A program made the position numbers and the translations under genes. DNA of 64,000 bases. Source: Bigelowiella natans CCMP2755. Taxonomy: Eukaryota; Protista; Cercozoa. The DNA lies in the NCBI GenBank assembly GCA_000320545.1, contig ADNK01000643.1, positions 1 to 64,000 on the forward strand, in the 5' to 3' direction. The notes under the pieces were generated by a model. It had not been told where the DNA came from and searched no databases. It worked only from the letters and a program-made list of their open reading frames with translations. This document shows, piece after piece, positions 1-64,000 of this stretch; within the stretch, counting starts at the first letter, position 1, and the number at the start of each line of letters is the position of its first letter.

Positions 1-275
1 ACCAGACCTTGGCAGGGTGCAAACCAAGGGGAAAGGGGGTGGGAGAGACGGTAGAGGCGTGAGTAACTCGGCCCACATGAATTCTCATAAATTTCATTTT
101 GACAGACTTCACAGAGAAATTGCGTAGCTGCCCAGAATGTTCAAAATACGGCTCTCGGTCGGCTTGAAGAACGTACCAGGGACCGTCGCCGGTGCCGGTA
201 AGAACATGTGCGATTGCAGTGAGGATAGTGGGAAAAGAAAAAGGAAAAACGTTCGTTAAAATACTAAAACAGAAT

Positions 276-316
<41 letters not shown>

Positions 317-664
317 ACGCACCAACGCATCTTCGATCCCCGTGCATGATGCCTCTCACTGTTACGCTAGCAGCATTAGTTCTCTGCTACCACTCACTAC
401 CACTACTTACTCTACTACTACGGCGACTACTACTGCTACTACTAACAACAACAAAAACAACTAAACGATGCGCAGATGGCACTCACACACCCACACCCAC
501 CCCTTCTGTAAAAGGCCCTTGCCATCCTCCATTGACGTCTTGCCAGTAGAACCCCTTCCCTGATCGTCATTTTGCATGGTATCAGTGGTAAATAGTAGCG
601 GACCGGTAAATAATACGCAAATGAGAGGCCAGCGTCGGTTCCATAAAAGGGAAGTAAAAATGGT

Positions 665-1758
665 AAGATCTACGCCTTGACGTCGTCCAGTGTGTTGGAG
701 AAAGAGAAAAAGAGAGAGAAGTGGGAGGAGGGGGGGGGGAAGAGAATAGGGATAGACAGGAGTCTTACAATACAGGATGTGGGATGAAAATTATACCATC
801 TTCGGCGCTTACGACACTTCCCAGCCCCCCATATGCCCCGGCCGAGGAGGCAGTTCTCGCCGCAATCTGCGCGTTGACCTGAGGTGTGTGGGGGGGAGAC
901 GGGCCACGGCTATGCTTTCTAGAGAAAAGATGATGCGAAGGCCTTGTTTGTGCAAAGAGTCTGGGTGGGGGGAGGGGGCAGCGAATAGAAGGCAAGATAG
1001 ATGAAACAACCACAGAATGACCTCTTCTTGGTACTCATCTGCCGTTGGTGATACGCAGTAACCGCAGTTCTCAGGATCCCTTCGGCCAAACGACGATGAC
1101 GATGACACGTATAATGAGTCACCAAAACTCACTCACACATGCACACACACACACACAGAGAGATGCATGCTTGCTCATCAATTTACGCTGATACAAGGCC
1201 GAGTTGTCATCACCCTCCCCCAATACTACTACCTGCTGCCGTCATTAACATCCATCCTCCACATGTTGTACAGTTGCTCGTCCTCTGATGTTGATTTATG
1301 CGGGAAGCAAGGGAAAGGCGAGGCGGGAACGTGGAACGTTAAGGATGATCATGAAGAAGATAATAGGAGTAAGATTATGATGACTACGGCCATTACGGCA
1401 GCTGCGAACACCCGATGAAATCTACGGCAAATTGCGCACGAATACCGAGAAGATGCGCTAAGAGCGTCACAGAGCTCCCTGCCTTTATCTTCTCTGGTTG
1501 CAGCATAATCTGAGGAATTATAGAGGAGGAGGAGGAGAGGAGGAGGAGGAGAGGAGGAGGAGGAGGAGGAGGAGGAGGAGGAGGAGGAGGAGGAGGAGGA
1601 GGAAAAATGATGAGGTTTGGATGGTTACAGATTTGAGATAGATGATGATGTTTTCAAAAGAGACTCTACCGGGAGATCCATGGGTAACTGCGAGCGCCAG
1701 TTCTTCAGTTCTTGTCTGACCAGATGATGTCATGACCCACCACCACCAGCACCAGCAC

Positions 1759-1793
<35 letters not shown>

Positions 1794-3060
1794 CCATCTG
1801 AAACAACAATAACAACATCGGGATAAGAACTGCTCAAGTTGAACTACCGACCTGGTGAACGGACCCTGAATTTCATCCTGGGCATCCTACAATTATGCAG
1901 GACGAGGGAGAGAATAAGAAGAAGGAGGAGGAGGAGGCGGAGGATATATGGAAGCATAGCGATGGTAGTGAATAATACGAAGAGATAAATAGAAAAAGAG
2001 GGATAGACGATGTTAAAAAATTGCACGAGACTGAATTAAACCACCAATCGGAGGTAGTAATTCACATGCTGCTTGGGTTTCTTACCTGGTAGTAGAACGT
2101 GCGGTTGCTCGCATCGATATTTTGGATGTACGTGCACCATTCCTTTGATATTTCCAGTCTTGAAGATGATGAATCCCCTCCTCCTCGAATGGTCCGCCAA
2201 GAGAGCACAGAAAGAGGATCTCGCACCAAAGTTGGAGAGCGTTGTCTACGTACTAGTGGACGGTAAGAAGAAGGACCTCAATATCGTGTGAAAATGGACA
2301 GCAGCACGCAAAACATCTAAGATCTACGAGTGCGCACAAAGTCAAATTACCTCTACTCCTAGGGACGCCGCTTCTTATTAGCCTTCTTTCCTCAACCACG
2401 TGTGCCACGACGGAGGTGAGGATAGTCAGAAGCAACAAGGATCGAAACATAGGAAGAATTGATGCCCTCCTGCGATGGGTTATTCTCGAATTTCAACGTT
2501 GAAGAAAGACACACACACACACACACGCACACACGCACACACGCACACACGCACACACGCACACACGCACACACGAGTTCATTTTACTCACCCCCGGTAC
2601 CATTGAAGACGAGATCTTCTGGGAAGAAGGGGGTTGCAGTTGAGAAGGGCCATTGTGGGGTTCAGATTACTGTTGGTGCGACCTCGGTAACCTCCACGCT
2701 GGCCCGATGCCCCCCTCTGTTAATCCGCGAAGAGGTTCTGGTTTTCCGATCTAGGGTTGGGCAGTGCGGGAGGAAAATGAGCGAAAGGCTCGGCTAAGGC
2801 CAGTTCGAAAGGAAAATGGCCTGTGTTTGTGGCGGATGAATCAAAGGGCGATTTGTCCCTACGTCATCATCTGTGTTGATCCGTCGCTAAAAATCCTGTT
2901 TTGTGAGGATTTCAGGTTGTCGCAATCTTCATTCCCCCTGCTGCATATGTTTTCATTCGGTATCGGCTCGGGTCGGAAGGGGGAAAGAAATTTCCGAAAC
3001 GTTCATCGTCGACCCGGAAGAACAGGATGCTGTAGTTGATGGGAACATACATTCCTTGTT
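665..3060 (-). CDS. Probable multi-exon gene, product unknown
   Basis: Short minus-strand open segments bounded by AG/GT between microsatellite introns, e.g. RGASGQRGGYRGRTNSNLNPTMALLNCNPLL (~2720-2590), EWCTYIQNIDASNRTFYYQ (~2150-2087) and HKSTSEDEQLYNMWRMDVNDGS (~1300-1230). No recognisable domain; ends uncertain. Confidence 0.35.
1522..1602. repeat. (GGA)n microsatellite, representative of many intronic (AC)n, (AG)n, (CAT)n, (TAC)n and (GGA)n runs
   Basis: Directly visible. Confidence 0.95.
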
Positions 3061-4024
3061 TGTTCCACAAGGTTGTAAGAACTCGCACAGCAAAGAAAAT
3101 ACGCATAGTTTAATTGAGTTTTGTTTTTGTGTTCGTGTTCTGTTTTTGGTTTGTGTCGCGATCAGGAAGCGAAGAGGAAGGTGTTCCTTTTTCGGAGGTA
3201 GGCACGAGCACTTCTAAGGATCTGCGCAGATCAACATTCAATTACTGGACGCCATCCTGAATTCTCGTCTATGCAAACCTGCTGAGCTGCAAGCGTCGTG
3301 CGTGAATGACTAGGCGCAAGTAGCAGGACTTGTTCGAATACGATGTTCTCACATTTCGCCGTTGGTGGAAAGTTTCTGCGGTGGAAATGATCGATAAATT
3401 ATGATAAACAAGCTAGAAATCCATCATTACCCTACATGCACAGTGTGGTGTGTGCGGTCGATGGATGCTTGCAAGTACGCGCCGGATCGACAAACAATGC
3501 GTGCATATCTAGACATGTGAAAAATAATCTTTATTTGCGCTGGCAGACGAGCCACTATCATGAAACTTTGCTACTTGGCACACATGTATCTGCTTGTACG
3601 TGGCTGCATGCCACATGTTGCGTAATTAAACATGAGACAAACATAAATCGAAGGTGCGTAGCGGCGCACACACAGCTATCGACGAGACTACCGACTAGTT
3701 TTGTGCATTGGTACAAGAGGGTTCATGCTGCAGGACATAATAATCGTAAATACATGTCTATCATGGACGTGCATAATATCGATCGAGACCTTGTTGATCC
3801 TCAAATTTATGCTTCATTGATACTTCAAAAATGTGTGTCATATCATCGTTTCGCTTGCAACTTCGCGTGCGGCACGAGCCATTTCGCTTGATCTTCAACC
3901 ACAGGACGCCCCTCGCTATTCAGCCAACTATTATATAGCCAAAAGAGCTTTACTTCCAAGGCACCAGTCTCTCAGTAATAGAGCATGAAAATGTATGTGA
4001 GCTACCTGGAGAGCATATCTCTTT

Positions 4025-5989
4025 CTAATGCACAGATCTTATTGTGGGCGAGTGGAAGAGCGCCAGGAAAGACAACTGAATCGAACCACATTCATATAAG
4101 TATTCTCTCATGCCAGTCTTGTGTCGCCAATCAACTGATGATAGCATAGCGAACTGACCTGTGACTTCTTCCCATCCGATCGCAGTAAGAGACCGCGACA
4201 TTTCATCCATCAGTGCCCGCCGCTCTACGCACAGACAACACAAGTGAATATGAAAGTGTTAGGTTCATTCTGCTTGGAAGCAGTTAAATGACTTTTGTGA
4301 GAAAGCTCTTCGCTCGGCCAAATGCCGTCATTTATCCCTTGCGTGGCTGATTCTGCTGCGAGAGTGCTGTACACATCCTTCGACGATGTCGTTCGCCGCA
4401 ACACTACTCCAGATTCTAATAGGGAGAAGAGGAAGGGAGAAGGATGGTGATGATATAGTGTGTGGCCGAACATCACAGGCCGGCAGAAAGATCTTACTAC
4501 CTGCTGGCTTCGTAACGTACATGACCCTCCTCAATGGGCCTCCTGGGTGTGCGGACTCATACGGCACCTGTTGCATAGAGGGAAGAGCATGAGAATGGAG
4601 GGAGGAGGCATCGTAGCTGATCGATGAAATTTGAGAATGGATGGTCGTTGACAGAATAGGAAATTTATGAAGATGAGCAGATGTGACACGGCACAATTAT
4701 TCTGGAAATTTTGAGTATTTTCGATACAGAAGGCATCACACACCATTCATTCAAGGAAAACCTAAGACAGCAAACGCTTCAATGCTAAATTACCAGAAAG
4801 TCGTTCTCTGCATTGGCATACGCGCAGCGCGCAGTGAAGGCCTTCAATGCCTCCGTGAAGTCATTTGCTGCGTTGTCCTTGTCCCGCAGTCGCATTTTGT
4901 TGCTTTCGTCGTCGACGCTATTGTCACTCCTTCTTGTTCCTCTTCTTCGGATCCTTCCCCTCCATCCCCTTGGCAAATAGCTGTAATTATCACTGCAATG
5001 TTGGCAATGTACTCCCGCCATGGCGGCCAAGAGAGGCCTACTATTGACACTAGTAAAGCTATCACCCTTTAGACTCTCTTTCGTCTGCATCAATATCTGC
5101 TCCTCCGTGTTCAGCTCCTTCTCCTTTTCCTTCTCCTCTTCCTGCCTCTTATATGTACCGCAGTCGCTGTCGAACAAGAGCAGCTCGCATATCGTCTGGC
5201 CGAGAAGCCCTCGAGACGCGATGCGTTGCAAGCTCTCTGGGACTAGCGAAAGATACCTTTTGCGTGATAGGGAGGCCGTTACGGACATATCTCACCTAGC
5301 GACTAGAGGCGCTACTCGGATATGAATGGGGTTATCATGATGTGCGAGAGTCACAAACAAACAACATGAGTAGCTTCACCCGTGTACGCCAACGCCCAGG
5401 TGCGGTGTTGCCGTAGTTAAGAACTTGTACGGCTTCAAACCAGCGATCGTACTACTCCTAAAGAAGATTTTTGCGATAGAGGTCAATATCTTCCTACGTA
5501 GCCCTTTTCCAGAATCCCACAAAACCCTCAGATTTCAACACATTAGTCGCTGATACCGCAGCATTCCTCAGTAGTAATTACCGAGAGTCATATAGCATCA
5601 TCATCGCATAGCGACAGTAGATCCCTCCAAGGGAGTTTCCGACCATTGAAATCCTCTTTGTGTGTAGCATGTGCAGCACAGAATAGCGAACAAAACGACC
5701 ATGTATTCACCTCCTCAAGTCGCCATGACAACACACATGAGGTGCATAGATAGCGCATATCAAATCATTCTGGGATTGAAGCTTCAATAAGAAGCCTGGA
5801 TCAAGACAGTGCAGCATATTACAGTGCGCTATGGAGATGTAGCACCGGCATGAGTGCAAACCATTCGCCTTATTTTAATTGAAAGTGGTTGGCGTTTGTA
5901 AATCGCAGCACCTTCAGAGAGGGGTTCCTCTTGACGATCAGTCGTATCTCTGTGGCTAACCTCGAACCTCCTACATTTTGGATCCGGCA

Positions 5990-6042
<53 letters not shown>

Positions 6043-6477
6043 AGAAGCGAATCGGACGAGGCATGAATATGAATCGATCAAGAAGTAGAAGGTGGATATG
6101 AGTAGAGCAGAAGAGGAGAGAAAGAATTAAAAATGCGTATGTGGGAAGAAACATGAATCATACATTCAAACACGTTTTGAAGGGTTAGACATCCATCTCC
6201 AATCACAAATTCTTTCTTCCTATTCCCATATTTTCCTTGCTCTTCCACCTTTACCTTCTCGGACGCCATCAAACGTCTTGAAAGCACCGGAATTGCAGCG
6301 TGCAAGATGGACGATCGCGGCAGGATCTCTCTTCTCAAGGCATTGTTTTAGATATGAAAGATCTTCTGGCTGTCCTCCTTGCCAATATTATTCATAAGAT
6401 GGATATGGCAGCACAAGAAAATCAGAACTATTTAATGGGACGGTAGCTTTTCGTTATTCTCCCTCACTCTCCCTCCC

Positions 6478-6529
<52 letters not shown>

Positions 6530-6720
6530 CGTATATGTATATATGTGTGTATCATATGCGTTTGTTTTCCCTTCTTACCGAGACCATGGACGAGAATGTA
6601 TCTGAAGATTATTGAATTGTATGTGAGGTTGGCTGCTGTGTGTATAAGGCTGTAGGCAAGTAGAGCTATTGAGCCATAAAATCCAGGTGATATCCGAAAC
6701 CACTTAGCAGCACGGCGCAT
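4025..6720 (-). CDS. DUF676 putative serine esterase/lipase (alpha/beta hydrolase), multi-exon
   Basis: Spliced motifs in family order: YILVHGLG, EDLSYL, KTFDGV, GSRLATEI, nucleophile elbow ISMVGNSLGGIYCRYA (~5650-5585), FLTTATPHLGV (~5430-5395), FTEALKAFTARCAYANAENDFL, MSRSLTAIGWEEV. May extend 5' to an ATG at 7328. Confidence 0.8.
6483..6526. repeat. Intronic (TA)n microsatellite
   Basis: Perfect TA run; equivalent runs at 10618-10652, 25560-25615 and 35615-35648. Confidence 0.95.
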
Positions 6721-7429
6721 TATAAAGGTATTCTAATGTGGCAGTCCTCGCGTGCAAAGACTCAATTCTGTACTTGGTTCATTTCACTACTATGTAAATT
6801 GCGCATTATTTTGGTACTTCCTAGTTTTGGTGTTTTAAGATTATTACATATCTTCTGGCTGGTTTGCCCGAATAGCACTCCGAACAAGGCTGAGCCTGCT
6901 TAGTAGGGAGTGGGGCACATATTGCATGGCGTGTGTTCGAGTACGTTTGTGAATATATCTCTGTGATTGGTAAATTGACGTGAAAGATCTGTTTCCGTAA
7001 TATGATCCTGGAATCGTATGCTTTCTGAAACAGGCACCTGCTGCGCCGCGGTATCGCCGAGGCGCGATCACCATTCCATCTAGACCATTGTAGCCTTCCG
7101 TTTTTTCCCAACGGCCAAACGACATTGTTATTATTGTTATTTCTACTCGGTTCCCGTGAGGTTGGTGCAAAAGCAGTAGCTAGGCCTCCTACTCCTACAG
7201 AAAGCGGTCAAGATTATGCAAGACTTCGCCCCAATTTACTGTTGCACACAAGTTCGGCTACCAGAGAATGGGGCTGCTCTGTGCGGGGGCGGAAGCATCG
7301 CACACAGAGCAGCAATGAGCATCGACATTGTATCGGAAATAGGACGCAGCTCCCCTCAGTTCTGCCCGTGCCGTCTGTCAGTTGAAGATTTGAAATAATT
7401 AATCCATTCGAATGGCGGAGTCGGCGATG

Positions 7430-7545
7430 TGCAATTTTCAGCCTACGACAATGTTTTCCCTCCAATTCTTGTCGCAGACACTAATTCACCTTGGGACCAA
7501 TACGCGATGGTGATTGGCGGAGAGAATGTGACGCTGGAGGCAAGG
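7430..7545. repeat. ~110-bp dispersed repeat, second copy at 37760-37860
   Basis: Shared GCAATTTTCAGCCTACGACA.TGTTTTCCCTC...CTTGTCGCA.ACAC.AATT..CCTTGG.ACCAAT.CGCGA in the same orientation. Confidence 0.85.
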
Positions 7546-7862
7546 GCAATCCGTTTCTGATGCGGAGGTGATTCTGTGTCGTACGTATGAAAGGGAGAGT
7601 GGGGTCAAAATAGTCGTATTAGCGACAAGAAATAAACATTGTCGCACAACGACAAATCGTTTGTGTTTACCCGTTACGGAGAACACTCGGATCTTTCTAT
7701 CTTGAAAGCCAGCCGACAGGGAGAGGAGAGATCTGATTGGCTTTGGCCGAACTCAAGACTACAGCAGAACAGGGTGATAAAAGCAAGCAGGCTCCACAAC
7801 TCAACAGAACAAAGGAAACAAAGAAAACAAAGAAAGAAGGAAAAGAAAGAAAGCTGGAAACA

Positions 7863-8480
7863 ATGTCGATGCAGATTTTCGTAAAGACGCTGGTTGGACG
7901 GACCATCACTCTAGATGTGAAAGCAGGCGACACCATCAACACGGTGAAGCAGAAGATACAAGACAAAGAGGGCATACCTCCTGATCAGCAGCGACTTGTG
8001 TTTGCTGGTAAGGAGCTGCAAGATGGTCGGGCTCTTAGTGACTACGGAGTTGAGAAGGAGAACACATTGCATCTCGTTCTGCGACTACGTGGTGGGTCTG
8101 GAGAAATGCAAATATTCGTAAAGACGCTGGTTGGACGGACCATCACTCTAGATGTGAAAGCAGGCGACACCATCAACACGGTGAAGCAGAAGATACAAGA
8201 CAAAGAGGGCATACCTCCTGATCAGCAGCGACTTGTGTTTGCTGGTAAGGAGCTGCAAGATGGTCGGGCTCTTAGTGACTACGGAGTTGAGAAGGAGAAC
8301 ACATTGCATCTCGTTCTGCGACTACGTGGTGGGTCTGGAGAAATGCAAATATTCGTAAAGACGCTGGTTGGACGGACCATCACTCTAGATGTGAAAGCAG
8401 GCGACACCATCAACACGGTGAAGCAGAAGATACAAGACAATGTTCGAACAACCTCGATCATGTTCATGTGCATTTTGTGA
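7863..8480 (+). CDS. Divergent polyubiquitin: 2 complete 79-aa units plus a third truncated at 8440
   Basis: 237-bp units start at 7869, 8106 and 8343 ([18 protein letters not shown]...LRLRGG) joined by an SGE linker. The third unit breaks after KQKIQD. May be a pseudogene. Confidence 0.9.
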
Positions 8481-9400
8481 GCGCTTTGAGAGCATGTGAA
8501 AGCAAATGAAATTTAGGATGACATTGCAATGCAAGCCAATGACCTGCATCGACACTTTTGCAACCGTGCTCACCATGGACATGTGGGTTTGCATTTGCGT
8601 GCCATTGCCGGTCATTGCGTGCGAACAAGTGAAGTTGCGAATTGGGAAATTTTGACAAAACCCAAAGACACATTTGGTGCTTGTGATTGAACTGAATGCG
8701 CCAAAGTGTGTTTTTTTGTCATTTCCGAAAAAATGGCCATGTTCATTTGGGGAGGCTAGGATGACGCAATGCACAGCACTTTGCACGCATGTTGCATTGC
8801 TGTGCCTGTCATGACTAGATGATTCCATGATGTTGTCTCATCATCATTGAACGCATTTGCAAACGCATGCAAGGTGCCAGCCAGCTAGCTAGCCAGGCTT
8901 CCACATCATGTGCATGTGTTTGCACGCGGCGCCTTCTCTGATTCTTGCTGGGTGCCATCACTCATCTGTCATGCGCAGTCACTGCTGGACTGGTTTGTTG
9001 TGTGTTTGTTCCAACTTTCGTGTTCCGAGCAGGCGACAAAACATCAGCACATCTTGGCTTGCACAGCATCTAAAGATGTGCGGCTCCTGCTGTTCTAGTA
9101 TCAGTCGCCTAGCATGTGCACTTTTTCCATGTTTCTTGTTCAACCCAAGCTGGCAACTACTTGTATTTGCAATGAGCGATGCGATACGATGTGCATGCTA
9201 GCATGTGCACACAATTGTGCGCGGGGGACTCGTGGCCCAATGCTGCCACAGGCTAACCGCCGCATCGGCAACAAAGTACAACTGGCGACCATGGACATAT
9301 GTCAAATGTTGCTAGGTTGTGCACAGGCAATGAGCTAGCAAATGGGAGACCGCTAGACAGGCCAAAAAAACATCGTGTCACATGCTCATACTGGTATAAT
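8441..9400. other. TpA-depleted, CA/TG-rich intergenic island A
   Basis: Only 3 TpA in 8441-8880 (TTAG, CTAG, CTAG). In 8880-9400 the remaining TpAs are mostly CTAG. Confidence 0.9.
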
Positions 9401-9597
9401 TTTCTGCGATCTTGTGGTTTACGCATCGCACTTTTATTGGCGGTGGGCGACGTTGTCGTCACGAATCATGCTTGTATTATTTTTATTATTGGAGAAATAT
9501 ATAACTTTCCATGCACCATTGGCACGGCTTCAATGATTAGCGGATTCATCGCGACTGAAACGATTCCTAGACAAATACCTCTATCCCAGCACTATCT

Positions 9598-10615
9598 TTA
9601 AAAGAATTTACCGATGTCTCCCCACGCTTTTTTTGATTTCTTGCGTTGTTTGAGGGCGGACAGGTTCAAATCCGATTCCTTCGGAGGCCGAATGCGCTTC
9701 ATATACCTGCAGCAAGGATGGTGTTGATCAGATTGATGATGCTACGAACACACCCTAATTCAAATCGCCAACTCGCATGGGTTTTATCGCCGTTACATTT
9801 CTAAAGGGAAACAAGATGAAAGAACATGCATCACAAAGACATCCTGCGGCGCCGCTGAAACTCGGGTATAAAGATTCGTAGAGGAGGGGTTAACAGTAAT
9901 GAGGGTGAACAGTACTTTCCAATCTCCACTCCCCTCCTGACTGGCTTCATCTAGAGATAAATGATGATGATAATGATGATGATAATGATGATGATAATGA
10001 TGATGATGATGATGATGATGGCAGCACAGAACAAGAACATGATGACCCATGAGAATACGTTGGAGATTATGCTACTATTATTATTATTATTATTATTAGT
10101 TGTAATAGTAGTCGTTGTTGTAGCAGTAATGGTGGTGGTAGTAATCCAACAGTAGCAAGAAAGAGAGTGATTGTGGCGGTAGATAGTCCTAGTGATAATG
10201 GTGTCCAGTAGCACGTACATTAGGGGCTGGTGCAGAGAACCACTTCCCAGCTTTCGTTCTCAGACGCTCCTCCTCAGCTTCCTTCTTAGCCTAAAGTAGC
10301 ATCGTTCGAGGTAGCAGCAGCAGGAGTATTAGTATCCTCATCATCGGTAATACCATCATCAGTATCATCATCATCATCATCATCACCATTTTCACCTTCA
10401 TGATGCTAATACAAAGAGCAAGTGAGCGGGTGAGACACGCGCTCCTTCTAACCCTTTCCAAGCGCCGTAGTAAGTAGTACGTACCTCTTCTTGCTTCTTG
10501 CGTATCTGCTTTGGCACCCACTTCTCTTTGAATGGGTTTTGAAATACCTGTTTGATTCGTGGTGCCCCATACCACCATCAATTTCGAAACGCCTCAAATC
10601 CAATATACCACACAT

Positions 10616-10656
<41 letters not shown>

Positions 10657-12703
10657 CATTAATATGAGTGTCTGTCTGTCTGTCTGTCTGTCTGTCTGCG
10701 TGTGTGTGTGTGTGTGTGCGACTGATGTGATGAGTACAGACGCGTATACTTTTATTTCCGCCACTACTACTACAACTACTACTACCACTCTATTACCTTT
10801 GTGTCCAAGATGCGAATGGCTTCCTTCGGACGGTCGCGGTTGGGAGAGTTGAAGGCTGTATCGGTCTCTACAGCTTCCATCTTATCAAGCACGCTCAGCC
10901 CTCCCACAACCTCGCCGAATATCTGAAGCAACGCCGCAGCAGAAGGAAGAATTGGATGAAAGGGCGGAATGAGCAAGAACGGTAGCAGCAAGTTAGTGGG
11001 AGTGGAGAACCCCTCCTTCCTTATCATTATTGGTTCTCTTACTAGAACGGATTGTCCTCCCCCCCTCCCTCCCCTCATACCGCATCCGCATGCTCTACTT
11101 ACGGAGTGTTTCCCGTCGAGGTGCTTGGCCGGTCCAAAGAGGATGAAGAACTGGGAGCCGTTGGTATCCTGATTATTCGGTTTATTGCAAGTTTGTACGT
11201 TTTGTTGTAGTTGTTACTCTTGCTGTTTGCTGTTGCTGTTGTTGTTGATGATGATGATGATAATGATGGCCGCCACACTACTACAGACTCAGCAGCAGTT
11301 CCTAAGGCTAATGCCACACCTTCCCCGCATTCGCCATGCTCAGGAGCCCTCTTTTGGTGTGTGAGAGAGTCGAATCTATCTCATCCTAACGGCAACAAAG
11401 AGACAGGGCTGTCAGAAGCATGTTTCCGCAAAGAAAAGCAGAGAGCAAGGGAGGGGAGGAGAGGGATTTTAGCACCTTGAACTTCTTCCCCCACGCTGAC
11501 TTTCCGCCGCGTCCTGTCCCTGTAGGATCGCCTCCTTGGATCATGAAGTTCTTGATGAGGCGGTGGAACATGATGCCCTTGTAGTAGCCTTTCTCGCAAA
11601 GGGTGAGGAAGTTGTGGCAAGTGCGGGGCGCCTACCATCAACAAACGAGAAGAAGAAGAAGAGGAAAAACAAAGCTTAACACAGAGAAGATCATGGTGGC
11701 AAGTAGCGAATGGTAACCCCTCCCCCCCCTCCACCCCCTCTCGTTTTAATCATGAGAACAAATATGCGCAGGGGAGGAGGAGAAGAAGAAGAAGAAAGTA
11801 TATAGTCGATAATACCTTTGCTACGTAGAGCATAAAGTTGAGATCACCCTTGGTGGTTTTCAGCTTCACATATGCCGGCTTTGTCGCCTATTTGCCCTTC
11901 ATCTAATGTCGCAGCAATCGTGGTAGTAGTGGTAGTTGTTGTGGTAAGTAAGTAAGTGAGTTGTGGCACAAAAGAATCTTCATCATTTCTTCTCTGACTT
12001 AATGCCAGAGGACACATTCTCCTTTTCATCGAACAACACCCACAACATCAGCGAACACAATATCACAACACCCCCTCCCTCTGCTCTTTTCTTCTTCCTC
12101 CTCCTCCTCCTCACCCCCCCCCCCCCCTCATTTTTCGCTCACTTACCTCCTTGTATCGCTGCTCACGGATCTCATCCTCGGTCATTGGCCTGACCTGATT
12201 CTTGGTAACAGGCGTCATAGCTGTGGAAGTAAACGAACCAGAGCACTCCCCGGAAGTATAGGCCGACATCGGTACCATAATTGCCGCCTTTTCCGCCGCT
12301 GCTTTCGCCTCCATCCGTTTCTTTTTCCGGAGCGCCGCCTCCTTCATCACCTAGAGGGAGGAGGGGGGTAGGAAAGGATAGATGTCCATACTTATCTATC
12401 ACTATTGGCTATCCGTGTGACTGTGAGCGCATTTCATCGTTCCATGAATCGTTAAATTCGAGGTGGTATGCAGTGATGATGGTGGTGGTGATGACGATCT
12501 ACCTTCTGAATGGATTCGTCACCTCCCACGCCTGATGTAGAAGAAGCATCTTTCCCTTCTTCACCTCCCTCCCCCTCCTCGCCCTCCTTCTTCTTCAGGT
12601 GCAAATATGATGTGATGTTGCGAGCGTTACTGCGGAGAGGGATGGGGGAGGTACGGAAGGACGTTGGCTTGTAATGGAGTTGTACTAATGTGCAGGGTTA
12701 TCT

Positions 12704-12791
<88 letters not shown>

Positions 12792-13119
12792 TCGTATTGA
12801 CAGATCTCAATGTACATCAACCACCACCTCAAATAACAACAGCTCCATACCTAAAGTTGTGGGGGTCTTGAATTGATATAATATCGCTCCGCTTGAATGA
12901 TTCACCAGTAAGCTAACAGCAGTTTAACAGTGAGGAAGGAAGAAAAAGATAATTTGAGTGACGACAATGTGACGATAAAAGCTCTTTTTGAAAGCGATGT
13001 CTCCCCCTCTAAATCTCTCACTGATTCCTGTCACCATTCCCAACATCTCCTCGTCATTTATTCTTGTTTGCATGTTGTTGCTCTTCTTCCTCCCCTCCTC
13101 CCCCTCCTCCTCTTGCTTC

Positions 13120-13150
<31 letters not shown>

Positions 13151-14273
13151 TATCATCACTTACTATACCAGGTCCTTCATGTTCTTAGGCTTAAGATTTA
13201 GTTCGTCCACGGCTTCGTAGGCGTACACATTCCCGGATGTCCAGATCGCCACGATGTGTGTGTGCGCCGAGAATTCCTGCCAGATAATGATTCAAGTGTC
13301 AATTCTCAGAATATTTGAAAATCCGAAATCGTTGATGGCTTTGGTTCCATGACACAGACGGCATATGGTTGTGAAGACTCAAGAAGACAAAACAAACAAC
13401 CATCAACATCTTGCTCTGGTTTTGGGAAATGCAGTCGCATGGATGTTGAGGCATCATGACGTGACGATAGGAGGGTGATTATTCATTTCTATTAAGGTTC
13501 TTATTTTCTTCTTTATCAACCACCTTGTACGTTAACGGGCAGTGATATTTGCCGGCTTGGCTCTTGTGAAACTTGAGTTTCTTCAGCGACTTCAACTTAA
13601 GCGGCTCCCCATTCACGGGATTCTACACAGAAGGCGATTATGATGACGACGATGATGTATGGTATTAGGCTAAAAGAACACGTCTTAAAAATCAGTGTAA
13701 CTTATTGGACAGTGCTGAGAACGCCGGTGGTAACAAAAAACCAAGGATTTTCATATGACTTATACTTTTTTTCGATCTTTAGTATTCATTTATGACTATT
13801 TCAGGACACTAACGGGAAACATTCCCGATGAATATGGCGTTAATAACTCACCTTTTTATGCTTCTTCACATACGGAACGATGTTCAGCAGCTCAAACACC
13901 ACACCTGCGCAGTATTCGGGATTAGGAAGAGAAGGTTCATTTCGCAGAACGATACGAAAGAAAGAAATGGCGAGGTCAAATCCACCTTCTGGAGTCGCCA
14001 CTGGATTCTCAAAAGGCCGCAAGGAAAGAGCGCAGCAGTCGAACGGCAGCCTCTTGAAAGCCCTGTTGTGGTGTCTCTTATTGACCTTTCCCCCGAATTC
14101 CCACTTCCACTCGGATGGGCGGATGTATAGCTTGTCCTGAGCCACGGGTAAGTATGGAAAGATGGGGGACAAGGAGATAAGATGCTTGTACCAACATAAA
14201 CACAGCAGAAAATGGGCGTCCAAAAGCACGCATTGGAAAGGTTGATCACCCCTTGATGCTGCCGCTTCCCCAT
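9598..14273 (-). CDS. PPIL2: U-box/cyclophilin peptidyl-prolyl isomerase PPIL2 (Cyp60-like), multi-exon
   Basis: MGKRQHQ start; [25 protein letters not shown]; KYHCPL; [18 protein letters not shown]; SFTSTAMTP; [22 protein letters not shown]; NGSQFFI; [16 protein letters not shown]. Confidence 0.93.
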
Positions 14274-14498
14274 GCTAGCTCTCTCCTTTGGATTTTGGGT
14301 GAGGTTGAGGCGGTAAAATGATGTCGCACATAGAAAATGACATGGTTTTTGTTTCTGCGAGCCTTATGGGCTCTGGCCGATTTCGATAAGATATTCCTTC
14401 GATGCAGAGTAAGAACAAAAGAGTTTGTAGAAACAACAAATATAACAACTAAAATTCCTTCGCTCCTCGGTCGCCGACCCGAAGGAGGACGTGCGCGC

Positions 14499-16350
14499 AT
14501 GCGCTGGCTGGTGGGGGTGATTCTGGCAGGGGTGTGCGTGTGCTCACTGCGTAATCCTTTGATAAGTGCCACGAAGGTAGGCAGACCCTGTGGAAGCAAG
14601 CTGCTTCGCTCGCAGGCACGATGGCTGCCGCGTTCGAAGACGGACATGATGCGGTCGGCAGCTGCTCATGCCTCTGACCCTGACCTAGGCAATCCAAGAC
14701 CCGTTGATGCTGCAATTGCCATAGCACATGGTTCCTGATTTCATTAACACAAGAGTTTCTGTAGAAAGGGGCGGGAGGGGAACGGAAAAGGGGCCATTTT
14801 CTTTCTTCGAAATACCTACCTCCCCTCTTTTTGTTACATTTACGACACAACAGACAAGCTGACTGCTTTTGACCGCGATCAAATCACATATTCTCAAAAA
14901 GAGCAGGTTATCTTACCTCCCAGGACATCTATTTAAACCAAATATACGATTATCCCCGAAATGTTTGCTGGGAACATCGATGGTTCCTTCCACATCACGC
15001 AGCTTTTAGCCGTAGTTAAGGCAAAATCACCGGTGCTACCTATCACTCAAAGATGACAAATTCCTTCATTACCTTTTGAAGAACCTTGGTTATGAGCCCA
15101 GGGCATCCATTTTTGACGAGATATATCGTTCTCCTCTGTATGAATGCTTTGATTTTTTGGTAGGGGTTTGCAAAAGGGACTGCAGCGACGGAATTCGGTA
15201 ACAAACCACTATTGCATTACGATTCTACTATGTATCGATTTTCAATGCTACTGATTCTAAATTGAAAATGGTGAGGATCAGAAGAAGGGGGAGGTGGAGG
15301 AGGAGGAGGAGGAGGAGGAGGAGGAGGAGGAGCATTGTATAGAGAGAGCGCATTCAATGCCATATTTGATATGTACTATTATATCAGTTTAAAAGGTAAT
15401 GTTTTCTTGAAAGGTGAGAGCTTTGAATCAAAGTCTGATCTCTGGGCGTCCGTGTCGCTCTTGGCAAAGGTAATTATAATAGTATTCCTCATCGCCATAG
15501 AACGAAAGAAGCAGCAATATGGGATTGTATTCATTTTATGTAAAAAGATGTGTGCGTGTGTGTGTGTGGGGGGGGGGAACACTGCTGGTAGGAAGCGAGT
15601 TCAATGGTGGTTGGATTTTGTGCCGAGAATGCTAGCGCTGGTGTGAATGAGCTCAAGGGATGGGTCTCCACATTGTCACTGAAGAGGGGAAGGCTCCATG
15701 GAATGGACATCGTACTGCACAACATTCGCACGTTGCCGGGGAGACTGTGAGACTGAGAGATTTTCTGCTCAATGCTTAGGATGGTATGCCTCGAGACATG
15801 TCCGACTTCGGTCCTGTGTACATACGGTACTACCATTACCACCACTACTACTACCACTACTACTACACACCCACTTGGATCTTTCTATAATGTGCATATG
15901 CGTGCGTTCTTGCATATCCGCGCACCGCATTTGCTCGGATCATCTTATCTCTTCTACTTCTGTAACCCATTTGCTTTCTGTCTTTCCTCTCCCATGGTTG
16001 CGTGTTGCGCACACAAACCATTATCACCGGAACAAAAGATACGTGTCGTCGTCTGGAGACGCCTACTTGTCGGGATATGATGGAAATTACCGAGGGGTAT
16101 ATATACCACAGTCTGGAGTATATTTATGCTCTTTGTCACCACGTGCCAATGTTTCTCTCAAATCAATCTCGCGCATATGATATACACGCATTCGACTTCC
16201 TTTCGCAATTTTTCTTATAGCTTCTAACACGTATCATAGGCTTATTTCACCCCGCAGCTTCCCGACGGGGAGTTTCGACAGTACGGAGTCCTTCCAATAG
16301 GTAGTAGCTAGTTTCCACATGTTTGGCAGCAGAAGGAGACGAAGACTGCG
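14499..16350 (+). CDS. Hypothetical protein resembling a conserved algal family, with signal peptide plus R/S-rich transit-like leader
   Basis: MRWLVGVILAGVCVCS followed by a basic/serine-rich stretch; exons ENASAGVNELKGWVSTLSLKRGRLHGMD, SGDAYLSGYDGNYRGV and YFTPQLPDGEFRQYGVLP. The family resemblance is from memory, not a search. Confidence 0.6.
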
Positions 16351-16447
16351 GGAATGTAACATGTTCTGTTCTTGTGCTCGTTAGATCTGCTTTTTACGTG
16401 AGATCATGGTTATCCTCATCATCAGCATAGCCATGACACCCATCACC

Positions 16448-16479
<32 letters not shown>

Positions 16480-17258
16480 AAAGACGAGCTCAGGAGCCTT
16501 TTCCTTTCTGCCACAACGCCGGGTAATACCGCATTTAACCTAGGCCTTTGGAAAGAGGACGCAAAACTAGCACAGGCCGTTTCAATTCCTAGCGATAGTG
16601 AGCCAGTGTTGAACCCACCCAATATATCAACTTCGGCGTCCGCATCGTCATCATCATCGTCCAATGAAGCTGATGCTGATTTCCAAGTCCGAATAAGCTC
16701 CCATATCGACAGCCAAATCCAAGCACGGGCTAAGTCTCTGGGCATTCGGCTGAAGGTTGTCATCTCCAACCCCCCCCAATCCCCCGCCCCCCCTCTTCAC
16801 CGCAGTAGCTGTCATTTTGCAGAAGATGTGTATCGTATCCATTTCGTTACGGAATTCGTTGATTTGTTTTTCCCATGTGAGTATATGCCGGTCCGTGTTT
16901 GGGCTGATGTTTAATGTGTTACTTTCTGAGTATCATCACAAATCCGATTAATATGCAGCTCCTAAGCGTAGATGCTGTTTCTGGTTCGGTCGTAGTCTGT
17001 TGTCAAGGTTTACATAAGACGGGGTTTATTGTAGCTCATTTGCTGATACTTTCCAAATCTAGTTCTCCGATCTTATGCCATGCAACAGACAATACTCGCA
17101 AGAGCTTATATCTGTTGTTTTCCATCAACATCACCAGGCGCTGAGGCCGTGGTTGATAGCGAAGCAGTGAAGAGATGGATTCAGTCAAGTTTCTCTTCTA
17201 TCAGTGGTGTCCGGAACGTCGCCGTAGAATCTAGGTCTCGGCGGGGTGCAGAATAATG
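16480..17258 (+). CDS. Hypothetical protein (separate gene or 3' part of the preceding gene)
   Basis: Open exons DELRSLFLSATTPGNTAF...QARAKSLGIRLK, EDVYRIHFVTEFVDLFFP and GAEAVVDSEAVKRWIQSSF...GAE* with GT-AG borders. Confidence 0.45.
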
Positions 17259-17908
17259 TGAGTAGTATTACAAGTAGCCAAAGTTCGATCATAGAGGGCA
17301 TAGCAGGCTTTGTATGGGTGAGGGTGAAATAAATGTGTCTAGTTGTAGCATATCAGATACCGTGTAGTCGATTATATTAAAGCGTGCGACAGCCTATATT
17401 CATCAGCGTGACACGCAGTGCCTGCTACAACTAGCAATGCGATGGTATACTGGCTTCGGATAAGCTATAATGCATCGATCGTCTTAGAGTAGCGGTCAAT
17501 ATTAATGTACGAACAACACTGAGCGCGCAAGCAATCGCAAGTTCAGCTGCCTGCGCTTGGGCACTCTTCCGCCACGCACATGTATGCACACACCGAGTGC
17601 GCCGGCGTGCGCGCAACTAGGGCGCATCATCATTGTTTTGCGCTGATGAGCTTTCTGAAAGCAAATGGAATATTTATAAACTCCACTGTTGACATTGCTA
17701 TGTGTGTGACGGAGCGGTTAATGGGGCCAAGTTAACACATACAAAATCACAGGTCAGCTAAGCATCTTCTCATGCAACAATAGCCGCAACTTAGACCTTC
17801 AGCTTGCTTGCTCGTGTGGAAAACATTAAACTTCATGCATCCATCCACAAGGCGGCATGAAAGAACAAACTCTATGTTCTCATAGTAAACTATAAAACGA
17901 CGGGTTCG

Positions 17909-20274
17909 TTAAAACTTGGGTTTAGCGAAGTCCACTCTCAGTTGTCTTCCCATAAAGACCTCTCCATTTTGCTTTACAAACTCGTCCACAGCCTAGATCA
18001 TATATATCGCATGCACACAGCTTTATCGATCTTTCAAGTCATACACCCTCATTCCAACAGGTAGTTACGTGCATCACCGGCCTAGCCACACTACTTCCTC
18101 TACGCACCGCTACGATTCGGAATTCATAGTATGCATATCATATCTAGTACGCTTTTTACGTCAGTTGAGTCGAACTCCATGTATCCTGCCCCCTTGAATT
18201 CGTCGGTGTCTCTATCTGTGATCCAACGAATGGCCGTCACCGTGCCCTGGCTCTTCTCCTGAAAAATACAACGTGGGAGGCGATAACAATGGCGCGTGAA
18301 AACGTGATAGAGCGAAAAGGAAGCTTAGTAAGCTAAGACATAGAAACGTCCATTATGATCCTCATCACCATCACCGATCAACGCTCCACCACCTCGGCGA
18401 AAGCTGTCATCGACTCGTCATTGACACTGTAGGAAAGGTTCCCAACGAACACTGTGTAGCACTCATCTGAGGAGGGGAAATTGGAGAGGGGGGGGTGTAG
18501 GAGCAAGAGTGAGCGTAGATCCCGCCAAAACAGGATTTCAAGCAAAGGCGTAGAGCTTCTGGCGGTGATTGCGAAGGCCGATTTACGGAAAACATGTGCG
18601 GTTAGAATGCGAGTTGCTACCCCAGGTGCGAGAGATCGAAATGCAATGCATAACAAACAATGCAATCCATATCAAATTCTATTACCGGGGCGCTCTGAGA
18701 GCGGCTTCACCGGCCTCCGGATAACCCTATCCCTATTCAGGAACGTATGTCAACGTAAGCAGCTGGTATTGGCGTGCTTTGTGGCACAACTGTTTACTGC
18801 TACAACAACAACAACAACAACAACAACTACAACAACAACAGCTAGTACTACTACTTTGGCTGTTTTTCTGGCCTCTCCTTCCATGGCTTTGCATATCGAA
18901 TCTTGAGACGTCGCCCCATACACTCTGTTTCGTGCAGTTTTATAGCCTCTGCTGCCCCCTCATTCGACGCAAATGTGACGAAGCCCTAAAAAACATGATG
19001 GTTGTGATGATGACGATGACGATGATGATGACGATGATGATGACGATGATAATGATGATGGTAGTCGTGACGAGGATGACAATAATGATAATGATGGCGA
19101 CGACTGCCGACGACGAGAAGAAATGATTCGGAGAACATATCGCCAAAAAAAAAATTCACAGGTCTTGTTATGATTATTAGAGTCCTGACCATGCCACTAA
19201 ACCTCCCTGTCGTGGTGTTGCATACCCAGTATATCTCTGATATCTTTTAGTGCAGCAGAACCAATGACCAGACAAGAATATTAATTCCAAGTAGGAATAA
19301 GATGAGTTCAAGAGAGAGAGAGAGCGAGAGAGAATAGAGGATGCTAGATGTGCTGTGGCTGAGAACAGGGAGTAGAAACAAGGTTCACCTCTCCACAGTC
19401 CTTGAAAAATTGTAGAATGGTGTCATCATCGATCTTGTAGTTGCAATTTCCGACGAAAACGCGGTTGCCCTCGTCCACCGCTGTATCATCGCCATTCTTA
19501 TTATCGTGCCCCTCTTCTCCCTGGCCATTACTACTCGCATTGTCAAGAATATCATTTTCGCGCTCCAGCTTCTGACGTTTGTTGGGTTTTGCCCTGGCTT
19601 GAGTCTCTCTCCCCCTCTTTATTGATTTCTTCGCGTCAGGCGTCGCGTCTTGCACCGCACACTTCTCTGGTGTATTATAAAAAATGGTGAAGATAGGAGG
19701 ACCACTCATATTCACGCCTTTTGTTTAAAATACAATAAAAAATTCTTCATCCCTTTCTGGGATGCTAATACTCGAACTACCAGATCCTCCTTCAGACGAT
19801 GCTGCTGCTTCAAGTCTCCGCTTGGCTTGCCTCAAGGCCTTCTTTAGCTTCTTGTCAGTCTTGCCCGATTCTTTCCATGCTTTCCTACCCCCCATAATAG
19901 TTCACGACAGGAAAGAGACGGTAATGGCGATTGGCACCAAGTTGGAATTACAAAAACAATAACCATGGACGGAAGGTGACCTTGCTTCTTTCACTTGCTT
20001 TTGTAACAACCCTAGAGCGACTTGGGCTTCAGGGATTGCTGTCGGTTTCGCAGGAGCCTGGGGAGAGGTGCTAAGCTTTGCATTTTCGTATTTCTTCTTG
20101 GCAGCCTTGAAAGCCTTTTTGAGAGCTAGATCCTGCACGGTTGGGCAAACTACGCGTCATCACACGGAATCCGTTCTGTTTTATCCTATTGGCATTGGTT
20201 ACCCACAATGGCCCTATTCTCTCTGATAAAGCATCTAGTTTGACAAAATGCTCACCTGTTTGTCTGCTCTCCAT
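17909..20274 (-). CDS. Two-RRM RNA-binding protein with K/E-rich N-terminus (nucleolin/Nsr1-like)
   Basis: RRM1 NRVFVGNCNYKIDDDTILQFFKDCG (~19470-19390); RRM2 YTVFVGNLSYSVNDESM; IRWITDRDTDEFKG; FMGRQLRVDFAKPKF*. Confidence 0.85.
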
Positions 20275-21285
20275 TTCTTTCTTGCCCTTTTGAACCTTTT
20301 TTCGAGTAATCCGAACTCGGCCATTGTGAGGGGAGCGAGCGATGCGAATTAGTCCGGCTACCGATCGAGACTCTGAGGAGAGGATCATAATCTCGAGCCT
20401 ATCTCGAAGTTTGTAAAGACTCTGGAAGTTCTCGGAGGTTTGAAACGCTTATTTGCCTCAGTAGATGAGCAGCTCTGAGTAGCATAATAACAGGTTCATT
20501 TTTGTTGAATTTATCTAAAATAATGCATCAGATATCAGATATCAGTCTCAATGGATATCCAATCCTAATGTTCAGATCTTTTATCCTGACACGTTTTGGA
20601 GCAGTTTTCATCATTTGCTTATTAAAAAAGTGATTATCCTTGTACGATATTGAAGAATATGATTGAAATGGATTAATTTTTATCTAAATGATGAAAATAT
20701 CTGCTTGTATTGGCACTTAATCTTCCAATTTAGAGTTATGTCGTTTTCGAATTCCAACAAACTGCTACAAACCTTCATCCCCATTTTGGACATTTGCAAT
20801 CAAATCTAGAAAATTCGCTCAGAACTTGCGAAATAAATTCGATTTTGAGGCAATATTAGGAATTTGATAGGAAAACCAGCAATTTGTAGAACTGAACGCT
20901 CAAATTACCCAGCCCTCTGTCGCGTACCATTTCAGGCAGAAACCTGAATTTTAGAGCTTAAATTTGTTTCTAATAATGTCTCAGTTTTCTCAATATTAAT
21001 GATTTAACGAATGTGAATTTTTGAAAATCATCTTCTGTGAGAATAAACAATAGAAAATGTACTATAATAATTATGTTTTATTATAAAACCGGTTTTCCGT
21101 GTAATTACGGTATCAATAATCCCCTGTATTTTAACCACTCTCTTGAGCATTTTACAGATATTAAACCTGAAATCCATTTGGGGCACATATTATTGCAACG
21201 TTTCAAAATAGCGAAATTCAAGGAGATATCATTTCTACGACAGCTTTCCGCAATCTTGAAACCGCAGGGAGACATACGTGAGGCC

Positions 21286-23058
21286 ATGTCCTCCTCCCTA
21301 CTCCTCCTTTCTATCCTCCCTGGGCTCCTAGCCCTTTCGAACAATCACCAAGAATGCTTAGGCAAGGATTGTGAATCATTATCGAGTAATCGCCATCGTG
21401 CAGAGCGTGTGACTCCAGAGAGATGCACTGTTTTGCAAAATACCCAGAATGCAGTGTACACGATCAATGCAAAAGTTGGATCTCCCCCAACAGAATTTAG
21501 GCTCGTTGCAGATACGGTAAGCACCTCTCTTTCACATAAATTAACGTTCACTATTGCCTTTAATATGCTTATAAGAATATTTAAATTTCCTTCTATGATT
21601 TATACACAAAGATTCGAAATCTAATATATTTCTGTCTATACTTTTCCAGGGTTCAAACGTTCTTGTCATTCCGGGCCAGAACTGCAAAGAGTGCAAAAAG
21701 GCAAACAAACGCCTTTATGATTTCTCGGCATCCTCTACAAGTCTCAAGACCAGGCATGCTTCCCGCATCACATATGGATCAGGAACGGTCGAGGGCCCAC
21801 TCATCCATGATACTGTAGAGGCCATCGGTGTCAAGAGCAAGAACCAGGTGAACGAGATTTTGAACATTTCATCGATGTACAATCTGTATATCTGTATACC
21901 AATTTTATTTGCTAGCATTTGGTCAGTGTCAATCTTTAAATATATCACTTTTTCGGTTTAGACTAGTTCCCCTCCACCCAACTATTTCTCCTCTCCCCCT
22001 AGAACCTTATAACCCTGTCACTCACTTCTCCATAATTTCCATACTCTTCTTCTTAGAGCATGCTCGTTATGCAACACGAAGCTATCCAATCATTTTCAAA
22101 CTTTGATTTTGATGGCATCATGGGAATGGGTATGCCTGAGAGCTCGATGGGCACTAAAGATCAAAAGGCTGGAGATGACCGATCCTTCTTCGCCCAGGCC
22201 GGCGTCGATGCATTTACCATGTGCTTCGACAAAGGTGCAAAGCCGAACGGGGTACTTAAGCTTGGAAGCAAACGCAACCACACCTTCAACTTCGAGAAAG
22301 TCATTGGAAAAGTACACTGGGGTGTTACCCTCTCTGGAGCCTCAACTGAAGGAAAACAGGTTGATGGAGTTTGCACAGACGGACAGAAATGTGCTGTCAT
22401 CGTCGATTCTGGAACTACTCTAATGATGGGACCAGCAAGCCACCTAGTTAAGATTTATTCCAGGCTTTGTGATCATTTACCAGAATGTGCAAGTATGGCC
22501 CAGGGAACCACCGACGACGCAACTCGCTCGGAGCTCTTTATGACTATTCTCCTTACCTGCCCATCGTCTATGGCATCACTGCCTCCGCTCAAATTCAAAC
22601 TTGGCGAAAGTCACATCTCCCTCGGCATGGAAACCTACATCATGAAGGCACATTCCAAGGAGCTTTCGATGAACAACTTCATGAGTGGTTTAACTAACTC
22701 ACTTAACTTCGGCAAGTACAAGGCTGAAGTTTGCGTTCCCGCTTTCATGCCAATGAAAATGAAGTCGAGGAGGTTCGGCCCAGTGTGGATCTTTGGAATG
22801 CCGGTCATGCGCGAGTACACCGTCATGTTCAAACGCAACCATAACAATAGCGGAAGTCCAGCGGTTGGATTTTCAAAGACCAAGAAATGTGGTGGTTGTG
22901 GGGAAGAGCAGATGATATCCGATTTTACTGCAAAAGTTGTGGAGAAACACGAGCAGCCTTCAACTATTCTTCCATATGAACCGACAAGATTGTCTCCTAT
23001 CTACATCCGAAAACCTAGTCTGAGTTTGTATGAGAATTCGGAAGAGGTCAGGCTGTAA
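21286..23058 (+). CDS. Secreted pepsin-family (A1) aspartic protease
   Basis: Signal peptide MSSSLLLLSILPGLLA; first catalytic motif LVADT|GS split by an intron; ITYGSG; FDGIMGMG; second motif VIVDSGTT; WIFGMPVMREY. Confidence 0.92.
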
Positions 23059-23639
23059 CTCTGCTCCTGATTGACTTATACAGTTTATCCAGGGTAATTG
23101 TAAGATAGAATTTCATCTTTGGATGATGGCCGTGGGTTTATGAACCTTAGAAGCGTATGTCTGTACGCATCGTGAATGTAGTTCATATTCAACTGACGCA
23201 ATTCATTAGTCGGTCCATGGAGTATGCATAATCGTGTAGATTCGTATGACACTCTATCCACATGCGACATATATACATATCGTACTAGCGATACGATGCT
23301 ATGCTGTGTAGCTACCATCATATTTCGCACACATTGCAAGCGTTCACAGCAACAACGATGTCAGTCATGCGCACATCTATAACTAGCTAGGCAGGCATGT
23401 AAATGATAGACTCTTGGCAATGTAGTAGACCACATCCGTCCTACGTACGTACACGTCTTTGCGACGGATGTTTGTCACAAACATGTCAATTTGCGCCGCG
23501 AATAACTGTTATATCATTCTACTATATGATGATGTGTATCGTACGTGGCGGGGTGGCTACTCTACGATACGCCGCTTATAAATTACCATATAAGACTAAT
23601 AATTGCATTTATTGGTGTTTCCGCTATTGTTAGACACAT

Positions 23640-23835
23640 TTACACATGCTGCATGTAGTCATTGTCACAATGAGATGAAAGCAAGCAACGCTGGACATTT
23701 TATTTCACATGCATGAAACATGTGACAATGGAAACAAACAGGCACAACATAAGCGCTCTAGCCGCTGCATTGCACAGCTACATTAGGGTGACCATTGAAA
23801 AGATTTAATCAATTCATTACGTCCGTCTCGCAGTA
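23640..23835. repeat. Dispersed repeat family shared with 38370-38645 and 53130-53705
   Basis: AGCGCT.TAGCCGCTGCATTGCA.AGCTACAT...G.TGACCATTGAA.A.ATTTAAT...TTAC.TCCGT matches 53625-53705. Confidence 0.75.
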
Positions 23836-23891
23836 GGAGGCTCTAGAGATTACTGTATATGTACACAAAGGTATGACTCTTGCTGCACACT

Positions 23892-25556
23892 CTAGTCACT
23901 GTTGGCCAACTCTGCATGCAGAGCTGCTAACAGTTGGTCGCCATCGTCGTCTTCATCGTCTTCAGTTTCGTTGACTAGTACCCTGCTGTTCAAGGAGCCT
24001 GGCGGCTTTACGGAGAGCTTTGATTCGTGGCGTAATTTTATGGCAGCCACATCCGTCTCTTCTCCATCTGAAGAATCGATGTCTTCCAACACCTGGTGCA
24101 GCCTAGCTTCTAAGTCTGTGATATCCTCCTCGCCATCTTCATCCCCGCTTTTGTCAGCACTAATATGAGGGGACACCACCTTCACCTGTGCTGCTTCGAC
24201 ATTAGTACGTGACACATCCTTCTTGCCCCTTGGTGTCTTTTCCTCAGAAGAGGGTTGCTGCTGCTGCTGCTGCTGCTCAATTTTACCCCCTCTTTTGGTG
24301 ACTCTTTCCTTCTTAGCTCTCTGCTTCACCTCCCCGAAATGGACCTCAACCCTGAAGTCTTCGCCGAACCGGCTGCTTTTGTACGCAATGTCCAGGTCCG
24401 ACCGCTCTAGGTGCAGGATGTACTGCGAGGAAGAGGAGGACGACGACGATGACTCCAGATCGAGCATGGCGGTGTGGAACCCATACCGGAGCATTGTCAC
24501 ACGCTTCTTGATGGAGTGGAAGTGCCTCATCCGGATTATTGTATCGCCGTCGACGACTTGCTGCACATTGAACACCATCTTCTCATGTTTACTGGCACTG
24601 TAGACCATCAGGTCCCGTGAGCTCAGCTCGGTATCCTCATCATCGTACCTGTCACTATCTCCCTCCTGAACCCCCCCCACGGTCGTTCGAACCAGTTTTT
24701 CTTTCTGGAAAATCTGCAGATAGGGACGGCACGACTTTGAATCCCCTGGAGCTGCCTTGTACGCTGGGATGCCAAAGCATTGAATGCGGGTAATGCCCAA
24801 GGGTCTGGATGATACGCTGCTGCCTTTTCTTACATAACGCTCGAAATACTCCAGATATCGGTGCTGGGTGGGCACAATAACTGAAGCAGGACTAGCGTTG
24901 GCAGCTGTTGCTGTCGTCTTGGAGTCATTGAGAGCCGAGAGAGCAGAAAGAGTCGTAGCGTGCTGCTTTGTGTAGAAGAGATACGCAGCAAGCGTCATGG
25001 AGGTCCTTCCCTTCCCCGTATTGCAGTGAATGAGCGCCACATTTCTAGACTCCGCCGCCAGCCACGACTCGATTGACTTGCATATTTGGTGGAGGGTTTC
25101 CAGGGGCGGTGTGGGCATCCCGGGGAAAGAGAACTGGATCACCTGCTCATCAAACGGGGCAGTATCGTAGCTCACATCTGCAAGGTTCCAGACCATGAAG
25201 CGCTCAGGGTGCTTGGACCGCATGTAAGAACCAACTTCCTCCAAGTACCGTGTCCGTTGCGACTTGTTCCGAAATTTGGCGTTCATTGGTAACAGCATCG
25301 CCCTTGATGTTGTCGTCTCTTGTGGCAAGCCTTGCGCAAGGATCAGAATCCGGGGGTTTATATACCGAATATGCAGCTGATCTTCGGCCGTCACTGCTGT
25401 CGATGCTGCTTTCGGTGCGTTCAAACTCACTTTCCCTTCGCCAGCAGTTCTACTATTTATCTTATTCATAATCGATTTAGACGACGTTGAGAATCGGGTG
25501 CTCAAACCTTTCGACGGTTGCAGGAAGGTGAAAGGGAGCGGTGCCATCGACATGAA

Positions 25557-25617
<61 letters not shown>

Positions 25618-25936
25618 GTACCCAATACACACACCGCGCGCGCAAAGAGGAGAGAAAAGGAAAGAGAATCAAAACATAGGTGTGCAGACGGGCTGAAAAG
25701 AAGAGCAGCCATGAGACGGAGATACACTTTATAACTCCAGGTTGAAAATACCAATATTGACATATGAAGCGAAAATACGTACCGCTGAAGAAGGAAGAAA
25801 CCTTCTCTTTAACATGCGTAACATCCGAGACGACTCGTTCTATTCCGGTCTGCGGTTTCTCACCGTTTTGCTTTGGTGGTTTTCCGGCGCTATTAGCGTG
25901 GGGAGCAGCACTACAATTTGTAGGGTTCTCAGACAT
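23892..25936 (-). CDS. PTEN/tensin-type phosphatase plus C2 domain protein
   Basis: YINPRILIL; RFMVWNL; FPGMPTPPLETLHQICKSIESWL; P-loop HCNTGKGRT; PTQHRYLEYF; C2 region CRPYLQIF, VDGDTIIRMRH, LRYGFHT, LERSDLDIA. Confidence 0.9.
25560..25615. repeat. Intronic (TA)n microsatellite
   Basis: Perfect TA run in an intron of the PTEN-like gene, about 700 bp from island B. Confidence 0.95.
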
Positions 25937-26309
25937 CTGATATATTCGATGGATCAAACCAATTTGACATGGATGTAGATGACAAGGAGCTTAGCTGAAG
26001 TTGTGCGGAAATACCGACGCTGCCACCTGTGACGGGTTGTCCGCTACATTTCCCTCCTCTTCGTTCATTGGTGGGCTGCCCCCAATGCTAAGAGAGTATC
26101 TGGCCTCTTCGACTCTCAACGGGGATGCGCAGTGAACGGGTTGTGTGCTCGGATGAGGCCCTTCGCCTGGGTTTGGCCAGGCGATTGTCGTGAGTCGAGG
26201 AGTCGAGGTGGCGAGCCCGTGTGTGTTCCTTATCCTCGGTTTTCCCGCCAATAAAATCCTTGTCGCGCTTGAGAAACAGGACGTATTTCTTTGTTTTTTG
26301 TTCCGATAT

Positions 26310-27300
26310 CTCGAGACATTCATCACACTGTCACATCAGAAATGAGGCGTGGGCTGCGTGGCTCCTGCCCTAGTGTGCAATTGCTAGTGTGCCTGCCTGA
26401 CATGCCCGAGCATTTGCAGCTGGTCGCCGATGGGCGCTTTGGCAGTGCAACCACTGTGGCGTTGCAATGTTTCCTGTGCGATCATGGACACAAGGCATTG
26501 CGCACGTCCAAACCCAAAATCAGCCACCACCGCAAAAGAAACTCGACAACCTGGCAAGCATCGATGGGGTTTGGGGATCTTGCAATCTCACTCTGAGAAA
26601 ATGGTGCAGATGTTTTTGAAAAGCAATGTGGGTGGTGCGCGATCAAGCGAACAGCATCGTGAGGAAATTTTTGTGGATTGCAACAACCCGGACTGAAGAT
26701 CATCTAATCATTCTGGCATTGGTTGAGTTCAATGTGCGCTGCGGTCATCGCGAACTTTGAAGATGATGCAAATTGGAAGTCCGTTGTTGCGTGCGATGTG
26801 AGATCTTTTCATTGCAGAGTTTCATGACCATAGTTCCGTGTTTCATCAGAATGTCGTGTTGATTTCCTCATTGCACGCAACAATTTTCCATCATGCAGTG
26901 TGCGTGCATGCCATGTGCGCGCATGCATGCATCCAAGTAGCGGCCATTTTCATGACTCATCAGCTAGCGATGCAGACGACAGAGTGCCAATATGACACAC
27001 TATAGAGACTCCATGAGTGTCTATGCACGTGCATGGACGTCTCTGCACGTGCAAGTGCATCTGTTCCAATGCCGGCCTTGATCCACATGCGTGTGCATGT
27101 GTCCCACGCATCGCATCGCCACGTAGCCACGTGCATGTGTGCCTTTTTTCATGCGCACACGACACATGGTGCTTCATTTCTATTATCACTTCATTGTGAG
27201 TTTGCACCACGCATGCACAGCATGTGTCGTACCTAGCATTTCAGCTAATCAACAAATGATGGCATGGATGTCACATTCTACTCACATGCATGTACTTGCT
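26310..27300. other. TpA-depleted intergenic island B
   Basis: 6 TpA in 26311-26989: CTAG x3, CTAA, ATAG, GTAG. Confidence 0.9.
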
Positions 27301-27792
27301 TGCTTAGCGGTATAGCGTGCACACGTGTAGAGACTTTTTGTCTTACATGTGACGCATACGAACTTGCACGTACACGTGTCTGGATATATAGATACGGTTT
27401 GTCGCAATGATCGATGAAGTTGCATTATAGGCGCGTCACACATGCACACATACCACATGCACGCACGCGGCGGCATCTAGGGCATGCCATCCGGCCATGC
27501 GCCCAGCAATGAGCAGCATATTTTTTAACTGCATATCCAGATCGATGAACTGAGCGGAGTGTCCACGCACAATGGCGAGCAAGTTATCAGGCGTAAAATC
27601 GACAAGGATCACACATACAAACGTACGTGCGTGCGTGCATGTGCGCCTCCGTTAATCGTGCATGGTCTATAGGGTGCAACGTAATAATCTGAAGTGGGAG
27701 CCACATCACACGTTCTGATCCGTTTAATCTTGGTCGTGTTCTGCTATAACAGTTCGACATTCACCATGCATTTCAATTTTTAATATATCTTA

Positions 27793-29400
27793 TCCTTCAG
27801 GTTCTACTGGTGGCGCAGACGCTCCTGCTACAGGGTCGACGAGACCTCCGTAATTTCCGGCAACTCCTTCGTCCATAATTTTGTACTGGAGACCGCCCAC
27901 GCACAGAGCCAAAATCTGGACGACAGCGAGCAAAGGATCATTCCGTGAGAAAAAGTAAGTAGGCGTGCACTCTTGTGGCCCCTCATTTTGTAAGACATGC
28001 GTTGATGGATTGTAAATATATTATGTACGATTCGTTCTGGACATTCCATTCCTTATATGTTCTGCGCACCCATTTCCCCCCCTTCTTCCTTTTAGATAGA
28101 GTTTGGATGGTTAAAAGTAGCGTAAATATTACCGCTCCAACAATGGTAGCGCCGGCGCCTGCGAAAATTGCAGTTACGTAGGTAACATTTGAAGAGCCGT
28201 TGACACTATCGTGGACTGCTTTCTGAGAATATTTGTATCAAGCGAATCACTAACAAGAAACGCCATCAAAATATAAATGCCTCCCCTCCCCTCTACCTTC
28301 CACACCAGCACACACGCATGTGGCCATAATTGCAAATACGATAGATCCATATTCTATATCAAAATAGTAAACTTTGAATTAAAATGACTCACATTGATTT
28401 TACTTTGGCATCTATCAGACCACACACCAAGACTGAGGAAAGAGTGAAGAAAATGAATCAAGGAAACAATTAGATTACTATTCTTGAAGATCTAGTCAGA
28501 TTACATTCAGTTTTGCAGCGCTTGTAAAGGAAATCAGAATTTACGTAAAGACGTGCATCAATGACGGAATTCTTCGTCACACAGAGCTACAAATTCTCGT
28601 CGCTTAATCGTCAAAACTAGCTCTAGGTACTTTCACAAGAAAAAAAAAAGATATTATATCTAATGATTTGAGGACCAAGCCCAGAGCAGGAGTGAAATGA
28701 AGCAGAAAATTCCAACTGAAACATATCGCTTGTTCTCACCTAGAATACCGTCTGATGATGGGATAATATTTGAAATAATGAGAAGTTTTGTCAGCGAAAT
28801 TACAAAATTCTCCGCGGACAACAGGCGAAAAACTACCTCCTCCATACATCAGACGAAGCCCCACAACAGCTGCTCCAACGAGGAGCATGACCAACGTGAA
28901 AGAGAGCAGCCCCACTGTTATACAGGAGGAGGGGGGAATTAGAAAGATTGACGGTAATCATGGCAGTTGAGTAGAAATGACTTATTCCACTATGGTATAT
29001 TTAGTCTCCAACCACGTATCTACGCTAATCATTTATGACAATTCTTCGAAATCTATGTTTCACGTAATACAGATGTCTTTGCCTGCCTGCCCACAATCTT
29101 CGCAGTAATTAAGGCCTGGTAACGATGTGAGATCGTGAATATTACGTCGAAAGATACTGCGAAGCTCAGAAACCAAAATGTTAGGAGGAAATTTGCTCGC
29201 AAAATATGCAGTGGGTAGTCGCATAGATACATCTTAACGCGTTACATGCAATATGGGTAGTCTCGTGTGCTTTACTACTTAATACACATACTGGATGGGC
29301 ACTGATCTTTGTTCGTATACTTCCCCGAGACGGTTGAATCAACAGAACCCGAACTAGTCTTGGTCTGCACAAAAGTAATATTAAGGATAGAGATAATACA
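27793..29400 (-). CDS. Hypothetical membrane protein, multi-exon
   Basis: Hydrophobic exons NVTYVTAIFAGAGATIVGAVIFTLLLTIQ (~28200-28090) and DPLLAVVQILALCVGGLQYK...PEG*. The 5' end is uncertain. Confidence 0.4.
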
Positions 29401-30381
29401 AAAGTCAAAGTGAAGCAATAGTAGACTAAGAGCAATCAAATATACTGACCTCAAATTTTTGTAAGCCGAATTTCGATGTGGATTTAAAATTATCACTCTT
29501 AATCATTGCGTACCCCCAGGCGGCATCATTTGGTTGGTCTCCTGAAGGGGGCAAAAAGAATTGACGGGAGATCTCTTCTCTACGTGACAAGAGACGTTCA
29601 CACACACGGCATATCCAGACATCACGCACCATGGATTATTCGCCCAACATACAAGAGAGAGAGTTGCGGAGATCTACACAAAGAAAGGGACCTGCGAATC
29701 CCACGATGACCATGATGAAGATCAGGAACAAAAGGAAGAAAGAGATAAGGTGGCCGGTTTTAGGAGTCATCTTTGCTCTGCGGATTGGAGTTGAGAAGTG
29801 GGGGAAGATATCTATAATCTACGCAGCCTACGCAGCCTACAAGTAACGCAGCCTACAAGTAACGCAGTTCTGGAATCTTTAGGAGAAAAACGGCAGAACA
29901 AAACGAAATTACACAGGATGTCGCGAAGTAAAAATATCTGGTAAATTGTGGTATACCCAGGTAGCGACGGGTGCCCGCTTTCTTCTACATGTATATGTCG
30001 TCAGGGCGAAATGTCGGGTAAAACTGTGTTTTGACCGGTGCAATGCGCATGCTGTGTGGTGTACCCAACTGGAGTACTCACTGGACTGTAGTACCCGCTA
30101 AAACAAATATTAAAATTTCTTCCATTTTACATCGAAATCCGAGCGAATCCAGACGACACTTGGGATAAATTAGTTGTCGCAGGTAAAAGGTAACTGCTGC
30201 CACTGTTCACGAGAAGACACTGTTGCGTGCGTTTCTTCGGCTCCATCATCTTTCTCTTCTGTTCCATGTCTTGATCCGATAATCTACCATGATCCGAAAG
30301 CGCGGTCTCAGAGCTTAGGCTGGGATAAAGCAAATCTAGCTATTTGAGCAATTGCCCCTACGGACTCGAGCCCTCCTGCGG

Positions 30382-33300
30382 ATGCAAGCCTTTGCACGGA
30401 GTAAACGCTTCACCACTTTCGCAAAGCTTTTGCGTTCTTCGAGTTGTAAGAAGAGAGCAGCGGTTCGTCGAACAGCCTCCAGACGGAACGTGGCCGCCTT
30501 TTCTACTCATTCCATAAGTTCAGAGGTCATAGTATATAAGCTTATTTAAATTTGTTACTACATATCTAAATTTAACTTTTTGCCACAGACCCCTCAACAA
30601 ATTGATGAAACCCAGCGACGTATCGATAAGAAAACTTCAGCAACTAGAGCACGTTCCCTGGTTTCTCTCAAGGACGACTGTGACCTGCAAAATGATTTCG
30701 ATGAAACCACTATACGCTATGTAGCTTGGGCTTATGTCGAAAGGATACTCGAGCATTTGAAAGATCCCTCGGTCGGTAGTGATGGAGAGGCAATCATACG
30801 AGCCTTCTCAGCTCTGGAATTTCTCTCTCAAGGAATGATAACAAGTCTGAAGGACTTTTCGCCTAAAAGTGCACAAAGGGATTCTGTTATCGACTCTCTG
30901 CACTGCGCAGTCGATACATGGAGATCTCTATTTCTTAAGCGGATCTTTCCCAGGTTTGACCCTGAAAAGGGCGAAGCTCGGTCAAACCTTTTCGACCTTC
31001 AATCGCGCGAGGCGACGAGGAAACTAATTCAAGAGTTGCAGTTTGATCAGGAAATCGGAGAAGCGAGCGAAACATTCAAGCACATCGAGGTTTTCTTCCG
31101 CGGATCCCATCAAATATGCGAGGTTGTGTTTTGGGTCCAGCGACAACTCTTAAAGAGGTTCCAAGTCCATCAAGAGCATAGAGATCTGTGCCTTTATAGC
31201 ACAAATGTATGACCAGCTCTCGCATCAGATGACGAATCTAAAATATATGGTACATTGACCAAGCTAACGCTTTTAGGGTTTCTTTTCCTACTCAATTCCT
31301 GCGGAGAGTTGAACGTAATGTTTTGGGAAATTAGGACATCTACGAGTATGCTCGTTATCGACCAGCACTTACGGGGACATCTGGCGCTGGTTCATTTCAG
31401 CTGCGATTTCTTAAGCGCCAAACTGATGCAGTGTTCATGGTAATAAGTACAATTTTTGGATTTTTCCTTCTAACACAAAAGTATAGTCGGGATGAGTGTT
31501 TGCATCGTCAACATCTAGCAACGATCCTGCGAGAAAAAGTAGAACAAAAATCGTAATAATGCCTAGAAACGTATTCATATAATTTTGGATATCTCCATGT
31601 AGTCTTCCCTGAGCATGCTGGAAGCTTTACGGATGGAGAACAGCACTGATAGTGCGGAGAGTGAAGGGAAATTATTTGGAGACATAGAAGGGAAGACGCA
31701 AAAGATTAGCGCGCTTTCTGAAGAAGAAGTCGATCGCATTGTTGACGATTTTGCTCTCTTATTAAGTAAATGCTTCATTCCCACAATGAGAGAATAATTC
31801 TTCCTTCATAGAGCTTCCTCCCTGTGCCTCTATATTTAATTTGGTTTTATTCTAAATTCAAATGACAGGCACCCCCGGGACACCAGAGTACGATCTGGCA
31901 CTTTCTGTACACTCTCTTGTTACTTCGGATCTGCTTTTCTGGAATCATCATGCGATGCTCGCAGCTTGTAGCATCGGTCTAAACACCCACGGAACAATGT
32001 CCATGTCCGTATCGATGCTGTTCAAGCGCATCAACCAGCGGTTGAACAAGTCCACAATGCTCAAGGCCCTATCCGAAGTCAGCAGCAAGATTGAGGCAAG
32101 CGACCCTGAAAACCACTGGATCACGGTCGACTATGCGGGCAAAAGGCTAGGAAAGGCCATATTTGAGAAGCTGGACTACTCTAGGAGCCGTGAAGTGAGA
32201 CAGAAAATAGAGGTAGATCAAAAGGATATTCTGAGCAGCCGATACGTTGAGAAATCACTCTACCGCCGGTACTTTGAGTGGGAGAAGTTGGCCAATCTGA
32301 ACGAATACCTACGATTCGAGACGTTCGGCTCAGGACTTCACATCAGCTCTGCGCCAAATATCGTTGCTGAGGCGATGGAAAAGCACATGTTGATGGGAAA
32401 TGACATATGGGGACACTACTTTGAGAGCACATTACCGCGAATACAGAGCACCGTCCTGCGGTTGCTAGATTTACCTGAGGGGGGGCACTGGACTGTCACT
32501 GAAGGCGCAAACACGACGGAGTTTCTACCACGAATCTTTTCGAGCGCACTGAGTGCAAGCACTGGGAAGACCCATATTGTAACCACCGATTCCGAGTTCC
32601 TCGCCGCGGACCGTGCTTTCGCTGAGAGGAGGGATTGCGTCTCAATGGTACCCTTCGGAGTCGGCTGCGACTTCAAAAAGACCCTTGACGACATCGCTGC
32701 GTTGGTGCGATCGCGGTCAGACGTAGGGCTGGTGTTTCTGTCACAGGTATACTCGAATACACAGGCTAGCTTGACTGAGAAGGAATTTGGAGACTTTCTT
32801 GGTTCGATCCCTGCAGAGGTGGCGGTGTGCGTTGACGTTACACAGGGCTTCTGCAACACTCCCTTCTCCTGGGGGAATGCGCTAGGGGGGGGCAGAACCT
32901 CCCCAGTGTACATAACGGGCACCTTCGTCAAACACGGAAGGGCAGGAGAAGGTGTTGGGTTCTTGGCACATCCTCGAGTCACCGCGGAGAGACTCCGGCC
33001 TCAGAACTCCGGCTGGACCGCATGTTTGTCCGGCCTTGGATCAGCCTCCACGCGATGCACGGAAGGGAGGGCAGCCTTCGATCAGGGCCTAGAATGGAGG
33101 GGAGGTACCCCTGCGAACTTCGCACACCTTGAGCTCGCAGTGCACACGTGGGATACCCTTCTTTTTAAGGAAAATAGGACGCTGTCCGACTTTCATGAAT
33201 ACGTCCAGGATTTGATCAAGCTGTTCCTCGATACGCTCGATTTCCAAGGCGTGGAAATTCTGAACCGACACAATCTGCTCGAGCGTGAGCGCAGGAAAGC

Positions 33301-33615
33301 GTTCCCTCACAGGGCATCAAATGCCCTCGTGTTTGACGTTGGTGAGAGAGCGAGTGACCTCCTGGACTACTTACGACAAAGCCACGGTGTGGTTTGTGAT
33401 TGCCGGAATTCAAGGTAATGTCACTGATTGTGTTCTTTGGTTGGACCGACGTGTTTACATCTTAAACGATATTCGTCATGAAAAGACCGGTCTATCATAT
33501 TCAATTGATTTTCTTCAGGTATGTTCGCGTGGGATTCGGCATCGAGCATGGTCCTGCACAAGTCCAAATTCTGGCGAACGCTATATCAAGTTATGAGGAA
33601 GGCCAGCAGAAGTAA
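30382..33615 (+). CDS. PLP-dependent class V aminotransferase/kynureninase-like enzyme with N-terminal TDO-like region and transit-like leader
   Basis: FLSQVY, VCVDVTQG, PLP-lysine region GTFVKHGRAGEGVGFL, RPQNSGWTA, GGTP, YVRVGFG. N-terminal EVFFRGSHQICEVVF and FWNHHAMLAACSIG..GT. Confidence 0.75.
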
Positions 33616-33920
33616 CTTCATAGTGAAGCGTCGTATCGAAAACAGGGCGATGATTGCAGCCGATATTGAGCAACGGAACTGACGCATATGATGAAAGGAT
33701 AGGGAAATCCTCATAATAAACGCCCTCACGTATGAACACGTAAATTATGGGGAACCCCAAAATAACAATGTGAAACCATCTCATCACACAGGCGTATGTG
33801 CATATGACACAGCCTTGGACATGAATGCGCCACGCTGATGCAAATAAATTGACAGCGGCTATGACCTTCCCGTGACAACGCCATGAGTTCATGTTTTCAC
33901 GCTTCCTTCCTTCCAGCAAG

Positions 33921-33954
<34 letters not shown>

Positions 33955-34533
33955 CATATGCTATATGTAGCGCATAGGTACGTAACTACTGCGGCGCTAC
34001 ACACCAGTAGGATCCTCCGTGCTAGCGTGGACTAGGCAGCCATCATTTGCAATCATTATCGATGCGGGTGCAAGCAGCATTCTAGCGTTGTTGTGGCGTA
34101 AGTACGCACTAGAGCACAAATAACAGTGTAGCAATCTACAAATTTATATAAATTTAATGGATTAATTACATCTGTCTTACAATCTACATGCGTCATGGTC
34201 TCATGCGTTGCCTGATGCAATGGACACATGGTCACCATGCTTGTGCACAGACTACACGCAACCTCATGACATGAAGCTAACGCAAGCAGCAAGCAGATCG
34301 AGCATTCCTGTGTGCAGCCTACATGCAGCGCATTTGCACAGCTACGGGGAATTGCGCAATGCTGCGCGTGATGAAATAGAGAAAGAGTAATGAGCAAGAA
34401 CTTTTCAAGCCATGATGCATCCGCCTACTTGTGATGAGTACTACAAGCACTGCCTTGGACAAGCCTGTGCCCAAGGCTGTAGTACGGCACGCTAAAGCAT
34501 GCTGCTTCATGGAAACGTAGTGTCGTGTAGCCT

Positions 34534-35610
34534 TCATAAGGACGGCTCAGAGGTGTCAGTGGTACAAACCGCTACCCCTGGCTTGAAAGGACTGCCGAGA
34601 ACCACGCTATCGCCCCAGATGATTCCGGTAGAGATCATCGATAGTGCCTGCCCGTCCTGAAGCAGGTCGAAAGTCGCCTCCAGCTTTGGTGGTGTGGCCG
34701 AAGATGAAGAGCTTGAAGCTGGGTCAGGAGAGAACACAGTAAGGCCTCCGGGATTGACTACTGTGTCGTCGCCCATTCTAACAGGAACAAAAACATGATG
34801 ATTAGCTGATGTACTGAGACCAACTTCGTACGGATTTGTTGTCTCCTCTTTTGTTTTCTTGGTCAGGCATGTGTAGCAACAATACAGTGCGATTTAAAAG
34901 CCAGGATGAACGTACATAATCTTCGCGGACAAGAATGGAAACGGCGTGGCGCTGGCGAGTATGCTCCCACTTGACTGTCGGTGTATAGAAGGATAGCATA
35001 AAGTACGTGTGTGTCTGTGTGTGGGGAGTGTTGGTGTGAGGGAGGGAGGGGGAGAGAGGGGGGTGGGGGGGGAGGGGAAGAGAGCGAGGGCAATAAGGAA
35101 CACGTGAATACCTCATCATAGTCCAGATTGTCTATCATGTGTGGCGATGCTATTTCTCCACGGGCCTCGAGCAATCCATCGGCAGTAATCTTAAACATCC
35201 TTATCAGGTTTCCATACATATCAGCCTGAAGCGAAGAGGGGGGGAGAAGGGTGTTTGAAGTACACCATCGACACGTATATTACTCATCAGGCAGAGAGAA
35301 GGAAAGAGAAGAGGCAAGAAATCACCCCCGATCAATATCTGAGTAGATAAATGTGCTTAGACCCCTTTATCTCAACCCTTTTCCTTGTGAGAACCAATAC
35401 CCCATCACCCCACTTCCCGGTCTCTTTTTCCTTCCCCCCCTCTCTTTCCTATACTTCATACTGACCGCAAAGACAAAGCTTCTGTCCTTTGTTGCCGTTA
35501 TCCCGTTGTAGAAAAGACCCAGCTTGTCTGACGCTTTCGCACACTAGGGAAAAATACGTGAAATGGATGGGGAAATGTCCCTATTTGTTCGATCATTGTG
35601 CACTGAGCGG

Positions 35611-35651
<41 letters not shown>

Positions 35652-36291
35652 TATATATTATACTTATATGTTATCTTTTATTTACGTCCAAAGACTGCGC
35701 TCATACCTTCCATCCGACACGCTGCCCCTTGTTCTTATGACATCCGTAGATGTAGCTCCGAGGGACCCACATTTGTCCAAGGGTCTCCAAAAGCTAGCAG
35801 CATATTATCATTTGTGAAATATGGGTATTGTTATTGGGGGCGATGGGAGGTGACGAACTACGCCGTGAAGACGTGGAATACTAACATTCAGTAAAACGCC
35901 TACATACACAACACCTCCACATTTCCCTGGACGCCAGCACACTCACACACACACACACACACACTTGAATCTATATGCCTGGATATACTGCAAATAAACA
36001 CAGCCATATGAGCGAGCGGGGAAAATTTAGGTGAGTGCGACAGTTGCAGAAAAGATATCCGACGTTTTGGACTGCTTCTCTGATCGTAAAAGGCCCGTGA
36101 GCTCCTCCCAGAGGCTGTGAATACCAATGAAACCTGGTAGTGAGAGGGATAGGGTACAGGAAAACAGCAGAGTGCGGATGCGAAGGCTTGAGGATGAAAA
36201 TCAGCGATAGCACCAGCAACAACGACCTCTTGAAAGTGGGGAAGAAAGCTAAAGTTATTTAGAGGTAGCTGCAGTAGCAGCACAGCAGAGG

Positions 36292-36322
<31 letters not shown>

Positions 36323-37731
36323 GATTGGTAGTAGTATGGTTAGTCGTTGTAGGATTGGTAGTAGTATTAGTAGTAGGCAGCATCGGTGGAAGTAGCATCA
36401 TGCAGCGGGACAATAGTTGTGCTAGTAATGATGCCTGGTAACGAAGATTTCATCTGCGGACCGGCCTTCAACAACGTCGTTGATCACAGTGTTCTCAGGG
36501 GTCGGTAAGATGGAATCCACGTGCACGAGGCGCAACGAGGAAGCAGCCGAGGATGAGGACGACGACGATGACGCAGAAGGTTGCATCACCGAAAACACTT
36601 CGACGTAACTTCCCCTATAGCGTTAGATTATTTTTTCAATGGAAAGCAAACGATGCAAGAAGGCAGTCTGAGGGGCAAAAAGGTGACATTTAGCTAATTT
36701 TGTCCTGTGGATTCTCAAACTTTTGCACAGTGCTGAGCAACAATCACTTGCATTATGAAACCTTATTTTCAGAAGCAGAGGCTCCCATTGTTTGTTTTTC
36801 TAGGAAATCGGAAATTAAGTCTTACTCGCCCTGGAAGGGGTGCGATACAGCGTAGAGTCTATTGGTGGCATTCGAGTAAAAAATGCCTAAGGAGTGAAAC
36901 AATCACACAGTACATATTAACATACAAGAGAGAGAGAATGTTCCGTTCCTTACATGACAGTTGGCAGTCATGATCATGAGAAGGTCACAGTGACTATGAA
37001 TATCGCCACCCGTTACTTCACACGCTCTTAACGCATGATTGTGCCAATTCGAAAGGTTTGTTATCAGGGACCGTGTGGTTGGAACCTCCGCCCCTCTGGG
37101 AAGTTCTCAATGGTGAGCGGCGTCGGCATCGACATGGAGGTTTCACGAATAGAGTTTAGATCGAGAGCAAAAATGAATCCTTGCTTGGCCGGCCCCTGCG
37201 TCCCTGTGGCGAATACACCCTGCAGGTCGCCTGCAGATCCGAAGGCAATCTGAGATCCGATGGAGGGCCATTTAGGGAATCGTTATGAGTAATTGTTGAG
37301 ATGCGTAGCATAACGTACTGACCCCATTCTTGTACATTGTAAAGTCCTCTGAGTTGGCGAGAATCTCACTTCCCACATTCTCGCAACGGAGCTAATAATT
37401 ATAATGAATGAGGATGGTGATGTTAGCGAGGACGATGAAGAGGAAAGAGGGGGGGATGGAAACAGATGTTTGTGGTGAAATTCACAGTGATGCCAGAAAA
37501 TCCCTGCGCACACTTACATCATATGTCACGTCACCCTTGAACACGCCAAGAAGGAGGGCCACGTAACCCCCCCATGCCAGCGCCGGTCTGTATGAAAGGC
37601 GAACAACAAAAAGTCGAATACATTCATCCTAGTGTTTCATCGGGCGAAATCGGGAAAAGATCTCTCCCACGCTACGAGAGGTAGATCTAAAAGCATTACA
37701 CGAGGATGCAGGTGACGAGGCGGCACAGCAT
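34534..37731 (-). CDS. Paraoxonase/arylesterase-like beta-propeller (PON-like), multi-exon
   Basis: Signal anchor MLCRLVTCIL|TGAGMGGYVALLLGVF; ANSEDF; FIFALDL; FQPHG|IFYSNATNRLYAVSHP; SYVEVF; INDVVEG; FTNDN; MIDNL. These match PON motifs in order. Confidence 0.82.
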
Positions 37732-37795
37732 CGTTCCGAACGAGCTCGGAAGGTGTGAGCAATTTTCAGCCTACGACAGTGTTTTCCCTCTCTAC

Positions 37796-38700
37796 ATCTT
37801 GTCGCAAACACCAATTTGCCTTGGAACCAATGCGCGACTGTGACGGGGGAAAATGCTGACAACCATCAACTCACTGAAGTTGGTTCGAGGCACGTGCTGC
37901 GTTTCGCACACTGCAAGTGTCTTGCAACACTTTGGAAATGCAGTTTCTCATCGTTGCTTCATTGTTTCAATGTTGTGCAATGCTTGGAATGCACGTGAAC
38001 GCACTTCGTTCACAACATCAACGGGTCGACACTTTTTTTCAAGAAAGAAGCAAGCGCCCAGCGTGCCAGCACGGTCGTGCATGCTGGCATGCCAGCACGC
38101 TCACATCATCAGCGCGTGTCTGCAGCTGTCACAAAACCATCCGACAGAAGTGTCTGGACGTGTGCACGTTGCACGTCGCTGCACATCTTTGGGTCAACAT
38201 GCATGCGTGCACGAGACGGATGGCACATCTGTGCATGTGCAATGCACATGCAAATGCATCAAGACGTCTCCAGATCTGTGGGACACATCTCGATGACCTA
38301 GCGATGTGCATGCTGGCATGCTGTCTGTTGTGTGCTCTGTGGACACTGCACTGAGCGCGACATCAACGGCCAGGATGTGCCAGTGTGGATGCTTTCAAAT
38401 GCATGAAACAGCGAAACAGCACGATCTGCTAGCCATGGATGTGGCAGAGACAAACAACAATTTCATGACATGTCCAACGCAATCGCATCCGTCTCACACT
38501 GCACTGCGCAAGCGACATCGGCGACAGGATGTGAATGCTTTCAAATGCATGAATTTGCACAGAAAATGCACAATGGCCGAGACAAACAGATGCATGCAAC
38601 ATGAGCGCTGGCCGCTTCATCAAATCCGTCTCACATACACTGCATGTCTAGACTGTCTAGCTGTGTTTCTGTCATTACTAGGTTATTAATATGCTTCTAG
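37796..38700. other. TpA-depleted intergenic island D with internal ~150-bp tandem duplication
   Basis: 2 TpA in 37796-38635, both CTAG (38299, 38430). CAGGATGTG...GCTTTCAAATGCATGAA...GAGACAAACA...ATCCGTCTCACA occurs twice (38371, 38525). Confidence 0.92.
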
Positions 38701-38793
38701 CAATGATTTTTCCATGGCGGTACACACAATACCAGACAAGAGACACGCACATCCAGCGCTAAAGCGCGACAAGCTAGCCAGAGTGGCGTGCAA

Positions 38794-41691
38794 CTACTCT
38801 TTTGTAGTTTCCATCAGAAAGTCAAAAAGCGCAGACTCATGAAGCCGCCGCCGGCCCTTCTTTTTTGCGTACAAAAGAAGCCTCTTCCACAGCCACGAGG
38901 AGCTCTTGCCAGCTTTCAAAATAGCCTCCACTACTTGTTCGAGACCCTCGGTGCGATTGTCGCCAAAAGTGTGGTACAGCACCTTCTTCTTCGCCTCGGA
39001 GCAACCTATCCACTGCAGCATGGCCTGGAAAAATAGCCGAGTAAGTTGTTGCTTCTTCACGAACAGCTCTATCTATACTTGACGTGATCCGGAGAAAATC
39101 TGCCTGTTTCTCTTTACCGAAGGGTAAGAAGAAAGAAAAAAGGGCTGCGGCTGAAAGATTTTTGCATAATTTGTCCAGTTTAGCGTGCTGATAGCATAGA
39201 GAAACATCTTAGTTCATACGACGTATTTGTACCTTGAGTGGAATATCCCCCCCAAAGGCGCCACAGCCCCAATTTCCAGTTGCAAACGTATCGAAGGCGT
39301 ACTGTTTCGGAGTCATGACGGCAGCGTCTTTCGACTCCTCTATTGTGCTATCTATGGATTGCTTACCTAGGAAGGATAAACGAGATTTAATAATGACAAG
39401 CTTTGACGCTCTTAATCAAAGATAGCAGTCAAAATGAGTCAAATGCGACGAAAGCCGGCTTTTCAGATGGGCTATGTCCATGGTTCGATTCTTGTCAGCA
39501 AAGGACCTGCATCCGGGTCGTAAGCCGTGAGTTTTTCCCCAGCGCAAGTGAGCTCGTTGGGGACATCAACAGCGACGAAGGTCTTCACAATCTCGCGCAT
39601 CATAATCTCCTTGCTGTATTGATTAAACTGACGTGATCAGCCAAGGTATCAGTGTCTCCCAGAGTATATCATCAAAGAAGTTGAAAACCAAAAGCTACGG
39701 CACAGAGTCCGCATCCATAATTGCGCTAAGATGATTTTTACATAAATTGCAAGTGTAAAGGCTCATCCATTGTCTGACCCTCCACCAGTCCAAATTTTTG
39801 GTCAAAAAAGTTATTCTCTCATCCTTCATCTTCCCCTTCACAAGTACCGAAAAAGCAACGATTGCATCAAACGCGATGATGACGTTTGATATGCGACGTT
39901 TGGGATCGAGTGGTGTCTTATCCTTGAAGTCTCCAGCATACTTGAACCCTCGTGCATAACCAGTGTGCTTTGAGAAACGCTCTGCGCCAACTGATGAGTA
40001 ATGAAGGCGAAAGGTTGACACCCAGCGTATATCAGATCAAACTTGCTGCATTGACTGGATGCGTCTCGTTTTTAACTCATTTCTCAAACCCCCCCGAGCT
40101 TTCTTGTACAATCGGCTGCACTCATTGCATTACACACGCACACGCACACGCACACGCACACGCACACACCAACCTAAGGTGATGCTTTCGTTAGCCAGCA
40201 TGACTTCACAGAAGAGCATTGAGCACAGACACTCTGGTTTTTCGAGAAACAGTATCTCTTCTTGGACGCAACCCGCTTGCAGCACACCGCCCCCGATCCA
40301 CTCATTCGCGAAATCTGCCTGTAGACATCTACATCGCGCACGCATTGCGAGTACGTTACGACAACAAGGGGTAAATACAGAGGTAAAGGAAAGGGGGGGG
40401 AGAGAGAAAGAGAATGAAGGAGTTGACGCAAATCATAAATGGGTGCTCCTGTCGTTCTGGTTGCTGCTTCTTCTTCTTCTTCTTCTTCTTCTTCTTCTTC
40501 TTTTCCAAGCGACATGGTCGTATCTAATCGCGCATACCCATCAGCGTCTTCGATCATGTGACCGACAGGAAGCACTTTGAATTCCGTGAGCTTAGTGTCT
40601 TCTTGCGGCTCAAACTCCTCTGCATTCTTCAGGACGAGGCGATGAAAACTCACGTTGCGCTCGCTGATACCCCCAACTGCGAGACGGAAAAAGTAGTGCA
40701 GGAGGCACTTCGAATGCTCCTCACAACGAGAGAAAACGCCAGCGAACGCAAGCTCCGGACAGTTCCGTCCTAACACATTTACGAGCTATTTAGAGCTACC
40801 ACGCAACGCAGGACAGCCATATGGTTTCAATCTAGTGGTAGACAGCAAGTCACTTTCTAGGAAATGATGGCCATCGCCTTCAAGGTGATGCAGAGGGAAG
40901 ACAAGGGGGGGGTTAGTACCTGATGGAAGCAGGTCAAAGAATGCACAAGCCAGGATCACCGCGCATTGGTGAGCTGTGAGCGTCAATTTAGCTGGATACC
41001 CTTGCCGCAATAATGGAATGCTCTTCGCGTCAGCAAACTGCACAGGGAGTTGCAGGATTAGCTCTTGAACAAACGGCAATATCTTCGAGAAAAATTTCTT
41101 TCCTTCCTCCCCTAGATACGGGATGGGTAAAGAGGGAGAGAGAGAGAGAGAGAGAGAGAAAGGTGAAGGCGTCTCGTCAGCCCATTTCTAAGTTCTCTGG
41201 TTTTCGCCATCATTTCCATCTACTACCCATCGAGTCAACCGCCTTGCAGAGGGCCTTGTAACGATATGTCTCTTCTTTGTGTGGGTTGAGATCACTGGCT
41301 AGTTTCTCAAAGTCATCCCATTTCTCAACCTAAATGAAAGATGAGCTATGGAATTTCGACAGCGACCTGGAAGCCACAGTTCATTTTCATTCGCACGCAA
41401 AATGGCCTCTGGTGAGCGTCTTTACCTTGGTTTCGGAGAGAATTTTCGAAATCCTCACCCACATCTGCCCGTCGGAGTGCGGGAGGTCAATCATGTGTTT
41501 CGATGAATCTGAACAGTTCAGTGCAATTGGATTTAGAAAGGTGTGCATGCATCACAAATGCTGTCTACATTTCGACCGTTTTTGCATCTTCGAGAGCGTT
41601 TCTCACCCCCTTGTTCACTCTCCCCTTCCATCGCCTTCTCTTGATCCTTCTTCCTCTTGGAGGGGGCACTAGGTCCGTCTTTCTCTTCCAT
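38794..41691 (-). CDS. PARG: Poly(ADP-ribose) glycohydrolase
   Basis: QADFANEWIGGGVLQAGCVQEEILF catalytic motif; GAERFSKHTGYA; IIAFDA; ATGNWGCGAFGGD; MLQWIGCS. Confidence 0.93.
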
Positions 41692-41824
41692 CTCTCCGGT
41701 TTCTTCGGTTTCGGGTGAGCGTTCTCAGGCGTTTTTTCGCTACGACATCTGAATATCCTCGTAGCATCTAGTCGTAAATCAAGGACGATTTCATCGGCAG
41801 AAAAATTCCGTGAAATTTCCTAAT

Positions 41825-42893
41825 GCAGGCTTGATTTCCGAGAGAAGCAGCCTCTGCTTCTGAAAAGAAAGCTTGATGCATTTGAGTGGAGGTCTTGCGC
41901 CGTCAGTGTTTTGCCGCTAGTGTCATTGCAACACAATGACTAAATCATGCCAATTTGAAAAACCAGCTAGTTGATTTGCTAGTCACAGTCCTCACTGAAG
42001 CCAGTTCGAGGCACTGCATTTCGAACACTGCAAATGTCTTGCAACATTTTGGAAATGCAGTTCATCATCATTGTTCATTGTTCATTGTTCATTCAATGTT
42101 TGGTTCGTGCCATTTTGCACGATCCCCGCTAGCTTGCTAGTCAGTCCTCACTGAAGCCAGTTCGAGGCACTGCATTTCGCACTTTGCAAGTGTCACGTCA
42201 CACTTTGGAGATGTTGTTTTTCATCATTGTTCATGTTGTTCATTGTTCACAATGCAAGTGATTTTCTCAGCACTGCCACAAAGTGTGAGAATCCATGGGA
42301 CGAAAATTTTGCCCCGCAGACTGCCTTCTTGCATCGTTTGCTTTCCATCGAAACAGTGATCCAACGCTGTGGGAAGTCGTGTCGAAGTGTTTTCGGATGA
42401 GATGTGCAACCTTCTGCATCATCGTCGACGTCCTCACCCTCCAGCCCTCGGCTTCCTCGTGGAGCTTGCCTTCGGCAGGCGGTCTTTTTGCTGGAGACAC
42501 CCGTGTGCATGTGAGTGACAATCTGGACAATGACAATGATGACCACACTTCCAAAACGTTGTGAGACGTTCGCAGTCAGCAGTGCACGAAACGCAGTGCC
42601 TCGAGAACAATGAGACAATGATGAAAATTTGTCTGCACTTCCAAAGTGTGACAAGACACTTGCAGTGTGCGAAGTGCAGTGCCTCGAACTGGCTTCAGTG
42701 AGGAGTGAAAACTGTCGAACCAGCTTTGGTGAGGCCTCACCAGCCCTGTGAGGCTGGAAGGGGTGCGACAGCGCAGAGTCCATTGGTGGCATTCGAGTGG
42801 AAAACCCTGAGGAGTGAAACTCATCAACCACACTGCAGCAGTTGCACGTTCGGACATTGGCCATCCAGAGAGAGAGAGACAGAGAGCTGGAGC

Positions 42894-42936
<43 letters not shown>

Positions 42937-43020
42937 TTCTGTTCCTGCTTGCACAAGCATGACAGCTCTGGCAATCATGATCATGAGAAGCATGTCACAG
43001 TGACTGCATGAACATCGCCA
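41825..43020. pseudogene. Rearranged, hypermutated duplicate of PON-like gene fragments (exons and introns)
   Basis: 41825-41865 and 42247-42460 are inverted copies of ~36820-36530; 42754-43020 is a direct copy of 36831-37010. Confidence 0.88.
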
Positions 43021-43420
43021 CCAATCGAGCAACAATGTCCAGATGTGATGGGGAAAGTTTGACAATGATGCAAAGTGGCGATTTTGCATGTTCATTCCTG
43101 CTGCATGATTCAGGCAATTGCTGCATGCAATTCGCTTGCTCATCATGCGTTCGTGTCGCATGAGCTTTTCCACGTGTGCAAGGCGAGAATTGCACGGCGC
43201 GCATGCTGGCATGCTAGAATGATCATGGCAATCCACCCAAATAACCAGTCTTGCAGTGCGCACAACCGAATTGATAATAGACATAGTGACATTGTCATGG
43301 ATGCTGCAAGGTGCTATAATTGCTACTCGTAGACATTGTCCATTGTGTGTGCTGTGTGTGTAGCTAGTGTGATTAGGTGCTGCTAGCGTCCATGACATCG
43401 ATCACAAAAATGCCAATCAA
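41870..43420. other. TpA-depleted intergenic island E (strongest)
   Basis: No TpA between 42139 and 43214. In 41881-42140 there are only CTAG x5 and CTAA x1. Confidence 0.95.
41988..42710. repeat. ~110-150-bp unit CTCACTGAAGCCAGTTCGAGGCACTGC..., in tandem and inverted copies
   Basis: Plus copies at ~41988 and ~42141; minus copies at ~42705-42610 and ~42605-42520; another plus copy at ~37870. Confidence 0.85.
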
Positions 43421-43673
43421 AAGATGTTAGAAAGGTGCACACATTTGCATGATGCAACGCTCCATGCTAGCATGGTATTGTGTAACTTTCGCAAAATCAT
43501 GTCTAATTTTGGAGTTTTACCGTCACCCCTACCATAACGGCGTTGTTTAATTCATTACTGATACACATATTTTCTGACGTTATTTTCACACCATCACTAT
43601 TAAGATTCACAACGCAAATTCTATTATTCACAGAATTGCACGAATTTAATAAATTGCTGGATATCTTGAGTCC

Positions 43674-43819
43674 TTAAAGTTCCGCGAACTTGTTCTCGAA
43701 GATTTCCTTCATCGTCAGAGCCATCTGATGGACTCGACTATGGGGGGGATTGAACTTGCATGCATTACTGAAAACAAGGCGGATGTCCTCGGCAAACGTC
43801 TGCTTTTCCGTATAGTAAC

Positions 43820-43858
<39 letters not shown>

Positions 43859-44147
43859 TCAATATTGCCCCCACCTCGTTCAATTCACTCTCTAATTCGT
43901 GCAGCGCAGCACACGGATGCAACCATAACTATATAAATGCGGCGTAAGGGCCTTTTGTTGTAGCAGCATTTTTTGTTATTGTTTGAAACGTGAGGTCGAT
44001 CGTTGAGGAAGAGAAGGAGAAGGGCTGAAAAATTCTTCTAGATGATAATTCATCTATATATCCTACGCGTTTACATTTAACACATGCATCGAACTACCGC
44101 GTGCATACAACAACCGCACCACCAACCCAGCCACCATCTACTTACTA

Positions 44148-44185
<38 letters not shown>

Positions 44186-45098
44186 GGTATACTACTACCC
44201 GATCAAGACGGCTTTTGATTGTCCCGAGATCCATAGGGTGCTTGATGACCTCAAAGTAGGTGGGAAGGTTCAGCTTGATGGGGTCCACTGGCTCGTTGAA
44301 GACATACCCAAATCTGACGAAGGTGTGGTATATGAGAAAGAGGAATATGTGTGCATGTGTGCATGTGTGTGGGATAATACAGCACAGTTGGAAGGTACAG
44401 CTTTGGGCGCTACGTTCTTCCTCCTGGTGTGTCCGTGTGTGTGCGTGCGTGTGAGTTAGTGTCCGTGTGTGTGTGTGTGTGTGTGCTCTAGGAGTGAGGA
44501 AGGGGTAAGGATATCATCGTGTTCACCACCAATCATCCCTAAAACCAATAATGTGATTGACTATTCTCGACATTCCGCTTGCCTACACGCCTTCCCCGCA
44601 CACTTAAACAGGAGCAATTCTCTCCATTTTCTTCTTCTTCTTCTTCTTCTTTCCCATTCTCCTAATTACTTATGCTTCATGAGGCCTTTCAGTGTTTTTT
44701 TGAGCCCTCTAACGTTCGCCTTCTTCGTGGATGTTTTGCTTTTGTTTATAATCGCATTCAGCTTCTTGAGCTCCTCCTCCATCCGTTTCTGTGGATGTTA
44801 GGAGTTGGTCAGCAAAGATCACATCCCCCTCTACCAACAGCACCCCCCCCCCCCCCCCCGTCTCCTCTCATCAACTACTACTCTCCGGCTCCGACCTTTT
44901 CAAGAAGGGCCTTCTCGACATCCATGTTGTTCATGCTGCCGCCCGTCGTCGTCGTCGTAGTCCCGGCTGCACGGTGGGACTTTGCGCTCCTTCCACTGTT
45001 ATTATCCTTTCCTCCCGGCCCTCGCTTTCTCTATAGATGATGTCAACACATAAGCACGCAAGAACTTTAGTATGTGATCTCATTAATAGAGTAGATGG

Positions 45099-45149
<51 letters not shown>

Positions 45150-45660
45150 TAGAAAGAATAGATGGCCCAACATCAATATCCCCCCCGCACCCCTTGCGAA
45201 GAGAAGTACAGTCCCACCCACTACTCATAATACTCTTTTCTGCTCCTCCTCATCATCTCCCAAATGATGATGATGCTGGGGTGCTGCCACTTTCCTCTTC
45301 CTGTTCCTCTTCCTCTTCTTCTTCTTCTTATTGTTGTTGTTGTTGTTGCTGTTGTGGTTCTCCCTTCTATTCTCATGCGGCCCACTGCTTGCTGCATCCC
45401 CACAACCATCATCATCATCAGCAGCAGCAGCAGCGCTTCTGCCACACACTTGACGGTAATCATCGCCATTGTCGATTGTGGGGATCGCCTCCACCTTACT
45501 GCTGTATTTCCCCTCTCCCCACGCCCCCTTCTTTTTCCTCCTCTTCTTTGTACCCCCCTTCCCTTCAGAAAATTCTTTCCTATCCCCAGGCGGGGTCCTT
45601 CTCTTTTTCTTCCTCCTCGCGCTCTCCCCACCCGCTCCTCCTTCAAGGCGAGGAGTCATG
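43674..45660 (-). CDS. Bromodomain protein (GTE/BET-like bromodomain), low-complexity N-terminus
   Basis: LKGLMKH; [34 protein letters not shown]; [33 protein letters not shown]. The 5' end is uncertain. Confidence 0.88.
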
Positions 45661-45835
45661 GGGGGAGAGGAGGGAGGGAACTATGGCGCATCATCATCAG
45701 CCCCCCACCCCAAAAACGACAACCAACCAACCATGTCCAAGAATGGCAAATGGATGTTCATAAATAATGCAAATAATGCAAATAATGTAGGAGTTGGAGT
45801 AGTAATAGTCGCCCCATATCCAATCAGTACATACC

Positions 45836-45880
<45 letters not shown>

Positions 45881-45890
45881 TACACATGAC

Positions 45891-45934
<44 letters not shown>

Positions 45935-46087
45935 CACATGACATAAAAGAGAGAGAGAGAGAGAGAATAAAAGTGACGAGAGAGAAGCGATAAAAGGTGG
46001 TATAGATCGAAGCGGGTAAGCACATTCCCCCCCGATTCTCTATTTTGGCGGTAATGATTATTAGTATTGTCACTTATTTCTTCTTCT

Positions 46088-49000
46088 TTATTTCAGGGAC
46101 TTCACCTTTTTGCTGCTACTGCTGCTTCGTACGCTCTTGAGCTGATGTTCGAGGCCTTGTATCTCGCCCTGCACCCTCTCTATCTCGGCACGCGTCTCCG
46201 CAATCGAGAGCATCTTGATGTCGGCAGGGACCATCGCCGGAGTGATTAGGTCAACGTCCTCGCTCCCCACAGCGACCGACACGTCCTTCCTCTTCTTGTA
46301 AGATGGCGGTTTCTTCTGCTTATTCTTCTTCTTCTTCGAGGAGGAGTAGGCGAGGGATCTTGAGATGGCGGCATCGTCACCATCGTCAGTGTTGTCGCTG
46401 TCGTCTTCATCAAACGTCGACTCGACGACGAGCTTGGCGGGGTACCACCCGTTTTGGGGGCCGAGAATCTGATTGCCGACGATTCTCACCTGCGCAAGGC
46501 CTGCATCGCGCCACAACCCATACACGCCCCCCCCTCCTCCTCCTCCTGCTGCGGTGCCCCCAGGAGTAGTATCAAGCCGTGTCCACTGATAGTTTCCAGG
46601 CTTGAACAGCAGCGTCTGCCCCGAGGCGTCCATGTAGCCTTTGAGGACGATCCCATTGGCGAAAGTCACGGTAATGTCCGGGTGGTACCTATGTTTCTTC
46701 GCGAGGGCGCTGCTCTTCTGGCGCTGGGCTGCGGTGGGCCGAGGAGTTGTGAAGGCCGCCGGGGAAGAGATGTTGCGGATCATCTTGGGGATCTTCGGCT
46801 TAGGCTTCGGCTTCGGTGGCGACTGCTGCGGCACGGGGATGTCTGCCCCCCCCCATTCTTTGCGCATGGCAATCACCTTCGCTGGGTACCACCCGTTGAG
46901 CGGTCCCTTGATCTCTCGCTGGCCGATGGTGACGGGCACTTTGACTGCATCGTACCACTGCCCCTTGATGTCCTCGCCCCATGTGGCGGAGCTGGAGGTC
47001 CCTTGGCAGAGGATGAGCCCACCCGTTTCTATAGTGCGGTGCCACTTGTAGCCCCCCTTCCACAGAATCTGGTGGCCCTCGTCCACCACCGATCCTTCCA
47101 GTCTCACCTTGTTGGCGAAGACCGCAACAATGTCAACGCCGGGAAGCAAAGCGCCCTGAGCCCCCTTCTTCTTTTTCTTCTTCTTGCCCCCGAAGGCGCC
47201 CCCTCCTCCGCCCCTCTTGCCGCCCTTGTTCTTCTTGGAGCTCGAAGGCGGTTTGGGGTTGAGCGGGTCGCTATGCCTGACCCCGAGCACCAGCCCAGGA
47301 TACTGACTTCCCTCCCCCAGGATGTCTTTCGAGTCTGAGAGCTGGATTTCCTTGCCATTCTCATCGCTCCAGACGCCGAAGGGGCTTGCAACGCTGTCGT
47401 CGTCGTCTAACGGCGTTTTCCTCCGCCAGCGTTCCCCGCCCGGCGTCCAGAGGAGCCCAGTCCCGAACACGTCGAGCGTGCCCACCATCTTCTTCCCGTC
47501 GGCGAAGCGGGCGGAGATGCGGGTGACACGCGCACCGGTGAGTTGGAGGACCTCGGCGGGGTACCAGGGTTCCAACCCGTAGGTGGGGCCCTTGATCGTC
47601 GCATGGCCGACCTCCACCTTGCTCCCGCCAGCATCGAACCATTCGCCAAGCAGCCCCGAGGCGGCGGAGGCTGTCTTCCGCTCCCATTTGTAGGCGATGC
47701 CCTTGCCCTTCCATTTGAGCGTCTTGCCCTCCTTTTCCAGCACCCCGTGCATCTGCTTCCCATTGGCGAAACGGGCTACCACCCCCCACACACACACCGC
47801 CGCCGACGACGACGACGACGTCGTCGTTTTATTTGCTGTTCCCGCATCAGCTACTTCTGCTGGTTTTTGGCCAACAACAGTGGTGTTGGTGGTGGTGGTA
47901 GCAGTTGTAGTAGTACTACTACTACTACTAGTAGTAGTAGTAGTAGCGGTAGCAGCAGCAGGCGGGGTGACTACGGTGTTGTTGATATCCGAAGAAGTAG
48001 TAGTAGTCGCAGTAGCAGCAGCAGCTGTAGTAAGGGGATTGCTGGCGGTGGCACCAACACCGCTGCTAGCGGAAGGGGAGGAAGTTTTGCTCTCCTTTTC
48101 GTCGGTAGTACTAGTAGAAGTAGGAGGATTTGCAGCAACTGCCGATGCTGTTGTTGCCATCGCCGCCGCCGCTGCCGTCTTCTTCGTCTCCTCATTATCA
48201 TCATCATCGTCCCCCTTCTCTAGCATTGGCATCTCCTCCTCTTCCTCCTCCTCCTCCTCCTTCTCTTCCGTGTTTGGGCGTCGAGATACCGTTACGCCCT
48301 CCTCAGTTTCTAGGGCAGGAAGCTGATTCTTGTCGTCATCTTCGACTTTCATGTCGCGCTGCGCTGAGGAGGAGGAATGTGCCTGCTGCTCTTGCTGCTG
48401 CTGCTGCTGCTGGCCATTGAGGGCCCGTTCTCCTGCAGCACACATTATGATAATGAGAATCTCTCGTGATTATCTAAAGACAAATAGCTAATATAATACC
48501 ACACGCCCCACGCCCTGTAAACAACGACATACACAAGTGGCTTTCCATATTCGCCCGACAGCGTGCTCTCTCCCTCTCCCCCTCCCTCCCTCTGCCGACA
48601 CCCTGTCACACACCGAGGTAGAAAGTGTGCACTATCAACTACGGGATTACTTTACTACCTTCCTGTGGTTGTTCTGTGGATCTTGGGTGCTTTTCACCTG
48701 ACTGTCGGGGCTGTTTACCACCAACAGTAGGAGTCTCCCGCTGCTGTAGCTGCGTTCCCTCCGATGATGCTGGTGTTTTACCGCCCGTTGTAGCTCTCTT
48801 TTCGTCGCTACTGTCTGCAGTAGCATTAGCAGCAGTGGCAGAAGACTCGGACAATGATTTCGATAGTTCTTTATTGGAGGAGTCGGACGATGATCTCGGT
48901 AGCTCTTCATTGCGCGAGTCGGATAATGATCCCGGTAGTTCTTTTTTGCGGGAGTCGGACAATGATTTCGGTGGCTCTTTATCGACCATGCTACTACTAC

Positions 49001-49630
49001 TATTACTCGGCTGCTTATCACCGGTGCCCCTTGGTTGCTTGCCGCCCATGCTCCTAGTTGGCGCATTGCTTTTCAGGCTTGCAGGTTGTTTCCCCCCAAC
49101 ACCCGCAGGCTGCTTTCCTCCCACATTCGGTCGCGGATGATCAGTAGTAATTTCCTCCTCGTCACTACTACTGCTGCTGCTACTCTCGCTATCATCATCG
49201 TCGTCCTCAACTTTGCCATTCTGCGGGGAGAAAATAGAGGGGATGTCATGGGGGGGGGGAAGGAAGGGATGTTGTTGGTATGCAAGATTTCAACATGGAT
49301 CTGTTGCTCGTGGCAATCGGCATTTATGATTACTAAAGCATTTCAAGTTTGTATCACCTGTTGGGTGGCATCTGCTTTGGTATCCACAGCATCGGATTCT
49401 TTCCCATCTTCTTCCATTGGCTGTGCCCTAGTCTGTTCTCCAACCGTCTGTGGGAATGTAACATCCTTTTCCACCGTACCAGTATCTTTCTTCGTGTCAT
49501 TATTTGATTGTCGCCCGGGAACCTTTTCCTGATCCATTGTATTGGCCCCTTCCAGAGCTAGCTTATTAACATCGCCTACTCTCCCCTCAGTCGGATTGGA
49601 CTGAGATCCTTCATCTAACTCCATAGCCAA
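46088..49630 (-). CDS. Large low-complexity protein with four copies of an ~80-aa Trp/Gly beta-rich domain
   Basis: 785-aa ORF 46088-48445 plus upstream ORFs 48639-49124 and 49343-49630. Repeats begin VVARFANG, ISARFADG, IVAVFANK and ITVTFANG. Joining the ORFs into one gene is inference. Confidence 0.65.
48845..48990. repeat. Coding 36-bp tandem repeat, about 4 copies
   Basis: GA(G/C)TCGGA(C/T)(A/G)ATGAT...unit encoding SLSDSRKKELPG-type 12-mers on the minus strand. Confidence 0.85.
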
Positions 49631-49657
49631 TGAATGATTTGTATCGCCACTCCCCGT

Positions 49658-50862
49658 TTATTTCTGATTGTAAGTTATATCGTGGGATGAAGCATATTCC
49701 AAACTTTGACTCCAGCACAACCCCGCACACATCGTAATGGCTTCGGATACCTTGACGGCCGTCTCCAGTCCACGTTCCAAGGCTTCGGGTGCTCTAACAC
49801 CTGATATTCGAATTTTATCTAAAGGCAAGTCTCGATAAAAAAATACTGGAAGAGAAGAAAAAATTCTGGATGCAAAAACCTTAAAAATAACCCTGACCGG
49901 ATGTATTAGTGAAATCAGATGAAAGAACATAGGTGGTGAAAACCCTATGCATCACTACTGTGCCACTGATGTCTCATCATCGGATCTATTATTTTCGAAA
50001 GGTAGTATGATTTGGAACGCTTTACCGACAGTTCCCTAGAGGAACACAATTGCCGGTTTGGCTTACACGTTGAAATGGTAAGATTATGCTCTATGGAAAC
50101 CAACCAGTGCAGACGCAACCAGCTTCAAGTCTACTGGGAAATTATCTAATAAAAAATCGATTGCATCAGGGTTGATGTGTCGCATGGGGAGGACAAGCTG
50201 CTCTGCGTCCGCTTGCAAAAGGGTTTACCCTCTCATCCATCCCCGCCTGGCCGCCATCCAAATAAATCGCTCAATCTAATTTTAGAATGCGACATCAAAT
50301 TCTTTATGTCGCTATTAATATAGCACTGAATCCCAAATTCATAATTTGCCGGAAAAAAAATAGTTGCGCAGATAAATAAAGGGCGTTTACGAATAATATT
50401 ACGGGGATACCGGATTTCCAAGTAAGTTTCCAAGCAGTGTATTTTCCAGCAATTTCTCTATTGTAGAACCAATTTCCAGGAAGTCTTACCAATGCATTAG
50501 CAGAGGGAGATGTTGAAGCTTCCTGATTTTATCAACATTCCAAGTTTTATATAAGGGATTGGTTCATATTCTGGGCGGAATACATCTAAGATCTCTGACA
50601 AATTTATTTGTATTATTGCCTTATAATTCTCGGAAAGCCTCTTCTTTTGGGGAGGAAACATCGTCACCTTCGTCTTCTGAAGGCTCTTCCCACACGCACA
50701 CATCGTAGGGAATTCATATAATGCAAAATTTTGTCTTATTTGGTTTGAGCGGAATAGGTAGAGTATAAATATGCGAGACATCGCCCGGCAGTTGTTTAGC
50801 ACTTCGTAGTTCATGAGATTCAATGATGATGACGCGGCGTAGCTCTTTGGAGCGTTATCCAT
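49658..50862 (-). CDS. Hypothetical multi-exon gene (possibly the 5' part of the 46088-49630 gene)
   Basis: Open exons EFPTMCACGKSLQKTKV, VRLPGNWFYNREIAGKYTAWKLTW, LQADAEQLVLPMRHINPDA, ISGVRAPEALERGLETAVK. Confidence 0.45.
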
Positions 50863-50899
50863 GGGTCTAGATTTATTTTTTGCTTTCATCAGGACAACC

Positions 50900-52668
50900 A
50901 TGTCGCTTGGGTTTGACCACCTGCTGAAGCTCCTGATGGTCATAAACTCAACCTTGCTGCGTAGCATACTCCTCATTCGGGTGGAGATTAATAATTGTGA
51001 ACAACTCCCTCGATTAGGTTGGAGAGTCCAATGTCGGCAAAACGAGCATTTTGATGCAATACACCTCGGTAGGCTTTATCGTTTTTGATAAAAGAGGCGA
51101 AGGCAGTAATAAACTTGCGAAACACACAACGTTGCCTACTAGAAATCACTAGATGTATTCAATTGCTAGGGATCCTTTGAGACAAACACGAAAAGCACCA
51201 TCGGGGTAGACCTGAAGGTAACATTCCTATTTCTTCCCCCCTCCAAACTAACATCAGCACTACCGTCGTATCTAGCACAGCAGCTATCAAAACAGCATCA
51301 TATTCGCATATTACATAAAACAATACTGGGTTTAATCGCGGATGTGCACTTCACCGACGGCAACTTGCAAAAACTACAGCACGCATTCATAGTTCACCAC
51401 AATAATCATCCTCACAACATTTAAAGGTCCGGACGATAGATTACATGGGCAAGAAACTAAAGCTTACCCTGTGGGATACAGGTGGGTTGCTATGACATCA
51501 AGATGTCGGAATGATACCCCTTTAAGAACAACCGACACCAAAAAAAACTCAGTATTATACTCTCCAATGCCTACTGAGACATATGTTACAAAGCATGCGC
51601 TGTGGTGGTATATTCGAGCTGGTATGAATCTCGTAGAATTCCTAGCGTCCATATCCCTAACTGAGCTCTGTACTTTGCTGCTCAGCGGGCCAAGAGCGCT
51701 TCCGTACTTTAACAGCTAGTTACTACCGTGGCGCAAACGGTGTTGTTCTGGTAAAATTTGTGCTGATAAAATGGCGGCCGTAATTTTTATATCGTTAATG
51801 ACATGCGCTTAAAGCATCCACAAGAAATCGTATGCGAATGGGGGGAGGCGAAAGCGAAGGCGCATTGATATGCCCGTTGCCTCCATTCTTAAATCTCGCA
51901 CAGGTTTACGACGTAACATCTCGCAACTCATTCGACCATGTACGGCACTGGCTCAAAGAGGTGGAGGTCTATTGCACAAATGAAGACGTAGTTCTTATGC
52001 TCGTAGGGAACAAGATTGATAAGGTGTTCGTCTTCCGAACTTGCGACTAATTTTGTACCAGAATTTAGACCTGAATTCCCTAGCTAAACGCGGATTCATT
52101 TCCTCATTTTTTCCCTGGCAGGAAGAGGATAGGAAAGTAAGCAAAGAGGAAGGCCTTGCTTTTGCACGCCGAAACAACATGCTGTTCATGGAATGCAGCG
52201 CGAAAACAAAACAGGGGTATTGCGTTTGTCAGTGATCCCATTCAGTGTGTGATATATTGTTCAGCATATGTGCTCTCGCAATGAATTCATTCCCGTTATA
52301 TTATGGCCATCTGCTGCACTATCATCATTGTCAGAGTGGAACAGGCTTTTCAGGAGCTTATCCAAAAGGTTAAACTTTCACCAAGTCCACAACATGACGA
52401 ATTCGTTTCCCATTGGTATAGTAAACACGCCCAAGTTAATTTATGCTTTCAATAATTTTCCCCCGATCACTGCAGGCGCTTGAGACGCAAACGAAAAAAC
52501 GAGAGGTGGATAGAGAACGAGAGCAAGTTGATCTCACACAGGTTTTATCTTTTTAACCTTTAAGAACTATGTCTTGCTCCTGATCATCACACCATTCCCA
52601 TGGCCAATATGATAACCTAATGTTAATATCAGGGAAATCAGCATGAAGACGACGGATTATGTTGCTAA
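50900..52668 (+). CDS. RAB18: Rab18-like small GTPase, about 9 exons
   Basis: [13 protein letters not shown]|[12 protein letters not shown]; STIGVDLK; LWDT|[17 protein letters not shown]; [17 protein letters not shown]; ECSAKT; C-terminal CC*. Confidence 0.9.
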
Positions 52669-53129
52669 TTATTCACGTACGTATATTTTATATTGTAATC
52701 GAGAGCAGCCACTCTAATTGACCTCGGGGTTCATAGGCTCTCATCATAAAGTAAATCATCATTTTAACAGTGTGTCGTATAACTTCTACACTACAACTAT
52801 AAACTAGAAGCAAGGATGTACATTTGTATTGATATGCATTTAAATGCAAAATAACATCGGCAAGTGGTACGTGATAATAATTCTCTACCTATATGTGGTA
52901 CACGTGTGAGCTGCGATGAGCGGGCATCTGGGTATCCTAGTTCATGCATTTCGCATGCAATGCTAGCATCAACAGCCATGTAAATGTGTCCAGACTTGTG
53001 CACACAGCATCGAGCTTAGATCATGCAGTATGGAGTGACCAGTAAAGCCATTGTTGGGACATGTAACGCGACGTTCATAGGCTGCGAAATTAGCTGCTTT
53101 CATGAGTACACTGTACTAGCTAGCATGTT

Positions 53130-53705
53130 GCGCATTAGATACAATTACAATGGCTTTGCGTAGCAACTTCTGGGTGACCATATTGGAAATATTTGATCAC
53201 ATCATTGCCTACCTCTCACATGTGCATAGCATTTGAGTACGTCTAGGCAGCTTTGCACATACAGCTACATCAGGATGACCATTGGAAAGATTTGATAGAT
53301 TAATTCATTTCGTCTGCGCACTCAAAAAGCTAAAACACAACAGCCCAAATGAGCGTGCATGTCGTACACTTTTAGTGCGTTGTGTATTAGCCGCCGGGAT
53401 GTGATCATTGAACAAATTTAATTAGATTGATTACATCCGTCTCACATTAGCCGCTTATTGAGGAACCAACTCACTGCCACAGTGATGCGCGACGACGAAA
53501 CGCAAAGATTGACATGTGGTGATCGAGAAGGAAACACGAACTGCTGCGCGACTTTCCAGACGATACCGAAACAACATGTATTTGATTGCATGAAACACAT
53601 CATAGCGGAAACTAACAGAGTCAACATTAGCGCTATAGCCGCTGCATTGCATAGCTACATAATAAGGATGACCATTGAACAAATTTAATTAATTAATTAC
53701 ATCCG
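53130..53705. repeat. Degenerate tandem copies of the G(A/G)TGACCATTG...ATTTAATT...ATCCGT family
   Basis: Units near 53170, 53272, 53397 and 53665; homologous to 23740-23830 and 38370-38645. Confidence 0.7.
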
Positions 53706-53767
53706 TAGATTAGCAAAGCAAGTAGCTACACAATAGAGATTGACGCCTAGGGGAGCAATTAGTTACA

Positions 53768-55163
53768 TCATTCGTGCAAGGCCACCTCGACGACAGATAG
53801 AGGGTCCCTCAAATCATACTGAGTGACATTGCCTGTGATCCCAGCAGCGCTGAAGAGATCTTTGAAATCGGCGAGGCTCCTCTCGCGCGCGCCCATCGGG
53901 CATGAAGCAAGCATGTTAATGTCCATGAGAGCTTTGAACTGTTCCAAAGATGAACGGCTAGGATGAGAGCCAAGTATGAAGTCTGCATTTGTAAGGACAC
54001 TTCCGGGGCGTGAAACGGCCAAGACGTTTTTCAGAATCTTAATTGCAGAGGCGTCGTCCCTACCAGATTTCACGAACGAATGAATCAGATGAATAAAATA
54101 GTTAATGTGATAGTATTTACCAGTCGTGAAGAATGAACTTCAAAAAGAACACATCGCATTCCCCAAAGGTTTTCGGAAGCGGCTCGAAGAACGACCCACC
54201 GACTACCTCGACTCGATCTCCAACGTCAGTTGTAGCGAGATAAGCATTTGCATTTGCTACGACACTCGTTTGATCAAATAATTTTCCTTTTGCGCCCGGA
54301 TAGTGTTGCAGAAAGTTCGCCACAACCGTCCCTTGACCTCCCCCAATGTCGCAAAAAGTAACGTTTTCATTTGGAGGAGCATAGTCAGCGAGAATAGCTC
54401 CGATCATAGAGGGCGCGACAGCTAAAATGCGGATAGTAACAAAATGTTCAGATATGAAACAACTAAGGTGGGAAGTAAATGGTAGATGTAGTGAATGAAC
54501 ATTACCCTCCATTGCCATATCGAACTGCTTTTCTTTCTCTGGATGCTTGGCGTGATATGTCCAAACTCCTTCCCCGAAGGCTTCCATAAATCCTCCTTTC
54601 TCCCCCGTCTTGATGCTCTTTGTCCCCGCTGCCCTCCAAGCCTCGGCTGTCTCTTCGTTAATCATCAATGTGAAAGCAACAGCATTTCCGGGAGTATCGG
54701 TGCGGAGAAATTTCCCTGCGCTGGAGAGCACAAATAGCTTCTTGCCATTAGAAGCGGTAGCTGGTGAATTCAAAAGCCCAAGTTGCATTGCCGCGGCCAT
54801 ATACCGGCATGTAACGAATTCGCTCAGGTCGAGATCCTGTGCGACTTTCGCACAAGTGACGCCAGCAACTCCTTCAGCGTCCATGGCGTCCGGGATACCA
54901 TTCTTAACGAGAGCATATTGAACCTCAGATTGCCAGTAAGCTGTCGCTTTCATTCGAACAAGCACATCTGGTGGGGTCAAGGCATCGGCAGCCATTCGCA
55001 GCATGTCCGAGAGGGGCCCTAGAGTGAGAAGAATTGGCCAGGGAGGGATCAATTTCGTGTAACTCGATGCTGGAACTGCAGGAGGGGAGACGCCCTTTGG
55101 CGATAGAGCCAGAAGAGCACCGATGGCAATGGCCAAGAGCAACGATATGCAGGAGCCGCACAT
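53768..55163 (-). CDS. Class I SAM O-methyltransferase (COMT/ASMT-like, Methyltransf_2) with N-terminal hydrophobic leader
   Basis: Dimerisation helix region YWQSEVQYALVKNGIPDAM; DIGGGQG; FDQTSVV; GGSFFE; FFLKFILHDW; DINML; ERSLADFKDLFSAAG. Confidence 0.9.
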
Positions 55164-55643
55164 ACTGCTTTTGGGGGGCTGTAAGGATAATCCAGTATGA
55201 ATGAAATACTAACTCTATCAATTATAAAAGTATAGAAGTGGCAAATACACGCTTCATATTCTAACCTGGTCTGTGGTAGGTTGCTTCGTCATTTGGATAA
55301 GGATAAGAGGATAAGTAATCGCCCCTGCCTATCTTTGGAAGTCGGTTAAATAGTGGATCAGTGACAGCATCTGCTACAAGTACAACATCAGGGAGACGTT
55401 GCGATTCAAGGACACTTACAATGCAAGAACCGCCTGCATTTCAGGACTGTGTCTACCTAAAATCAGTCTTGTTTCTGGGAAACGGAAGACAAATGGACAA
55501 AGATCTACAGGTTGAGATCTAGCTTTGTAACAGGAAAAAAAATATCGAAAGTCGCATCGTCATTTCGCGAGAAGTTAAGTATCAGTAGCCTCTCAAGTAG
55601 TAGCGGCAACAACTTCTGCAACACTTTTCCATTCGCCAGAGGA

Positions 55644-56600
55644 ATGGCGTCCACACGTGTCCTGAGACTGGGCCGTAGGGTACCTGCGCTGCTTGTCAAG
55701 TCGCAGTTGAGGACATTTTCGACAGTTCGGCCTCCTGATAGTGGCGATCCAACCATGAGCTCGGTATTTACCTTATGTGTCCGTCTAAATTAAAACCCAT
55801 ATCTTTACCAATCTCAAACGACGGTCAGGAGGAAGTCGGTCGTCGAATCGAAGAGTCGATGAGGGGCCTCCCCACAGTAGAATCCCAACCAGCGGCTGAG
55901 ATTGTTAAGGTACAAAACAGTAGCCTGAAAATGTTCTGGTTGACACGTGGTAAACTCCTTTAGAAACGACGAGACCCGAGAGACCCACTGGCTTCTCGTC
56001 CTGGCATTGACCCACCAAAGTCCTGAGTTGCAAAATCATACATTCACATATTTGACAAATCCTTACGGTGTACCAAATCTTCAAATTAAATACATAGGAA
56101 CATCCCTTCCGGGATATCTTCGACTAATTTGTTGCAACTTCTACGAAAGCATAAGGTTGGAGCGAATGAGTTCGGCCATCGGCCAACAACCCTGATGATC
56201 GTCGTGTTGTACCATCGTAGAAAGACCCAGAAAATTGGACGGTTGAAGCTCTAGCGGTGGAATATAAGTTGGATTCTTCAATTGTCGAGGAGTTTTGCAA
56301 GTCATTCACTCTCCCGTACATGGGGAGAAAGGTGTAATTTCAACAATGGTTTGTGATGCAGCCCCAGCCAATGCTTTTTGTTGACAGATGGAAAACTTCC
56401 ACGCTGTAAAAGATTATGAAGTTGCTAAAACACATCTGGAAGAATTTGTAATAAGTCTAAAATGATGAGAGAATTCTTTGCTTAATGGTAGACATCGAAA
56501 TGTGATCAGATCCTCTTCGGTGATAGCCTTGGAACGGATTCTACTCTAATACCTCCGAGCGAGGAGCCTTTAGATCCAAATAGCACCGTGACAGCGACAG
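55644..56600 (+). CDS. Small hypothetical protein with mitochondrial-presequence-like N-terminus
   Basis: MASTRVLRLGRRVPALLVKSQLRTFST; exons KRRDPRDPLASRPGIDPP and MENFHAVKDYEVAKTHLEEF. Confidence 0.4.
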
Positions 56601-56649
56601 AAGGATCACAGGCAAAATAGTCTAGAGCTAGCTAGCTTATCTGTGCGAT

Positions 56650-57890
56650 GTTGCCGTGCATGTGGCAACCCATGCACCTGCATGTCTGCATCATTTGAAG
56701 ATTCATCTAGATTGTAACCAACACAACAATGACACGAGTACATGATTTGCATCACCCTGCATCTTTCATCTGCTATTGTGCTCCATGATGAAACAAAGCA
56801 GACATTTGTTCATTCGATCAGTTTTTCGCCTTCTGTCATCCTGTCACACGTACCCACAATGACCCATTATCCTTGAGGTGGAGCAGAAACGCATTGCGCA
56901 TTCTGTCGCCTGCACGATGTGTAATCGACAGTTGACACGTGTAGTTCTAGTGCTCAATTGCTAGCGTAGGAGAACACATGTACCCACACAAGTCCGTCAA
57001 ACCCGGTGACGACGGGGTTGTGAACAGTGCAGCGCTTTGAAGCAGCAGGCAGTTGCAGTTAGTCAAAGAAAAGTCATCAGAACTTGTCCGATGGCCAAAC
57101 CTGAAAAAATGACCGAAATGTTGACCAAAATGTCCATTTCCAAGGCCTCAAAGTGTGAAAATTCACACCCGTTGTGTAGCGGATGCACGCTGCGCGTTTG
57201 TTCTCTGCCACATTTTGAATGCTTTTGCGTGTGCGTTTGACCAAATGTGACATGCACGAAAAATTTCAAAGAAATGCGAGCAAATCCAATGTCCATTGCA
57301 TCACATGACGCGCTTGGTCGCGCGCAAAAGCTTCCAAATGCACATTCTGGCGATTCGTTACAGGTTTGACGGACTTGTGCATGCACACCACATGCACCTG
57401 AAAAGCACACATGCTCTGTTCGTTCACATCCATGTGTCCACACATGCACCCATGCCAGCAGACACGCGATGCATCACACCTAGACACGTGCACAGCATGC
57501 GCGTGCCAGATGCTGTGCGACATTGCCATCGATCGACGTGCCGCCGCATGAGTCAGGGTTGCAATGAGAGCATCGTTCCTGCAGCCATCATTCCAGCAGC
57601 GTGTGCATGAATGAATTGCGAAATGATGTGTGCAGCGCAGCTGCCAAAAAAGTTGTCGTCCGCGCAGTGATCGATGGCACGGTCGATGCTAGCGATGCCC
57701 CACAAGTGACGGAGAACAAATTGAGAAGAAAAGAAGAAGAAGTGTGCGAATGAAGCTTAGAGGGACTCGCATTGCGGAACTCAGCCGCCACCACAACCAC
57801 ACAGCACCCAAGCACGCACCGACCTCGATCTCAGCTCGGCGAACGGCCCTTTGCACGTCGCCAAGGGAAGGTTTGATTTTCTAGCGTCTC
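56650..57890. other. TpA-depleted intergenic island F
   Basis: 6 TpA in 57001-57880, five of them TAG (CTAG x2, TTAG x2, GTAG) plus one TTAC. Confidence 0.88.
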
Positions 57891-57951
57891 AGCCAAAGGC
57901 TTGAAGAACGGTCCATCGGGCTAACTGACACACAGGAACAATCACTCCAGA

Positions 57952-64000
<6,049 letters not shown>

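Follow-up and report, generated by a model that had tools for sequence, protein, structure and literature searches.

The segment at about 41822-43241 of the DNA analysed here is probably a non-coding, rearranged partial duplicate of a PON-like gene in which the dinucleotide TpA has been hypermutated to saturation by a regional process of Bigelowiella natans. The analysed stretch (the window) is 64 kb long and contains both the duplicate and its parent, which form a polarised before and after pair: an intact, conserved host exon lies 5 kb from its dead copy. This pair shows that the process can remove every TpA from ordinary host DNA while the parent is spared. The host-derived target, the short, sharp-edged and saturated island and the full sparing of CTAG are what is new here.

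The process itself has been observed directly. In a mutation-accumulation experiment with B. natans, 231 of 302 nuclear point mutations were located in an integrated NCLDV region and a virophage region, and 230 of these 231 de novo mutations were A->G or T->C (Mettrop et al. 2026; bioRxiv 10.64898/2026.01.13.699255). The preprint text places all of them on TpA, and its Table S2 lists 4 non-TpA changes among 211 scaffold-10 rows, three in ATG and one in ATT (bioRxiv 10.64898/2026.01.13.699255). The rate in the viral regions was ~4-6e-7 per site per generation vs 3.5e-10 elsewhere, which is ~1000-fold higher, and hypermutation was confined to TpA->TpG/CpA in integrated viral DNA, the rest of the genome having an AT-bias of 2.65 (bioRxiv 10.64898/2026.01.13.699255). 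The NCLDV region spans ~186 kb, is single copy by depth and BLAST and is transcriptionally silent; an ADAT2-like adenosine deaminase, Bn78255, was proposed as the enzyme, a comparison with RIP was made, and similar TpA-depleted windows were found genome-wide in independent resequencing (bioRxiv 10.64898/2026.01.13.699255). The first-pass annotation of the window had postulated a DNA-level, TpA-specific A:T->G:C mutator, had favoured a TadA/ADAT-like deaminase as its chemistry and had presented it as a reverse-RIP hypermutation system. Such a mutator does exist, as measured in the B. natans mutation-accumulation lines (bioRxiv 10.64898/2026.01.13.699255), and the favoured chemistry agrees with the proposed ADAT2-like enzyme; since the preprint came earlier and reports the mutator together with its proposed chemistry, the system as such is not new.

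The purged island and its parent gene

The window was assigned to nuclear DNA of the chlorarachniophyte B. natans because a 518-aa ORF at 31862-33418 (+) is 99% identical to the JGI model Bigna1/86642 (estExt_fgenesh1_pg.C_120128), a name that also suggests a location on scaffold 12. The host genes with Pfam matches include a polyubiquitin gene, a PTEN-like gene (minus strand), an aspartyl protease gene, a PARG gene (40786-41079 and beyond, minus), a bromodomain gene (43674-43922, minus) and an O-methyltransferase gene (minus). An Rfam search of the 64-kb window gave no match. As side observations, Bigna1/86642 is class V aminotransferase-like and its closest non-self homologue, the 39%-identical protein P0002, is encoded on a bacterial-looking metagenome contig (L001, 4246-6831), and the gene may be of horizontal origin; encoded on a bacterial contig, P0002 was uninformative as a guide to eukaryotic islands. 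In addition, a 785-aa ORF at 46088-48445 (-) lies in a G+C-rich stretch (0.53-0.62) and has no Pfam match, and its TpA are not purged (Rho 0.34-1.18 along the ORF).

The purged island is located between the putative 5' end of the PARG gene and the 3' side of the bromodomain gene. Over its ~1.4 kb the only TpA left are six CTAG and one CTAA, and it includes a TpA-free run of 1077 bp (42138-43215) vs a mean TpA spacing in the window of 20 bp, which would arise by chance with a probability of ~e^-53. Ordinary TpA contexts return within ~50 bp on either side. The first-pass annotation had correctly described the zone as purged, but its extent, given as 41825-43020, was too small.

The parent is the part of the PON-like gene at 36549-37010 (-), where TpA density is normal. 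It takes in exon B (36826-36886, -), the intervening introns and the 5' end of exon A, which starts at 36604 (-). Exon B has AG and GT flanks, is in phase with the neighbouring exons and translates as GIFYSNATNRLYAVSHPFQGE, which aligns to two homologues, P0021 and P0020. These were the two homologues found in an all-against-all HMMER comparison with the exon preceding exon B, and both align over exon B and the start of exon A, P0021 being 52% identical to the PON-like exon of the window. Single PON-like exons gave no match against PDB and Pfam, and the family was settled only through P0021, which is similar to PON1 (human or rabbit; chains 1v04 and 4q1u) across the N-terminal blades, over residues 42-171 (E=3e-8); this match justifies the name PON-like. 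These results support the view of the parent as a genuine coding exon in a PON-like gene. Furthermore, a 3798-aa protein in the public collection (P0019) carries 11 stretches resembling the PON-like exon, which suggests a giant multi-PON-repeat protein in some organism.

Homology among the pieces of the island was found by self-BLAST, and the fates of TpA were determined by gapped alignment. At the left end, A1' (41825-41877, +) is an inverted copy of a PON-like intron (parent ~36755-36835), with a self-BLAST match of 41849-41877 to 36783-36755, and has lost both parental TpA, each via T->G. R1 and R2 (41976-42254, +) are tandem copies of a repeat R of ~100-120 nt, 84% identical to each other and 77-82% identical to R5 (37870-37987). 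A2' (42246-42441, or to 42465; +) corresponds in inverted orientation to the 5' end of exon A with its upstream intron (parent 36549-36759; 75-77% identity over 216-240 nt); it lacks the acceptor AG, carries insertions of 1 nt and 4 nt and retains none of the eight parental TpA. R4 and R3 (42524-42707, -) are inverted copies of R and form arms of 69-75 nt, 89-91% complementary, with R1/R2, so that the window holds two direct and two inverted copies within the island plus R5. B' (42754-42820, or to 42837; -) is a pseudo-exon copy of exon B and its acceptor (parent 36831-36900, 83-87%) with deletions of 1 nt and 2 nt and with the changes Tyr TAC to CAC and TGC and Arg AGA to GGA; the count of five lost TpA previously given for this copy (two to CA, two to TG, one deleted) was exact on realignment. 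A (GA)n microsatellite (42866-42934) has been expanded in the copy, from ~6 units in the parent intron (36926-36937) to ~30, with GAGCTG interruptions. C' (42923-43022, -) is a copy of a PON-like intron (parent 36927-37010, 77%) in which none of the three parental TpA remains, one having been interrupted by an inserted GC (ACT|ATG vs ACTGCATG). Lastly, the right end of the duplicated material is a short match of 43192-43225 to 38069-38103, in the island upstream of the PON-like gene (alignment score 38 vs a shuffle maximum of 25).

The absence of TAA and TAG from islands of this kind leads to long spurious ORFs in several frames, such as a 383-aa ORF at 42247-43398 (-), which has no Pfam match and no homologues. 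A further long ORF in TpA-free sequence was observed at 37853-38689 (+). Island ORFs may be annotated as genes and could make lists of 'unannotated' low-TpA CDS too long.

Other TpA-free islands and the sparing of CTAG

A TpA scan of the 64-kb window revealed five islands of 0.5-1.4 kb, including the one at 41.8-43.2 kb, in which the ratio to expectation is 0.04-0.15 for TpA and 1.6-2.0 for CpA/TpG. The others lie at 8432-8885, just 3' of the polyubiquitin ORF; at 26308-26937, upstream of the PTEN-like ORF (-); at 37794-38635 (from ~37.7 kb), just upstream of the PON-like gene, where R5 is found and two TpA remain (Rho 0.04); and at 56982-57881, between the O-methyltransferase gene (-) and a DEAH-type helicase gene (+). 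The islands are intergenic and several are just upstream of a gene start. For those at 8.4-8.9, 26.3-26.9 and 57.0-57.9 kb, no partner copy was detected within the 64-kb window and no internal inverted repeats were found. A hairpin or dsRNA trigger was therefore rejected, long inverted repeats being confined to the 41.8-43.2 kb island.

[quoted passage not shown] A cluster was defined there as >=3 consecutive 1-kb windows, and no three adjacent windows pass; with no cluster among the four passing windows, such short islands were not covered by the published cluster analysis. The cluster criterion is a detection criterion of the preprint and not a property of the process.

Pooled dinucleotide ratios of the islands were 0.09 for TA, 1.73 for CA, 1.77 for TG, 1.38 for GC, 0.55 for GG and 0.67 for CC, and the tetranucleotides TGCA and CATG were enriched four-fold and three-fold, respectively. 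Conversion of TA to TG or CA would place a new G after T and a new C before A, and we interpret the excess of TGCA, CATG and GpC and the deficit of GG and CC as products of this conversion (TATA -> TGCA, CATG, TGTG, CACA). The islands also have 8-10-mers in common, such as TGCATGCA, CTAGCGATG and TGCTGGCATG. Islands as merely motif-rich promoters were discarded as a candidate explanation, since the same motifs are produced by TA -> TG/CA conversion, and purine-pyrimidine alternation (Z-DNA) was discarded as a defining property because it rises only mildly (0.51-0.60 vs 0.48) and is higher elsewhere. The 9-mer CTAGCGATG is present at three positions of the window (26964, 38298 and 57689), each in a different TpA-free island, and all five occurrences of TGCTGGCATG are inside islands; both may represent motifs or remnants of a shared ancestral sequence. 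Two further observations concern island borders. The sequence at 26950-27150, adjoining the 26.3-26.9 kb island, is rich in GTGCATG and CACGTGCA (CpA Rho 2.0) and retains several TpA (CTAT, ATAG, ATAT), and may be a zone of partial purge or a boundary. An element of ~88 nt, 83% identical, is present at 7428-7513, upstream of the polyubiquitin ORF, and at 37756-37843, upstream of the PON-like gene; two TpA of the ubiquitin-side copy appear as CA and TG in the island-edge copy, and one TpA differs the opposite way.

One context has been spared. The density of CTAG was 2.57 per kb in islands vs 2.81 per kb in the background, a ratio of 0.91, and all other NTAN contexts were at 0-0.21 of background (Fisher p=1e-8). 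In a hand tally of Table S2 of the preprint (n=226), the 3' neighbour of the edited A was A in 71 cases, C in 56, T in 76 and G in 23, and ~22% of TpA contexts have a 3' G in the background of this window, an availability taken from here and not from the viral regions, which makes the comparison approximate. A 3' G thus appears to be disfavoured, and this would make CTAG refractory on both strands. A strict rule by which TAG is refractory was rejected, as two of the five polarised sites offering a TAG context used TAG; there is at most a preference. The hand tally of the scaffold_10 rows also gave 3 A->G changes in TAG and 17 of the strand mirror, T->C in CTA, among 91 A->G and 119 T->C changes overall, a possible strand asymmetry.

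Origin of the TpA loss

Of the 18 TpA that the parent contains over the aligned ranges, none is left in the copy. The statement that all alignable TpA of the duplicated fragment were lost is therefore correct (18/18), although not all losses are transitions: CA was found in five cases, TG in four, CG in one, GA in two and AG in one, and five losses were related to indels. Pure transitions to CA, TG or CG make up 10 of the 13 substitutional losses, and the 8 of 18 non-transition losses comprise three transversions and five with indels. At non-TpA columns, 27 of 354 (7.6%) differ between parent and copy, and at this background divergence the probability of losing 18 of 18 TpA is ~1e-15. The ts:tv ratio was 12:3 at TpA vs 15:12 elsewhere, a difference that is not significant (Fisher p=0.18). 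The pieces of the parent have a G+C of 0.435 with 20 TA, 32 CA and 31 TG, and those of the copy a G+C of 0.498 with 0 TA, 39 CA and 41 TG, so CA and TG gain roughly one-for-one with the loss of TA and G+C goes up. TG and CA outcomes are intermixed inside single pieces and intron sequence is present in the copy, which bears out the earlier claim that both strands were hit and introns kept.

In the explanation that we consider probable, the 5' part of the PON-like gene and its upstream island would have been partially duplicated and rearranged, with repeat R interleaved in both orientations, and after the duplication regional TpA->TpG/CpA hypermutation would have driven the segment to saturation. 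The A in 5'-TA-3' would be changed to G on either strand, so that each TA would become TG or CA. The same process as in the viral regions presumably acted at 41822-43241; its chemistry would be an enzymatic adenine deamination, consistent with the proposal of the ADAT2-like Bn78255, and its targeting would be by locus or domain, not by duplication or foreign origin as such. The process is regional and not a property of the sequence, and it is not symmetric on duplicates: at a distance of 5 kb, the intact parent has retained its TpA, introns included. Moreover, a large part of the island has its homologue in the host PON-like locus, and no significant viral or transposon domain was found by Pfam in the island ORFs, so that the rationale of 'foreign DNA' given in the preprint does not apply here. 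Three points count against this mutational explanation. A pure deaminase yields neither transversions nor indels, which account for 8 of the 18 losses and could have been produced by ordinary mutation over the same period. In the non-PON parts of the islands, CpA/TpG (Rho 1.7-2.0) exceeds by a little what TpA conversion of average DNA would by itself predict. Finally, the siting at gene 5' ends and the common 8-10-mers would also fit a functional constraint.

The same mutator could have been triggered by duplication or repetition through a RIP-like recognition, as the first-pass annotation had proposed under the term reverse RIP. In this regard, both ends of the TpA-free zone fall within ~20 bp of the outermost pieces with homology to the PON locus (left, 41825; right, 43225), and the island carries the multi-copy repeat R in direct and inverted orientation. 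Nevertheless, the parent pieces, 5 kb from the copy, keep 20 TpA, unconstrained introns included, whereas RIP mutates both partners; the three islands described above have neither a repeat in the 64 kb searched nor internal inverted repeats, and the published 186-kb hypermutable region is single copy. Duplication is thus unlikely to be the trigger, and this part of the earlier claim is not supported. The coincidence of the edges gives slight encouragement to a weaker form, in which recognition would apply to an inserted or duplicated segment as a whole, but this leaves unexplained the three islands that are partnerless in the window and the single-copy NCLDV region.

Selection instead of mutation would explain the loss if TpA were deleterious in gene-adjacent regulatory modules, through protein binding, DNA mechanics or an RNA property, and if a fragment landing in such a module were cleaned of TpA by whatever mutations arise. 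Several features are in agreement with this possibility: TpA has disappeared in more than one way (through transitions and T->G transversions, but also through a 2-bp deletion and an inserted GC that splits T|A), ts:tv at TpA is not significantly above that elsewhere, the islands are just upstream of or between genes and have a motif vocabulary in common, and CTAG is kept at background density. However, B. natans has a mutational process of exactly this signature, measured where selection was minimal, and the excess of TGCA, CATG and GpC and the deficit of GG/CC follow from TA -> TG/CA conversion. For these two reasons we rank selection, which we regard as improbable, below the mutator. It would in addition need an acceleration of at least ~16-fold at each of 18 sites in a dead gene fragment.

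A reversed polarity, with CA/TG as the ancestral state and TpA gained in the PON-like gene via C->T at CpA/TpG, would accord with G:C->A:T being the usual bias, also in the rest of the genome (AT-bias 2.65). We compared codons with two outgroup cDNA contigs, L003 and L005, which encode the homologues P0021/P0020. At the Tyr of the FY site the parent has TAC, L003 TAC, L005 TTC (Phe) and the copy CAC, the first-position T being kept in the outgroups; at the Tyr of the LY site the parent and both outgroups have TAC and the copy TGC, and the PON1 alignment retains this Tyr. The Arg codon is AGA in the parent and in L003, CGA in L005 and GGA in the copy, and a TAC of exon A corresponds to TTT in L003, the only outgroup there, and to CGT in the copy. 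Together with the frameshifts of the copy and its missing acceptor, these codons establish the direction as TA -> TG/CA in the copy, in accordance with the polarity assumed in the first-pass annotation. Reversed polarity is refuted for exonic sites and could hold for individual intronic sites; as a general explanation it is very improbable. Lastly, a reverse-transcribed copy of hyper-edited RNA, which the established preference of ADAR-type editing for a 5' U (also cited in the preprint) would favour, or an assembly artefact, is hardly credible, given the intermixing of TG and CA within single pieces, the retained introns, a purged zone that covers repeats and unique sequence beyond the gene fragments, four further islands in the same window and the similar TpA-depleted windows seen genome-wide in independent resequencing (bioRxiv 10.64898/2026.01.13.699255).

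Implications and known systems

A broader reading, which we offer tentatively and think somewhat less probable than its opposite, is that the TpA purge is not aimed primarily at viral DNA and acts on many short, sharply bounded host intergenic domains, with about five islands per 64 kb beside genes, CTAG as the one immune context and no island forming a cluster as defined in the preprint. If true, most of the purged DNA of the genome would be in islands outside the published cluster analysis, and targeting would follow chromatin or transcriptional state and not foreignness or duplication; the window offers a hint that most purged DNA resides in short host intergenic islands and not in viral insertions. 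Short, sharp-edged islands beside host genes call into question both the reading of the process as a defence against foreign DNA and the analogy with RIP, and the sparing of CTAG gives a concrete specificity for any candidate enzyme.

The closest known system is the TpA hypermutation of viral DNA (Mettrop et al. 2026), with which the island shares the species, the dinucleotide target, the products on both strands and the TpA depletion with CpA+TpG gain, to values within the preprint cut-offs; the low share of TAG in Table S2 also fits the sparing of CTAG. The present case is unlike it in its host-derived target, a PON-like fragment and intergenic DNA, in its length of ~1.4 kb, which is below the cluster criterion, in being known from sequence alone and in its saturation (0 TpA in 1077 bp vs a Rho of 0.45 in the NCLDV region). 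With so little TpA remaining, the island would be expected to yield few de novo events in mutation-accumulation lines.

Fungal RIP changes C to T at CpA, creates TpA and hits both repeat partners. As in the present case, the hypermutation is regional, consists of transitions in a dinucleotide context, inactivates a duplicated sequence and strongly skews the dinucleotide composition; here the direction is opposite, as TpA is destroyed, the parent is untouched and keeps its 20 TpA, and unique sequences are affected too. AID/APOBEC enzymes deaminate C (G->A/C->T) and cause hypermutation of retroelements and viruses. They have in common with the island a context-specific, deaminase-type editing of defined DNA targets that leaves a dinucleotide footprint, but the change here is A:T->G:C and the enzyme is only proposed.

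ADAR and ADAT2/TadA-type deaminases share with the island the A->G outcome and the preference for a 5' T/U. ADAR acts on dsRNA and not on genomic DNA, and a retrocopy of ADAR-edited RNA, in an organism with ADAR, would be changed on one strand and spliced, whereas here TG and CA occur within each piece and introns are retained. For the ADAT2 type, adenine deaminases active on DNA have been discussed, namely amphioxus BjADAT2 and evolved TadA (bioRxiv 10.64898/2026.01.13.699255), and a DNA activity is proposed for Bn78255 of B. natans.
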